A DNA stretch of 64,000 nucleotides from an uncultured cyanobacterium (GTDB lineage Bacteria; Cyanobacteriota; Cyanobacteriia; CAKZMO01), in contig CAVRCJ010000010.1 in assembly GCA_963719515.1 (NCBI GenBank), positions 544,001 through 608,000 on the forward strand, in the 5' to 3' direction. The first letter of the stretch is position 1, and each line of letters starts with the position of its first letter. Under the pieces are notes generated by a model. It was not told the DNA's origin and searched no databases. It saw only the letters and a list, made by a program, of their open reading frames with translations. This document shows, one piece after another, positions 1 through 64,000 of the stretch. The position numbers and the translations under genes are program-made.

Positions 1-371
1 CGGCTGCCAACGAAGGAGACGTCACCTGGGACGAGGGAGAAGCTGGAGACTACGTCAGCGAGCTCTTTACCGATTCGGCGGCGCGCTACGGCAGCGCCAC
101 GGTTGTCTCAGACGAGGATACTGCATTCACCATTCCCGCAACGCAAAACGTAGTAGTGATGATTGTGGCTGCTTTTGAAGGCGAAGTTCCCGAACTAGAA
201 GACAGCCTCGACGACATAGAGGCGCTGAGGGCGGGATTGAAAGCGCTAATCAACCTGCATTACAGGGGCACAATTAGGGCGGTTCAGCTCCACTTCTCTC
301 CAGCTCAGCTTGGAGACGACCTAACGCCAGATCAGCTCATTGAGTTTTTTCCGGAGCTTGTTCCCCTCTAG
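1..371 (+). CDS. DUF1517-family protein, 3' part (starts before the window)
   Basis: Frame is open from base 3 (AANEGDVTWDEGEAGDYVSELFTDSAARY...) to ...QLHFSPAQLGDDLTPDQLIEFFPELVPL*, resembling cyanobacterial DUF1517 proteins. Confidence 0.6.
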   Translation, partial: AANEGDVTWDEGEAGDYVSELFTDSAARYGSATVVSDEDTAFTIPATQNVVVMIVAAFEGEVPELEDSLDDIEALRAGLKALINLHYRGTIRAVQLHFSPAQLGDDLTPDQLIEFFPELVPL

Positions 372-423
372 CCCAATTCAGCTAAGACTTTATCCTGTTT
401 TTTGCCCACCTCTCTGCCCAGCT

Positions 424-1467
424 ATGACAATCCGCAAACTTCTGCCCCTAGGGCGTACGACCCTGAATTGGTCAGCCGCCCCTAGTCTCTCTAATCCCGC
501 GAAGACGGACTCGGCCCGCTCTTTGTCCCAAAAGGGTACCGGCGCGAAGCGTAACCGGCGAACCCACCTGGGGGGATTTTGGGGACCAGCGCGTAAGTCC
601 TGTGTTTCTTTGATGGCGCTTTCTCTCCTCTTGGTGACCAGCGCCTGCTCTATTGAACCCAATGGTCCTGTCTCCCAGCCGCCCTCGCAGCCCACGCAAA
701 CCACGACCCCAGCAGCGACAACCAGCGCTATTTCGGACGGAACCTACCCTGTTCAGCAGGCCACCTACGACGACACCCTGGGTGAATACAGCCTGATGCT
801 GCTCAACACTCAGCCCGGCCAGTCGATGTTCCGCAGCGCTGACTTACCCCTTGCCCAGCTCACGAACGAAGAGATCTCTGCGGGGAAAACGAGCGAGCTG
901 CGGGTTGAAAACGGACAGCCGGCACTGTACATGACGCCCGACTTTCGGATTGAATACGTCCACAACGTCACCGAAACGCAAACCAACCCGCAGACCGGTC
1001 AACAGGAAGTGGTCGTGGTTCGCCGGGAGTCAAACTTCTGGACGCCGTTTGCCGGTGCTTTAGCGGGTCAAGTCGTCGGCAGTCTCCTCTTTCGGCCGCA
1101 GTACTACATCCCTCCAGTCTATCGACCGGGAGTAGCGCTGACGGGCTACGGGGGCTATGGCCGCAGCTATGGCGAAGCCGTATCCCGCTATCAGTCCCGA
1201 TACCAGGCTCCGCCCACCGCCTATCGCAACCGGCAGTTCCGCTCGACTGGGCGATTGCGCTCGACCGTTGGCCGGTCGGGGACCTCTAGTACGGGCACCC
1301 GCGCTAACACCAGCCGCCCCTCCACGCGCCCGTCCGGCAGCGGCGTGGGCAACAGCGATCTGCGCCGCAACAACCGCCAGAACGAGCGGGCTCGTCCGTC
1401 AAACCGAGGCTTTGGCAGTTCCCGGCGCTCTGCCCCCAGATCCCGTCCCCGCAGTCGACGCCGGTAG
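424..1467 (+). CDS. Conserved cyanobacterial lipoprotein-like protein with R/S/G-rich C-terminal tail (true start may be 613)
   Basis: Hydrophobic stretch plus lipobox-like LLLVTSAC; low-complexity basic tail. Confidence 0.6.
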   Translation: MTIRKLLPLGRTTLNWSAAPSLSNPAKTDSARSLSQKGTGAKRNRRTHLGGFWGPARKSCVSLMALSLLLVTSACSIEPNGPVSQPPSQPTQTTTPAATTSAISDGTYPVQQATYDDTLGEYSLMLLNTQPGQSMFRSADLPLAQLTNEEISAGKTSELRVENGQPALYMTPDFRIEYVHNVTETQTNPQTGQQEVVVVRRESNFWTPFAGALAGQVVGSLLFRPQYYIPPVYRPGVALTGYGGYGRSYGEAVSRYQSRYQAPPTAYRNRQFRSTGRLRSTVGRSGTSSTGTRANTSRPSTRPSGSGVGNSDLRRNNRQNERARPSNRGFGSSRRSAPRSRPRSRRR

Positions 1468-1505
1468 TCTCTGAGTCCTGTGAGACATCTGCTGTAAGAG
1501 AGACG

Positions 1506-4500
1506 CTAGCGGGCCGCAAGCTCTTCTTGCCCCACCACCGCGCTTCTATCCAACAGCAGTAGATTGCGCAGCTGCTGGGTGTCGAACTCACCCAGCCAGG
1601 TCTCCCCAGTGCCTACGACCTGTTCCGACAGCGCCTTCTTGCTCTCGATGATCTCGTGGATGCGCTCTTCTAAGGTGCCTGAGCAGACGAATTTGTGGAC
1701 CTGCACATTGCGGGTCTGACCGATGCGGAAGGCGCGGTCGGTGGCCTGGTTTTCCACCGCCGGGTTCCACCAGCGGTCCACGTGGAAAACGTGGTTGGCC
1801 CGCGTCAGATTGAGACCGGTGCCCCCGGCTTTCAGCGACAGGATAAATAGCCTCGGCCCCTGGGGGTCGTTTTGAAAGCGGTCCACCATGGTTTCCCGCG
1901 CCTGCCGGGAGGTGCTGCCATAAAGAAACATCACCTCTTGGCCAAAGCGGTGCTCCAGGTAGGTTTTCAGCAGCTTGCCCCACTGAGCAAACTGGGTAAA
2001 CAGCAGGGCGCGATCGCCCTCGGCCAGCAGTTCTTCCACCATCTCCTCGAGCCGCAGCAGCTTGCCCGACAGGGTGGGAAATTGGTCTGACTGGGCGGAG
2101 AGGGCAGCGTCAGCAGCTTTGGTAGAGGCTTTAACACCCGCTGCCTTTGCGTCCGCCTCAGTTTTGAGCAGCGTCGGGTGGTTGCACACCTGCTTGAGCT
2201 TGGTGAGCAGGGCTAGCACCTGTCCGTGGCGCTGGATGCCCGCCGCCGCCTCAATTTCTTTTAGAGAATTGTCCACCAGCTTTTGATACAGATCTGCCTG
2301 CACCTCCGACAATCCGCAAAATACCGTCATTTCCTGCTTCTCCGGCAGGTCCTGAATGATGGTGCGGTCTGTCTTCAGGCGGCGGAGAATGAAGGGCTGC
2401 ACCAGCGATCGCAGGGCCTGCAGAGAGGCGCTGTCGCCGTAGCGCTCGATGGGCATGGCAAACCGGCGCTGAAAGAAGTTGCGGGGTCCCAGGTAGCCAG
2501 GGTTGAGAAAATCGATGATGGACCACAGCTCGGAGAGGCGGTTTTCTAAGGGGGTGCCGGTGAGGGCGATGCGAAAGTCTGACTCTAGCTGCCGCACCGC
2601 CTGGGACTGCCGCGCCTCTGGATTTTTGATATTTTGGGCTTCGTCCAGCACCAGACCCTGCCACGATACAGCCTTCAGGCTCTTCTGGTCTCGGTAGGCT
2701 AGGGCGTAGCTGGTGATAATCAAGTCGACACCATTGGCCGCTTCGACGAAAGCTTTCCCCTGAGCGCGATCGCCATGGTGCACCAGCACCTTGAGGCTAG
2801 GGCCAAAGCGGCGCACCTCCCGCTCCCAATTGCCGATTACGGAGGTCGGACACACCAGCAGCGTCGGCGCGTCTAGGGCATTGGTTTCCTGCAGATGCAG
2901 CAGCAGAGCAATCAGCTGAATGGTTTTGCCTAAGCCCATGTCGTCTGCCAAGCAGGCCCCCAGTCCCCAGCGTCCTAAAAACGCTAGCCAAGAGACGCCG
3001 CGCTGCTGGTAGGGCCGGAGGGTGCCATGAAAGCCCTCCGGTGTGGGAATGGCCTCAATGGACTGGTCGCCCGTGGTCAGGGTCTCCAGCAGCGTATTGA
3101 GGGCTCCCGACGCCTCAAAGTCTACCACCGGCAGCTTTTCTACCGTCTTGCTGTCGCCGGAGCTGATGCGCAGAGCATCTTCCAGCGACAGAGAGAGCTG
3201 ATCTTTGCGGGTGTCGAAGAACTCCTGGGCTGCCTTGATGTCCTGCTGTCGCAGCTCCACCCACTCCCCGTCAATCTCCACTAGCGGCGACTTTCGGGCC
3301 ACCAGCCGGTCGAACTCTTCTTTGGAAATGCGGTGGTTGCCGATGGTCAGCTCCCAGCGAAAATTGAGCAAGCTTTGGAGGTTGAGGGATTGGTTCTTGC
3401 GGCGGCGGGGGGTTTGGGCACGGACAGCCAGACCTAAGCGGCTGGCCCAGCCGTCTGGGTTCGATAGGCTTGCGGGCAGAATCACCCCAAAGCCGTTGTC
3501 CTGAAGCTGCCAGGCTACAGTTTTGATGAACTCGTAGGCGGTTTGGGGATCTAGGGAGCAGCTGACGGGCTGCACCTCTTCCAGGCTGGGCAGCAGGATA
3601 GGGTAGAGGCGAGAAGCAATGCCCAAGCCCAACAGCAGCGTCTCCTGCGGAAAGTCGATGGTGCGCCCTTCATAGTCAAACTGAGAGACGGGGTGTCGCC
3701 AAATCTCTTCGGCTTCTAAAAAGATAGCGGTGTCATCTAGGGCCTGGAGCCCGTAGTTCAAGCGCCAGGCAGAGGCGGGCGACTCAGGCGAATCTGCTTT
3801 CGTGGGGGTGGGGGGCTGCAGGACAAAGGCGACGCGGTAGGGCGAAATGGTCTGAGAGAGCTGGCGCTGCACGGGAGCTAGCCAGGTGGACAGCACGGCG
3901 GCAAGCCGGCGAGTTCCCTCCGTCTCCGCCTCCATAGGTGTCTCTTGGGCAAGAGACTGGAGCCAGGCCTTGAGGGGCAGGTCGCGGGGGAGGGGCGCTG
4001 TGGGTAGCGGTAGGGTGGTGGCGATCGCCTTCACTTGAGCATTGACGGCCCGGGTCAAAAAGCTAAACAGGGCGGTGCGGGCAGCGGGAAAAGTCTCTGC
4101 AGTGGTGCGGTCGTAGCTGCGGCACACTAGGGGCATGTAGCGCTCGAAATGCACCAGTCGCCCTTGGTCGGTGGCGCTGTCTAGCAGGGGCTGCCAATGT
4201 CCGTTGCCCACCTGCGGACTGTCTGTGTCGTCAAGGGTCAAGCGAGGTACAAACTTGGAGCGGGCCAGCAGATCTAGCTGCCAGCGGCTAACGTGGGACC
4301 AAAACCGCAAATCGCTTCCCCAGGTAGATTCTTGGTCGGCGAGGCTGAGGGGGAGAGAGTGGAGCAGGGCCACCGCTTCTGCTGCCGACAGCCAGAGCCC
4401 CGAAATCCGCCAGGGGTAAAGCAGCAGCGCGCCTTCTGCGCCGGAGCCATTGGCGCTGTTGGGCAGTACCGACCCAGAGTGCTGCGGCAGTATGGCGCGA

Positions 4501-5064
4501 GCTGGGGAACGGTTCGCACTGGGCTTGGCGGCTGGGCTCTGGCGCGCTGGGCTCTGGCGCACTGGGCTCTGGCGCGCTGGGCTCTGCCGCGTCATCTGAG
4601 GCATCTTTGGAGGCTTTTAGGTTGCCTGACTGGCTCTTTGCTTTTGACTTCTTTGCTTTTGGATTCTCTGCTTTTGACTTCTCTGCTTCTAAAGAGTCTG
4701 ATTCTAGAGCGTCTGCCGACAGCACGTGACTCGGCAACAGAACGGGTAGCGATCGCCAAGACGCCAGGGTCACGGTTGAGGTTTCTGCTAAGGTCTTGAG
4801 CGGTAGCTCGTCTACCGGCCACTGAAGCTGGCCCGCCACTTGGAGGGAAAGCAGCCACTGCCCCAGCTCTGTAGAACCCATAGCGTAGGGATGCTCTGGG
4901 TTGGCGTTGCTGGATGGAGTCTGTTCATCGGCAATCTGGTAGGGCACAGCGCGACGCCATTTCTCCCCCCACAAAAAGAAGCCGATAGGGTCGCTACTGG
5001 CATCGGTCGGCTGCCCAGAGGCCGCTGCCTCAGAGACAACCCAGCTTCCGTGTAAAACTGCCAT
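1506..5064 (-). CDS. SNF2/SWI2-family (DUF3670 + DEAD/H) helicase, frameshifted near 4520-4530
   Basis: N-terminus MAVLHGSW...FFLWGE (ORF 4288-5064) joins ORF 1506-4604 carrying LADDMGLGKT, LDEAQNIKN, ALTGTP, SLKAGGTGLNL and QATDRAFRIGQ. Confidence 0.85.
4518..4590. repeat. 15-bp tandem repeat (gctgggctctggcgc, 4 copies plus one shortened unit) encoding EPSAP
   Basis: Units at 4531, 4546, 4561 and 4576; a 13-nt degenerate unit at 4518-4530 coincides with the frameshift. Confidence 0.8.
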
Positions 5065-5328
5065 GCAAATCTATCCTGCTTCCGGTAGTAATCCGCGTCA
5101 TAATCGGTAGAGGGCCGTCACAGCCTGACGCTATAAGCTGCAGTGCCGCTGCCCGCGCCCAGTCTACATCCGCTATCGAATCTGGGGTGACCTGCCGCTT
5201 TATGGGTGGCTCTTGTGTTAGCCATTGTACCGCTCGCCTTTAAGATGACGCTTGTATTTGCAGAACTTTAGGATAGGGTTGTCCGTAGATGACTGTAGTC
5301 CACCTAAACCGGTTTTGGAGCGCCTAGC

Positions 5329-6033
5329 TTGGTCCCCTTAAAAGACGAAAACCCAACCCGGATCACGCCCTATGTGACCTACGTTTTCATTGCCATCAAT
5401 ATTTTCGTGTTTCTCTATCAAATTGGCCTGGGTCAAGAGGGTCTAGAAGGCTTCTTCCGCACCTGGGCCGTCGTTCCTGCCAACTTGAGCGCTAGTTTTG
5501 CAGGTCAAGCCTCCCCCTTGGTTTGGATTACCCTAATTACCTCTCAGTTTATGCACGGCGGGCTGCTGCACCTAGGGGGCAACATGCTCTACCTATGGGT
5601 ATTTGGCAACAACATTGAAGACAAGCTGGGGCATGTGCGCTATATCCTGTTTTATTTAGCCTGCGGGGTGCTGGCGTCGCTGTCCCAGTGGTTTTTTTCC
5701 CAGATGTCGACGGTGCCCTCTTTGGGGGCCAGCGGGGCGATCGCAGGGGTGATGGGGGCCTACATTCTTCGCTTTCCCCAGGCGCGAATTTTGACGCTGA
5801 TTCCCATCCTGTTTTTCATCACTACGATCCGCATCCCCGCCATCGTGTTTTTGGGCATCTGGTTTGTGCAGCAGGCCTTCTACGGCGTCGCTAGCCTCAG
5901 CGTCCAGACGGATATGGGACAGGGCGGCATTGCCTACTGGGCCCACGCCGGGGGGTTTGTGTTTGGGGCACTGCTGGGACCGCTGCTGGGGTTGTTCGGC
6001 GATGCGGATGCGTCTCAGACGCGCCGCTACTAG
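5329..6033 (+). CDS. Rhomboid-family intramembrane serine protease
   Basis: HLGGNMLYLW, GASGAIAG (catalytic Ser), AYWAHAGG (catalytic His). Confidence 0.92.
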   Translation: MVPLKDENPTRITPYVTYVFIAINIFVFLYQIGLGQEGLEGFFRTWAVVPANLSASFAGQASPLVWITLITSQFMHGGLLHLGGNMLYLWVFGNNIEDKLGHVRYILFYLACGVLASLSQWFFSQMSTVPSLGASGAIAGVMGAYILRFPQARILTLIPILFFITTIRIPAIVFLGIWFVQQAFYGVASLSVQTDMGQGGIAYWAHAGGFVFGALLGPLLGLFGDADASQTRRY

Positions 6034-6085
6034 CTGGCTTGAAACGCAAAGTCGCTTTGGGAGGAGTCAACGCCATCGACGGGGC

Positions 6086-6859
6086 TCAGTACACCGACGG
6101 TGACGCCAGCTTCAGCACCCGGTCCACCATCCAAGGCGAGACGCGATCGCACCACATTGCCAGCTGCGCCTGCCAGCCCACGGAAATCTCCGCCGCGTTG
6201 CGGCTCAGTCCCCGCACCAGCGATCGCGCCACGGCCTGGGTGGACACAGGAACGACGCCCCGGAACCACTTAAACTCCCGCACCATGTCGGTGTCCGTCA
6301 GCGAGGGCAGCAGCGCCATTACGCCCACGTTGTAGTCCGCCAGCTCGTGGCGCAAAGCGCGGCTAAACCCGACCACGGCAAACTTAGTTGCTGAATAGGT
6401 CGCCATGCTGGGGGCCGCCACCTTGCCCATGAGGCTAGAGACGTTGACAATCCTGCCCTCTCGGTGGGCCACCATGCGCCGGGCCACAAAGCGGGTGACG
6501 GCATAGAGGCCTACGAGATTAGTGTCAATTTCCGCCTGCACGTCAGCCAGCCGAGACTGAATGAAGGGCCGCTGATGAGCTACCCCAGCGCAGTTGACCA
6601 GCAGGTGAATTGGGCCGTGGTGCTTCCAGGCTTGGGCGACGGCGATGTTTACCGCCTTGACCTGAGTGAGGTCTAAGACGAGCGGGACGGCCTCTACCCC
6701 TAGCGCCTCAATTTGAGCGGCCACCTGCGCGAGTCGCTCGGGGCTGCGGGCTACCAGAATAATGCGCTGCATGCCCTGATGAGCGAGCTCTAAGGCGATC
6801 GCTTCGCCGATGCCGCGAGAGGCACCGGTTACCAGTGCGGTTTTACCCTGTAATTTCAT
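6086..6859 (-). CDS. SDR-family NAD(P)-dependent oxidoreductase
   Basis: TGASRGIG, NCAG, YSATK motifs. Confidence 0.92.
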   Translation of the reverse strand: MKLQGKTALVTGASRGIGEAIALELAHQGMQRIILVARSPERLAQVAAQIEALGVEAVPLVLDLTQVKAVNIAVAQAWKHHGPIHLLVNCAGVAHQRPFIQSRLADVQAEIDTNLVGLYAVTRFVARRMVAHREGRIVNVSSLMGKVAAPSMATYSATKFAVVGFSRALRHELADYNVGVMALLPSLTDTDMVREFKWFRGVVPVSTQAVARSLVRGLSRNAAEISVGWQAQLAMWCDRVSPWMVDRVLKLASPSVY

Positions 6860-7563
6860 AGAATCTCCTACGGTGAGGCTGGCGATGGAGATGTGAGCGC
6901 CCGTAGGCAGCTTCAGCCATCGTCAGGTACTATCGAGTTTGCAGAATTTCTGAAAGCGCCTCAGGTCGGGCGCTGTGGCCGGGTAGTCGCTGGGATGAGC
7001 GTCTACTATTCAGCCGGCCTACGGCGGATTGGAGGGACATAGCAGGCTATGCCCGTACGAAATCAAGCTTGCAGTTCGGCAGACCCAAAGAACAGGTCTG
7101 CTCAAAAGGTGCGTCTGAGAAAAAAGTTGCGTTTGGAAACAGGGTGAAGAAACAGGGTGTGGGCCTAAGTCGATTGAGAGGTGAGTGCCACAGGGTCACT
7201 CATACCTTAGGTCAGCGTCCGCTAAACGCCGTAAAATCCAATGCTGCAGAGCATATTGTCTCCCTGGTTGCTTAACCGAATTCAATCACCCACACACGCT
7301 AGCAAGCGGATCAAGCATCTGCAATGTTTCTTTGCTAAATTCAAATGTTGTAATTTTTGTTTATATTTCTTTAAGATTTCTGCGGGAAGCTGCACTGGAC
7401 GCGATCGCAAGGGATCACCACTGGGGCAACGCCCTGCCCCAATTCCAGTAGCCTATACAGATTGCTGCAGTTCTGAATTTAAGGGCGCTGCGGCCTCGAT
7501 TCTGAGATGAGCCTTTCGCTACCGTTGCCCCACAACAGGCAGACTCACCTTAAACACCAGAGG

Positions 7564-10500
7564 CTAGAGCACGATTGAACCATCTGCTTGAGGGTTTGAC
7601 AGCAGCTTCTCTACCGCCTCAGCAGACAAGGCCGTAGAGAAAAGATGGCCCTGTCCGAAGTGGCAGCCTAGACGGTACAGCAGTTCAAGCTGGGCGGATG
7701 TTTCGATGCCCTCTGCTGTGGTTTTGAGATTGAGCTGATGTCCCAGCGACACAATGGTCTGCACAATCATCTGGCTTTTGACCTGAGTTGACATCTGATG
7801 GATGAACGACTGATCGACTTTGAGCATGTTGACGGGGAGCCAGCAGAGATAGCTCAAGGAGGAATAGCCGGTGCCAAAGTCATCAATGCTGATCTGAATA
7901 CCCCTGTCTTTGAGCGGCAGCAGCTTCTCAAAGTCGTCTAAATTCAGCAGTACGCTCTCTGTAATCTCTAGGGTGAGCCACTCGCCCAGCAGGCCGGTTT
8001 CAGCCAGAACTTCGGTAACGTACTCCACAAACTGGGGGCTGCGAATATCGTGGACAGATAGATTGATGCTCATTCTCAAGCGGCTGGCGTGGGGGTACCG
8101 CTGTTGCCAGGCCACAAGCTGGCGACAGGCTATGCGAATCAGCTCAAAGTCAATATCTACAATCAGGCCGCTATTTTCCGCCGCTCCGATAAAGTCTTTG
8201 GGAAACAGCAAACCGTCAGTGGCTGTCTGCCAGCGGGCTAGCGCTTCAAAGCCGACTAGTTTCTGACTGTCCAGCGCCACAATGGGCTGATAGTGCAGCA
8301 TAAACTCCCGACCCTCTAACCCTCGACGCAGATTATTTTCCAGCGTCATTAGCGCGATCGCATGGCCGTGCATTGTGTCGTCAAAAATTTTGTACTGGGC
8401 GCGCCCTTCCGCTTTAGCTCGATAGAGCGCGATGTCGGCATCTCGAAGCAGCTCGACAGCGTTGCAATAGGTTTGTCCCATGACGATGCCGATGCTGGCG
8501 GTAAGTCCGATGTGGTGTGATTGGATCGACAGCGGTAGCGCAAACTCAACGGCGATACGCTCGGCGATACAAACGGCATCGCGAACGGCGTCAACGGCAT
8601 CGATTAAAATGACGAACTCATCTCCCCCAAACCGAGCCACAAGGTCTTGAGTTCTGACGATAACCTGAAGCTTTCTCGCCACCGAGAATAGAACAAGGTC
8701 GCCGATGATGTGGCCAAAGCTGTCGTTGATCAGCTTGAACTGGTCTAGGTCAACAAACAGGACAGCAAACTGGTAGGTGTCATCTTGCTCAGCCCGCTGA
8801 AGCGCTGTTCTGATGCGCTCTACAAAGAAATGACGGTTGGGCAAGTCAGTCGGCTCATCGTGAAGCGCGCTGTCAATTAGATGCTGCTCCGCCCGTTTGC
8901 GATCGCTGACGTCCTGAAAGGCGGTGATGGAGTAGATAATCCGGCCACCCTCGTCAAAGATTGGCGTTGCCCAAACTTCTAGCGGAATCTGCTCTCCCCG
9001 TCGCTGCAGCTCAAGGTTATCTAGATGAACAACCTCTCCCTGCAGCGCCCGCAGACCTGGTAGGTCTGCCTCCTCATAGGGCTGTTGACTATCGGCGTAG
9101 CGAATCTGGAATAGGTCAGACAGCTGTTCTGGCCAGACTTCAGTCGAGTTGAGTCCGAGGATCTGCTTACTAACCCGGTTTAGGTAAGTTGGCTCGCCTG
9201 CGACATTAATTACAATCACGCCTACCGGCAGCGCTTCCATAAACTTGTATAGGCGATTCTCGCTTTTGAACAGAGCCGCGTTGACGGCCTGCAGCTGCTG
9301 AAACGCCGCTTGAAGCTGAATCGCCATTTGGTTGAACGAACCCGCTAGCTCGCTCACCTCGCGGATTGGCCCCACTGCGATAGTCTGTCGTAACTGCCCG
9401 CGCGCGATCGCTTTCGCCGCCCGGTTGAGAACCAACAGCGGTTGGGCGATGTAGCGGGAGGTGATCGCGCCCAAACCCGTGGCGATCGCCAGCGCGACGA
9501 CACAGAGCGCAGCCGTCGTTCGGGTGCTGGCGTGAAGCTGGGCCGTGAAGTCAGTCTCAGGCACAACAACAACAGTGAGCCAATCTAGCCCGGAGCCATC
9601 TTGAAACGGCGCTACGCGAACAAATTCTCGCTCCCCGTCGTGGTTAATGACGATCTGCGTTGGAGAAGCAAAGGCCTCCAGGCCACCGAAGCGATCGCGC
9701 AAATAGCTCGCCGTAAATCGAACCAAGATGTTGTCGCTTTCAAAAGCTAAAAGTCTTTGAGACCCTCCGGTAGTGGGCCTATAGGGCTTTTCCTCTAGGG
9801 AACTCGCGATGAGATATCCCGTGCGCTCAATAATAAACGTTTCGCCCGTTTGCCCCACGTCTAGCTCCCCTAGAAACTCACTGGCAAGGGAGAGGTCATA
9901 CCCCACGCCAATTACGCCCACCAATTCGCCATCGGGGGCTCGGAGCAGCTCGTTGACCGATAGGGCTAGACCTTCTGAGGCAAAGTAAGGGTGGGCGTCT
10001 GACCAATAGGCCCCGTCAGCAGCCTTGGTGTCGGCGTACCAGGGGCGTTGTCGAACGTCGTAATTTGGCTCTGTATTGAGGCGATTGAGACGGTTGCCCT
10101 GAGCATCTAAGAGATAATCCTGTAGCGCTCCTCCTGTGTCTTGGGTTGCAAGCTGAAGCTGAAATTGTCCGTCTACCCGTCGGTTGACTCCAACGAACTC
10201 CCCAGCCTCGTTGCCAAAGCCAATGAATGTAACATCCTCGTACAGCATGAGCTGCTGCATAAAGTACTGCTGGGTGGTGTCAATATCCGTGAGGTCGAGT
10301 AGACCGAGCTGAGCCGCGCGGATATTGACTTTGTTGAGTCGCTTCGGCTGTGCGGCGTAGGTCTGAAGCTGATCGAGAATGCGATCGCTCGTTTCTTCCA
10401 CCAGCTGCTCTGCAACGACTCGGACAGCGGCCTGACTATTGTGCCAGTAGAGCCAACCTGTAACCCCGACGGCCGCAAAAATTTGTAGTAGAAATGGCAC

Positions 10501-10572
10501 AACGATCAGCAGCCGCAGCGGTGGCTGAACCAGCCAAGATTTTATTTCTCCAAAGGCTCGATTTGGCGTCAT
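7564..10572 (-). CDS. Membrane-bound dCache-HAMP-PAS-GGDEF-EAL c-di-GMP enzyme
   Basis: Two TM segments flanking a Cache-like region, HAMP, PAS/PAC, RFGGDEF, FEALARW, IDDFGTGYSSL. Confidence 0.9.
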   Translation of the reverse strand: MTPNRAFGEIKSWLVQPPLRLLIVVPFLLQIFAAVGVTGWLYWHNSQAAVRVVAEQLVEETSDRILDQLQTYAAQPKRLNKVNIRAAQLGLLDLTDIDTTQQYFMQQLMLYEDVTFIGFGNEAGEFVGVNRRVDGQFQLQLATQDTGGALQDYLLDAQGNRLNRLNTEPNYDVRQRPWYADTKAADGAYWSDAHPYFASEGLALSVNELLRAPDGELVGVIGVGYDLSLASEFLGELDVGQTGETFIIERTGYLIASSLEEKPYRPTTGGSQRLLAFESDNILVRFTASYLRDRFGGLEAFASPTQIVINHDGEREFVRVAPFQDGSGLDWLTVVVVPETDFTAQLHASTRTTAALCVVALAIATGLGAITSRYIAQPLLVLNRAAKAIARGQLRQTIAVGPIREVSELAGSFNQMAIQLQAAFQQLQAVNAALFKSENRLYKFMEALPVGVIVINVAGEPTYLNRVSKQILGLNSTEVWPEQLSDLFQIRYADSQQPYEEADLPGLRALQGEVVHLDNLELQRRGEQIPLEVWATPIFDEGGRIIYSITAFQDVSDRKRAEQHLIDSALHDEPTDLPNRHFFVERIRTALQRAEQDDTYQFAVLFVDLDQFKLINDSFGHIIGDLVLFSVARKLQVIVRTQDLVARFGGDEFVILIDAVDAVRDAVCIAERIAVEFALPLSIQSHHIGLTASIGIVMGQTYCNAVELLRDADIALYRAKAEGRAQYKIFDDTMHGHAIALMTLENNLRRGLEGREFMLHYQPIVALDSQKLVGFEALARWQTATDGLLFPKDFIGAAENSGLIVDIDFELIRIACRQLVAWQQRYPHASRLRMSINLSVHDIRSPQFVEYVTEVLAETGLLGEWLTLEITESVLLNLDDFEKLLPLKDRGIQISIDDFGTGYSSLSYLCWLPVNMLKVDQSFIHQMSTQVKSQMIVQTIVSLGHQLNLKTTAEGIETSAQLELLYRLGCHFGQGHLFSTALSAEAVEKLLSNPQADGSIVL

Positions 10573-10664
10573 CGTTGTTGCTCATGCAGCAGGCCGAAAA
10601 TCGCCTATGCGTTTACGCAATGCTAGCTTAGTTTACCGGTTATTTAGCCGCAAACCTCCCCAGC

Positions 10665-12431
10665 CTAAACCGATGCCGGCACCAGCCGCCAGCTGCAGTC
10701 TTCCGCCAGGGCCAAAATCTCGTCGTGATACTGAGTCAGTGAGGTGTTGTGTCCGACACTCAAAATAGTGACCCCACTGCTGCGTAAATCTCGGTATAGA
10801 CGGGCCTCATTCTCAGCGTCTAGAGCGCTAGTTGCTTCATCCAAGATGGCGTACTTAGGTTGATTGGTGAGGATACGAGCAAAGGATACCCGCTGCTGTT
10901 CCCCTTGAGATAGTACCTCTGACCATAACTCCTCCGCATCGAACCCGCCGAAGCGCTGGGCCAAATCCGGCAGGTTGACCTCTGCCAAGATTTTAGAAAG
11001 CGCTGCCTCAGATAGCTCAGTGTGGTGGGGATAGCACAGCTGGTCCCGCAGAGTGCCAGGAACCATGTAGGGCCGCTGGGGCAAAAACAGCACCTGATCA
11101 GAAGGCGGGTGGAGGATGATGCCTTCTCCCGAAGACCACAGACCCGCGATCGCTCGCAATAAGGAGCTTTTGCCGCAGCCGCTAGGTCCGGTAATCAGCA
11201 CGCTGGTGCCGGGGGCCAGCGACAAAGATAGATCCTTCACTAAGGTCTGCTGGTAATTGGGGGTCTGGAGGGTAAGGGAGTCTAGAGCAATGCGATCGCT
11301 TTGCTGGCGGGTAATAGTCGGCGGCGGGGTAGGTTCGGCGGCGGGCGGTTCGGCGGTGCTGGCCTCAGCCTCTTCTACAGGTCCAGCTGCCGCTGCGTCA
11401 CTCGCCGGCGCTAGCTGGGCGGCGGGCTGCGAGATGAAATCTTCAAAGCTGTGGAGGCGATCAATCCCGGCCCCGAAGTTAGTTAAGTCCTGGAACTGAT
11501 TGACCACCACGTTGAGGGAAAAGAATACCCGAATGAATGCCCCCTGGGCTTCGGTAACTTTGCCAATTTCTAGCTCTCCAGCAAAAATAGCTGGAGCGAC
11601 CACGAGGGCTGGAATCACAAAGGGCACGAACTCGTAGATGTTGGTGAGTCCATTTAGCCCTAATTCCCAGCGAATGAGACGTCTGAAGTTCTCGAACACC
11701 TCTGAGAAGCGATCGCGAGTGAAGCGCGACTCTTGCTCCTCTCCTTTATAAAAAGCGATCGCCTCGGCATTTTCGCGAATGCGGATCAGGCTAAAGCGGA
11801 AGTCTGCCTCTTTTTTAAGCTGCTGAAAGTTAAGCCGCACCATTGGCTGACCGAATACCAGGGCCGTGATTCCGGTGCCTAGCAGGGCGTAAAGGAGCAA
11901 AAACAGCACCAGCGGTTTTGAAATGCTGAACAGCACCACGCCAAAGGCAATTGTTTCTAGAAATGAGTCTAGGAAGATCAGCGTAAACTTGAGGGAGTCG
12001 AGGGTGAAGCGGCGGATATCTTCAGCGATCCGCTGGTCGGGGTTATCAATGTCGGTGGCAGAGGTGTTGAGGGCGTAGTAGGCGCGATCGCTGAGGTATT
12101 CTTCCAAAAACCGCTCCGTCAGCCAGCGCCGCCACTGCAAACCAAAGCGATCGCGTACGTAGACGTAGGCCGCTAGCACCGGAGCGTAAGCTACTAGCAC
12201 TACGACAAAGACAATTACCGTCTGCCAAAACTGGGTTTCGTCCCGGTTCGACAGCGTCGTAATCAGCGCCCCTCGCTTGTTGTTGAGCAGCACGCTCAGG
12301 CCAGTGTACGACAGCAGCAGCAACAGCAGCAGTACCAGTGATCCCCGCGCGGTCCATTTCTCCTCGCTCCACCAATAGGGTCTGGCGATCGCCCAAAACC
12401 GCTTAAACAAGGTCAAATCGAGTCGTGCCAT
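10665..12431 (-). CDS. ABC transporter, fused permease/ATP-binding (ABCD/YddA-like)
   Basis: DNPDQRI, EAIAFY (EAA-like), GPSGCGKS, LSQGEQQR, LDEATSALD. Confidence 0.9.
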   Translation of the reverse strand: MARLDLTLFKRFWAIARPYWWSEEKWTARGSLVLLLLLLLSYTGLSVLLNNKRGALITTLSNRDETQFWQTVIVFVVVLVAYAPVLAAYVYVRDRFGLQWRRWLTERFLEEYLSDRAYYALNTSATDIDNPDQRIAEDIRRFTLDSLKFTLIFLDSFLETIAFGVVLFSISKPLVLFLLLYALLGTGITALVFGQPMVRLNFQQLKKEADFRFSLIRIRENAEAIAFYKGEEQESRFTRDRFSEVFENFRRLIRWELGLNGLTNIYEFVPFVIPALVVAPAIFAGELEIGKVTEAQGAFIRVFFSLNVVVNQFQDLTNFGAGIDRLHSFEDFISQPAAQLAPASDAAAAGPVEEAEASTAEPPAAEPTPPPTITRQQSDRIALDSLTLQTPNYQQTLVKDLSLSLAPGTSVLITGPSGCGKSSLLRAIAGLWSSGEGIILHPPSDQVLFLPQRPYMVPGTLRDQLCYPHHTELSEAALSKILAEVNLPDLAQRFGGFDAEELWSEVLSQGEQQRVSFARILTNQPKYAILDEATSALDAENEARLYRDLRSSGVTILSVGHNTSLTQYHDEILALAEDCSWRLVPASV

Positions 12432-12612
12432 GGGTGGTGCTGTCGCCCCGGAAATTGAGTTTTTGTTACAGCTCTAAACCTAACGCTGTTTAGGCGATGG
12501 GGGGAACCTGCCCTCTGGAGGAAAGCGCCAATAAATTGCTGACGAGGGGCGAAATGGGTCGCTCCTTAATCTAATAAAATGACGTTGTAGGCAGCTCCTA
12601 ATCATTCATTCC

Positions 12613-14064
12613 ATGTCCCTACTCTTGACTGATTCTGACCAATGGTACGACGAATACGACGACGCCTCTCCTAAGCAGCAATACGCCCTGGTGAGGGAAG
12701 CGATCGCCCAGCCGATTCCCGTTGAATTTGCCGAAGCGATCGATCTGGGCATGGTTTTGGTTGAAGTCTACGACCTCTTGGCCAACAATAACCAGGTAGA
12801 GGAGGTGCTAGCGTTTACAGCCACCCTCCAGCAGCACAACCCCGACATTTTCCAGGGCGAGTTTCAGTATTTCGACAAATACAGCGTGCTGTATGGTCTG
12901 TTTCACGGCCAAATCGACGCGGTTAGCAACGCCTTGGTTCGCTACAGGGCAAACCCCGTTCAAGGGATCGAGGAACTCATTGAGCTGCTTTACAGCCTCG
13001 AGTTCTACGGCGCGCTAGAACCACTGCTTGACCTGTGCGCAGCGGTGTACGAGCCGATAGCGATATCTCCTGACATCATTAGAGGTGCTGAAATCGATTT
13101 TGGCGCGATTTGGGTCAACCACCAGTTTGAACAGACCTATCGACGGATTCAGCAAGGGGAGGCTATCGACTGGAAAGCGCTCAGCAATGAATTGAGTGTG
13201 TACGGCTTTAAGAACAATACCCAGGTGCGAAACGAGCTAGAGCAGGGGTTGACTACACCGACAGCGCCTAACCCGGAGTTTCTTCATCGCTTTAAGCGCA
13301 ATCGTCAGAGCGCTCTGCGTCGGCTTTCTCTCGGCTTTAGCCGTGAAATGCTAACCCAGCAAATGTCCTTTGTCTGTAGTCAAGCCATCTGGACCTGTGT
13401 GATCGATGCGCTGGAGTGGCGAGAGCGACCTCAGGCCAAACTAAACCAGCCCAACCGATACTTTGCCATCACCGAGACAGAGCTTGATGCGTACTTAGCC
13501 AAACGGATTATGGGTCTGCTTTCCTCTCGGTACGCCGAAGGGTTTGCCCTAATTTGGGGCATTCCCCTCGTCTATGAGTTTTTGGCGTCTCAGCAAATCG
13601 TGGAGACCGACACCGCCGAAGAGGCGATCGCGGCGGCCACTGCCCTGAAGCTCTTTCTTACCAAGGCCTGCTCGTCTTTCCTGTGGCAGCTTGATTTTGT
13701 TCACCGCTGGCCGCGCCCTCAGTGCGTTTCAGAGCCAGAGTTTGCGGCAGAGGCAGAGCAGTTTAGGGCCACGATCACTCAGGCCGAACCCCTAAGCGAT
13801 GACCCTGAAGATCACGAATCTTTCACCGATATGATCGACAGGGCGGCTGAGACCCTAGCAAACAAATTAGAGGGGACGTCGATCCCAAAATTCGCTGGTG
13901 CGTCTCCCTTTGGGGATGACGACCTGCTGCCTCATACCCTGCCCACCTCAACCTGGAAACCCCCCAAGCCGCGAAAGTCTCCATTGCAGGAGGCGGGGGA
14001 GCTACGCAACTCGAAGCCGCCTAAGAAGGAGCGATCGGGCAAAAAGAAGAAAGGGTTCAGCTAA
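12613..14064 (+). CDS. Hypothetical helical protein with basic KKKKGFS tail
   Basis: 483-aa ORF; no motif recognised. Confidence 0.7.
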   Translation: MSLLLTDSDQWYDEYDDASPKQQYALVREAIAQPIPVEFAEAIDLGMVLVEVYDLLANNNQVEEVLAFTATLQQHNPDIFQGEFQYFDKYSVLYGLFHGQIDAVSNALVRYRANPVQGIEELIELLYSLEFYGALEPLLDLCAAVYEPIAISPDIIRGAEIDFGAIWVNHQFEQTYRRIQQGEAIDWKALSNELSVYGFKNNTQVRNELEQGLTTPTAPNPEFLHRFKRNRQSALRRLSLGFSREMLTQQMSFVCSQAIWTCVIDALEWRERPQAKLNQPNRYFAITETELDAYLAKRIMGLLSSRYAEGFALIWGIPLVYEFLASQQIVETDTAEEAIAAATALKLFLTKACSSFLWQLDFVHRWPRPQCVSEPEFAAEAEQFRATITQAEPLSDDPEDHESFTDMIDRAAETLANKLEGTSIPKFAGASPFGDDDLLPHTLPTSTWKPPKPRKSPLQEAGELRNSKPPKKERSGKKKKGFS

Positions 14065-14118
14065 GCCGTCAGTCTGCACCCACGCTTTGGATTGACCCAC
14101 CTAGTTCATCCGAGTGGG

Positions 14119-15646
14119 TCACATCATCCGGTCTATGGTCCGATACTGCGCCGCCTCGGCGATGTGCTGCGCCTGAATCTGCTCATCTCCTGCCAGATCC
14201 GCCAGGGTGCGGGCTACCTTCAGCACCCGGTCCGTGGCCCGCGCCGACAGCCCCAGCTTGCGAATCGCCCCCTCTAAAAGCTGGCGGCTAGTCTCGCTGA
14301 GGGGGCACCACTGGCGCAGGTGGCGGCTCTGCATCTCCGCGTTGGAGCACAGGGGTTCATCCTTAAAGCGCTCCTGGATTCTGCTGCGGGCCATCTGGAC
14401 GCGATCGCGCACCGCCTTTGAGGTTTCGCCGGTTTGCTGCTGGGTAATTTCCTCCGGCTTCAGCCGACTGACTACCACCTGCAGGTCGATGCGGTCCATC
14501 AGCGGCCCGGAGAGCTTGGCCCAGTATTGGTCTCGCTGGCGGGGGGTGCAGGTGCAGGGCTGCACGGTGTCGCCGTAGTAGCCACAGGGGCAGGGGTTGG
14601 TGCTGGCTACCAGCATAAACTGGGCCGGGAAGGAGACGGACTGACGGGTGCGGGAAATGGTGACGACCCCATCTTCGAGGGGCTGGCGCAGGAACTCCAG
14701 CACGTCCCGCTTGAACTCCGTCAGCTCGTCTAGAAATAGTACGCCGCGGTGGGCCAAAGAGATCTCTCCCGGCTTGGGATAAGACCCACCCCCCACCAAA
14801 GACGGCCCAGAGGCGGAATGGTGGGGACTACGGAAGGGGCGATCGCTCACCAGGGCCCCTTTCTCCCGCAGCCGCCCCGCTACGGAGTGAATCTGGGTCA
14901 CCTCTAGGGCTTCTTGGAACGACAGCGGCGGCAGAGATGCTGGGCATCCGCCGCGCCAGCATGGTTTTACCGCTTCCTGGCGGACCGACGAAGATGAGGT
15001 TATGGCCGCCCGCCGCCGCAATCTCCAGCGCTCGCCGCGCCTGCATCTGGCCTTTGACGTCTTTGAGGTCTAGGCCGCCAAACTGGGGGGCGGCCAGCTC
15101 GGCTTTACCGTCGACCGTTACCGGGGTGTGGCGCTCGGGGTTGTTGAGCAGGTCGGCCACGTCGGCCAGGTGCTTGACGCCGTATACGCTTAGCCCTTCC
15201 ACCACGGCGGCTTCGCGGGCATTGTCGCAGGGGACGACGATGCCGGTGAGGCCCATCGACTGGGCGGCGGCGGCAATGGGCAGCACGCCGGTGACAGGGC
15301 GCAGGCTGCCGTCTAGGGAGACTTCGCCTAGAAACAGGTGCTGGACTAGGTCTTTGGGGTTGACCTGCTCTGAAGCGGCCATGATGCCGACGGCAATGGG
15401 CAAGTCGAAGCTGGGGCCTTCTTTGCGCAGGTCGGCGGGGCTGAGGTTGATGACGATGCGCCGCATGGGGAAGGCGTAGCCGGTATTTTTGAGGGCGGCG
15501 CGGACTCGCTCGCGGCTCTCTTGAACGGCGGCGTCGGGGAGACCAACGACGGTGATGCCCGGCAGACCGCCTGTGATGTCGACCTCTACGCCGACTTTGA
15601 TGGCGTCGATGCCGATGAGGGTGGCGCTCCAGGTTTTGGCTAGCAT
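14119..15646 (-). CDS. comM: YifB/ComM Mg-chelatase-like AAA+ ATPase, frameshifted near 14936
   Basis: VGLPDAAVQESRERV, GPPGSGKTMLARR, then in another frame PFRSPHHS, LFLDELTEF, NPCPCG, LSARA; minus strand reads ATC-T-CTG-CCG (one extra base). Confidence 0.88.
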
Positions 15647-15793
15647 GGGGTTCGGTGATGCACGATGTCAGGCTAGAGTGCCCAAGGCGATCGCGCTTTC
15701 TACCGGCGCTGGATGTGCGGAGCTGCAGCTATGAGAGCTGAGCGGTGGTAGTCCCCTCACCTTAGAACAATACTGTCACTCTGCTTGAGGCGC

Positions 15794-15880
15794 TCGCACA
15801 GCGAATGTGAAGCATTTATCGCACAGCGAATGTGAAGCATTTATCGCGTAGCGAATGCGGAGCATTTATCGCATCTCGAA
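15794..15880. repeat. 25-bp tandem repeat (tcgcacagcgaatgtgaagcattta), about 3.5 copies
   Basis: Two identical units, a third diverged and a partial fourth; no unique spacers. Confidence 0.85.
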
Positions 15881-15930
15881 CGCCCGAGGTTTACCATAAT
15901 AGAACAATCGTCTGTCCGGAGCCGATACTC

Positions 15931-16167
15931 ATGTCTCCACTCTGCGAGCAAATTCTACAAACCGTCAAAACGCTGTCAGACCAAGACCAGCAGCAGATTC
16001 TAGACTTTGTTGAGTTTCTACAAGCAAAACGTCAGCAGCCCCAAAAAACAGCACCCGAAACCGCTCTCAAATCATTCTTCGAGGTAGCCCAAGCCACGAT
16101 TGGGGCTGGAGAAGGGCCTGGAGACTTATCAACAAATCCAGACTACATGCGAAACTATGGCCAGTAA
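15931..16167 (+). CDS. DUF2281-like putative antitoxin
   Basis: ILQTVKTLSDQDQQQILDFVEFLQAK and C-terminal GPGDLSTNPDYMRNYG; stop overlaps next ATG (TAATG). Confidence 0.65.
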   Translation: MSPLCEQILQTVKTLSDQDQQQILDFVEFLQAKRQQPQKTAPETALKSFFEVAQATIGAGEGPGDLSTNPDYMRNYGQ

Positions 16168-16213
16168 TGCTCCAGCAAGTCACCGTTGACATAAGCATTC
16201 CTGTATCGCGGCT
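16167..16213 (+). pseudogene. 5' stub of a probable PIN/VapC toxin, cut by the IS605 right end
   Basis: Translationally coupled ATG; MLQQVTVDIS resembles a PIN start (hydrophobic-V-D-T/S); ends at the IS boundary. Confidence 0.5.
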
Positions 16214-18010
16214 ATGAAGCTCTCCCACCTGGCATAGCCGAGGTGGGAGTGTCCTATGCTAATCTCGAACTATCCTGAGTCCAGAGATCACATAGACAAG
16301 CCCAGCTTCGGGGCGACCGTCCAGAACATTTGCTGGAACGGCCCTCACTGTCCTTTCGGCGAGTGAGCTGAAGGATACCTCTGGCCGCTATATTTTGGCT
16401 TCCATTAAGGTCGCAGTTATAGCGCTTGCCAGAGGAGAATTTTGCTAGCGCGTAGTTTTTTGAATCGCGCTTAACAATGCCAGAGCCATCGTAGGCGAGC
16501 TTTGAGGTATAGGCAGCAACGACATCAATCACTTTGCCACCGACCTCTCGCCACTTCATTTCGGTATAGTCGCGGATCATGGCTTTGAGCCAACCATGAA
16601 AGCGCTGGCGCAGATTAGAACGTCGCCGCCCACCCGTCGCCTTCCAGCCTTTCAGATTCTCAAAGACAATCGCTTCTGAGTTAAACTCAGCCGCTATTTG
16701 CACAATCCGCTTAGACACGATGTGGCCGATTTGCTGGTTGATGTTCCGGCATTTTCGGTAGGTATTGGCGCAAAACCCCTTGTGGAGTTTGCCGCCCTTT
16801 CCCATCGTCTTAGATGCCCGCATTGAAACGGACTTGAGCCGCTTGTCTCGACGGTCTATGTCTTTTCCAGGGTGAATAAATTCACGATGGATTACAGTAC
16901 CGTCGTGGGTAACGACTACCACGGTCGCCGTGGTATTGATGCCCAGGTCAACCGCCGTGACATTGCCATCTGGCTTCCGTTTCGCTGGCATACAGTGAAA
17001 CGGGACTGATAGATGGCAGGACTTGGCATTGAAGATCAGCGAGGGCGACAGCAGCTTGTTGCCGGAGATTTCGTGGCGGTCACGTAGCCCCGTGATTTGA
17101 ACCGTTGTCCAGACCCAGTCAGACCCCGTAAATACCTTGATCTCAACCTGCTCGTAGCCCTGCAGCTTGTAGCACTGGCCCTTGTAGAGCGTGGGGTAGC
17201 AGCCTGCCGCTGCATTGAGTAGCGTGGGGTTCGCGTCCCGACGATTGCGAGAGTGCCCGCATTGCCAATCCCGATACCGGGTCAGGTAGCTACTGACCTG
17301 ACCCGCCGCAAACATGATGGCGGCACGGCGGTAGTAGCTCGGGAATTTGTGGAACGTCGCATCAATCAGCGCGTACTTCGGATTAGGGTTTTTCGCTGTT
17401 TGATGGGTGAGCCGTTCGACAGCCGGAACCAGTTCGTCGCTAGCCAGGCTTCCCAGATCTGGCCAGTGCGTGAAGACAACCCCGACCAAATGCCTGCATA
17501 GCCGACGATAGACCTTGACCGTTTCGCCGAACAGCTCTCGCTGTTGGGTCGTTGGGTTAAGCGTCCACTTGTCGGTGCGGATAATTTTGGCGGGTTTCTT
17601 GGTCTTCATGGTTCTAGTGTACTACAGTGAAGGAAGAAAATAAACCTCGAAATCGTTGGTATATCTCAGGTAAGCTCAGATCCTTTTCTCACAGTGTCGC
17701 TTTACTTAAGGTGCATATTGTGTTCGTCACTAAATACCGTCATCCGGTTATCACTGAGGCCATAGAGGCTGATATCAGGGCGCTGGCGGAGAGTATCTGC
17801 TTGAAAGTTGACTGCCTACTGGAGGACGCCAAGGCCGATTTAGGTAGCAAAGACCACATTCATTTGTTAGTGGACATAGCCCCGAAAGTGGCGGTGTCCA
17901 GGCTGTGCAATACACTTAAAACAGTGACTAGCCGGGAAATTAGAAAGCGGTATGCTGAAGAGCTACGGCCCTACTACTGGAAGCCTGTCTTCTGGAAGCG
18001 TGGGTTCAAA
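16214..18010 (-). mobile_element. Decayed IS200/IS605 element (IS605 arrangement, divergent tnpA/tnpB); left end missing
   Basis: Right-end hairpin ctcccacct...aggtgggag at 16222-16249 and minus-strand terminus TCAT; intact tnpB; truncated tnpA; other boundary approximate. Confidence 0.8.
16254..17609 (-). CDS. tnpB: RNA-guided endonuclease TnpB (IS200/IS605 accessory protein)
   Basis: RuvC triad AVDLGIN / IVFENL / NCDLNGSQNI; usual CxxC zinc finger absent. Confidence 0.9.
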   Translation of the reverse strand: MKTKKPAKIIRTDKWTLNPTTQQRELFGETVKVYRRLCRHLVGVVFTHWPDLGSLASDELVPAVERLTHQTAKNPNPKYALIDATFHKFPSYYRRAAIMFAAGQVSSYLTRYRDWQCGHSRNRRDANPTLLNAAAGCYPTLYKGQCYKLQGYEQVEIKVFTGSDWVWTTVQITGLRDRHEISGNKLLSPSLIFNAKSCHLSVPFHCMPAKRKPDGNVTAVDLGINTTATVVVVTHDGTVIHREFIHPGKDIDRRDKRLKSVSMRASKTMGKGGKLHKGFCANTYRKCRNINQQIGHIVSKRIVQIAAEFNSEAIVFENLKGWKATGGRRRSNLRQRFHGWLKAMIRDYTEMKWREVGGKVIDVVAAYTSKLAYDGSGIVKRDSKNYALAKFSSGKRYNCDLNGSQNIAARGILQLTRRKDSEGRSSKCSGRSPRSWACLCDLWTQDSSRLA

Positions 18011-18088
18011 GCTATCGCAAAAATCGCGATCGCCCCTGCTTCTGAACCTGAGCAATCACCGCATAGTGCTGAGGGCCAGCAACCGTAA
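17627..18088 (+). pseudogene. tnpA: IS200-family Y1 transposase TnpA, 3'-truncated
   Basis: HIVFVTKYR, DHIHLL, LKTVTSR, FWKRG present; homology lost after ~18010 and the catalytic Y-x-x-x-Q helix is missing. Confidence 0.8.
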
Positions 18089-18171
18089 CCATGGGCTGAG
18101 CAAAACCCGCCTCAGCGATCGCCACCCACTTCGCCACCTCACCCTCCCCCGCAAACTTTTCTTCAATACGC

Positions 18172-18200
18172 TTGCATTAGCCGCAAAACTTCGCTACGAT
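18172..18200 (+). promoter_or_regulatory. Sigma70-type promoter
   Basis: TTGCAT-17 bp-TACGAT upstream of a long leader and ORF 18430. Confidence 0.5.
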
Positions 18201-18429
18201 GCCAAGCCATGGATGCAAATTACACCGCGTCCTAATTTCCGACAACTCCAAAGATTTAGCGCCCCCTGGAAGTGCTGACACACGACCAGGGGACTCACCG
18301 CACGCTGAACGAACCAGCGGTTGGCTACTGGGATTTTATCCCGGACTAGTCACCTCGCTCTATGGTTTGCGGGGTGGCTAAATTTTTGGGGGCGTCTTTC
18401 CTTATACCCAAACAGGAGACAACCCCAAA

Positions 18430-18741
18430 ATGACTTGTGAACCTCAAACCCCTGACAGCCGTCAGGACAGCCTCGTGCGCCTGGACATCAACCCCCAAAC
18501 CGGGGACTACCTGATCGGCGACAAGCGCGAAAGCGGCTATCATGCCCTGCGGCTAATCGCCATTGGCTCCCTCTATGCCGTCAATAACTGCCGCGACCGG
18601 CTGCACCTGCTGGGCTACGCAGAACCTCACGAATGGTCTCAGCCCATCCCCATGGTCAATACCGACGGCGTCCTGCGGGGCCTCACGCCCACTGACGTGA
18701 TGCGCATCTTGACCAAGCGCATTACGCTGCCCCGCCGGTAA
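18430..18741 (+). CDS. Small hypothetical protein of a cyanobacterial family (IGS...LH.LGYAE..EWS...P...VM.ILTK)
   Basis: RBS AGGAG upstream; motif pattern recalled from cyanobacterial hypothetical proteins. Confidence 0.6.
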   Translation: MTCEPQTPDSRQDSLVRLDINPQTGDYLIGDKRESGYHALRLIAIGSLYAVNNCRDRLHLLGYAEPHEWSQPIPMVNTDGVLRGLTPTDVMRILTKRITLPRR

Positions 18742-18788
18742 GGGCAAGCCTCGGGCTGGCAAAAACCAGCCCGAGCGTCGTGGAACCT

Positions 18789-20478
18789 CTACGGCATGGG
18801 GAACAGCATATTCCCCGACTCATTCAGCGCCGCCAGCCTGGCGTCTTGCATCACGGCCCGCCGCCGGGCGATCGCCACGTCGTACAGCCGCTCTAGCTCC
18901 GCCTGCCGGGAGGCCGGGTCGCTGAGCCGAGCCTCCAGCGTCCTGCGATAGGTCTTCACGCGATCGGCCAAGACCTGCTTGGGGTCATCCGCCTTCAAAA
19001 TCGCCAGCAGCTCCCCTTCTGAAGACCCGCTCGGCGGCTTCAGGCGCTCCAGCCTATCAACGACGACTTGGGTCAGCTCATCGGGGTGGCGCTTCGTCTT
19101 CAGCGGGTCCGTGACGTTGAGCGGCTGAAAGCGGAAGGTGTCCGGAATCAAATCCAGCAGCGTCTCCCGACCTTCAGACAGCACTGGATTTTCCAGGTCG
19201 ATTGCCGTCACCGCCGCCGCGAACTCAGGGGTAATAATCCCCTGCTTGATCAGCCGGTCCACCAGGTCATTGTCGATGTGGCTGGGCTCGGGCACCAGCC
19301 AGGCAAACACCGCATCCCCAGGCTCAACGCCCCCCAGCTTTGTCCGGGAGTTGACGATTAAATCCTTGTACTCTTCCGCAGACAGCTCTGTGACATCATC
19401 AAACCTCTGAGCCTCAGAAATCCCTAAGCCCTTATAGTTCAGGATTCGGCTGCCGCCAATCAGGTTGGCGTTGAGGAAAAAGCTGTCGGGAATGCGGACC
19501 GGCTGCCCTGGGCCATTGGTGTCGGCTTTAGGGAAAGGGATGCAAACCAGACGGAATGCGATCGGCGCTGATGATGTTGTATTCGGTGGTGGTGAACAGG
19601 GGCTTGAGTAAGGCCTTGCCGTCGGTCACCTCCTGGAAACCATTAGCGTCGGTGACGGGCTGTCCGCTGTCGTCGTGGCGAATCAGCTGGGCAATTCTCG
19701 CTCGGTTAAACTTGCGGATGGGTGAGATAACCAAGCGCTCTAGGGTTTCGGCCCCGCTCAGCCGGTCGCCCCGCAGCTTGCTGTCCTGGGAGACCTTCCA
19801 CGGGAGCGTATCACCGGTTTGAAAGCCCTGTAGGTAGGTCACGGGGAAATCTAGGGAGTGCCAGTTGTTCCACGGGCGCAGCAGCTCCTTCATCACTGGA
19901 GCGCCGTTGATGTGGCACTGCATGCAGGTGCCGCTGCGCTGGGAGACGGTCATCGCGTCCGCCCCTTCAGACGAGCCGCGAAACTTCCAGGAGGGGCGGT
20001 CTGTGCCCTGGCGGTCCAGCTTGTAGTAGTTGTAGCGTCCCCGCTCGTCGTCCCAACCTAGGGCTTCGATGGGCTGCTGGTCCGGGAACTGCTCGGAGTT
20101 AAACAACACCGAAAGCATGACGTTGGTGTTCAGCCGCTCCGACCCATTGACGCCCGAGTAGGTCAACACCGCCCGCCGCCCCTGTCCGGGCGCGGAGTCG
20201 GCAATGTGCTCTTCGACGACGAACGTATGCCGCTGTGAGGCACTGGGCTGAATGAGCGCTTCAACCTCAGATAGCGAGGTCGCGTCCGCTCCCTCCTTCA
20301 GCACCAGGTTAAAAAACGGATCGCCGAGTTCGCTGCGCTCCTCAGGGGTCAGAGGCCTCACCGGGCTGGCGTTGGCGTCTTGACGCAGCAGGGCCGCGCT
20401 GTCTTGGGCAAAGGCTGGCTCAGCCACTAGCCCCACCGCCAAGGTGAGGCTCAAAAGCAGATTCAAAATTCTACGCAT
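18789..20478 (-). CDS. Secreted CxxCH (putative heme c) protein of unknown function, frameshifted near 19530
   Basis: Signal peptide MRRILNLLLSLTLAVGLVAEPAFA; CMQCH followed by MKELLRPWNNWHS; removing one base at CCC-T-AAA opens the frame through KADTNGPGQPVRIPDSFFLN into ORF 18789-19310. Confidence 0.7.
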
Positions 20479-20524
20479 TACCGCTTCTCGCTTGAACTTC
20501 CTGTGACTAAAACTATTTTTTGGT

Positions 20525-21547
20525 CTAGACTGCACGCACAAATTCCTGGCCCGTTCTCGCCCAGCGGGGCAAACTTGCGTCGGGAGCCGAGATCACATCA
20601 GCTTCCACCTGCAGCTCATTGGCCACCTGGGCCCCGCTGGTCACGGGGTCACCCCCCAGGGTAACCGCACCCTTCGTCAGGTCTAGCACCGCGCGACGAC
20701 CGTTGCGGCTGATGGCCCAGGCCCCCTTGCTGTCTAGGGCGTCGTTGATCTCGACCGGGACGCCGTCGATGTCCCAGCTTCCCAAAAGCGCCTTTAGCCT
20801 AACGCCGACCGGATCCGCCAGGCTGAGGGCGCGATCGCTGCGGATCATATTTTGGGAGGCTTGGCAGATGACGGGGTCCGAATTGCGGTTCGCCCCGCAG
20901 GCCCCGCCGACCGCACCACACACGGCGCTAGGCGGAATGTCGGTCTGCTGAACTGCACATTTGTCGACGAGGTTGAACAGAGCCCCAATGGTGTTGAACC
21001 GCTGAGTCAAGCAGAGAATGCCTTTTTCACCGTTGTTCCAAGGATTTCGGGGAAGGTTTAGCCTGAAGAGCTGGGCGCGGCTCTCGCCATTGGCGAGCCT
21101 GGGATCAAATTCGGCACCAAATAGGTCTTCCAAGGTTGGGCTCGCGCCGGGAATCGCGTCTTGAATGCCCGCCATTAGAGCCTCAACGCTGACCCGCGCT
21201 AGGGCCTGGTAATACTCTGGAAACTCGGTGGTAAAGGTAACCCGCGCGATCGCCCCCGTTTCAGAGCGCTCCGTCCACCATTCCACATATTCGTCCTGCC
21301 ACCGAAAGCGATCGCGATCGATTTCCTCAAACGGGGCCGAGGCTGTAACCGGAAATGCCCGCCAAGGCACAGAATTGATCTGGCTCGTGCCGGCTGGCAG
21401 GGTTTCAAATGCGTCGAGCACGGCGAACCCGGAGTTAGGTAAGCGGGCGGAGTTTTGGTAAAAGCCATCGACTATGGCTCGGTATTCGTCGAGTGCCCCC
21501 TGCTGCTTTAGGAAATCGGTTCCGGTGGGATCTATATATGCAAACAT
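20525..21547 (-). CDS. Conserved hypothetical protein (QDEYxEW / FTxExPEY / NPWN / RNSDP motifs)
   Basis: 340-aa ORF co-oriented 46 bp upstream of the CxxCH gene. Confidence 0.8.
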   Translation of the reverse strand: MFAYIDPTGTDFLKQQGALDEYRAIVDGFYQNSARLPNSGFAVLDAFETLPAGTSQINSVPWRAFPVTASAPFEEIDRDRFRWQDEYVEWWTERSETGAIARVTFTTEFPEYYQALARVSVEALMAGIQDAIPGASPTLEDLFGAEFDPRLANGESRAQLFRLNLPRNPWNNGEKGILCLTQRFNTIGALFNLVDKCAVQQTDIPPSAVCGAVGGACGANRNSDPVICQASQNMIRSDRALSLADPVGVRLKALLGSWDIDGVPVEINDALDSKGAWAISRNGRRAVLDLTKGAVTLGGDPVTSGAQVANELQVEADVISAPDASLPRWARTGQEFVRAV

Positions 21548-22074
21548 ATCAGTTACTCATTTACTCTCATCAGAAGCGCTGGTCTAGATCGCCACAACCC
21601 ACGCGGTCTCAAACCTATAGGCATTGAGAAGCCAGCCGCCCGTCTGCGTCGTGGTGATATCGTAATCTCTACCCTTCGCTACAGCGTATTCAGAGTGAAT
21701 TACGCAATTGATGAGTGAATTGGCATGTAAGGATTTTTAAAGGCCGTAAGCTGTCCCTCTGCGGCAAACGCATCCGAGAGCTGCCGATTACGCTTGAGAA
21801 ACTGCTGTAGGCTTCTACTGTGCCAACGTTGGTCAGCTTGTGGAGCTTCAAGCCATTGCCAATGCCGCGATTCACCCTAGAGGTGTCGCGAGACCGATTT
21901 TCCCTGGTAGACTAGGGGCCTGGTCCGGTGCTTTTGGCCCGCCGCGATCGCCCCACTCCCAAACAGCATCGCCGGACTGCTTGAGGCGGAAGCCTTAAAA
22001 TACTGGTTTTTGAATGTGTAGGCTGGACGATGTCGAAACCAACAGCTAGGTTTCTGAAACGTGCTGAGCGCCGC

Positions 22075-23037
22075 TCATTTATAGCTACTCATCGCCTTTG
22101 TTTGAACGGATAGGTTTGCTTCCTCCCAAGCTCTGAATAGCCCTAACTCAGGTTTCAGCTCAGCAAGCCCGATACTGGTAATGATCTGAGAACAACCCAG
22201 GTTGGTCTGCACCTTGTCGGCTAGCGCTTTACCCTGCTTGAAGCTACAATCTACGCACAAAATTGCAAACTTATCGCCACCAACGCGAGCAAGGTAACCG
22301 ATATATTGCCCACTGAGAGCGCTTTTGATGAGTCTTGCTGCTCTACGCAAATACTCATCACCGGCTGAATGTCCTTTGATATAGTTGATTCGCTTCAGAT
22401 TATCCAAATCCAAATCAATCGAAATAATGCAGGCTGACTGACCTAAAACTTTGCAGTTTTCTTCTTCTTTCGCAAGGAGCTTATTCCAAGCGTGGCGGTT
22501 AAATACGCTGGTCAGAGAATCTCTAAACAACAAGGTCTCGAATTCTGCAGTTTGTTCCATCGTAGCCTCAGGCTCTAGCCGAGCATCGATAAGTGCGGTG
22601 ATCAGCTTGCCTGTGATGGTGATCAGCGGCAAATGAGCTTCGACGGATTGAGGCAGCGGCTCAGGATGAATGGCGCACAAAGTTCCAAAGAGATCCCCGC
22701 TCTTAGAGAGCAGCGGGACACCGGCATAGGCTCCTATCTCTAAGTGCTCGACAATTGGGGCTCTGGTGTAGGCGTCAATATTTTGAACGGCTGATGTAAT
22801 AAATGGACCGTTGCCGAGCACCATCTGATAGCAGCAAGAATCCATCCAGTTGAACACAGTACCTTCAGCAACGCCGTAGCTGTGGTCATCCACCTGCAAA
22901 ATGATCCAGTCTTTCCCGTCAACGCGGGTGATCATCCAAAGGTCAAATCCTACCGTCTGATGAAGGAAGGCAAGTGTCTCGCGGAATAAGCACTCCAGAT
23001 TAGAAGTGCCGTTGACAGAGCAAGATGGAAACACCAA
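22075..23037 (-). CDS. GAF + degenerate GGDEF protein
   Basis: AYAGVPL...FGTLCAI (GAF); DSLTSVFNR, DLDNLKRIN, ARVGGDKF. Confidence 0.8.
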   Translation of the reverse strand: MVFPSCSVNGTSNLECLFRETLAFLHQTVGFDLWMITRVDGKDWIILQVDDHSYGVAEGTVFNWMDSCCYQMVLGNGPFITSAVQNIDAYTRAPIVEHLEIGAYAGVPLLSKSGDLFGTLCAIHPEPLPQSVEAHLPLITITGKLITALIDARLEPEATMEQTAEFETLLFRDSLTSVFNRHAWNKLLAKEEENCKVLGQSACIISIDLDLDNLKRINYIKGHSAGDEYLRRAARLIKSALSGQYIGYLARVGGDKFAILCVDCSFKQGKALADKVQTNLGCSQIITSIGLAELKPELGLFRAWEEANLSVQTKAMSSYK

Positions 23038-23218
23038 ATAGACCTCAGGACAGAGTGTTCGTTTATACCAGGAATTATAAGCGCAGCACGCTCTACAGGA
23101 GCCAAGCTATCTGCGCTGCCCAACTCAGCAATATATCAGCAGGCGCAGGCGAAATCCAGCGGCTTCAACCAAGCATCGATAAGCGCGGCAACGCAGCACA
23201 GCGTGCAGCCACAATGCG

Positions 23219-23421
23219 TTAATCCAAACGCTTTAAATCACTCTGAAAGTACCATACCGAGTACCCTTCAGCGTCCTGTGGCATACAGGTAACGGAGTAA
23301 TGCCAAGCCTTTTCGTCTTCGTAAAAATGCATCCTCGAATGAAACCTATACTCCCCTGCGGAACTTTGACCATTGTGCCAAGCTCGAAGCTGGGTGGGTA
23401 CAGCTGCATCTCCTCTACCAT
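23219..23421 (-). CDS. Small hypothetical protein (~67 aa) split by a 1-nt frameshift near 23332
   Basis: PPSFELGTMVKVPQGSIGFIRG joins MHFYEDEKAWHYSV...WYFQSDL in the adjacent frame. Confidence 0.45.
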
Positions 23422-23488
23422 TCGCCGACATTCTTATTGAGTAATAGACGTATATTATTATAATATCTTTTTCTCATTACATGGCAAT

Positions 23489-23504
23489 GGTGATCTGCGT
23501 CACA
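23489..23504. promoter_or_regulatory. Putative CRP (SyCrp1-type) site
   Basis: GGTGA-tctgcg-TCACA versus consensus TGTGA-N6-TCACA, upstream of an AT-rich minus-strand -10 region. Confidence 0.4.
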
Positions 23505-23786
23505 AGTAACATCTTTAAAGTAATAGCTTTATTTGGATCGACGAGGATACTTGTGTCTACTGCCTCACCAAAGATGGCAGTCAATACAGGCCAATCCCTT
23601 AAAGCATTTGGTTTCCCAAGCTAGACTTACCAAAGTTGGCTTCGTCTCGGTGAGGGCGTAGCCCTGATCGCCGCCACCCGAGCGCTCAGAGCCGACGCTG
23701 TTCAGGCCTTTTCCCAGTCGTACCCTCACCCCTGCTTCCGCCCGCCTAAGTGCATCGTCGCCACCTCCGAGTCCTCCATCCCAGCC

Positions 23787-24767
23787 ATGTGGTTCAAAGC
23801 CCTCACCGGATTCTCTGAAGTCTCTCCGCAGCAGGTGCGCGAGAACATTGTGGTGGATGGAGACAAGCTGATTTCCCGCGCTAACGGGGCCGTGCTGCAG
23901 TGCGGCGAGCTAGAAACCCCGTCCCTAGCGGAACTGCGACAGCGGGCCTTTTCCCAGGCGGGTGACGGCGCGATCGCCCTGCGGGAGGTGGTGGCCGATG
24001 TGCAGCACCTGCACCGAGACCCCGCGCATGCCGGAGCCCTGTTTCAGGTGGCCTCCCAGTTCAACCTGCTAGAGATGGTATCCCCAGAGGTGACCCCAGA
24101 AGCAGGTGTAGGGATTTACGAGCAGGACCACACCCAGGGGCCGGCCTGTGCGGTCGCCGCCGGGGCGGGGACCCTCTACCGCAACTATTTTGCTGAGGTG
24201 AATGGGCAAATTGGCCAAACGGCCCACAATCAAATTGACTGCCTTACTGACTTAGGGGCGGCGCTCGGCAACGAGGGCGATCGCCTGTGGACCATGAAGA
24301 ATGGCTATGCCCTCCCCTCACGGGCCGGATTAGAGCAGATATCCCACCGCCTGCAAAGCGCGACCGAGGGCGATCGCAATCGGCTGCGGGGTTTGCTGCG
24401 TATTGGCCTGCAGTGGAACACCCAGGTCACCCTAGGGAACTACCAGCATCTGGTATCCCAGGCCTACTGCTCGGCGCTGCCGGTGGCCTATGGGAGCGAG
24501 CCCCAGGCCCTTTGGACCGAGTTCGCAACCCTAGTGCTGGAGGCGGCCTATGAAGCGACGCTTTGCGCGGGAATTATCAACGCGCGGCGCAGCGGCAACC
24601 GTACTGTATTTTTGACGTTGCTGGGCGGGGGCGTATTTGGCAACGACTCAGATTGGATTATTGGGGCTTTGGAACGAGCGGTGGCGCAGTGCGAGGCCTA
24701 TTCACTGGATGTAGCCATCGTCAGCCACGGGGGCCCCAATACCTGGGTGCGACCACTGCTGCGGTGA
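23787..24767 (+). CDS. Conserved hypothetical protein, possibly macro-domain/PARG-like
   Basis: LFQVASQFNLLEM, YEQDHTQGPACA, QAYCSALP, LTLLGGGVFGN motifs. Confidence 0.7.
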   Translation: MWFKALTGFSEVSPQQVRENIVVDGDKLISRANGAVLQCGELETPSLAELRQRAFSQAGDGAIALREVVADVQHLHRDPAHAGALFQVASQFNLLEMVSPEVTPEAGVGIYEQDHTQGPACAVAAGAGTLYRNYFAEVNGQIGQTAHNQIDCLTDLGAALGNEGDRLWTMKNGYALPSRAGLEQISHRLQSATEGDRNRLRGLLRIGLQWNTQVTLGNYQHLVSQAYCSALPVAYGSEPQALWTEFATLVLEAAYEATLCAGIINARRSGNRTVFLTLLGGGVFGNDSDWIIGALERAVAQCEAYSLDVAIVSHGGPNTWVRPLLR

Positions 24768-25307
24768 AGTATTGCCTTACTGGGTTACGCGATCGCTGCC
24801 AATTCTCTACCGCATCTTGACCCAGTGCATTGCGCGACTTTGTCAACAGGGGCAGAGCTCGGGCTCGTGTTTTTGCCAGTCCGCTCGGGAAATCTATCAG
24901 TAGTTCTCCGCGATAGTGGTCAGTCGCGGGTGATAGGGGAAACAAAGCTGAGAACTCAACGTCTATCGAGTTTGTCAAGCTGAGGGCGCGATCGCCGCAT
25001 TTTCATCAAATGGATCTGTAGGTTGACCTTTTCGGGAACAAATAATCCCGTTAGAGCATCTCTGTAGACACATAGCAAGGCGGCACAAGATGCTGACCAA
25101 AAAGACGAAGAAAGGACCTTGGCCACAAAAGCTATGCAGCGCGATGTTGCTCAGCCTTCATTGAAACCGATTTCTTTGAAGCCCATTCCCAAACAGACGT
25201 AACAGCAACGGAGCCCTCGGTGTGCTTACGCAGCACCCTACCAGAATTCTTCGATTCCTCAGGAGCACTGCCATGACGATGATGTTGTTTCAACACTTAG
25301 AATCTCT

Positions 25308-28300
25308 ATGGCTATTATTACCGTTACCAATGCTCGCAACAGCGGAGCAGGATCACTGAGAGAAGCGATCGCCAGCGCCAACAGCGGCGATACAGTTGCT
25401 TTTTCCTCCGAGCTTGCCAACAAAACCATTCGCCTTGACGAACAGCTCGTCATCGACAAGGACATCACCCTCGACGGGGCAGCCGCACCCAATCTCACTC
25501 TCAGCGGCGAGGACAAGACCCGAATCCTACACGTCGACTACAGCTACGTCGACGTCGTCGTCCGCAACCTCACCTTTGCCAACGGCCGCGCCGCCGACAG
25601 CGACCCCAACAAAACTCAACAGGGCGGGGCCATCGAGCTGCGGGGTCCCAACACCCTAGTCGTCGAAAACTCTCGCTTCATCAACAACTCGGCTGAGCGG
25701 GGCGGCGCGATTCACGTCGGCTATGGCGCTAGCGCTACCGTCGTAGGTAGCGAGTTCGACGGCAACGACGGCTCTCTCGCCAACGACGGCTTCAGCGCCG
25801 GGGCGATCTCCACCCAAGGCGGGGGCGAGGGGGCAAAAGTCGTCAATACCAATGGCGATCGCAACGTTGGCGGAGAGGCATTTCTCGACATTCGTGACTC
25901 CACCTTCACCAACAACAAGGGCTCCTACGGCGCAGTCTATACGCTACTGGGCGGACTGCGGGTAGAAGACTCTGTCTTCCGCAACAATGAGGGCACCAGG
26001 GGAGCGGGCGCTATCTTCACCGATGGGGCTAACGGCACTGAGAGAGCTGATAACCTCGGCGGCACGACGCTCATCCGCAACGTCATCGCCGAGAACAATA
26101 CGGGCGGCGGTGACTACGGCGGTGCGTTTTTCCTCTACGGCTACTCCGGCGACAAGTACATCATTGAGAACACGCAGGTCATCGGCAACGAGGCGCGGCG
26201 GGGCGGCGGCATCGGGGTTCAGTCGGCCCGCGACGAAGACAACGGCGTCGAGCTAATCATTCGCGATTCTGTCATTGCAGACAATACGGCCTCCTCCCAG
26301 GGCGGCGGTATCTGGACCAACGTAAAAGGCGGTGTGACCATCGAGGACTCGACCTTTTCGGGCAACCGAGTGACGACTCCGACCGGGGGGGGAGACATCG
26401 GCGGGGCGATCGTCCTCAATACTCCTGAGTCAGCCGAGTCAACAATTACCAACACAACCTTCACCGATAACTACGCCGATCGCCAGTCGGGCAACATCTG
26501 GATTGGAGGGGCACAAAAGGCTCAAAACCTCACCATCACAGATTCTCAGTTTGCCGGTAACCGCGCTGGTAGCCGAGACATGGAGAACACGGTCAACTTT
26601 CCGGTCAATGATGGCGGTGGAAACGTCGTTCAAAATGCAAACCGAGTCGACAATGGGCTGTCTAACGCAACGTTGGTAGACAACCTGCAGATTGACACCA
26701 TTCCACCTGTAGCCGAGGAGCCCGTAGCTGAAGAGCCCGTAGCTGAAGAGCCTGCAGTTGAAGAGCCTATAGTTGAAGAGCCCGTAGCTGAAGAGCCTAC
26801 AGCTGAAGAACCCGCAGTTGAAGAGCCTACAGCTGAAGAGCCCGCAGTTGAAGAGCCTACAGCTGAAGAACCCGTAGCTGAAGAGCCCACAGTTGAAGAG
26901 CCCGTAGCTGAAGAGCCTACAGCTGAAGAGCCTACAGCTGAAGAACCCGCAGTTGAAGAGCCTACAGCTGAAGAGCCCGCAGTTGAAGAGCCTGTAGCTG
27001 AAGAGCCTGTAGCTGAAGAGCCCGCAGTTGAAGAACCCGCAGTTGAAGAACCCGCAGCTGAAGAGCCTGTAATTGAAGAGCCCGTAGCCGATGCTGGCGG
27101 TGGCGACTCTCCTGACATGGACATGTCCGAGCAACCGACACAAATGGACCCAACACAGATGGAAGACCACAATGGCCACATGGGAATGGATTCAAATGGG
27201 GGCGACATGGAGCCCTCAACAGTTTTGTGGTCAGACGCCGGAGAATGGTTAGGCCGCGTGCCCGCCGATGGGGAAGATGTCATCATTCCTGACGGCATGA
27301 CGGTTGTCTTAGACGGTGATACGCCTGATCTCGGTAACCTCGTCGTTCACGGCAAGGTCATGTTTGGTGAAACCGACGTCACCTTGACAGCAGACAACGT
27401 CATCGTCTTCGGCGAGATGATGGCAGGAAGTGAGGGTAAGCCCCACACCCACAAAGCGGAAATTATCCTCACCGGTAAATCCACAGACGCAGACGTCGTA
27501 CTGGCCGATTGGATGGGTGAAGGTCATGCCATGGACAGCGGCGAGCACGCTGGACACATGACTAACCCGATTGATAGCAAAGCCGTCATCGTTGCGCCGG
27601 GCGGAAAGCTAGAGCTGCACGGCGCCGAGGTAGACAGCTGGACTCAGCTCGATTCCACCGCCAACGCGGGCGATACGTCTATTACGCTTGCTGAAAGCCC
27701 CACAGGCTGGAACGTCGGAGATACGATCGGCATTGCCCCCACAGACTTCGACCCCCTCGAAGTTGAAGAGCGCACCATCAGCAAAATCGAAGGCTCAACG
27801 GTCTTCTTTGATAAGCCTTTGGAGTACCGTCACTACGGGGAGCAGCAGGATTTGGGCAACGGCAAACAGCTCGATATGCGGGCTGAGGTGACCAACCTGA
27901 CCCGCAACATCAGCATCACTGGGTCTGACGAAGGCGAGAGCCAAATCCTGGAAACCGATTCCAACAATCCGGATTACTATGCGCGGGCTGGCTACGGCGG
28001 CCACACCATGTATCTAAATGACTCGGAAGTCAAACTTGATGGCGTCGAGTTCAACGGACTAGGGCTATCAGGTGAGCTAGGCCGCTATCCCGTACACTTT
28101 CACCACACCGGTGATGCTGAAGGCTCCTATGTCAAGAACTCATCGATTCACCACAGCTTCCAACGGGGTCTAGTGGTCCACCGAACGGACAACCTGCTGG
28201 TTGAGGGAAACACCACTTTCGACACCATGAGCCATAGCTACTACATCGAAGATGGCGTCGAGACAGGCAACCAATTCGTCAATAACCTCGCTGTACTGCC

Positions 28301-30344
28301 CCGTAGAACGGCCGAAGATTTTCGAATCGACAACGAGAAAAAGTCTCCAGAGCGCCCATCAGGGTTTTGGATTACCAACCAAACCAACGCCTTCGAGGGG
28401 AACCACGTCGCGGGCGTCCTCGGGGGACAGGGATTTTGGTTCCAGGACCCTGACAAAAAATCGGGTACTAGTTCGGCCCGCACAAAAGATACGCCCCTAC
28501 TTCAGTTTGAGGGCAACACGGCTCACACCATTATGTTCAACCCAAGCAATGGTTTGGGCTACGCACCTAAGTGGACTGGTATTGCCCTCGACCTCGGTAA
28601 GTCGTACGACAATAACCCGGATAACGCGCCCATCAAGGACTTCACAGCTTGGAAAACAGGCAATATTGCGATCGCTGTAGGCCATGGAGATGAGGTAGAC
28701 ATTGAAAACCCCACCGTTGCCGAGGCCCGTATAGCTATTCTGACAAGAGCAGGTGCACCTGTTGAGGTCACCACCCCAACGATTGTGGCCGAGACTGAAA
28801 ACGCCGTGGAGGGTCGCGATCTCGACAGCCTCTTGCCTGCGGCCTCTAAGGCTGTTGTTGTGGAGGCTTCGCGTCCGGTTAACTTTATCGACGCCACGAT
28901 TATTGGCGAAGATAAGCTTGTGCTGTCTTCACAAAGACCAGAGCATCAAGGTAATCTGACCGTCACATTCGCCGATGGAAATGCACAAGCCTCCCCTACA
29001 GGCGAAGCGCCAACGGAGCAGCCTCCTGTGGATGAGTCTCCCAGCGAGCCTTCTGCTGACGAGCCTCCTGCCGAGGGCGATTCTGGCGCTGTAGATGTAC
29101 CGAACGAGGGTGGGGAAGTAGACCAGGGTAGCGATCCCGTTATGGAAACGCCCACTGACGGCAGTGGAACGTCGCTACTAGATGGCAGCGCCACCTTCGA
29201 CGGCAGCAGCGACGCCTTTGTCGTAGAACATCAAGCGGCATTTCAGGCAGAATCGGGTAGCCTCAGCTTCCGGTTCAAGGCCAACGACACCTCGGGCACT
29301 CAAGGCCTCATGTCGAAAGACTCAAAGGGTCTTGATGATGGCGGTCACTTGACTCTCCTGATGAAAGGAGATGTGCTACAGCTACGCGCCCAAACTGAAA
29401 GTCAGTCCTTCAGGATTAAGGGCGGTAGCGTTAGCGCGGGTGATTGGCACGACGTTGAGATCAGCTGGGGAGACGACGGCGTTCAGCTGTCGCTTGATGG
29501 GGCTGAGGTGGGTCAGACTAAAGGATTCACCGATCAGTTGATCAACAACCTCGAACCCATCGTCTTTGGTGCTAACCAGCAGGCCAGTGGCGATCAAGTG
29601 GCGGATGAGTTGAGCAATTTCTTCTCTGGAGAAATCGCTGACGTCAGGTTTGATGGCGATCGCGCTGTTGCCGGCGTCTCTGCAACGATTTCTCCCTCTG
29701 GAGTCGTAAAAGAGATCAACCCCGCTGCCGTCTCCACTCCCTTAGAGATGAGTGAGGCACTGTCGATGGAGCAGTCTGAAGCTTTCAAGCCCAAATTCAC
29801 TGCGGAGACGCTGGAGTCTTACGGTGGTAGACAAGACCAAAATCTGGAGGCCAAAGTCTCTGATGGAGGCAATGAGATCGCCCTCAAAGGCAATGGCTGG
29901 AAGCAGCTTGGTGTCGACTACACCATTACCCCTGAAACCACGATGCGCTTTGAATTCCAAAGCAATAGCGAGGGCGAGATTCACTCTATTGGCTTTGACA
30001 ACGACAACGCCATTACCACCGCTGACCAGGCCAATAGCTTCCAGCTATCGGGGACGCAAGAGTGGGGTGTGCAGGACTTTGCCACCTACATGGCAGAGTC
30101 AGGCTGGCAGTCCTTTGAAATTCCAGTGGGCGAGTACCTGCAGGGTGAGGTAGCCTCCTTGACCTTTGGCAACGACCACGACGTTGCCAATCCCGATGCA
30201 GCCAGTCAGTTCCGCAATATTGAGCTGTTTGAGGCATCAGAGGGCGTTGGTAACCAGACCGAAGTTCAAAATGATGACCTGCTAGCGGCAAACGCCGGGA
30301 CAACGACGGCGTTCACGATGGAAGAGCCTGCAACCTTCATGTAG
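25308..30344 (+). CDS. Large extracellular protein: Pmp-like beta-helix, EEP linker, G8 + PbH1 (CEMIP/TMEM2-like), LamG-like and C-terminal beta domain
   Basis: GSLREAI and GGAI repeats; WSDAGEW.GRVP...VIIPDG (G8); GRYPVHFH, SIHHSFQRG, SGFWITN; LamG-like WHDVEISW...FSGEIADV. Confidence 0.8.
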   Translation: MAIITVTNARNSGAGSLREAIASANSGDTVAFSSELANKTIRLDEQLVIDKDITLDGAAAPNLTLSGEDKTRILHVDYSYVDVVVRNLTFANGRAADSDPNKTQQGGAIELRGPNTLVVENSRFINNSAERGGAIHVGYGASATVVGSEFDGNDGSLANDGFSAGAISTQGGGEGAKVVNTNGDRNVGGEAFLDIRDSTFTNNKGSYGAVYTLLGGLRVEDSVFRNNEGTRGAGAIFTDGANGTERADNLGGTTLIRNVIAENNTGGGDYGGAFFLYGYSGDKYIIENTQVIGNEARRGGGIGVQSARDEDNGVELIIRDSVIADNTASSQGGGIWTNVKGGVTIEDSTFSGNRVTTPTGGGDIGGAIVLNTPESAESTITNTTFTDNYADRQSGNIWIGGAQKAQNLTITDSQFAGNRAGSRDMENTVNFPVNDGGGNVVQNANRVDNGLSNATLVDNLQIDTIPPVAEEPVAEEPVAEEPAVEEPIVEEPVAEEPTAEEPAVEEPTAEEPAVEEPTAEEPVAEEPTVEEPVAEEPTAEEPTAEEPAVEEPTAEEPAVEEPVAEEPVAEEPAVEEPAVEEPAAEEPVIEEPVADAGGGDSPDMDMSEQPTQMDPTQMEDHNGHMGMDSNGGDMEPSTVLWSDAGEWLGRVPADGEDVIIPDGMTVVLDGDTPDLGNLVVHGKVMFGETDVTLTADNVIVFGEMMAGSEGKPHTHKAEIILTGKSTDADVVLADWMGEGHAMDSGEHAGHMTNPIDSKAVIVAPGGKLELHGAEVDSWTQLDSTANAGDTSITLAESPTGWNVGDTIGIAPTDFDPLEVEERTISKIEGSTVFFDKPLEYRHYGEQQDLGNGKQLDMRAEVTNLTRNISITGSDEGESQILETDSNNPDYYARAGYGGHTMYLNDSEVKLDGVEFNGLGLSGELGRYPVHFHHTGDAEGSYVKNSSIHHSFQRGLVVHRTDNLLVEGNTTFDTMSHSYYIEDGVETGNQFVNNLAVLPRRTAEDFRIDNEKKSPERPSGFWITNQTNAFEGNHVAGVLGGQGFWFQDPDKKSGTSSARTKDTPLLQFEGNTAHTIMFNPSNGLGYAPKWTGIALDLGKSYDNNPDNAPIKDFTAWKTGNIAIAVGHGDEVDIENPTVAEARIAILTRAGAPVEVTTPTIVAETENAVEGRDLDSLLPAASKAVVVEASRPVNFIDATIIGEDKLVLSSQRPEHQGNLTVTFADGNAQASPTGEAPTEQPPVDESPSEPSADEPPAEGDSGAVDVPNEGGEVDQGSDPVMETPTDGSGTSLLDGSATFDGSSDAFVVEHQAAFQAESGSLSFRFKANDTSGTQGLMSKDSKGLDDGGHLTLLMKGDVLQLRAQTESQSFRIKGGSVSAGDWHDVEISWGDDGVQLSLDGAEVGQTKGFTDQLINNLEPIVFGANQQASGDQVADELSNFFSGEIADVRFDGDRAVAGVSATISPSGVVKEINPAAVSTPLEMSEALSMEQSEAFKPKFTAETLESYGGRQDQNLEAKVSDGGNEIALKGNGWKQLGVDYTITPETTMRFEFQSNSEGEIHSIGFDNDNAITTADQANSFQLSGTQEWGVQDFATYMAESGWQSFEIPVGEYLQGEVASLTFGNDHDVANPDAASQFRNIELFEASEGVGNQTEVQNDDLLAANAGTTTAFTMEEPATFM
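26709..27083 (+). repeat. 15-bp coding tandem repeat, 25 units of xxEEP
   Basis: gtagctgaagagccc-type units counted in the translation. Confidence 0.95.
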
Positions 30345-30394
30345 CCTCAGCTCCTGAACCATCGCGACATTAGGGATTAGCACCCCTAGCAAGA

Positions 30395-30435
30395 CAATCG
30401 CCTCTTCTGTACGCATAGAAGAGGCGATTGCTTTT
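30395..30435. terminator. Intrinsic terminator between the convergent G8 gene and purF
   Basis: 14-bp stem caatcgcctcttct / agaagaggcgattg followed by ctttt. Confidence 0.8.
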
Positions 30436-30474
30436 GGAAATATAGATTAATTGACCAGAGCAATTAACCCCGAC

Positions 30475-32070
30475 TTAAACGGGTGCTGGCTCAGCCAGAG
30501 TTTCCAGCATCAGCTTCGAGCGTTTCATTGCCATCGGCACCTCAATGGGGTATTCACCCGTAAAGCAGGCCGAGCAAAAGCGATCGCGGTTCTGGCGGGT
30601 TTCGTCCAGCATGCCCTCCCAGCTGAGGTAGGCCAAAGAGTCGGCTTCAACATGACGCTCAATTTCCTCCACCGGCTGTTTGGCGGCAATCAGCTGGTCT
30701 TGGTTGTCGGTGTCGATGCCGTAGAAACAAGGGTGGGTGACCGGCGGTGAAGAAATACGCATGTGGACCTCGGTCGCCCCGGCATCCCGCAGGGCTTTGA
30801 CGATTTTGCGGCTGGTGGTACCGCGCACTACCGAGTCATCAATGATGACAATCCGCTTACCGACTAGCACATCCCGCAGCGGGTTGAGCTTCATGCGAAT
30901 GCCAGACTCTCGCATAGCTTGGGTAGGCTGAATAAAGGTGCGACCGACATAGCGGTTCTTGATCAGCCCTTCGGCATAGGGAATGCCGGAGGCCTCAGAG
31001 TAACCGATGGCGGCAGGAATGCCGGAGTCAGGGACGCCAATCACGAGGTCAACATCTACCGGAGACTCTTGGGCCAGTCGCCGCCCTAGCCGCATACGGT
31101 AGCTGTAGAGGGATTCGCCGTCTACAAGACTATCGGGCCGTGAGAAGTAAATCATCTCGAAAACGCAGAGCTTCCGGTCTGGAGCGTTCCACTGAATGGA
31201 TTTCAGCCCCTTATCGTCGATCCACACCAGCTCGCCGGGTTCGATGTCCCGTAGGTAAGTCGCGCCAATAATATCGAGGGCGCAGGTTTCAGAAGCCAAC
31301 ACATAGCGCTGGTCAGCGTTTGACCCCTCAGGACTATAGTGCCCTAGTCGTCCGAGCACCAGCGGACGAATGCCGTTGGGATCCCTTGCCCCCATGACGC
31401 CCGTCGGCGTTCCCATCACGAGACTGAATGCCCCACGACAGCGTTTGAGCGCGGCTGCGGTCGCCTCAATCCAGTCACTTCCTTGGGCGATCGCCTCAGC
31501 CACAGCTAGAGCGATCATCTCCGAATCTGTCGTGGTTTGTAGGTTGACGCTAGAGAGTTCCTGGCGCAGCTCATAGGCGTTGACCAAATTCCCGTTGTGG
31601 GCCAGCGCAAACGGACCTAGCTGAGTGTCGACGACGACGGGCTGAGCGTTTGACTGATGGCTCGACCCGGTGGTGGAGTAGCGAGTATGTCCAACGGCGA
31701 GCTCCCCCGGCAAGCCGCTGAGGACATCTTCGTTGAAGACCTGGTTGACCAGGCCAGAATTTTTGTGCAGGTGAACCACGCCATCGTCAAATGTGGCAAT
31801 TCCTGCAGCTTCCTGCCCTCGGTGCTGCAGCGCAAAGAGGCCAAAATAGGTGAGTTTGGCGACAGTCTCCTCCGGAGCGTATAGGCCAAAGACGCCGCAA
31901 GCCTCTTGGGGCTTCTCCCCTCTATCATCCATAGGATCAATCGCTACAGGCTTATTTTCTAGGGTACCGGTGGGTGAATCAAGCTCTAAACCACTGCTGA
32001 CGGAAGACGCTGAATGAGACGGCGGCTGTAATGGTGAAGTCATATCGGCATTGGTTGTAGTAGAGTACAC
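30475..32070 (-). CDS. purF: Amidophosphoribosyltransferase
   Basis: EACGVFG, LQHRGQE, GHTRYST, IIDDSVVRGTTS. Confidence 0.97.
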   Translation of the reverse strand: MYSTTTNADMTSPLQPPSHSASSVSSGLELDSPTGTLENKPVAIDPMDDRGEKPQEACGVFGLYAPEETVAKLTYFGLFALQHRGQEAAGIATFDDGVVHLHKNSGLVNQVFNEDVLSGLPGELAVGHTRYSTTGSSHQSNAQPVVVDTQLGPFALAHNGNLVNAYELRQELSSVNLQTTTDSEMIALAVAEAIAQGSDWIEATAAALKRCRGAFSLVMGTPTGVMGARDPNGIRPLVLGRLGHYSPEGSNADQRYVLASETCALDIIGATYLRDIEPGELVWIDDKGLKSIQWNAPDRKLCVFEMIYFSRPDSLVDGESLYSYRMRLGRRLAQESPVDVDLVIGVPDSGIPAAIGYSEASGIPYAEGLIKNRYVGRTFIQPTQAMRESGIRMKLNPLRDVLVGKRIVIIDDSVVRGTTSRKIVKALRDAGATEVHMRISSPPVTHPCFYGIDTDNQDQLIAAKQPVEEIERHVEADSLAYLSWEGMLDETRQNRDRFCSACFTGEYPIEVPMAMKRSKLMLETLAEPAPV

Positions 32071-32285
32071 GGCGAGTTGAGCGTGATGTCAATTCCGGCT
32101 CCATTAGCGGATGCTAGATAGCCTGCTGCCCTAGGTTGGCGATCGCTAAATAATCTATAAAGATTGAAATTTTGAGATTAAGAATTTGTTAACGCCGTAT
32201 CTTCACAATACCGTAACAAAGGTCATCATAGCGAGGGGACAGGTGCTTTGTGTCGACTTTAAGGCTTATACCGAATGCTGCCTCG

Positions 32286-34649
32286 CTACTGGGAAGCCTG
32301 AGCCATCCGCTGAGAAATAGCGCCGCGCCAGCTATTGCCCATAGCTTCCAAACTGGCGTCAACCAAGACCTTACCGTCGCTAGTGAGCAGCCGCAGCGGC
32401 TCGCCTTCGATGCCGACCTGTCCAAGGCGGGTCCAGTTATTGCCCAACTGGCTGGAGAGGTAAGCTTCCCAAGCCGCTGCCTGGTTCGCCAGCACCGAGA
32501 CGATAATCTTAGCGCCCCCCTCGCCAAACAGCAGGGTGTCCCAGCGTCGGTCCGTTTGGCCGCTATCGAGGGTAAGGCGGATGTCTGTGCCTCGCCCCCC
32601 GCTAAGACAGCATTCCGCCAAAGCGATCGCCAGTCCCCCTTCAGCGCAGTCGTGCGCCGACTGAATCCAGCGTTGCTGAATCCCTCGGCGACAGGCTTCT
32701 TGCACTGCTAGCTCGTTAGCAACATGCAGCTTGGGAGGCTGCCCCGCCACGGTGTGGTGAATGGCGGCCAAATACTCGGAGCCCCCCAACGTCAGTCCCC
32801 CCGAATCGATGGGCAGCGTCAGGTCCGTTCCTAAGATATAGATAGCATCGCCCTCCTGCCGCCAACCCTGGCCCCGCATCAGGGAAATTTGCGGCAGCAG
32901 GCCAACCATCCCCACAACGGGGGTAGGATAAATGGGCTGTGGTCGACCTTGAGAATCTAGGGTCTCATTATAGAGAGAGACATTGCCGCCCGTCACTGGG
33001 GTTTGAAAAGTTTGGCAGGCCTCCGACAGACCTCGACAGGCCTCAGCCAATTGCCAATAGCCCACCGGTTTTTCGGGACTGCCAAAGTTGAGGTTGTCCG
33101 TCACCGCCACAGGGTCAGCGCCAACGCAGCTGAGGTTGCGGGCCGCTTCCGCGACCGCCATTTTTGCCCCTTCGTAGGGATTGAGGTAAACGTAGCGGGC
33201 GTTGCAGTCCACCGTAGCGGCGACGCCCTTAGCCTCATCAGCGCGACTTGCGCCGCCCTCATCGCTCTGAGGCCGTATCCGCACGACGGCAGCGTCGGCG
33301 TCACCGGGAAACACCACCGTGTTGTTTTGCACTTGATGATCGTACTGGCGGTAGACCCATCGCTTGGAGGCGAGGGTGGGGGTATCGAGGAGGGCCAACA
33401 GGACAGTGGTCCAGCTCAGATGCTGGTTCCCTACCGCAATGCCATCAGCGTCAGCGGCGGGCAGCTTATCTTCCGTCCAGGCCCAGGCCTCTTGAGCATA
33501 GGCGGGTGGCTCTGCCAGCATCTCGCGGTGATAGATGGGGGTATTTTCTGACAAAGCCTTGGCGGGAATTTCAGCGGCGATCGCCCCTTGAAACAAAATT
33601 CGCACCACCGGCGCTTCGATAATGTGGCCCGCTACCACCGCCTGCAGCTCCCAACGATGAAAAATATCGATCAGCTCCTGCTCGCGCCCTGCCTCAGCAA
33701 CAAACAGCATCCGCTCTTGGGACTCAGAGAGCAGGTATTCGTAAGGAGTCATGCCGGTCTCCCGCACGGGGATGCGGTCTAGATCCAGCTCAATGCCTAC
33801 GCCTCCTTTCTCAGCGATCTCGGCGGTGGAGCAGGTGAGGCCGGCGGCTCCCATATCCTGGGCAGCCACGACAGCCCCAGTCTTGAAGGCTTCCAGGCAG
33901 GCTTCAATCAGCGATTTTTCTAAAAAAGGATCTCCCACCTGCACCGCAGGGCGATCGTCCAAGGAATTGTCGCTCAGTTCAGCGCTGGCAAAGCTAGCGC
34001 CCCCCATACCGTCTCGTCCGGTGGTCGATCCGACGTAGAGAACTGGGTTGCCGATACCGGAGGCTCCCGACTTGATAATCTCTGGGGTCTCCATCAGGCC
34101 TAGAGCCATGACGTTCACCAGTGGATTGTCGGAGTAGGCCTCATCAAAGTAGATTTCTCCTCCCACCGTAGGCACCCCAACGCAGTTGCCGTAGTGAGAG
34201 ATTCCCGCGATCACGCCGCTAAACAGCCGCCGCGATCGCCCGTCGTTGAGCGAGCCAAACCGCAGTGAGTTGAGCAGGGCCACGGGCCGCGCCCCCATAG
34301 TAAAGATATCCCGCAGGATGCCGCCAACCCCCGTCGCCGCTCCTTGAAACGGCTCCACCGCCGATGGATGGTTGTGGGACTCGATCTTGAACGCCAGGCG
34401 ATCGCCATCCCCCAGATCAATCACCCCAGCGTTCTCTCCAGGCCCCACCAAGACGCGATCGCCCGTCGTTGGAAATTGCGACAGCAGTGGGCGAGAGTTC
34501 TTGTAGCAGCAGTGCTCTGACCACATCACGCCAAACATCCCTAGCTCGGCGCGGTTGGGATGGCGACCGAGCCGCTGGACAATGTCGTCATATTCGTCGG
34601 GCTTGAGCCCTTCAGCAGCAATCTCATTCGGAGAAAATGGGGTAGACAT
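32286..34649 (-). CDS. purL: Phosphoribosylformylglycinamidine synthase subunit PurL
   Basis: [30 protein letters not shown]. Confidence 0.97.
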
Positions 34650-34966
34650 GGCGATAGAGGCGGTGAGGGAACGCGGCGTTAGCAGCCCTTATTCTATCCC
34701 CTCGTGCCGTTGGGTTAGACGAATCGCAGCTGGTGTGAAACACCCTATCCAAAGCAGAAAAAAATCCGTTAGCGTATTCAGAATACTGTAGACAAAAGAG
34801 CACTTACGTGGCTATTGTGCAAATAGTTCGCTAGAGTGACGTTCCGTCAGCGCGTAACTCCGTAAAGTGTTCACATCGAAAAAGTTTTCACGCCGAAACT
34901 GATGAATTCAGGAATTGCTGATCTAACCGCTGAAGCAAGAGTGACTACTGTTTGACGGGGTATCCT

Positions 34967-35182
34967 ATGGCTGACTTCCACATCGATTTAGAGGCTCAAA
35001 TCCGCCACGCGCTCGATGTCGGTGAGGTCTCTCCAGCACTGGAGCGGTACCTGGTTTTGGCGAACCCCTGTACCGACCGCGAGCAAAAACTGCTGCAGCT
35101 GCTGCAGGATGCCGTTCAGAGCGGTCACGTGCGGCGGCTACCGAGAGCTCCCTCAGCTATGAATTGTCTAGGGAGCCGCTAG
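34967..35182 (+). CDS. Small cyanobacterial hypothetical protein
   Basis: IRHALDVGEVSPALE...LQDAVQSGHV pattern; ATG at 34967. Confidence 0.55.
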   Translation: MADFHIDLEAQIRHALDVGEVSPALERYLVLANPCTDREQKLLQLLQDAVQSGHVRRLPRAPSAMNCLGSR

Positions 35183-35850
35183 CCACGGCTTGATGCCTTA
35201 GTCTCGGCAGAGGGACAAAGATCACACAGCGCACAGCGATCGCAGGCGGGTTTACGGGCGTCGCACACCGCTCGTCCGTGATAGATCAGGCGGATAGACC
35301 AGTTCTCCCAGTCGGGCTGGGGCAGCAGCGGCATCAGGTCCCGCTCAATCTTAATCGGTGACTCGTGCTGAGTCAGCCCCAGCCGGTTACTCAGCCGCCT
35401 CACATGGGTATCGACCGTAACTCCCGCATTGACGCCGTAGGCGTGAGCCAGCACAACGTTAGCGGTCTTCCTGGCCACGCCAGGAAGGGTGAGCAGCTCC
35501 TCCATGGTTTTGGGCACCTCTCCCCCATATGCCTCCATAATGCGGCGGCAAGCCCCTTGAATGTTTTTGGATTTGTTGCGGAAAAACCCCGCGGAGCGCA
35601 CCATGGCCTCTAGCTCTGGTAGCTCAGCGGCAGCGAGGGCAGCGGCATCGGGGTAGCGAGAAAACAGAGCCGGGGTCACTTTATTGACCCGCTCGTCGGT
35701 ACATTGGGCCGACAGAATCGTCGCCACTAAAAGCTGCACTGGAGTCTCGTAGTCTAAAGAGCAGGGAGCCTCAGGGTACAGCGTCTTGAGGCGCGCCAAA
35801 ATCTCTAGCGCCCGCTGCTGTAGGGTGTGCTGGTGGGGTAAAGCTGTCAT
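35179..35850 (-). CDS. nth: Endonuclease III
   Basis: LSAQCTD, LPGVARKTAN (HhH), VDTHV, Cx6Cx2Cx5C 4Fe-4S motif. Confidence 0.96.
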   Translation of the reverse strand: MTALPHQHTLQQRALEILARLKTLYPEAPCSLDYETPVQLLVATILSAQCTDERVNKVTPALFSRYPDAAALAAAELPELEAMVRSAGFFRNKSKNIQGACRRIMEAYGGEVPKTMEELLTLPGVARKTANVVLAHAYGVNAGVTVDTHVRRLSNRLGLTQHESPIKIERDLMPLLPQPDWENWSIRLIYHGRAVCDARKPACDRCALCDLCPSAETKASSRG

Positions 35851-35876
35851 AACCCGCAGAAAAGGGACGGTACCTC

Positions 35877-35912
35877 AAAAGCAAGCGCTAGTCTCGAAAA
35901 ACTAGCGCTTGC
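35877..35912 (-). terminator. Intrinsic terminator after rseP
   Basis: gcaagcgctagt / actagcgcttgc stem followed by TTTT on the minus strand. Confidence 0.7.
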
Positions 35913-35921
35913 CTATCACAG

Positions 35922-37043
35922 CTATCGAAACAGCTTCTGAACCACATCGAGTTGGGTCGTGTCTCTCACGATCAAAAAGAGCCCTAAACCCAACAGCAGC
36001 AGCAGGCCCGTCTGCATGACGTTCTCTTGGAGCCGCTCGGGAAGCGGGCGACCGCGCACCCCTTCCACCAGCAAGAAGGCGAGCTGGCCGCCATCGAGGG
36101 CGGGTAAAGGCAGAATATTGATGATGGCGAGGTTGATGCTGATGATGGCGGCAAACGGAAACAGGCGAGAGGCATCGCGCTGAGCAAACTGGGCCCCCTG
36201 TTCCACGATCTTGACGGGGCCTGCCACCTGGTCTGCCACTTCCGAGAAGTTAGTGACGATAGAGGCTAATCCCTGAGCGGTTTGAACCAGCGTACTTTGA
36301 AACTCATTGGCCGCATAGCCCAACACCTCACCCGCCCCCTCGGGGCGGCGGTATTCGAGGGTGCCGTTGGGCGTTAGCCCAACGCCCACAATGGCCTTAT
36401 CTTGCTTTTGACTCTGCAGCGGCGTCATTTCCACATCCAGGGTGCGCTCGCCTCGCTGCATCGTAAAGGTCATGGGTTGATTCGGGCTCTCCTGAATCCT
36501 GTTCATCAAGGTTCGGGTGGCCTCTTCCCCTTCCCCAAGAGACTTCCCGTTGATGGCTAGGAAAATGTCGCCTTGCTTGATCCCAGCCTGCAGCGCCGGA
36601 GACTTAACGGTTTGTCCCTCGGGGGTAACGACCTCCGTCTGGATGCGGGGAACCAGGACGCCGGGTTCGTAGTTTAAGCTCTCAGGAATACCAACGCTCG
36701 TGAACTGAACCACAAACACCAAATAGGCAAAGACGAGGTTGGCAATCACGCCCGCGCTGATGACGATCGCCCGGTCAAGGATGGGACGGTTTTTGAGCAG
36801 ATCTCTGTCGCTGGGCGGAATCGTGCTCTCAGGGTCGTCATCTGGAAACCCAACGAAGCCACCCAGCGGGAACGCCCGCAGGGCATATTCGGTTGTCGCC
36901 CCCTGATAGCTCCACAAAACAGGGCCAAACCCAATTGAGAACCGATTAACGTGGATACCCTGCAGGCGGGCTGCCGCAAAGTGCCCCAGCTCGTGAACAA
37001 TGATCAAAAGCGCAAGAACTGCGATCGCCGCTAAGACAGACAT
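35922..37043 (-). CDS. rseP: RIP metalloprotease RseP (M50, PDZ)
   Basis: HELGH, PDZ-like region, NILPLPALDGG. Confidence 0.93.
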   Translation of the reverse strand: MSVLAAIAVLALLIIVHELGHFAAARLQGIHVNRFSIGFGPVLWSYQGATTEYALRAFPLGGFVGFPDDDPESTIPPSDRDLLKNRPILDRAIVISAGVIANLVFAYLVFVVQFTSVGIPESLNYEPGVLVPRIQTEVVTPEGQTVKSPALQAGIKQGDIFLAINGKSLGEGEEATRTLMNRIQESPNQPMTFTMQRGERTLDVEMTPLQSQKQDKAIVGVGLTPNGTLEYRRPEGAGEVLGYAANEFQSTLVQTAQGLASIVTNFSEVADQVAGPVKIVEQGAQFAQRDASRLFPFAAIISINLAIINILPLPALDGGQLAFLLVEGVRGRPLPERLQENVMQTGLLLLLGLGLFLIVRDTTQLDVVQKLFR

Positions 37044-37149
37044 AGCTGGTTTTGTCGTAAATATTACTCAATCTATTCATTCTAGCGGTCGCCCTAGCTT
37101 CCGGGGACGGTTGACCACCGCAAAGTCCGAAATCCCGCAGGCTATGCCC

Positions 37150-37425
37150 TCAATCCTCTAGGGGAATAGCGGTGACGTTGATGGTTGTCGTTGCCGCTTG
37201 ATCCTCATCGTCAAGGGTATGAGCTCCCTCAGCTGACGCCGTATTTTGCCCCAACAGCAGCCGAAAGACTTGTGACATCAAAAACGCCAGCACAACGAAA
37301 TCGTCGATCTGTCCTAAAATGGGCACAAAATCAGGGGATAGATCAAACGGGCTAACGACGTAGAGCAGACTAACTAGAAGGATGAGCCAGCGGTAGCTAG
37401 GAGATTGGAGCCAGCGGCGTTTCAT
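37150..37425 (-). CDS. YkvA/DUF1232-family membrane protein
   Basis: YVVSPFDLSPDFVPILGQIDD. Confidence 0.85.
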   Translation of the reverse strand: MKRRWLQSPSYRWLILLVSLLYVVSPFDLSPDFVPILGQIDDFVVLAFLMSQVFRLLLGQNTASAEGAHTLDDEDQAATTTINVTAIPLED

Positions 37426-37780
37426 GGTGAATGGCGTTGGAGGGTATAGCGGTGAGACGCCGGGGTTGCCGCTATACGCAATGCGGCATCTTTGAAAGGG
37501 GCATCTCCCCATCTTTCACTATAGGATTAGTTTCACCAGTAGGATTAGCTTGCTCGGTTGGAGGTCTGTTGGGCTGTGCGCGCTGGGTTGTGTGCGCCGA
37601 GTTGAGTTCACCGAGACTATGCGCCAGAAAACACATACGGCGCAAGACACATTCAACGACTGTCCCGACGGGGATACGATGGGGCTGGAAAGCGATTAAG
37701 ATTCATATGGTTGTGGTGGTTGCGGCTTAACCATGACCGACGTCGAGTGATTGGCTAGCACGGTTAACAGGAGGTGGCGG

Positions 37781-38563
37781 GTGAATATTGGGGAGCTATT
37801 TGTAAAAGGCGGGCCGGCAATGTGGCCTCTCTTGCTGCTGTCGGTTTTAGCAGTGAGCACGGTAATCGAGCGCGTATGGTTTTGGTCTAAGATCTTGACC
37901 CGTGAGCGCGAAATTGTGGGAAGAACGCTGGAAGCGGCCAGTCGCGATTGGCAATCCGCCAGAGATATCTCGCGGCGATCGCTCAAGCTACCGATTGGAC
38001 GCTTTTTGAACTCTGGCTTAGATCTTCAGGACCCTGACCCAGAGGTCTTTCAGCTGGCGCTACAGACTTCTGCCGACGAAGAGCTGGCCGCCATGCGTCG
38101 GGGAGACAAAATCCTAGAAACCGTGATTGCCCTGTCGCCGCTGCTAGGTCTTTTGGGAACAGTGTTAGGTCTGATCAATTCTCTGGGCGCTATTCGCATC
38201 GGCGACATTGTTTCAGGGTCCAACGTTGAAGTAACTCTCGGAATTTCAGAGGCGTTGGTCAGCACCGCCTTTGGCCTAATTGTGGCGATTGTAAGTCTTG
38301 CGTTCTACCGCATCTTTCAGGGACTAATCACGGGACAAGTTAAGGTGTTTCGGCGGGCGGCCAACGAGCTAGAGCTGCTTTATCGAAAAAACTGGTCCCG
38401 TCAGCAGCGCTACGGCACTGTCTCCGGCGGCATATCCTCAAAATCCGGGGCACGCCCTGTCCCTGACGCGACCGTGACAGATGCCTCCAGCACAGGCCCG
38501 TCCAGCGCCAACGCTCCCAGCACATCGACTTCAAAGCCCCCAACCCCCAATCCTTCGACCTAG
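37781..38563 (+). CDS. exbB: MotA/TolQ/ExbB proton channel protein
   Basis: AGGAGG then GTG; SPLLGLLGTVLG, GISEALVSTAFG. Confidence 0.9.
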   Translation: MNIGELFVKGGPAMWPLLLLSVLAVSTVIERVWFWSKILTREREIVGRTLEAASRDWQSARDISRRSLKLPIGRFLNSGLDLQDPDPEVFQLALQTSADEELAAMRRGDKILETVIALSPLLGLLGTVLGLINSLGAIRIGDIVSGSNVEVTLGISEALVSTAFGLIVAIVSLAFYRIFQGLITGQVKVFRRAANELELLYRKNWSRQQRYGTVSGGISSKSGARPVPDATVTDASSTGPSSANAPSTSTSKPPTPNPST

Positions 38564-38624
38564 ATCAGCCTACGCCCTGACTGCCAGATTCCCCTACCGC
38601 CGCTAGATATAGCCGCCAGACGCG

Positions 38625-39188
38625 ATGAGAACTAACTGGGATACCCCATCAGAAGACGTCCGAATTGAAATTCTGCCGCTAATCGACGTCATCTTTTGCA
38701 TTTTGACCTTCTTTATCCTGGCGGCTGTGACGCTGACGCGCCAGTCGACCATTGGCGTCGATTTGCCCCAGGCCCAGACCGGAACGACGCAGATGCGGGA
38801 GATGCTGATCGTCAGCGTTGACCCTATCGGACAGCTGTATTTGGAGCAAGATCCAATCAGCGAGGCAGAGCTGACCCAGGCTTTAAGCGACTATTTATCG
38901 CTGACTCCGGAGGGCATCGTGGTGCTGTACGCCTCTCGGCTGGCCCAGTATAACGACGTGGTTGAGGTGTTGGATCTGCTGCGCTCGATTGGCGGTGAGC
39001 GCATTGCCCTGGCAACCCTGCCGGAGACCGGGCAGCCCACTTCTGCTGAGACTGGACTGCCTGACATCGAGACGTTTGACCTGGATTTAGATTTGGACAC
39101 CGAAGGGCTAGACCTACCCGAGCTGCCCGGCGGTGATGTGGAGGGCAATGCTGGAAGCGAGCAGAATGCAGGTCAGCCGCCGCAATAG
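38625..39188 (+). CDS. exbD: ExbD/TolR biopolymer transport protein
   Basis: ILPLIDVIFCILTFFIL, VDLPQA. Confidence 0.9.
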   Translation: MRTNWDTPSEDVRIEILPLIDVIFCILTFFILAAVTLTRQSTIGVDLPQAQTGTTQMREMLIVSVDPIGQLYLEQDPISEAELTQALSDYLSLTPEGIVVLYASRLAQYNDVVEVLDLLRSIGGERIALATLPETGQPTSAETGLPDIETFDLDLDLDTEGLDLPELPGGDVEGNAGSEQNAGQPPQ

Positions 39189-39228
39189 ACTAGGTTTGTA
39201 GGCCTAGCGTTTTAGGCTTTTTCAAAGC

Positions 39229-40014
39229 TCAAGCGGTTTTGAAAAAGCGAATAATTTCGCGGACCCGGTCAAGAAACTGACTGTCTTCATTGAGCTGGGC
39301 AATGGCGCTGCGAGCCTCGGCAGCGATATGCTCGTGGGATTGGGCGTTCGTAGCTTTCAGATGCTCATGGGCGGCGGTAAGTTGAGCGATATCTTGCTGG
39401 AGACGCTCCAGGCTGCGCTGCTGCCTGGACACCCATGAGCTAGCGTCCTCTGGGTCAAGCTGCAGCGCTATGGTCTCTTGCCGGTGGCTCAGCGTCTGGA
39501 CCTGGTGTCGCAGCTCGACGACGTCTTCGCGAGGGTAGGTCAGCCCTTTGCCAATGCTGGTCAGGCGCTGCATCAGGTATCGATACGAGGCGATCGCTGG
39601 CCGTAACCCCGTTAAAAGTATTGCGACAGCCGAGCTCAGATAGCCGATAGCACTCACCCCTGTGGCCGAGAGAAGATAGAGGGCGATCGCCGAGGCAAGA
39701 TGCAGGCCCAGAGCTGTGATCAGCACCCGCCGCTGAACTTTGTTCACGTAGTCACAGGCGCGCTCGTCTACTTCGATATCTCTTTGGCGAGAAATTTCGG
39801 CCTCTGTCAGCACGGCTCTAGCGCTGAAATAGAGGTTCCAAGGAACGGTGGTGATGACAATTAGCCACCAAAAGCTAACTGCTGCAATAAGCCAATCAAA
39901 AAAGTTTCCCGTCGGAACATTTAGCAGGTTTAAAAGGCCAAAGGTTAAAAGGGCGAGCAGGGTCCAAACAACCGTAAATCCCGTAAATCCGGAAACTTCT
40001 CGCGCTAAATTCAT
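39229..40014 (-). CDS. Hypothetical membrane protein with C-terminal coiled coil
   Basis: Four hydrophobic segments followed by a heptad-rich tail. Confidence 0.7.
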   Translation of the reverse strand: MNLAREVSGFTGFTVVWTLLALLTFGLLNLLNVPTGNFFDWLIAAVSFWWLIVITTVPWNLYFSARAVLTEAEISRQRDIEVDERACDYVNKVQRRVLITALGLHLASAIALYLLSATGVSAIGYLSSAVAILLTGLRPAIASYRYLMQRLTSIGKGLTYPREDVVELRHQVQTLSHRQETIALQLDPEDASSWVSRQQRSLERLQQDIAQLTAAHEHLKATNAQSHEHIAAEARSAIAQLNEDSQFLDRVREIIRFFKTA

Positions 40015-40336
40015 CGTGTTTTTCCTCATCCAATGACCCAGTTCTAATCGCTTTAGCTTGATGGTTGAGAGGCCCTTGTGCAGGTTGAGACTTTGGGAGC
40101 CGTGACCGGACGCAGACCCGCATGAGGGCGGGCTAGAATCATTGCAGACCGGCGACGGACCATAGAGCGGCCGTTTCGCCAAATTAAGCTCGTTTTTGAG
40201 TTTGGAGAAGCCTGGAGAAAAACTCCGGAAACCTGCTCCGGGCTTAGAGTAATGCTTCAAGCAGCTCACCAGAAGCTGTTTGCAAACCTTGTATCGCAAG
40301 TCAGGCCTCTTCTTTAGGTTTTTAAAGCTCACTACT

Positions 40337-41788
40337 ATGGTTCAACCTGTTTCGAGACGGGGTCTCAAGCCTCCAAGCCGCGCCAAAGCGTCAGCGGCAG
40401 TCTGGCCTCCCTCACAAAAAGTATTGGGGGCGATCGCCCGCACCGTTTCAAAGTCCTCCTGGCGCTGGCTCGCGACTGTTCCTCTCGTAGCTTTGATTGT
40501 TGGACTGTGGAGTCTTTCAGCGACGGCCCAAGAAGAGCCGCTCACGCCTGAATATGTGAAGGGACTGCTAGACACGATTTGGGTGACCATTGCCGCCATC
40601 TTGGTCATCTTTATGAACGCGGGATTTGGCATGCTGGAGACAGGGTTTTGCCGTCAAAAGAACGCCGTCAACATTTTGTCTAAAAACCTCATTGTGTTCG
40701 CGCTAGCGACCCTTGCATTTTGGGCCGTTGGGTTTTCCCTCATGTTTGGAAATGGGGGAGCAATTGTCGGCGGCGGCGGCTGGCTTCTATCGGGAGACGC
40801 CGGCAACTATGGTCTCGAACCCTTTCCTTCTGGGTTGCCGGTGGCGGTGTTTTTTCTGTTTCAGGCGGCCTTTGCTGGAACATCGGCCACGATTGTATCG
40901 GGAGCTGTCGCCGAGCGAATTCACTTCATGGCCTTTTTCATCTTCAGCCTGCTGCTGACGGGGCTGATCTATCCCACGGTGGGGCACTGGGTCTGGAGCA
41001 ATAACAGCTGGCTCACCGATGCCGGCTTCGTAGACTTTGCCGGTTCCACCGTTGTCCATTCCGTTGGGGGCTGGGCCGCTTTGGTGGGGGCTATTGTCCT
41101 AGGGCCCCGCATTGGTAAATATCAAGACAACCAGCCCATCGCGCTGCCGGGGCATAATCTTAGTCTGGCCATGTTGGGGGGACTCATTCTTTGGGTGGGC
41201 TGGTTTGGCTTCAACCCGGGATCAGAGCTCGCCGCGACTGAAAACGTTCCCTACATTGCCGTAGTCACCAATCTGGCCGCTGCCGCTGGCGGACTAGCCG
41301 CCACTGTCACCTCTTGGATGATGTTTGGTAAACCCGATCTATCGATGTCCATCAACGGCGTGCTGGCAGGCCTGGTTGCCATCACTGCCGGTTGCGCCGG
41401 AGCCTCGTTTTTAGGCGCGGTGAGCATCGGTACTGTCGGCGGCATCGTCGTCGTATTTTCAGTGCTGTTTTTTGACAACATCAAAGTTGATGACCCCGTA
41501 GGCGCACTTTCCGTTCACCTGGTCAACGGCATTTGGGGCACCATAGCGGTAGGCCTATTTGACACTGAGGCTGGCCTATTCTACGGCGGCGGCGTCAATC
41601 AGCTCTTTGCTCAGATTCTGGGCATCATAGCCGTAGGCCTATTTGTGTCGGCGATGTCTGCTGCTATCTGGGTTGCCTTAAACCTTACCCTTGGCATCCG
41701 AGTCTCCAAAGAAGATGAACTCCTCGGCCTCAGCATTGCCGAACACGGCATGGAAGCTTACACCGGCTTTGTCCCAGAGGAAGACTAG
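40337..41788 (+). CDS. amt: Ammonium transporter (Amt family)
   Basis: [45 protein letters not shown]. Confidence 0.95.
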
Positions 41789-41828
41789 CGCGCCGGTCTG
41801 ATGCCGCACCGCTTCAATTTCTGGGCGC

Positions 41829-44360
41829 TCAGCCCAAAATGAGCCGCCAAAACAAGACCCCCAAGCCGACGATCGCCCCGTGCTGTGGCCACAGCTGGAT
41901 CAGGGGCTGGCGCGCGATGCGCTGGGTCAAAAAGAAGCTCAGCCACACCGAGACGATCAGCACGACCCCCTGCAAAAAGCCCACCACCGCCGGGGGAGCG
42001 ATCGCCACGGGCCATCCCAAACCGCTATAGCCAAAGGTGGCCGCCGTGATGGGCAGCACCCGTCCCCCTTCATTGAGCCCTAGGTAGAGGTAGTGGGCTA
42101 GGCTGCCCCCCAGCACCAAGGGCAAGTAGCCGTAGGCTAGCTCCAGGAAGGGGCGCGGCTTGAGCCGGTTGACTATGACGATCGCCTGATGGGCCAAAAG
42201 GGCGATCGCCCCAGGGGCCGAGAGCGCTAAGACTGCCGCCAGGGCATGGCTGCCGAAGGAATCTAGGTTGAGGGCAAGTCCCCAGCGGGACTGAATCTGC
42301 ATTTGGATCTCTGGCAACCGGTGCAGCGGCACAGCCCCCAGCAGCAAAAATAGGAGCGCCACTTCATAGAAGGTGGGCTTGTGGGTTGTCCACAGCTCAA
42401 TGCCCGGCGGCCGTAGGTTAAGCTCCACCGAGCGATGGGGACAGGCCTTAAGGCAGGTCATGCAGAGGACGCAGTCGCGGTTGTCCTGCAGCTGAGCCGG
42501 GTGGGAGTAGATGGGGCAGCCTCCGGTCGCTCGCCCTTCCCCCTTTCGCGGGCCGCCCTTGTAGCATTGGTAGGTGGTGCAGGTGGCGGTGCAAATGCCC
42601 TGCTGCGCCCGCAGCTCCACCATCGACAGCTTGGCGAATAGGCCATTCATGCCGCCGATAGGGCACAGGTAGCGGCACCAGAAGCGCCGCTCGAAGAGGA
42701 GAGAGAAGATAACGGCCCCGGCGGTGATCAGCAACAGCAGGCAGCCCGATAGGTAGGCCACATTCTCCAGGTGCCACAGCTCTTCCCACAGCAAAATTAG
42801 AGCAAACAGCCCAAACAAAAACCATCCACCCCAGCGGTCTGCCTGCTTCCGAGGCCAGGGCCGCAGGGAGTTGGGGTAGGCCTTTAGGGAAAGCTTTTGG
42901 GCAATCTCGCCGTACACCATAAACGGGCACACCGCACACCAAATTCGCCCTAGAACCGGGAACAGTATCAGCACCACGGGCCACCACCAGGCCCAGAACA
43001 GCGTGAGGCCAACGTTGACGTCTCGCTGCTGTGGCCCTAAGAACAGAATCCCCAGCACGATGGGAAATCCTACCAGCACGACGCTGTAGTTGATGCGGTC
43101 GGGCCACCAAGGACTGCGGAGAAAGTGGCGCAGCTCAGGATAGAGGTTGAGCAGGTTGATACGGAAGCGCCTCACCTTGTTGCTGTCAGACCAAAAGACC
43201 TCTTCAGTGAGTGCGCCCCCCTCGCTTTGAATCAAGGCCCGCTCCACCATGCTTTCCAGCTCAGAGAGGTTGCTGGGAAAGTCGTAGCCCTGCAGACGGC
43301 GTATCGCCTGCGGGTCTAAGGTTGACTTTTTGAGGTCTCGCGCTCGGCACAGCAGGCTTTGGTAGTACTGCACCTGGGCCGCGATATCGGCCTTACGGAC
43401 CCGCAGCGGCGGCACCTTAATGGTGTGGCCCACGCGCCGCTGGCAGCCTTGGAGCAACGTGCGCTCGGCGGTGAGGATGATGCGGGCGCGACAGGTGCGC
43501 AGCGGCGGTTGAGCGTCATCGCGGTGTAGAGGGCTGTATTGTCCGGTCTCTAGCAGCTGCGCCAGCGTCGGTATCAGCCGCTCAGGTAAATCCTGAACGT
43601 TGTTGAGCAGCAGCGTCCCCTCGCCAATCCACTCCAGCAGCCCCGGACTGCCCCCTTCTCGTCCCAGCAGCTCAGCCCCGCTCACCTGGATGGTGTCGCA
43701 GTCTAGCTTGATCATGGGCTGGCGACGATCGCGCGCGCCAAAGTGAATCAGGGCGGCAATGTTGTCTTTCCCAAGACCCGGTTCCCCAAAAACCAGGACA
43801 GGGCGGCGATCGCCCGACGCCTGGCGAATTTGCTGCCGCAGCCTCACCGCATAGCGGCTGCCGCCGATGATGCCCCGCCGGACTTTAGGCACCAGGTAGG
43901 GGCGCAGCTCGGCCTGCCGGGTTTGCTCTTGAACCAGCTGGGAGGAGACCTGCCGTAGCTCACTGGCCAGCTGTTGGGAAAAGGTGCGGCTGATCTCAGG
44001 GTGCTGTTCAACCAAGGTTAAAAATGCCGCTCGGGGAATTTGCCACAGCTCGCAATCCGTGAGGGTAATGGTGGTGTGCTCGGCGGGCTGGTCCAAGAGC
44101 AGCTCCTGTAGGTAGAGCACGGAACCCGGCAGCAGGCTGGTGGCGGCGGCGGTATCCTGCGGGTGGGTCCGGTAGCGCTCCATACGGCCAGACCGCAGGA
44201 AGTAGACGGCGGGGGGTGGGGTATCTTCTAGGACGAGCCGCCGGTTTTCTTGGACGGCGAGGGGCTCAATCTGGGCGGCGATCGCCTCCAGCACAGAGGA
44301 GGGCAGCGCGCTCAGGGACGTGTGCTGCTGGAGCCATTGAGCTTTTGAATTGATGTCCAC
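41829..44360 (-). CDS. cNMP-binding + sigma54-interaction-like AAA + membrane 4Fe-4S domain protein
   Basis: N-terminal CNBD-like region; GEPGLGKD; CAVCP, CRYLCP, CVLCMTCLKACP. Confidence 0.85.
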   Translation of the reverse strand: MDINSKAQWLQQHTSLSALPSSVLEAIAAQIEPLAVQENRRLVLEDTPPPAVYFLRSGRMERYRTHPQDTAAATSLLPGSVLYLQELLLDQPAEHTTITLTDCELWQIPRAAFLTLVEQHPEISRTFSQQLASELRQVSSQLVQEQTRQAELRPYLVPKVRRGIIGGSRYAVRLRQQIRQASGDRRPVLVFGEPGLGKDNIAALIHFGARDRRQPMIKLDCDTIQVSGAELLGREGGSPGLLEWIGEGTLLLNNVQDLPERLIPTLAQLLETGQYSPLHRDDAQPPLRTCRARIILTAERTLLQGCQRRVGHTIKVPPLRVRKADIAAQVQYYQSLLCRARDLKKSTLDPQAIRRLQGYDFPSNLSELESMVERALIQSEGGALTEEVFWSDSNKVRRFRINLLNLYPELRHFLRSPWWPDRINYSVVLVGFPIVLGILFLGPQQRDVNVGLTLFWAWWWPVVLILFPVLGRIWCAVCPFMVYGEIAQKLSLKAYPNSLRPWPRKQADRWGGWFLFGLFALILLWEELWHLENVAYLSGCLLLLITAGAVIFSLLFERRFWCRYLCPIGGMNGLFAKLSMVELRAQQGICTATCTTYQCYKGGPRKGEGRATGGCPIYSHPAQLQDNRDCVLCMTCLKACPHRSVELNLRPPGIELWTTHKPTFYEVALLFLLLGAVPLHRLPEIQMQIQSRWGLALNLDSFGSHALAAVLALSAPGAIALLAHQAIVIVNRLKPRPFLELAYGYLPLVLGGSLAHYLYLGLNEGGRVLPITAATFGYSGLGWPVAIAPPAVVGFLQGVVLIVSVWLSFFLTQRIARQPLIQLWPQHGAIVGLGVLFWRLILG

Positions 44361-44725
44361 CCGGTTTCCTCCCTGGTATTTTGGCCTTTTCTCATGCTAG
44401 CGAGGTGAGTAATCGGCGCTTTGAGTTATTACAGTTCGACACGAAACGGGGAACTCCGAGAGATGCTGAGGCTTCAGATATTGAGCTCCTTGCTGTGCTA
44501 GGGTGCGGCGAGTGGATCGCAATGGAGCACTCCTATGGGTGTGGATATGGGCATTGATACTACGGCAGCCCTGACGCTGTGGGTTGCGGCGATCACCCTG
44601 TTGGCGGTCACGGTGCAGAGTGCTGTTGGGTTCGGATCGGCGCTCATCTCAGCGCCATCTAGTTCTCCGGGGTACTCCCACCAGAACGCGCTAGCGTTTG
44701 GTGGCGAGGGGGATAGGAGCGAGAA

Positions 44726-45136
44726 TCAGCTAGGCCCGACGCCTGGTTGATTCTCGACATAGGCTTTGACCTGCTCCAGGGTGACGCCGCCGGTTGAAGC
44801 GACAAAGTAAGCCCCAGACCAGAACACCCGTTTTCGATACGCTTTTGCAACACGCTCTTCAAACTCCTTACGAATCAATCTGCTCGACACGGTCTTCAGG
44901 TTATTTACCAGTTTGCTAAGCTGCACGTCCGGTGGATAGCTAATCAATAAGTGAACGTGGTCTGCTTCTCCGTTTATCTCGACAAGGTTGCTACTCCACT
45001 TCTCGCAGGTATCAGCAAAAATCTCGTAGAGACGCTCTTGAATTGGCTTGTCAATGATGTTAAGCCGGTATTTAGTTACAAGCACTAAGTGTATGTTCAA
45101 GCTGTAAATACAGCGATAGCCCTTGTTGTAGGTCAT
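44726..45136 (-). CDS. tnpA: IS200-family Y1 transposase TnpA
   Basis: HLVLVTKYR, DHVHLL, FWSGAYF, YVENQ. Confidence 0.95.
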   Translation of the reverse strand: MTYNKGYRCIYSLNIHLVLVTKYRLNIIDKPIQERLYEIFADTCEKWSSNLVEINGEADHVHLLISYPPDVQLSKLVNNLKTVSSRLIRKEFEERVAKAYRKRVFWSGAYFVASTGGVTLEQVKAYVENQPGVGPS

Positions 45137-45158
45137 GTCACTAAGCTATGATGATGAC

Positions 45159-46418
45159 ATGATTCTAGCCTACCAATACCGACTAAAGCCAACTGCTCAG
45201 CAGGCCGACACTATGGCCCTCTGGGGAGAGTTGCTGCGTCGGCATTGGAACTACGCTCTGGGGGAGCGGCTAGACGTGCTATCCCGATGGCGCTGCCAGA
45301 TTGATAGATGCAGCCTGCGCTCAGAGCCGATAGGCGAGATTGGCGGAAAGATTGACTATTACTCACAGGCTGCTGCCCTCAAAGAGACGAAACAGCTGTT
45401 CCCTGAGTACAAAGGCATTTACGCTGATTGCCAGCAACAAAACCTGATGCGCTTGGACAAAGCGTGGAAGCGCTGGATGTCGCCGGACAAAAATGGTAAG
45501 CGGGGCGGTAGGCCACGTTTTAAGAAGCGGGGCAACCTGTGCTCGTTTACCTACCCAAGGGTGAACTGCCCTAAGGCCGGCGCGTTTTTGAACGGCGACA
45601 TGCTGAAGCTGTCGAAGATTGGCGAAGTACAGGTCATCCTGCACCGACCAATTCCTGACGGCTTCAAATTGAAGCAGGCCACAATCTTGAACAAGGCCGA
45701 TGGTTGGTATGTCAGCTTGTCTCTTGAAGACGGGACGGTCCCAGAACCGTTGCCGGTCAGCGAGGTTGAATCCGTCGTTGGTATTGATGTGGGACTTGAA
45801 AAGTTCCTCACTACCTCTAATGGTGAAGCGGTAAGTATTCCGCAGTTTTATCGCAAAGCTCAAGAGCGTCTTGGCCGTCAGCAGCGCAAATTGGCCCGAA
45901 TGGAGAAGGGCTCTAAGAACCACCAGCGGCAGGCCAACAAGGTGGCGCGGCTGCACCTGCATGTAGGCCGCCAGCGCAAAGAGTTTCACTATCAGCTCTC
46001 GCATTGGCTTTGCGCCAACTACGACTTGATAGCGTTCGAGAACCTGAACATCAAGGGACTTGCCAGAACCCGGCTGGCTAAGTCGATCCTCGATGCGGCC
46101 TGGGGCCAATTCCTCAATATCCTGCAAGCGGTCGCGGTAAAACGCAGCAAACTGGCTATTGGCGTCAACCCCAACGGTACTAGCATTGAGTGTTCGGGCT
46201 GTGGTGAGCGCGTCGTCAAGACGCTGGGTGATAGGGTTCATGTCTGTGGGTGTGGGCTCAAGATGAACCGGGATTGGAATGCAGCAATCAACATATTGAA
46301 TAGGGCGGTCGGACAATCGCTCTCTGGCTGTGGAGGCTTATCCGTTGGGATGCCGTTGAACCAGCAACTCTCAATTGTGAATTTGGAAAGCCCCCGTCTA
46401 CAGCCCGTTAGGGTTTAG
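45159..46418 (+). CDS. tnpB: RNA-guided endonuclease TnpB
   Basis: YQYRLKPT HTH, GIDVGL, AFENL, CSGCG..CGCG, RDWNAAINI. Confidence 0.95.
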   Translation: MILAYQYRLKPTAQQADTMALWGELLRRHWNYALGERLDVLSRWRCQIDRCSLRSEPIGEIGGKIDYYSQAAALKETKQLFPEYKGIYADCQQQNLMRLDKAWKRWMSPDKNGKRGGRPRFKKRGNLCSFTYPRVNCPKAGAFLNGDMLKLSKIGEVQVILHRPIPDGFKLKQATILNKADGWYVSLSLEDGTVPEPLPVSEVESVVGIDVGLEKFLTTSNGEAVSIPQFYRKAQERLGRQQRKLARMEKGSKNHQRQANKVARLHLHVGRQRKEFHYQLSHWLCANYDLIAFENLNIKGLARTRLAKSILDAAWGQFLNILQAVAVKRSKLAIGVNPNGTSIECSGCGERVVKTLGDRVHVCGCGLKMNRDWNAAINILNRAVGQSLSGCGGLSVGMPLNQQLSIVNLESPRLQPVRV

Positions 46419-47050
46419 CGGGGGAGGATGTCACTTCTGATTAGCCTGCTGAGCATTGAGGTGGCGGTTCCGCTACTGTCGGTGCTGGGCGTTGTGCAGC
46501 AGAGCATTCTTTGGGGAGTTTACCGCCAGGCGTTCAACTGGCAAGCGATGATGCGGGTGACCGTCGCCTCGCTGGCGCTAGTTCCAGTTGGCGTCCTGCT
46601 GATCGACTACTGGCCTGAGCGTATCCTGCTAGCGGGCCTGGGTATTGTTCTGATTAGCTACGCGACCTATGAATTGGCCCAGCTTCAGCTCCCCAAGCTA
46701 GAGTCACCGTGCTGGGGCTACCTGTTTGGCGGAATTGCTGGCGTCTTATCGGGGGCATACAATATTGCAGGCCCGCCGGTCATTCTCTACGCCAGCTGTC
46801 AACGCTGGCAGCAGGATGAGTTTAAGAGCAACCTCCAGGGGTATTTTTTGATCAACGCGATTCTGCTTGTCTTTAGCCGAGGGCTACAGGGCCAGCTGAC
46901 GAGGGAGGTCTGGCTGCTTGGCCTTGTGGCGCTGCCCGCGATCGCGATCGGCAGCTTTGCGGGTAAGCGACTATCTGACCGGCTCAACCCACAGCGCTTT
47001 CGCCAAGCTGTTCTCGGTTTGCTGCTGGTGTTGGGCATTCGGCTGCTTAT

Positions 47051-49246
47051 CTAGGCCACTGCTGTCATCGCCTGAACCGGCAGCGCAATTCGAAACTGGG
47101 TGCCCTGCTCAGAGGTATGGTAAGTCAAGTTTCCCCCATGCTTTTCGACGACAATCTGGTAGCTAATCGCCAGCCCCAGCCCGGTTCCCTTGCCAATGGG
47201 TTTGGTGGTGAAGAAAGGATCAAAGAGGCGGGGGCGGACCGACGCCGGAATTTCCGGGCCGTTGTTGGCAATCCACACCAACACCTGATCCGAGGCTACC
47301 TCTGTTTGAATGGTCAGGACTGCAGGGGAGAGTCCCTTTGGAGAGAGCATCGCTTCCTCTAGGGCGTCGATGCCGTTGCTAATAATATTCATAAACACCT
47401 GGTTGAGCTGGCTCGCATAGCACTCAATCTTGGGCAGGTCGCCATAGTGCCGGTAAACTTCAATCTCCCCGCGATCGCCATGGCCTTTGCAGCGATTCTG
47501 CAAAATGAGCAGCGTACTGTCTAACCCCTCATGAATATCAACCCCTCCAGTCTGCGCCTCGTCAACTCGCGAGAAGCTGCGCAGCGAATACACAATCTCC
47601 CGAATGCGCTCGGCTCCCACTCGCATAGAGTTGAGAACGCGGGGCATGTCTTCTTGAATAAAGTCAACGTCAACCGCAGCGGCGGCGGTCTGAATCTTAT
47701 CTGCGGGCTGAGGATAGTGAACTTGGTACTGGTTGATGAGGTGGAGCAAATCCGTAGAATAGGTATCGACGTAGTCCAAGTTGGCGTACACAAAGGTGAC
47801 CGGATTGTTGATCTCATGGGCAACCCCCGCCACGAGCTGGCCCAAGCTCGACATTTTCTCTGTTTGAATGAGCTGCGCCTGGGTTCGCCTGAGGTCATTT
47901 AGAGTCTGCTCAAGCTGTTTGTTCTTTTGCTGCAGCTCCTGCGTGCGCAGCTGCACCCGAATTTCTAAGGTGTGGCTGTAGTGCTCTAAATCATCCCGCG
48001 ACTGCTTGAGCGATCGCGTCATCTGATTGAGGGCCGAGGCCAAAATTCCAATCTCATCGGCTGATTCGACGGTCGCCTGAGCGCTCAGATCTCCTTGGGT
48101 CACCCGCTGAGTAACCTGCGTGAGGCGGTTGACGGGGTCGGCAATCTGCCGCCGCAATATTACCGTCAACACGCTGCCCAGCAGCAGCGCCGTGAGCCCA
48201 AACAGCAGCGTTTGCCACTGGGCAGATCGCAGGGCGGAGCTGCCCGTCCGCAGGTCTGAAGTTAGGGCGCTTTGCTGGACGTCTACAATATCGTCTAGGG
48301 ACTCCAGCATCTCATCGGCCAACGGCTCAGCGTCTTCCCGCAGCAGCACTAAATCCTGACGATAATCCTCGCTTTCAACCGTCGAAAAGAGCCGTTTTGA
48401 GAGCGAGGTAAACTGCTGTCGATGGTCGAGTAGGTTGTTGAGGTTGCTCTGCTGCTGAGCTGTGAGCTGCCCTTGCCGCTGCCGGATGTTTTCTAGCGCT
48501 CGGTCGCTGCGCTGCAGGTTGGCGGTGTAGTCAAACCGAAAGGACGGCTCCTGCGTGACTAGGTAGCCCCGCAGCGCCACAACGCTCAGCTCGAAGGAAT
48601 GCTTAAATTCCATCAGCTCTGTCAACAGCGCCGTGGTTTCTTTAGAGGCGGAGCGGGATTTTTGCAGCTCAATCGCCGTATTTATGTCCGATATAATAAT
48701 GGCGATCGCGAGCTCTCCCTGCTGATCTAGGAGCGCTAAAGCGGGCTGGTTCTCTAAAAAGTTGTCCTTTAGCGAAAACATCTGCTCCGGCAGCACGGTC
48801 CAACGCTGATAGGCCTGGAGCAGCTGTTCAAGCTGAAAGCTACTTTTGGAGACCTTTTCTTGATCGAGCAGGCGCTGTAGCTCAGTCAAATTCTCCTCAA
48901 AGCTTTGGCGCGCCTCGTGGTACTCGCTGCGAAAGTCCGACTTCCCCGTTGCCATGTAGCCCCGCACGCTCGACAGCATCTGCAGCAGATTGCTCTCTGC
49001 CTCCGCCGACTTTAGGGCCGTCGGCATCCGGACCGTTTGGGTGCGCTGCAAAACCGTCGTGGCGTAGAGGCTACCTAAGTAGTTGCGCCCTACCACCAAG
49101 AACGTAATTCCTACAAGTACCCCAAAGCCCGTGGTTAGCTTGCGGCGAATTCTCAAGTTTCGGTAGCGCGTCGACAGGGCCAAAGCCTGCTTCGCGGCCT
49201 TCGTGGAGGCGATCGCAGTTTTAATGTCGAAGGAGTTGAAGGACAT
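47051..49246 (-). CDS. Sensor histidine kinase (periplasmic helical sensor, HAMP, HisKA, HATPase)
   Basis: GVAHEINNP, QVFMNIISNG, FDPFFTTK, GTGLGL. Confidence 0.92.
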   Translation of the reverse strand: MSFNSFDIKTAIASTKAAKQALALSTRYRNLRIRRKLTTGFGVLVGITFLVVGRNYLGSLYATTVLQRTQTVRMPTALKSAEAESNLLQMLSSVRGYMATGKSDFRSEYHEARQSFEENLTELQRLLDQEKVSKSSFQLEQLLQAYQRWTVLPEQMFSLKDNFLENQPALALLDQQGELAIAIIISDINTAIELQKSRSASKETTALLTELMEFKHSFELSVVALRGYLVTQEPSFRFDYTANLQRSDRALENIRQRQGQLTAQQQSNLNNLLDHRQQFTSLSKRLFSTVESEDYRQDLVLLREDAEPLADEMLESLDDIVDVQQSALTSDLRTGSSALRSAQWQTLLFGLTALLLGSVLTVILRRQIADPVNRLTQVTQRVTQGDLSAQATVESADEIGILASALNQMTRSLKQSRDDLEHYSHTLEIRVQLRTQELQQKNKQLEQTLNDLRRTQAQLIQTEKMSSLGQLVAGVAHEINNPVTFVYANLDYVDTYSTDLLHLINQYQVHYPQPADKIQTAAAAVDVDFIQEDMPRVLNSMRVGAERIREIVYSLRSFSRVDEAQTGGVDIHEGLDSTLLILQNRCKGHGDRGEIEVYRHYGDLPKIECYASQLNQVFMNIISNGIDALEEAMLSPKGLSPAVLTIQTEVASDQVLVWIANNGPEIPASVRPRLFDPFFTTKPIGKGTGLGLAISYQIVVEKHGGNLTYHTSEQGTQFRIALPVQAMTAVA

Positions 49247-49269
49247 AGAGGGCAGGCCGGAGAGACCAG

Positions 49270-50385
49270 CTATGTGGGCTCGGTGAGATTAAAGCTGAAT
49301 TGGGCAAAGCCTAACTCATTGAGGCGGTTCCAGCTGTAGATTCGTTGGCGAAACGCTTTCCAGCTGCTGTACACCGCTCGAAAAGACGCATCGTCCGTCA
49401 AGTCTTCGTACATTTCAAATGCCGTTTGATGTGCTTGAGTCAAAATGGCGTCAGAATACTGCCGCAGCTGGGTGCCCTGAGCGACGAGCGTCTCTAGCGC
49501 CTGACTGTTGATGGCATCGTACTTGTTTACCATCTCGCCACTCGCGCTTGCCACTGCCGCCTGAAAAATATCTCGATAGGCCTGGGGAAGCGTCTGCCAC
49601 GCCGCCTGATTGACCTGAATTTCGTAGGTGGTTCCCGGTTCCCACCACCCAGGGTAGTAATAGAACGGTGCGATGCGGTTGAGGCCTAGGCGGCTGTCCT
49701 CGTAAGGGCCAACCCACTCAGCCGCGTCGATGTCCCCAGATTCTAAGGCCGCGAAAATCTTCTCTCCCGCTAGGACTTGGGTCTCTACGCCAAGGCGCTG
49801 CAAAACGTCTCCCCCCAGCCCCGGAATCCGCATTTTTAGATTTTTGAGGGCCTCAATGGAGTCAATCTCTCGGGTAAACCATCCCCCCATCTGCGCCCCA
49901 GTGCTGCCTGCTGGGAAGTTAATGATGTTGAAGTCCGCGTAGATTCGCCGCATGGCGTCCAGTCCGCCCCCCTGAAGTAGCCAGGCCTGCTGCTGCTGCG
50001 CGTTGAACCCAAAGGGGACAGCGGTGCCAAAGCCCAGGGCAGGCTGTCGGTCGATGTAGTAATAGCTAGCCGTATGTCCACATTCAACGGTGCCAGCCGT
50101 GACGGCATCGAGGACGCCTAATCCAGGGACTAGCTCCCCCGATTCGTAGGGGGTGATGGTGAACCGGCCATTGGTCATGGCGCTAATCTGCTGGCAAATC
50201 GCGTTTGCCGTGCCAAAAACGATGTCGAGCGCCTTCGGCCAGCTGGTGGCCATGCGCCACTGGACGAAGGGCTGGGTGAGACGATCGCCTTCGCCAGGTC
50301 GTGAAGGGGGTGGGGGAGCGCTGCAGGCGGCCACGGCAGCGGTCGTGGCCGCAGCGGTATAGCGAATGAGGCGGCGACGCTTCAT
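49270..50385 (-). CDS. TRAP transporter substrate-binding protein (DctP/TakP-like)
   Basis: RR leader plus lipobox-like VAAC; WRMATSWP, QMGGWF, KMRIPG, YYYPGWWEPG. Confidence 0.9.
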   Translation of the reverse strand: MKRRRLIRYTAAATTAAVAACSAPPPPSRPGEGDRLTQPFVQWRMATSWPKALDIVFGTANAICQQISAMTNGRFTITPYESGELVPGLGVLDAVTAGTVECGHTASYYYIDRQPALGFGTAVPFGFNAQQQQAWLLQGGGLDAMRRIYADFNIINFPAGSTGAQMGGWFTREIDSIEALKNLKMRIPGLGGDVLQRLGVETQVLAGEKIFAALESGDIDAAEWVGPYEDSRLGLNRIAPFYYYPGWWEPGTTYEIQVNQAAWQTLPQAYRDIFQAAVASASGEMVNKYDAINSQALETLVAQGTQLRQYSDAILTQAHQTAFEMYEDLTDDASFRAVYSSWKAFRQRIYSWNRLNELGFAQFSFNLTEPT

Positions 50386-50601
50386 AGCTTTAAGGGGGGG
50401 GCTTACGGACTGATATCGATGGGGGCGATCGCCTACGGACTGCGATCGATCAGGTCATAGATGCCTCGCCTATGTCTATTATGCTATCAAAGCGCTGTGA
50501 AAGTCTGCTGACTCAGCAATTTTACGGAAGCGATCGCCACCGCCGCCGCTTGACGATGCTCACACCACCGATTTCATTTCACTGGCCTTACACCACCGGT
50601 C

Positions 50602-51783
50602 TCACTTTACCGGGAGGCGGCCACTTTGCTGCTGCAGCCCCAACACCACCAGCGCGGTGACCAGCACCAGCGGCCAGCTGAGATGATTGAGCATCGCCCA
50701 GTCAAATCGATAGAATACGCGGCCCGAGAGCAGGGTTGTCAAAGCGACGAAGCTGAACACCAAGAAATCGTGAGCCGCCTGCACTTTGCCCTTCTCCGTC
50801 GGAGCGTGAGTTTCCGTCAGCAGGCTCGTCGATCCGACATACATAAAATTCCAGCCTAGGCCCAACAAAAGTAAGGCGATCGCGAAATGCTCAAAGCTCG
50901 TACCCGCTAAATTGACCCCCATGCAGCCCAGAAGCAGCGCTGCCCCGGCTTGAATAATCGTCAAAACGCCAAACCGCTTGATCAGCCAGCCCGTTATTAA
51001 AGAGGGGCCAAACATTCCTAGCACATGCCACTGAATCACCGTCGCCGTCTGGGCAAAGGAGTGCAGCTCGGCGGTCATGGCGAGAGGCGTTGCCGTCATC
51101 ACAAACGCCATGATACCGTAGCTCACCATACTGCCCAAAGTGGCCACCAAAAACTTGGGCTGACCCATAATCTGCGCTAGAGAGCGGGTGGGCAAGTCAG
51201 CCTGGCCTACAGCAATGACGGGGGTATGCAGCCCCAGCAGCAGCAGGCCCGCCAGCCCTTGTAGTCCTAGCACCGCCACCATTGCCCCAGCGTAAAGCTG
51301 GCTGTTAAACCACTCTTGAGACTGGGTCGCGAGCCAGGGCCCTAATACAGCGGCAATAATGCCACCGGCAATCACCCAGGAAATGGCCTGGGCGCGGAAA
51401 GCCTCAGGGGTCACGTCCGCTGCAGCAAAGCGATAATACCCGACGAAGCTGTTGGCGATTCCCAGCAGTCCCATAGCCCCGGTAAACCACCAGAAATTGG
51501 CGCTGGTCAAGCTATAGATGCCGACGATCGCACCGATGATCCCCACTAAAGTACCTACAAGGAAGCCGCCGCGTCGCCCGATGCGCTGCATCAAGAGGGA
51601 CGCGGAGATGGTGGTGGACATGGTAGCAATCTGACGCGTGGCTAAAGGAAGGGTGGCCAGGGCTTTGTCTGCCGCCAAAGCGTAGCCAATGAGAGCAGCG
51701 GTAGTGATTAAGACGGTGTTAGTGGTCATCGCTAAGGCCTGGCAGCAGGCCAATAAAGCGACCTGAACTTTTGCAGAGGTCAT
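50602..51783 (-). CDS. MFS transporter
   Basis: About 12 TM segments; RIGRRGGF, YRFAAAD, QWHVLGMF. Confidence 0.88.
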   Translation of the reverse strand: MTSAKVQVALLACCQALAMTTNTVLITTAALIGYALAADKALATLPLATRQIATMSTTISASLLMQRIGRRGGFLVGTLVGIIGAIVGIYSLTSANFWWFTGAMGLLGIANSFVGYYRFAAADVTPEAFRAQAISWVIAGGIIAAVLGPWLATQSQEWFNSQLYAGAMVAVLGLQGLAGLLLLGLHTPVIAVGQADLPTRSLAQIMGQPKFLVATLGSMVSYGIMAFVMTATPLAMTAELHSFAQTATVIQWHVLGMFGPSLITGWLIKRFGVLTIIQAGAALLLGCMGVNLAGTSFEHFAIALLLLGLGWNFMYVGSTSLLTETHAPTEKGKVQAAHDFLVFSFVALTTLLSGRVFYRFDWAMLNHLSWPLVLVTALVVLGLQQQSGRLPVK

Positions 51784-51919
51784 GTACGAAGGCTTTAATG
51801 GAACTTGAGCCTACCACGGCTATCTGGCGCTGAACCATGCAGGGGTGAGCGAGCTATCAATCTTGTTCATCTCTAACCAGGCCAGCCCTTAACCAATTCT
51901 GAACACCAATACTGAACCG

Positions 51920-52672
51920 ATGACGCCAACGGCCCAAACCGCCCCCTCCCGCCCAGTCTTCTGGATTCGCCGCTACGTTCTGCCCATAGGGTTTGTGCCT
52001 ATCCTCGTTGCCGTGCTGGGCGCGGACTCTGTCCAGCTTGCTGAGATGGGTTACTCCGCCCAGTGGCTAGCTGGTCTCCTGGCGATCGCCTACTTTTTAG
52101 TGATGTTCTGGGGACTACGGCCGGAAGAGAGACGGATTGCGCTCGTCTTTGTCCCTTTCTCGGCGGTGGCGGAGTATCTGTTTAGCCAAGTGTTTGACCT
52201 ATATTTGTATCGGTTGGGCATGGTGCCGCTGTATGTGCCCTTTGGTCACGCGATATTGTTTGGCACCGGTTTAGTCCTGGCAGATTTAGAGGCCCTCAAG
52301 CAGCGAGACAGCCTGCGCTGGGGCTTATTGGCAGCTCACCTGCTGCTGTTTACGCTGGCGATCGCCCTTTGGCACGACGGGCTTAGCGCCATCTTGGCTT
52401 TGATCTTTGCCTGGATTGTGCAGCGTAAGGGGGCACGACTGCTCTACGGCATCATGGGAACGCTGGTGCTGATGGTAGAGCTGCTCGGCACCTCTTTGGG
52501 CTGCTGGGTTTGGCAACCCGAATCTTGGGGCTGGCTCCACACCACAAACCCTCCCGTGGGTGCGTTCGTCTTTTACGTCTTAGGCGATTTGGCCGGTTTC
52601 CGGCTAGGGCAATGGCTCGAATGCTGGCAGCTAAAGCTGCGGCGCAAGCGTGGCGCGCTCAAACCCTCGTAG
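51920..52672 (+). CDS. Hypothetical multi-pass membrane protein
   Basis: Hydrophobic; YLYRLGMVPLYVPFGH and ELLGTSLGCWVW...NPP motifs. Confidence 0.7.
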   Translation: MTPTAQTAPSRPVFWIRRYVLPIGFVPILVAVLGADSVQLAEMGYSAQWLAGLLAIAYFLVMFWGLRPEERRIALVFVPFSAVAEYLFSQVFDLYLYRLGMVPLYVPFGHAILFGTGLVLADLEALKQRDSLRWGLLAAHLLLFTLAIALWHDGLSAILALIFAWIVQRKGARLLYGIMGTLVLMVELLGTSLGCWVWQPESWGWLHTTNPPVGAFVFYVLGDLAGFRLGQWLECWQLKLRRKRGALKPS

Positions 52673-52723
52673 GGTTACAGCGATCGCCTTTCAGAGGGAA
52701 AATATTAAGGATCTTTCACTTTC

Positions 52724-52739
52724 TGTAAGCCTTGCTACA
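52724..52739. promoter_or_regulatory. NtcA-binding site
   Basis: TGTA-agccttgc-TACA, a perfect GTA-N8-TAC, about 95 bp upstream of the DUF4278-like gene. Confidence 0.65.
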
Positions 52740-52834
52740 AATTGGCCCTTATGTCACAAATTCTTGACATAGCAAGGATAGTCTTTTAGAAGAGCCGTGC
52801 AAACTAGGCCAATCTCTCTAAAGGATATCTACTT

Positions 52835-53008
52835 ATGAAACTTCAATTTTTGGGTGTAGAGTACGTCCGCTCAAATGCTGATGCCCTCGATATGTCTATC
52901 GCAGGCCGCTACCGAGGTAAAGCCTGGCGGTCTGAGCCTTCTACTGGCCTTCAGCGCTCTGAAGTCACCCTCCACTTCTTGGGGCGGGCCTACCAATCAG
53001 AAGTTTAG
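52835..53008 (+). CDS. DUF4278-like small protein (57 aa; absent from the ORF track)
   Basis: MKLQFLGVEY...GRYRGKAW...LHFLGRAYQSEV*: three L/G-x-Y/F-R/L-G repeats typical of DUF4278. Confidence 0.75.
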   Translation: MKLQFLGVEYVRSNADALDMSIAGRYRGKAWRSEPSTGLQRSEVTLHFLGRAYQSEV

Positions 53009-53458
53009 CTAGTTCGTGACAGCCCCCGCGCTGTATGCGCAGCATCAGCGTCGGGATGTAAGCGAGCGAGTCGAGGTGCGCCCTTGACTGGATGCCGAAG
53101 GCGGCAATTAAGGGCAGCGCCGAGGCGAGCAAAGGGTACAATTGAACCAAGCTCAAACTACTTCATGGCGGCGGCCTGCTATCGTGACACAAACGTACAG
53201 CCCTTGGCTGGTGAACAGTGCAGACGGTAGAAAACGTAGCTGGAAATTGAATACTCGTCACTGTCTGGGGTTGGTCATTGCCTGGACATTAAACAAATCG
53301 CCTGTCGATGGGATCTAATCGGGGTTGCACGGCTTGCTGCGTAACTAGACAGGACCAGATGAAGCAGGATACCTTCTTGCGCGGCATCCATTAAATTGTG
53401 GTGCGTGAGCCAAGAAGCCCGCGCTCTATCTAAAAGATGAGCGTCGGGAGTATGTCAC
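53009..53458 (+). mobile_element. Non-autonomous IS200/IS605-derived mini-element (450 bp, no transposase)
   Basis: Follows TTTAG; both ends carry a CCCGCGCT...AGCGTCGGG hairpin; terminus AGTATGTCAC. Confidence 0.8.
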
Positions 53459-53562
53459 GATACGGGTGGCGGTGAGGCGCGGGTTTGAAAACTGGCCGCG
53501 ATCGCAGCCTAGGGCGGCGGCATTCATGTCATGCTTTAAGACACTGATTTTGTCCTCCTTTT

Positions 53563-54984
53563 ATGCCTTCTGCCGCCCCGCCTTCCACCGCCGCCAACGC
53601 GCCACTTTCCCTATCCACCAAGCTCGCCTACGGTGCGGGAGATATGGGGGCTGGCCTAACGGCTAACCTGGTAGTCTTCTCATTCCTGATTTTTCTGACC
53701 AACGTCGCCGGTCTCAGCCCAGCGTTAGCGGGCACGGTGCTGCTGGTGGGCAAAATTTGGGACAGCGTCAGCGACCCGATGGTAGGACTGTTGAGCGATC
53801 GCACCCGGTCTCGCTGGGGCCGTCGCCACGTGTGGATGCTGTTTGGCTCCATCCCGTTCGGCGTCAGCTTTATGCTCATGTGGATTGTGCCGGGGTTTGA
53901 GCAAACTTGGCTCAAGTTTGTCTACTACTTAGTGGTGTCTATCCTATTTTTCACCAGCTACACCGCCGTCAACCTGCCCTACGCCGCCCTCACTCCCGAA
54001 CTCACCCAAGACTACGACGAGCGCACAACCCTCAGCAGCTTTCGCCTCGCCTTCTCTCTGGGTGGTGCGGTGATGGGTCTGGCTTTGGGGGTAGTCTTGG
54101 ATCAATTCATCACCAGCCCCCAGCGCCAGTTTCAGCTGCTGGGCATCATCGGTGCGGTTGCTGCTGTCTTGCCGCTCTACTGGTGCATCTGGGGCACAAA
54201 GCACCGCGTTCAGCCCCAGGCGTCTAGCGCGTCAGCTGAGCTAGAGGCTGAGCCTGCAGCTGCAGTGGAACCGTTTTGGCAACAGCTGCCCATCGTCTTT
54301 AGCAACCGCCCTTTTCTCTACGTCATCGGCATCTATTTAACGTCGTGGCTGGCGCTGCAAATCACCGCGTCGATTATTCCCTTCTACGCCGTCAGCTGGA
54401 TTGGCCTAGAGTCTTACTTCTTAGTAGCGTTGGCGGTTCAGGGAACGGCGATTCCCATGCTGTTTCTCTGCAGCCTCATTAGCCGCCGCATCGGCAAGCG
54501 GGGACTCTACTTTATTGGAATGAGCAGCTGGATTGTGATTCAAATTGGCCTGATGTTTTTGCAACCGGGTCAGGTGGGGCTGCTCTATGGGCTGGCCGTC
54601 GCCGCTAGCTTTGGGGTAGCGACGGCCTACGTGGTGCCCTGGTCCATGCTGCCCGACGTCATTGAGCTAGACGAGCTCAAAACAGGCCAGCGCCGAGAGG
54701 GCGTCTTCTACTCGTTCATGACGCTGCTGCAAAAGGTGGGCCTCGCCGTCGGCATCTTTTTGGTGGGGCAGGCGCTGCAGCTAGCGGGGTTTATTCCGGC
54801 AACTCCAGGGGAACCCATTCCGGTACAGCCTGAATCGGCCTTGTTTGCCATCCGCGCCGCTATCGGACCGTTTCCAACCGTCTGCCTGATTCTGGGGCTA
54901 GTGCTGGTGTATTTTTACCCGCTGACGCGGGAAGTTCACGAAGAAATCATGCTCAAACTTCAAGAGCGTAAAAAGGCTAGCTGA
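53563..54984 (+). CDS. GPH-family (MelB-like) MFS sugar:cation symporter
   Basis: KLAYGAGD, WDSVSDPMVG.LSDRTRSRWGRR, GQRREG. Confidence 0.9.
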   Translation: MPSAAPPSTAANAPLSLSTKLAYGAGDMGAGLTANLVVFSFLIFLTNVAGLSPALAGTVLLVGKIWDSVSDPMVGLLSDRTRSRWGRRHVWMLFGSIPFGVSFMLMWIVPGFEQTWLKFVYYLVVSILFFTSYTAVNLPYAALTPELTQDYDERTTLSSFRLAFSLGGAVMGLALGVVLDQFITSPQRQFQLLGIIGAVAAVLPLYWCIWGTKHRVQPQASSASAELEAEPAAAVEPFWQQLPIVFSNRPFLYVIGIYLTSWLALQITASIIPFYAVSWIGLESYFLVALAVQGTAIPMLFLCSLISRRIGKRGLYFIGMSSWIVIQIGLMFLQPGQVGLLYGLAVAASFGVATAYVVPWSMLPDVIELDELKTGQRREGVFYSFMTLLQKVGLAVGIFLVGQALQLAGFIPATPGEPIPVQPESALFAIRAAIGPFPTVCLILGLVLVYFYPLTREVHEEIMLKLQERKKAS

Positions 54985-54996
54985 CAAGGTAGGCGC

Positions 54997-55716
54997 TTAC
55001 CGGGCGTAGCGCTGTCCCGGTTGACGTGGCCCCGCCTGACGCGGCGGATTCTGGCGTGATTGGACCTGGCGCGACGGGGGCTCCTCCCCATGCAGCTGCT
55101 GTCGCCCGTTGCGAATCACCCGCAGCATATCCGTCAGCTGATTCTCGACGTTTGCCAGCACCTGACCGGCATACTCATCGGCACCCCTTTGGATGTCGTC
55201 GCATTCGGCGATCGCCACTTGCTGCATTTGCTCAAGCTCTTCTTGAGCCTGCTGACGCCGCTGCTCAATCTCTCGCATCACGCCCTCTCTCATGGCGTCA
55301 CTCTCCTGCTGGATGCCTTGACGGACCTGAGCCGCCTCCATTTCGGCCTGACGCACGATGCCCGTTTGGTTAAGCATTTGAGCGGCCTGTTGCTCTGCCG
55401 CCGCCAGCATCTCCTGGATATACTGCTCGGCTTCAGCAATAATGGCCTCTTTTTGCTGAATCAATATTAAAGCCTGCTGAAACGCCGCGGGAAGCGATCG
55501 CTGCACCTCTTCTAGCTGGTCGAGCACCTCCTCCTCGTCAATGAGGGTATAGCGGCTCAGGGGAATGCGGACGCCTTCAAAAATGATGTCTTCTAGCTTC
55601 GAGATCTGCCGCTGAATATCAAGCGGATTAGAGTCTGGACTAACATCAATGGGGTTAGTGGACGATAGGGGTTCAGGGTGTGACACGGCTTGCGCATTGG
55701 GGGGACTAGAGAACAT
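54997..55716 (-). CDS. DivIVA-like coiled-coil protein (Cdv3-like)
   Basis: RIPLSRYTLIDEEEVLDQL, coiled coil, GADEYA; lies directly downstream of coaD. Confidence 0.75.
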   Translation of the reverse strand: MFSSPPNAQAVSHPEPLSSTNPIDVSPDSNPLDIQRQISKLEDIIFEGVRIPLSRYTLIDEEEVLDQLEEVQRSLPAAFQQALILIQQKEAIIAEAEQYIQEMLAAAEQQAAQMLNQTGIVRQAEMEAAQVRQGIQQESDAMREGVMREIEQRRQQAQEELEQMQQVAIAECDDIQRGADEYAGQVLANVENQLTDMLRVIRNGRQQLHGEEPPSRQVQSRQNPPRQAGPRQPGQRYAR

Positions 55717-55733
55717 ACGGTTCGGTAGACGAG

Positions 55734-56231
55734 TCAGAGCTTAGGCACTGTTGAGGTATAGCGCTGGCTTAGGGCTGATGCAACGGGGGCAGGCACCAGG
55801 TGATCGACAGGCCCTCCAAATTTTGCCACTTCCTTGACTACAGAACTGCTGAGGAAGCTATATTCGTTCGAAGTTGCCAGAAAAACGGTCTCAATGTGAC
55901 TGGACAGAGTTTTGTTGGTGTGGGCCATCTGCAGCTCCATCTCAAAGTCTGACACAGCGCGTAACCCTCTGAGGATCACCTGAGCCTGCCGCGCTTTGAC
56001 GTAGGCCACAGTCAAGCCGCTGAAGCTATCCACCTCTACATTGGCCAAATCGGCGGTAGAGAGCTCTATCTGCTCAAGCCGCTGCTGCACGGTAAACAGA
56101 GGCGTTTTGCTGGGATTTGTGAGGACGGCCACAACAACGTGCTCGTAAATGCGGCTAGCGCGCTCAACGATATCGAGATGCCCCAGCGTAATTGGGTCGA
56201 AGCTGCCTGGGTAGACGGCAATCACAGGCAA
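55734..56231 (-). CDS. coaD: Pantetheine-phosphate adenylyltransferase
   Basis: [28 protein letters not shown]. Confidence 0.97.
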
Positions 56232-56473
56232 GAATTAACGTTGACGATATACAGCAGTATAGGGGGCGCTGAGGCGATTATACTAGGCCACCCCTTGCAG
56301 ATTTTGCGGATTCTTTATGGGGACATCAAGAGCAGATCGCTGGGTGAGGCGGCTCAAAGGCAGTGTCCTGGTTTGCCTTCAACCTCTATGCTCTACATTT
56401 ATCTCTTCTGCAAACCTTGGCTTCGTGAGCCTTGTCGCCATCGGGGCGCAGCGCCTAAATCACCCCAGAAAGT

Positions 56474-56506
56474 AAAAGCCCCCTAAGCCATAATGGCCCA
56501 AGGGCT
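56474..56506 (-). terminator. Probable intrinsic terminator downstream of gltA
   Basis: Minus strand agcccttgggccattatggcttagggggctttt. Confidence 0.55.
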
Positions 56507-56651
56507 GGAGTTCCTGAAAATCGTCACTGAACATATAGTGGCAAGTTCTTCAATTAGCCGCAAGGGGGTTTCACCCCTCACTCTACGATATTCATCCAAA
56601 ACGAAACTTCATCAAGCAGTGATGTGCGTCCTGTCCCTCCGGTGGGCGTGG

Positions 56652-57866
56652 TCACAGGGGGCCTGAGCTCATGGCTTGAGCTGACGGTAGCTGAGCTTCG
56701 ACTAGCGCCTTGTGCTCTAGCGTTAACGCCCGGTCACCGATGGGAATGTAGGGGAGGCCATGCTCGCCGGTGTAAATCTGCGTGGGACGGAAAATCCGAT
56801 TTTCTGCAAGCTGGTCTTTCCAATGAGCCAGCCAGCCGGCTACGCGGGCGATCGCAAACACTGGGGTAAACAGATCAGACGGAATGCCGAGACGGCGGTA
56901 GACCAGTCCCGAGTAGAAGTCGACATTGGGGTAAATGCCTTTCCCTCCTAGCTTTTCTTCAATCACCCGCTCTAGCTCAACGGCAATCTCATAATACTTG
57001 TCGCGCCCGAACTGATCGAATAGCTTTTCAACCAGCTCCTGCAAGATGATGGCGCGCGGGTCTTTCACCTTATAGACGCGGTGGCCAAAACCCATAATCT
57101 TAGACCGCCGCTGCAGACAGTTCTCGACGTAGGGCTTGACGTTCTCCACCTCTCCAATCTCTTCAAGCATCGTCAACACCTCCTCATTTGCCCCGCCGTG
57201 GAGCGGCCCCGCTAGGGTCCCCACCGCAGAAGCCACCACCGCGTAGGGGTCAGTGAGGGTCGAGGCCGTCACCATCGCTGAGAATGTGGAGGCGTTGACG
57301 GTGTGCTCGGCGTGAAGGGTGAGACAGACGTCGAAAATGTGGGCCGCTAGGGGATCGGGCTCCTGCTCGTTGAGCATGTAGAGAAAGTTGGCTGAGTAGT
57401 CTAAATCGTCGCGGGGCTGCACGGGGTCATTGCCGCGGCGCATCAGCTGAAACGCCGCCACCATTGTAGGAATCTTGGCCAGTAACCGTACGACAGCCGC
57501 CCGAATGTAAGCCGGGTCATCCAGCGCTCGCCGAGAATAAAACAGCCCTAGCGCCGCGGCACAGGACTGCAGAGCATCCATGGGATGACCGGATTCGGGG
57601 AAGCACTTCATCATGTCGCGGATGCGATACTTGAGCCGCCGGTGGTAGCGAATTTCGTGCTCAAAGTCCGCTAGCTCTTGCTCAGTGGGCAAATGGCCCC
57701 AGATTAAAAGAAACGCGGTTTCGATGAAGCTGCTCTCTGTCGCCAAACTCTCGATGCTGATGCCGCGATATTCTAGGATTCCGCGTTGTCCATCCACAAA
57801 GCTGATGCCAGACTGTTTGGCGGGGATACCTTCTAAACCGGGGCGATATTCGTATGCAGCGGACAT
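56652..57866 (-). CDS. gltA: Citrate synthase
   Basis: LHAEH, GPLHGGANE, GFGHRVYK, YPNVDFYSG. Confidence 0.97.
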   Translation of the reverse strand: MSAAYEYRPGLEGIPAKQSGISFVDGQRGILEYRGISIESLATESSFIETAFLLIWGHLPTEQELADFEHEIRYHRRLKYRIRDMMKCFPESGHPMDALQSCAAALGLFYSRRALDDPAYIRAAVVRLLAKIPTMVAAFQLMRRGNDPVQPRDDLDYSANFLYMLNEQEPDPLAAHIFDVCLTLHAEHTVNASTFSAMVTASTLTDPYAVVASAVGTLAGPLHGGANEEVLTMLEEIGEVENVKPYVENCLQRRSKIMGFGHRVYKVKDPRAIILQELVEKLFDQFGRDKYYEIAVELERVIEEKLGGKGIYPNVDFYSGLVYRRLGIPSDLFTPVFAIARVAGWLAHWKDQLAENRIFRPTQIYTGEHGLPYIPIGDRALTLEHKALVEAQLPSAQAMSSGPL

Positions 57867-58024
57867 AGTGATGTGCTTAGAGCGCCAGTGTACAGTTATT
57901 TAGAATTAAGCTTGACACATTTCTAGTCTCTCGGAACTGTTAATGGTGGTTTTTTGATATTTTTTGGGGGTCCGTCGAACGGCAGCAGCGCTACTTTACT
58001 GTGGAATTCGCTATGGGGACCTGA

Positions 58025-58899
58025 CTAAAGCAGCAGACGCGGTGGCGTCAACCAAAACAAAAGACTTTGTCCCTCGGGAGACCCAACGTCGGGTAAGTCC
58101 AGCCGTGACATCCTCCCGACGCTGACAGCAAGCTGTACAGCGCGGGCTTCCTCAGTGACTCCCAGCTATTGCCGAGACATATCCTGAGATAGGTTTATAC
58201 TCCGCCTGATGCCCCACGGCAGAGTTTTGAATTTTCATCTCCGCGAGGGAGGATACGCACTATGTGTCGCAGATACATTTGCAAACTGAGGAACGGGTGA
58301 CTTGCAGCTTTCGCCTACGGGCCCGTCACACTCTTTGCGGGGTGTATCACCTTGCTATCTCTATCATACCAACTGCTAGCCTCAGCGCTGAGCGCACTAT
58401 CCGCTGTGCATCATTTTGCGGGCGCACTTCGGCTAGCGCGACTCTCATCCCGACGCTCACCCTGACGGGTAGAGCGCGGGGCTTCCTGTCTAGTAGCTAA
58501 AACGCTCGCCTTTTTTACCTCGAGGCAACCTTTGGCCTCTCCCCACAGCAGCCGTTCAGCCCATTGCCCCAGGTCCGGCTGGTGCCCCACAATGGCTAGG
58601 GCCTCTCCGGACCACTGGTCTAGCCACGATAGCCACTCCTGAAAGTCCCCATCCGGCGCGAGGTGATTCGAGACCGCCAGGCGATCGCCCACCCCCGCCT
58701 CCAGCAAAATCTCAGCGGTCTGCTGAGCCCTTACTAAAGGGCTGGTCAAGATCAGCGCGACGTGAATCCTCTCCGCTAGCTGCCCGGCCACCTGGCGGGT
58801 ACGCTGCCGGCCTTTTCCCGTTAGGGGGCGATCGCGATCGCTTTTATAGGTGCCATGCTCGGCGGCGATGCCGTGGCGGATGATATAGAGGGTGGTCAC
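58025..58899 (-). pseudogene. sixA: Phosphohistidine phosphatase SixA interrupted by a mini-IS
   Basis: RHG, SPLVRA, VGHQP; removing 58105-58496 gives KKASVLG-LDLPDVGSPEGQSLLFWLTPPRLLL* in frame. Confidence 0.88.
58105..58496 (-). mobile_element. Non-autonomous IS200/IS605-derived mini-element (392 bp) inside sixA
   Basis: Minus strand TTTAG|CTACTAG..., CCCGCGCT...AGCGTCGGG hairpins at both ends, terminus GGATGTCAC; boundaries fixed by the restored sixA frame. Confidence 0.9.
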
Positions 58900-59666
58900 G
58901 AATTAAACAGCTGAAAGCGGCGCAGCTGTCCCTCTATGGCCTCTGGCAGCGCCTTGCGCAGATCTTTTTGATTGCGGAAGGAGAGCCGATAGCGGTTGGG
59001 CAAATCGAAGGGGTAGGGTCCCAAATCCTCAGAGCGCTCCATATGCAGCAGCAGCACCTGCTCCGGGCGCTTGCTGTGTAGCGCGTAGCCCAACTCAACG
59101 CATACTTCGGGGCTGGGAATGAGGCGGGGCGGACTGCCGTCAATTTGATGGATGGGGGTACCGTCGGCCACGAACAGCAGGCACTGATTGATTTTGCGCA
59201 TTAGGGTGCTGGTGAGGCGGGCGGGACCGTCGGACAGGCGGTTGGATTCTTCAAGCTGTAAGGAAAGGCGCGATCGCTCATTGAGCTTATCGACCAAGCG
59301 GTTCAGCTCGTCTCGCAGTAGGTCGCCTGAGGCAGAGTAGTCCGTTTGGTAGGAGAAGAATATTGTGGGCTCTAGGCTGGCCATCAGCTCTTGCTTCGAA
59401 AAGTAGATTTCATGGCTGATTAGGTCCACGTTGGCCACCCGGTAGCCGCCGCTGCCCTCAATGTAAAACTCTACCGGCTCGCCGCTCAGATAGCGCTCGA
59501 ACCAGTCGGACTGACGCACGGCATCGGCCTCGTCTAGAAAGTCGGCCCGCAGCCCCGATTTCAGCAGACTGTTGCGGCTGAGGCGCAGATCGTGGGGGCG
59601 CTCTTCTAGCTCGCGGATGGGAACGTATTCGTCTAGATACCAGGCTTTGAGGGCAATTATTGCCAT
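58896..59666 (-). CDS. Conserved cyanobacterial protein with C-terminal TIR/NDT-like domain
   Basis: IFFSYQ...FVADGT...VCVELGYAL pattern; overlaps the sixA start. Confidence 0.7.
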   Translation of the reverse strand: MAIIALKAWYLDEYVPIRELEERPHDLRLSRNSLLKSGLRADFLDEADAVRQSDWFERYLSGEPVEFYIEGSGGYRVANVDLISHEIYFSKQELMASLEPTIFFSYQTDYSASGDLLRDELNRLVDKLNERSRLSLQLEESNRLSDGPARLTSTLMRKINQCLLFVADGTPIHQIDGSPPRLIPSPEVCVELGYALHSKRPEQVLLLHMERSEDLGPYPFDLPNRYRLSFRNQKDLRKALPEAIEGQLRRFQLFNS

Positions 59667-59732
59667 GGGAAGGGCGGTGTAGGGCTTGTGGATTGGCGAA
59701 TTATACCGCAGCGGCGGCTTATGGCTAATTAT

Positions 59733-59746
59733 AGTACAAATATACT
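59733..59746. promoter_or_regulatory. Putative cyanobacterial LexA box
   Basis: AGTACAAATATACT, one mismatch to RGTACNNNDGTWCB. Confidence 0.45.
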
Positions 59747-60067
59747 TGATAAGTGTCGGCTGAGGGATGGTGCTGACGCAGCTCTGTCTATGTCGCTACT
59801 AGGGCCGTTAATCTTTGCGATCGCCTCCAACTGGCCTAAACCGAAAGGCGATCGCTTTCAAGCAGAGTTAAGCTCGATTTTGGCAATCGAGAGCAATTAA
59901 GATATGTGTAATTGCTGGATACTGTGCTTAGCTAGATCCGAAATTACATTTACTATAGATTATTAAGCTTCACTTGCCCCAGATCCTAAAAATAGGTGAA
60001 GTTTTAGGGGTATGCCATAGCTTTAACCGGTAAGACCCACTAAGCTGAATTAATCATTAGCTGAATC

Positions 60068-61759
60068 ATGGCAAGAGACACGTCTAAAGATGGACTGAGC
60101 AACAAGCTTCTACTCTATATTTTGACTCACTTCAGGCCGATTTGGAGTCTTATTAAGAGTAGTAAATTTCTTAACCGAAAGGTCAACAAATTTTTAATCG
60201 ATAGCCTCTGCAACAAAGTTCCCAATCGGCCGCTTCCCTTCAGCATGATGACGCTGGACTCGTACAGCCCAGGTACAGATATTCCCAAAAAAGCAGACCT
60301 CTACACCTCTTGGGATTCTCTCACAGATCGTAGCTATACGGGCCGCCATCTTCCACCGGACCCCGACCTGAATCGAGAAGAAAATTTACCCGATCTGGCT
60401 GACTTAAAGGTCCTATTTCAGCAGCGAGACGGCCAAACCAGGTATTCGGAGAAATCGACGCTGCTGTTTCCCTATTTTGTACAGTGGTTCACCGACAGCT
60501 TTTTACGGATTGACCCTAAAAACCGGTATAAAAACACCTCCAATCACCATATCGATCTCTGCAACGTTTATGGCCTAACGCGGAAGCAAACCAATCTTCT
60601 GCGGGCCTTCCAGGGAGGAAAGCTGAAAACCCAGTGGCTCCAACGCTCAGACGGGATTGAAGAGGAGTACCCGCTGTTTTACTACGCCAACCCTGAGAGC
60701 GGAACGGTAGATCCTCAATTTGAAGGGCTCTACCAGGTTTTAGGAACGGAAGAGCGGCTGCGCCCCCAGCTCAAAGCAAAGCTATTTGCTATGGGGGTAG
60801 ACCGCGCCAACGTTCAGATTGGCTACGTCATGCTGACAACCCTCTGCGTGCGAGAGCACAATCGTCTCTGTATTGTTTTAGCAGAGCACTATCCCGATTG
60901 GGATGACGAGCGCCTCTTTCAGACGGCTCGCAACATCACGATTGTGATGCTGCTGAATATCATTATGGAGGAGTATATTTCCCACATCACCCCTTACCAT
61001 TTTACTTTTTTCGCCGATCCAGAAGGCTTTGCCAGTTCGAGCTGGAATAAACCTAACTGGATGGCGATTGAATTTAGCTTTGTCTATCGGTGGCATAGCG
61101 CAATTCCAAAGACGATTGTCTATCAAGGCCAAGACCTGGGTTTAGGCGAATCCCTATGGAACAATCAGCTAATCATCGATCAAGGATTAGGGGCTTTGAT
61201 GGAAGAAACCTGTTCTCAGCCGGGCGCTTTGATTGGGCTGTTTAATACGCCTGATTTTCCCATGTCAAAACCAGAGAGGCAGGAGAAATCGGCGTATCAG
61301 GAGAAATCAGCGAAGTGGGAACCGACGTTTATCGATGCCACTGAGCTGGCAACCGTTGCGCTAGGCCGAAAGATGCAGCTGGCGAGCTACAACGACTACC
61401 GGAAACTATGTGGCTTTCCCAAAGTCACGGATTTCGACCAAATTACTGGAGATGAGTATACCCAGCAAAAGCTCAAAGAAATTTATGGAGACGTGGACAA
61501 GATTGAGTTCTTCGTCGGTCTTTATGCCGAGGATGTGCGCGAAGGGTCTACTATTCCGGCTCTCGTAGCTCGTCTAATTGGCATTGATGCTTTCTCACAG
61601 GCGCTGACGAATCCTTTGCTAGCCCCCCAAATTTATAATCCACAAACGTTTTCTCCGGTAGGGTGGGAGATCATCCAGCAGACAAAAACGATGTCGGACT
61701 TGGTGAACCGCAATGTTCCGGCGAGCGATCGCCCCTTCAAAGTGACTTTCGACCTGTAG
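60068..61759 (+). CDS. Animal heme peroxidase family, cyclooxygenase-like fatty-acid dioxygenase
   Basis: YTGRHLPP, REHNRLC, WDDERLFQTAR, EFSFVYRWHS, SYNDYR, FSQALTNPL. Confidence 0.88.
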   Translation: MARDTSKDGLSNKLLLYILTHFRPIWSLIKSSKFLNRKVNKFLIDSLCNKVPNRPLPFSMMTLDSYSPGTDIPKKADLYTSWDSLTDRSYTGRHLPPDPDLNREENLPDLADLKVLFQQRDGQTRYSEKSTLLFPYFVQWFTDSFLRIDPKNRYKNTSNHHIDLCNVYGLTRKQTNLLRAFQGGKLKTQWLQRSDGIEEEYPLFYYANPESGTVDPQFEGLYQVLGTEERLRPQLKAKLFAMGVDRANVQIGYVMLTTLCVREHNRLCIVLAEHYPDWDDERLFQTARNITIVMLLNIIMEEYISHITPYHFTFFADPEGFASSSWNKPNWMAIEFSFVYRWHSAIPKTIVYQGQDLGLGESLWNNQLIIDQGLGALMEETCSQPGALIGLFNTPDFPMSKPERQEKSAYQEKSAKWEPTFIDATELATVALGRKMQLASYNDYRKLCGFPKVTDFDQITGDEYTQQKLKEIYGDVDKIEFFVGLYAEDVREGSTIPALVARLIGIDAFSQALTNPLLAPQIYNPQTFSPVGWEIIQQTKTMSDLVNRNVPASDRPFKVTFDL

Positions 61760-61930
61760 ACGAAACATCTGAGTAGTGATGCCGCTCCCACACCCTAAAT
61801 TGACCACGATTCCGCTGCTAATGTCGGCCCGCTTCAATACCTCAAGCACTACGGGTGCGGCATGTTCAGCAAGGTGGCCAAATCTCGCGTCATGAATGTG
61901 GGCCAGATCGGCTTTGTAGGCAGGCTACAT
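61760..61930 (-). pseudogene. Class I SAM methyltransferase, 5' remnant
   Basis: GGAG RBS then M*PAYKADLAHIHDARFG...VVNLGCGSG; stop at codon 2, homology ends at the peroxidase stop. Confidence 0.6.
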
Positions 61931-62068
61931 GCGGTCTCCTTGGGAATGTCAGCGTACGCCATGGGTGACGTTGATAATAAACCGGTTGCTTGGGGCCCCC
62001 AAACCCCTTGGCAGGGGGACGGGATGCCTCCTCTAGACCCCCTGCATACGAGAGCGCTTGTGAGAGCT

Positions 62069-62722
62069 TTAGGGTTTGGGTGGGGCGATCTGAGCTTTTG
62101 CTTCAATCCTCTCGGGTGATTCATTCAGGGCTTTGTTTAGCGGCGTCCCCATTTGGCTGAGATTGAGCACGTGGCCTGCTGTAACTAGGTACGTCGTGTC
62201 GGCGATCGCTCCCACGGCGCGAGTTACTGCCCCCAGGCGATCGCGAAACCGTCGCCCGATGGGGTAGCTGGGCACTATGCCCCAGCCCACTTCCTCCGCC
62301 ACCAGGATGACGTCCGCCGCTGTGTGCTGCAGAGACTGAAGCAAATTGTCCAAGGTCTCTTGCCAGGCAGCCTCACCCTGGTCCAGCACATTGGCTAGCC
62401 AGGTGCCCAGCGAGTCCACCAGCAGGCATTGATCTGTCATGGCGCTCTGAATCATTGCGGGTAGCGCCACCGGCACCTCGGCGCTCCTCCAGTCCGGCGG
62501 GCGGCGCTGCTGATGCTGCTGGATGCGGGTTTGCCACTCGGGGTCATCAGGGGTTTCGAGGGCGGTGGCGACGTAGATTACCTGCTGCCCGGCTTGCTGT
62601 CGCTGAGTGGCGATCGCCTCGGCCCATTCGCTTTTACCGGAGCGGGCGGGCCCGGTGACTAAAATACGCGAGTTGGGTTTTTCTCGGTCCACTGCGCTAC
62701 CAGCTGCGCTGTCTTTGCTCAC
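62069..62722 (-). CDS. cobU: Bifunctional adenosylcobinamide kinase / cobinamide-phosphate guanylyltransferase
   Basis: GPARSGKS, YVATA, HQQRRP, LVDSLGTW, EEVGWGIVP, FRDRLG. Confidence 0.93.
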   Translation of the reverse strand: MSKDSAAGSAVDREKPNSRILVTGPARSGKSEWAEAIATQRQQAGQQVIYVATALETPDDPEWQTRIQQHQQRRPPDWRSAEVPVALPAMIQSAMTDQCLLVDSLGTWLANVLDQGEAAWQETLDNLLQSLQHTAADVILVAEEVGWGIVPSYPIGRRFRDRLGAVTRAVGAIADTTYLVTAGHVLNLSQMGTPLNKALNESPERIEAKAQIAPPKP

Positions 62723-64000
62723 GCTTCAAGTCCAAGACAGTCCAGCACAAAGGCATATTCAAACGCCGTTTCCTTCAGCCGCTCGTAGCGGCCGGAAGCG
62801 CCGCCGTGCCCCGCGCCTAGATTCGTTTTCAGCAGCAGGCGGTTGTCGTCAGTCTTGGCGACCCGCAGCTTGGCAGTCCATTTGGCCGGTTCCCAGAAGC
62901 CGACGCGCGGGTCATTTAGACCGGTGGTGACCAGCAGGTGGGGGTAGTCCTGGGCTTTAACGTTGTCGTAGGGCGAGTAGGAGAGCATGTAGTCGTAGTA
63001 CTCCTGCTCGCTGGGGTTGCCCCATTCGTCCCACTCCAGCACCGACAGCGGCAGGGAGGGGTCCAAGATTGTGGTGACGATATCGACGAAGGGTACGGCG
63101 GCGATCGCCCCCTTGAATAGGTCAGGGCGCTGATTTACCACCGCACCGATCAGCAGCCCTCCGGCACTGCCGCCGTAGATGGCTAATTGCTCAGGACTTG
63201 TCCAACTTTCTTTGACTAAGTGAGTGGCGCAGCTGATGAAATCGGTGAACGTGTTCTTCTTGTGGAGAAACTTACCCGCCTCATACCACTTGCGGCCCAT
63301 CTCTCCGCCGCCGCGAATGTGGGCAATGGCGCACACCATCCCCCGATCGAGCAGCGATAGGCGGGTAGAGGAAAAGGCGGCGGGATAGGGATAGCCATAG
63401 GAGCCGTAGCCGGCGAGCAGCAGGGGCGTCTCTTTGCTGCGAGGGGTGTCGCTGCGGTACACCAGGGAAATGGGGACCTCAGCGCCGTCTTTGGCCACCG
63501 CCATCAGCCGCTCACTGCGGTACTGGCTGCGATCGTATCCGCCTAGCACGGGCGTCTCTTTCTTCAGCTCCCGCTCGTAGGTCTCCATGTCGTAGTCAAA
63601 TACCGAGGGCGGGGTTACCAGAGAGGTATAGGTGAACCGCAGCACCTGGGCCTCAAACTCGGGCATAGTGCCGTCGTAGACTTCGTAGGTAGGCTCTGGG
63701 AAGGCGATCGCCTTCTCATCCCCCGTGGAAAATTTCTGAACGCGGATGGTGGGCAACCCCTCTTGCCGCTCATAGATGACTAAATGGTCTCTGAACACAT
63801 CAATGTCGCTCAGCATCACGTCTTCCCGGTGGGGGATCACCTCACGCCAGTTCTCCTTGCTCGGCGCGGTCACCGGCGTCACCATCAGCTTGAAGTTGAC
63901 TGCGTTTTCGTTAGTGACGATGTAGAACCGGTTAGTCTTGGGGTCTGCATCGTCCCCCGGATGATGGGAAATCCAATACTCGACGCCCTGCTGCCGGGGC
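62719..64000 (-). CDS. ptrB: Oligopeptidase B (S9A), 3' part; continues beyond the window
   Basis: GYGSYG, RGGGEMG, GGSAGG, NDPRV, AGHGG. Confidence 0.9.
   Translation of the reverse strand, partial: PRQQGVEYWISHHPGDDADPKTNRFYIVTNENAVNFKLMVTPVTAPSKENWREVIPHREDVMLSDIDVFRDHLVIYERQEGLPTIRVQKFSTGDEKAIAFPEPTYEVYDGTMPEFEAQVLRFTYTSLVTPPSVFDYDMETYERELKKETPVLGGYDRSQYRSERLMAVAKDGAEVPISLVYRSDTPRSKETPLLLAGYGSYGYPYPAAFSSTRLSLLDRGMVCAIAHIRGGGEMGRKWYEAGKFLHKKNTFTDFISCATHLVKESWTSPEQLAIYGGSAGGLLIGAVVNQRPDLFKGAIAAVPFVDIVTTILDPSLPLSVLEWDEWGNPSEQEYYDYMLSYSPYDNVKAQDYPHLLVTTGLNDPRVGFWEPAKWTAKLRVAKTDDNRLLLKTNLGAGHGGASGRYERLKETAFEYAFVLDCLGLEA

Follow-up and report, generated by a model that had tools for sequence, protein, structure and literature searches.

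Gene-less IS200/IS605 elements with predicted TnpB omegaRNA scaffolds in a cyanobacterial genome

In a 64,000-nt stretch of DNA from an uncultured cyanobacterium (contig CAVRCJ010000010.1 of assembly GCA_963719515.1, positions 544,001 to 608,000; hereafter the window), two short elements, A and B, have the ends of IS200/IS605 transposons and no gene of their own, which raises the question of what kind of element they are and what their interiors might do. The first-pass annotation read them as non-coding RNA units that are moved by TnpA in trans and could supply TnpB with guides or represent a new RNA class, and it named copy number, empty sites, a parent element and covariance models of the interiors as checks. 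We confirmed on the sequence its coordinates for both elements, their lengths of 450 and 392 nt, the TTTAG flanks, the CTA starts and the TGTCAC ends; its description also holds for the hairpins at either end, the two shared blocks and the two guide flanks (Table 1).

Table 1. Features of elements A and B and of their insertion sites, in positions of the window.
Feature	Position	Strand	Remark
DUF4278-like ORF, 57 aa	52835-53008		Pfam E 5e-5, just below cut-off
TTTAG target motif of A	53004..53008	+	TAG is the stop codon of the DUF4278-like ORF
Element A	53009..53458	+	450 nt
A left-end hairpin	53025..53055	+	same left end on full-length tnpB elements with TTTAG targets
A 5' hairpin module	53064..53131	+	adjoins left end, upstream of -10 box; homologous to B module
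Predicted -10 box of A, TACAAT	53137..53142	+	A family without TG extension
A front domain	53143..53261	+	conserved hairpin core 53178-53230 with 7x7 internal loop
Predicted A omegaRNA scaffold, 197 nt	53262..53458	+	nhmmer E 3.7e-7 to tnpB gene profile, match from first hairpin; covariation
A scaffold first hairpin	53262-53288	+	start of tnpB homology
A scaffold pseudoknot	53274-53278 with 53452-53456	+	part of predicted scaffold
A right-end hairpin	53418-53448	+	part of predicted scaffold
Predicted guide of A copy, 16 nt	53459..53474	+	flank after TCAC; length assumed as in ISDra2
sixA (histidine phosphatase), interrupted by B	58025..58899	-	last 26 codons at 58104-58025
TTTAG target motif of B	58497..58501	-	within sixA reading frame
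Element B	58105..58496	-	392 nt
B left-end hairpin	58449..58480	-	common to 1483-nt tnpB and 1.8-kb tnpA+tnpB elements
B 5' hairpin module	58375..58439	-	homologous to A module
Predicted extended -10 box of B, TG-N-TATGAT	58363..58368	-	conserved across families
B front domain	58226..58362	-	genus only; structure compatible, putative
Predicted B omegaRNA scaffold, 121 nt	58105..58225	-	75% identical to resident tnpB1 3' end
B scaffold first hairpin	58225-58199	-	part of predicted scaffold
B right-end hairpin	58146-58115	-	part of predicted scaffold
Predicted guide of B copy, 16 nt	58089..58104	-	sixA coding sequence

Copies and insertion sites

Both elements belong to the PATEs, IS200/IS605 derivatives that lack genes, and are present in many copies with both ends kept. 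The genome contains 18 copies of A (mean identity 99.2%) and 53 copies of B (mean identity 99.4%), 71 together and far above chance, so that neither is single-copy; they are mobile units with TnpA-type ends and a scaffold kept under structural constraint, not single dead remnants, in line with the first-pass annotation. Neither contains transposase or TnpB coding sequence: no sense frame of A or B matches a TnpB profile (best E 2.6), and the largest ORF, of 77 codons, is antisense in B. The other hallmarks of PATEs are present as well, namely near-terminal palindromes akin to those of IS605-type elements without terminal inverted repeats, and a fixed short motif that precedes the insertions without target duplication. 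The motif is TTTAG for 12 of the 18 A copies (xTTAG for 5, TCTAG for 1) and for 47 of the 53 B copies (GTTAG or CTTAG for 6), and 22/53 B copies start with CGA rather than CTA.

As to empty sites, those of A and B are both empty in all four congeners (4/4), and the B junction aligns with the congeners' empty site without gap or duplication. Excising B from sixA in silico exactly restores the gene, giving a 160-aa SixA with an end like those of the congeners' proteins.

Searched against plasmids by blastn, A gave one 32-nt end match and B none. Two low-sensitivity searches, blastn of A against 16 family genomes (end matches only) and a strict module pattern (0/400 other genomes), missed homologs that were later recovered by covariance models. 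A pattern search of metagenomes returned 13 loci (4 A-like elements and 9 chance matches).

Scaffolds, front domains and predicted promoters

The two interiors had been described as dissimilar. Each of them is not one unit but two, a front domain (117–137 nt) followed by a tnpB-derived scaffold, and the description holds for the front domains, which are unrelated in local alignment (150/200 shuffles score as high). The last 121 nt of B and the last 197 nt of A are predicted, from homology and pairing, to be TnpB omegaRNA scaffolds of two different TnpB clades. Both have the sequence and structural hallmarks of omegaRNAs, i.e. homology to tnpB 3' ends and right ends, conserved stems, a right-end hairpin and a terminal pseudoknot, which pairs to the right end in the ISDra2 register (-3C paired). 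In B, tnpB homology starts about 18 nt ahead of the first hairpin.

Covariance analysis of the interiors found scaffold pairs that covary. The B-type alignment (12 tnpB ends and 2 mini-elements) has 95.9% of cells paired and the five ORF-less A-type families alone have 95.2%, each with 0/500 shuffles doing as well, a control that related sequences may beat without structure; the structures were drawn from the same alignments. Double-sided changes are seen at 12 of 30 pairs in the former alignment and 7 of 46 in the latter; B retains 30/30 scaffold pairs, and in its first hairpin 4 of 6 pairs are changed on both sides relative to resident tnpB1. On the sense strand, G-U pairs outnumber A-C mismatches (36:6 and 32:6). 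Rfam gave no match within A or B at E<=5, HEARO-type (IscB omegaRNA) models included, and none in 8 related loci; one weak C4 match (E 1.6) lies outside A. A new RNA class can be dismissed for the 3' part because of its homology to tnpB 3' ends, and is conceivable for the A front domain only.

The A front domain is a conserved folded RNA piece without match to described RNA families. Its core is a covarying hairpin found in four cyanobacterial families, a bulged stem in which the 7x7 internal loop (AAACGUA/GUGAACA) is near-invariant while flanking pairs swap; the core has no Rfam match and was found in 0 viral contigs. Hairpin ribozyme, loop E and K-turn motifs were considered and do not fit it. 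B and other element families have front domains that differ from A's. Those of B and M4 share weak sequence similarity (4/200 shuffles), and a common fold of the two, an idea obtained by eye, was not reproduced by alignment folding. We infer that front domain and scaffold make up one RNA, of which the former is a 5' portion, constrained in A and most likely a protein-binding or stability element.

TnpB omegaRNAs normally derive from the 3' end of tnpB mRNA; a copy that lacks the gene therefore depends on a promoter of its own, and one is predicted in A and in B. A conserved extended -10 box is the likely promoter of the elements: TAnnnT is found in 21/21 element variants, the hexamer having been chosen by eye in 14 of them, and the TG extension in 17/21; a strict sigma-70 scan found no -35/-10 pair at the A or B site. 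The box stands 6–7 nt after the 5' hairpin module in 9/9 cases, and the module itself shows double-sided changes at 11 of 22 pairs (11 sequences, 0/500 shuffles). The first-pass annotation placed the box at nt 129 in each element. TACAAT and TATGAT are indeed there in both window copies, but in A only through an extra C carried by 2/18 A copies, the rest having the box at nt 128. The equal spacing in A and B is explained by the shared, homologous 5' module and not by convergence. This module was also considered as a mark of gene-less elements only, which we rejected because it is present at the left end of a tnpB element (L133).

Helper genes, preferred reading and alternatives

Intact genes for TnpA and for TnpB, in elements whose ends match, are present in the genome. 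Three intact tnpA genes with HUH and Tyr motifs lie in elements with B-type ends and are putative Y1 helpers in trans. Among the tnpB loci, 17 out of 20 are full-length for tnpB1 and 6 out of 12 for tnpB3, and two of these six combine the left end of A with a TTTAG target. The cognate TnpB of A is uncertain because its scaffold has 58% identity to the resident tnpB3 end and a different pseudoknot sequence.

A and B are gene-less elements that are probably moved by TnpA in trans and whose predicted self-promoted guide RNAs probably load resident TnpB in trans. TnpA made elsewhere in the genome likely moves both. Transcription would proceed from the element's own -10 promoter, starting about 7 nt after the box, and TnpB would trim the 5' end of the RNA; B would be loaded by the tnpB1 family and A, less certainly, by the tnpB3 family. 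TnpB with its guide would then cut the empty TTTAG site (the donor joint) left by excision, and repair of this joint from a filled chromosome copy would keep the element in place. The TAM is predicted, by analogy, to be TTTAG. Of the 71 guides, none has a match preceded by TTTAG in the assembly, as expected at filled sites, and this result lends the reading no support.

Three RNA runs contain 6% of B's words. At 80% likeness, contigs of relatives, for which DNA is a possible source, cover A 53265-53420 (157 nt) and part of the B interior (180 nt) in two runs with identical results, and B 58314-58105 with 26 nt beyond the right end in the third. Since one RNA-library contig spans a left end and 181 nt of foreign flank, such contigs could also come from DNA or read-through.

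It is unlikely that A and B are passive hitchhikers for which the TnpA ends alone matter, with scaffold and promoter an unused legacy of tnpB parents. PATEs have been described, in the part of the source used here, as fused, degenerate ends (PMC3119063), the predicted transcripts of A and B, folded singly, exceed shuffled sequences in stability only slightly (z -1.7 and -1.3), and the front domains of A and M7 are weakly colinear with tnpB 5' coding DNA in pairwise comparison (0/100 shuffles each). This likeness, however, is not above shuffles for M8, C6p and L061 (14, 8 and 6 of 100), is absent for B and other families, and profile searches in either direction between front domain and tnpB 5' coding sequence found nothing. 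An unused scaffold also fits poorly with pairs being kept among ORF-less families of only 69–85% mutual identity, with six such families (A, M4, M6, C7el, C4el and L074) sharing one boundary, where tnpB homology starts at profile positions 1211–1218, i.e. at the first omegaRNA hairpin, and with the scaffold being better conserved than the front domain among A, M7 and M8 (77–80% versus 60–61% identity, the former for A against M7 and M8).

Rather improbable is a decoy, in which the folded RNA titrates TnpB (or, by means of the right-end hairpin, TnpA) or directs binding but no cleavage, and so damps full-length elements. The surplus of element copies (71) over full-length tnpB1/tnpB3 genes (about 23), an A scaffold unlike every resident tnpB end examined, and the earlier suggestion, in the part of that paper drawn on, that PATE RNAs compete for TnpA (PMC4615843) would agree with it, whereas guide position and pseudoknot are intact, the B scaffold closely matches that of a nuclease family which is intact and shares its target motif, and the conservation would be more directly explained by selfish benefit.

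We regard it as very improbable that the element is a vehicle for its front domain, with the latter as the RNA that does the work, be it as sensor, as site of protein binding or as processing element. The near-invariant loop of the A core and its attachment to visibly different scaffolds (L157, L181, L182) speak for this, but matches to the core model lie solely inside gene-less elements with a scaffold behind (none alone or before host genes), front domains vary between families, and cleavage in ISDra2 does not require the RNA 5' to the scaffold, according to the portion of PMC10097598 used here. Self-splicing of the element from host mRNAs, as in IStrons, has a negligible chance: B is sense-oriented inside sixA and one copy lies inside a tnpB gene, but Rfam shows no match to a group I intron core or to a ribozyme, and the copies avoid long reading frames (6/71 copies versus 451/1000 random TTTAG sites; 16/71 versus 656/1000 under a looser rule).

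Relation to known systems and implications

Elements of this basic kind have been described before, and omegaRNA-bearing PATEs acting in trans have already been proposed; the less ordinary part is the A front domain, with its covarying hairpin and without Rfam match. The in-trans demonstration by Altae-Tran and colleagues in 2021 was reportedly done with IscB. Stand-alone omegaRNAs of OMEGA systems are, like A and B, mobilised without effector or transposase, and they have been shown to work in trans with compatible effectors (PMC10691335, summarising Altae-Tran et al. 2021, as far as excerpted here). In the sections drawn on from Meers et al. (PMC10055086), PATEs frequently carry omegaRNAs, for which TnpB would have to be supplied in trans, and PATE-like elements of Geobacillus stearothermophilus are, like A and B, IS200/IS605 elements that lack genes and have ends as found on tnpA/tnpB elements. 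Beyond what those sections give, there are here two families with together 71 near-identical copies and several minor ones; ORF-less families show covariation among themselves, the extended -10 is conserved, and the front domains are distinct.

PATEs of Haloquadratum (PMC3119063) and the Halobacterium PATE RNA VNG_R0052 (PMC4615843), the latter shown to be transcribed, share with A and B the near-terminal palindromes, the homogeneous high-copy families and the lack of terminal inverted repeats and target duplication; unlike our reading of A and B, they are cast in the parts of these papers used here as fused ends or deletion products, without a proposed guide function. In ISDra2, the excerpts of PMC8612924 and PMC10097598 describe a TnpB reRNA/omegaRNA with a ~16-nt flank as guide and a TAM equal to the TnpA target; its scaffold, as in A and B, consists of tnpB 3'-end and right-end sequence with a pseudoknot to the element's last bases, whereas it is encoded in cis with tnpB and, unlike A, has no conserved front domain known from these excerpts, its 5' 115 nt being dispensable (PMC10097598).

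More tentatively, and as a possibility that we would not favor at present, cyanobacterial gene-less omegaRNA elements may be an evolving lineage of mobile non-coding RNA genes in their own right and not fresh local tnpB deletions. Such a lineage would swap ends, the left-end hairpin module, front domains and the scaffolds of different TnpB clades, and would outnumber helper genes about 3:1; its undescribed 5' RNA motif would recruit a protein or control processing, so that a guide without tnpB mRNA captures TnpB in trans. TnpB normally trims the guide out of its own mRNA. To the question of how a promoter-driven gene-less guide might compete for TnpB, the conserved front motif of A offers a concrete candidate answer, with possible use in guide design for TnpB editors. 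The system offers a direct test of the proposed, little-tested use of TnpB in trans by gene-less IS200/IS605 elements for site retention, and if TnpB does take up these RNAs, a single pool of nuclease would serve more than 70 naturally programmed guides in this genome.

Copies, insertion sites and mobility

The coordinates, ends, hairpins, shared blocks, hexamers and flanks that the first-pass annotation gave for A and B were all verified. Across this genome (5.28 Mb, 21 contigs), B occurs 53 times and A 18 times (16 by an end-pairing script and two added from blast), so neither element is single; mean identity to the family majority is 99.4% for B and 99.2% for A. The relatives searched were cyanobacteria. 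TTTAG is the target in 47 of the 53 B copies and 12 of the 18 A copies, and the remaining targets differ by one base. Elements with tnpB share these end hairpins: three of 1.8 kb that also carry tnpA, sixteen of 1483 nt, and a family of 1398 nt. All three tnpA copies have an open reading frame with HUH and Tyr motifs. Among the loci listed for the resident families tnpB1 and tnpB3, 17 of 20 and 6 of 12 are full length, respectively.

The window sites of A and B are both empty in all four congeners. The empty site for B aligns without a gap, and the A flanks are too diverged in the congeners for a base-by-base reading of the junction. In silico excision of B from the interrupted sixA gives a 160-aa protein whose C-terminus matches that of the four congeners, and a second B copy splits its surrounding gene with an in-frame joint (see table). 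Such insertion is the scarless pattern of TnpA. Self-splicing of A and B is disfavoured because the copies avoid long reading frames (6/71 copies versus 451/1000 control sites, or 16/71 versus 656/1000 under a looser reading-frame rule). In 16 of 71 copies the target's TAG serves as stop codon to an open frame of at least 50 codons, compared with 117 of 1000 control sites; such insertions, as at A, keep the gene intact. The predicted promoter of B faces gltA.

Features in the window, in this genome (contigs C1 to C20) and at related loci (L numbers)
Feature	Location	Strand	Remarks
sixA with B	window 58025-58899	-	upstream of citrate synthase (gltA) 56652-57866; 26 codons cut off by B
Terminator-like stem	window 58076-58058		~30 nt beyond B right end
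Separate IS605 element	window 44729-46435		divergent tnpA + tnpB; TnpB 48% identical to TnpB1; end also TGTCAC
Weak Rfam C4 antisense-RNA match	window 53462-53598	-	E 1.6, 21 bits (cut-off 45); just right of A, over GC-rich hairpin
Second B copy	C6:427516-429072		inside tnpB gene of another family
Minor gene-less families (M4 x4, M6 x2, M7, M8, one truncated, two with other ends)	C10:332124-332545, C3:566940-567363, C1:7104-7546, C4:101934-102372, C6:288133-288390, C7:179715-180070, C4:97976-98355		same parts mixed
Further gene-less promoter+omegaRNA family	C14:161967, C15:131198, C20:68491, C3:471839, C5:166296		different ends
tnpB 3' tails	L077, L079, L080, L091 (around 1570-1800)		cut 20-50 nt upstream of scaffold; two Coleofasciculaceae genomes; neither left end nor promoter seen; may be one-ended insertions of the omegaRNA region
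Further front-domain loci	L154, L155, L163, L168; L162, L172, L176, L179, L174; L160; L095; L096; L097; L074

Element anatomy and origin of the parts

Both elements consist of a left end, a 65-70-nt hairpin module, a -10 box, a front domain (117 nt in A, 137 nt in B), an omegaRNA scaffold and a right end, in this order. The 5' module, which lies upstream of the -10 box, covaries in 11 of 22 pairs (0/500 shuffles), and a covariance-model search of 149 other genomes detected it in 9 of them, spread over five families. Twenty-two module loci were fetched, and none matched tnpA or tnpB; wherever the sequence was long enough, the arrangement of parts was the same and closed with a scaffold, apart from L170, which continues into other sequence. 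Among the tnpB loci searched, one element also has the module at its left end, and the module is therefore inherited left-end furniture.

TAnnnT is present in all 21 element variants (picked by eye in 14 and by a fixed rule in 7), with varying inner bases, a preceding TG in 17, and a genomic background of 0.8% per position; it lies 6-7 nt past the 5' module in 9 of 9. No -35 was found at A or B. The placement of the hexamer at exactly nt 129 is right for this A copy and partly luck, since in 16 of the 18 A copies one C is missing and the box falls at 128. Because 24 of 43 tnpB genes carry the same box 5-8 nt ahead of the start codon, the predicted promoter was likely inherited from tnpB.

Judged by profile matches, the scaffolds of A and B derive from different TnpB clades. 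For B, a DNA profile built on tnpB1-clade genes of other genomes matches the last 139 nt (E 1e-12), and the last 128 nt share 75% identity with the end of the resident tnpB1. The last 197 nt of A match the profile of another tnpB clade (E 3.7e-7), found via a genome-wide pattern scan with 19 loci (11 with tnpB sequence, one gene-less element, four short 5'-truncated tails, two chance matches, and one not separately classed). In six ORF-less families, which may have common ancestors and so are not six independent events, the points where tnpB homology begins span no more than 8 profile positions and coincide with the foot of the first hairpin.

Covariation of scaffolds and front domains

There are strong hints that scaffold structure in A and B is under selection; the covariation counts are to be read as such hints and not as probabilities, because kinship alone can beat the shuffle control. 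With the B-type structure that we set from the alignment and the ISDra2 pseudoknot, 14 B-type ends have 95.9% paired cells and double-sided changes in 12 of 30 pairs (0/500 shuffles; slid controls 36-47%), a signal that comes mostly from tnpB genes. All 30 pairs are intact in B, where 4 of 6 first-hairpin pairs are swapped relative to the resident tnpB1. The five ORF-less A-type families alone have 95.2% paired cells and 7 of 46 pairs changed on both sides (0/500 shuffles), three of them in the right-end hairpin, which is required by TnpA as well, and four outside. G-U is more frequent than A-C on the sense strand.

Folded singly, the front domains are no more stable than shuffles. For an origin as decayed tnpB 5' ends, pairwise comparison gave weak support for A and M7 only, and profiles gave none. 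The A front domain has a conserved core made up of a bulged stem, CAC/GUG, a 7x7 internal loop and a variable hairpin; in an alignment of seven sequences (two near-identical), 99% of cells are paired and 5 of 14 pairs are double-sided. A model search of 149 genomes gave two further copies, both in gene-less elements with different scaffolds, in which the internal loop is kept and flanking pairs are swapped. With the family-f10 copies and the four sites of a metagenome relative included, the core spans four families. No copy was detected in 26 tnpB loci or in the other mini-element families searched, all 21 strong matches in this genome lie within elements, and Rfam gave no match. The B front domain was found only in two congeners (86-93% identity), and the changes seen in those congeners all fit the predicted fold, at a level not above the shuffle control (168/500).

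Other families carry further front-domain types, one of which precedes, by eye, two different scaffolds (L176, L174), suggesting that element parts are shuffled. M4 and M6 combine A's scaffold type with TTTAA targets and another front domain, without the module. Gene-less elements of other cyanobacteria have at least six further front-domain types, of which several look richly base-paired by eye. The front of the further promoter+omegaRNA family has a stretch resembling, by eye, the 5' half of the A core, to which the model gave no score.

A putative guide RNA acting in trans

Beyond mobility and structure, we infer the following steps. TnpA would move A and B in trans; RNA from the inherited promoter would read through the right end; TnpB would trim its 5' side and load it; with the flank as guide, TTTAG plus flank would be cut after excision; and the filled copy would serve as repair template, restoring the element. 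We regard this reading as a whole as probable. Published work describes 5' processing of guide RNA by TnpB (PMC10278001), in-trans loading for another TnpB (10.1101/2023.11.20.567912), and a repair model with cleavage of the excised site and restoration from the filled copy (PMC10055086, PMC8612924). The resident tnpB1 is the candidate partner for B; A's partner nuclease is uncertain because its scaffold is only 58% identical to tnpB3.

The first-pass interpretation was largely right, and its idea is not new: the literature already has PATEs (gene-less IS200/IS605 derivatives; PMC3119063), an expressed PATE RNA (PMC4615843), stand-alone omegaRNAs (PMC10691335), and PATEs whose omegaRNAs would be used by TnpB in trans (PMC10055086). 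Literature searches confined to open-access listings turned up neither a conserved front domain nor such elements in cyanobacteria, which is limited evidence. The points of interest are the copy number, the covariation among gene-less families, and the unexplained front motif of A.
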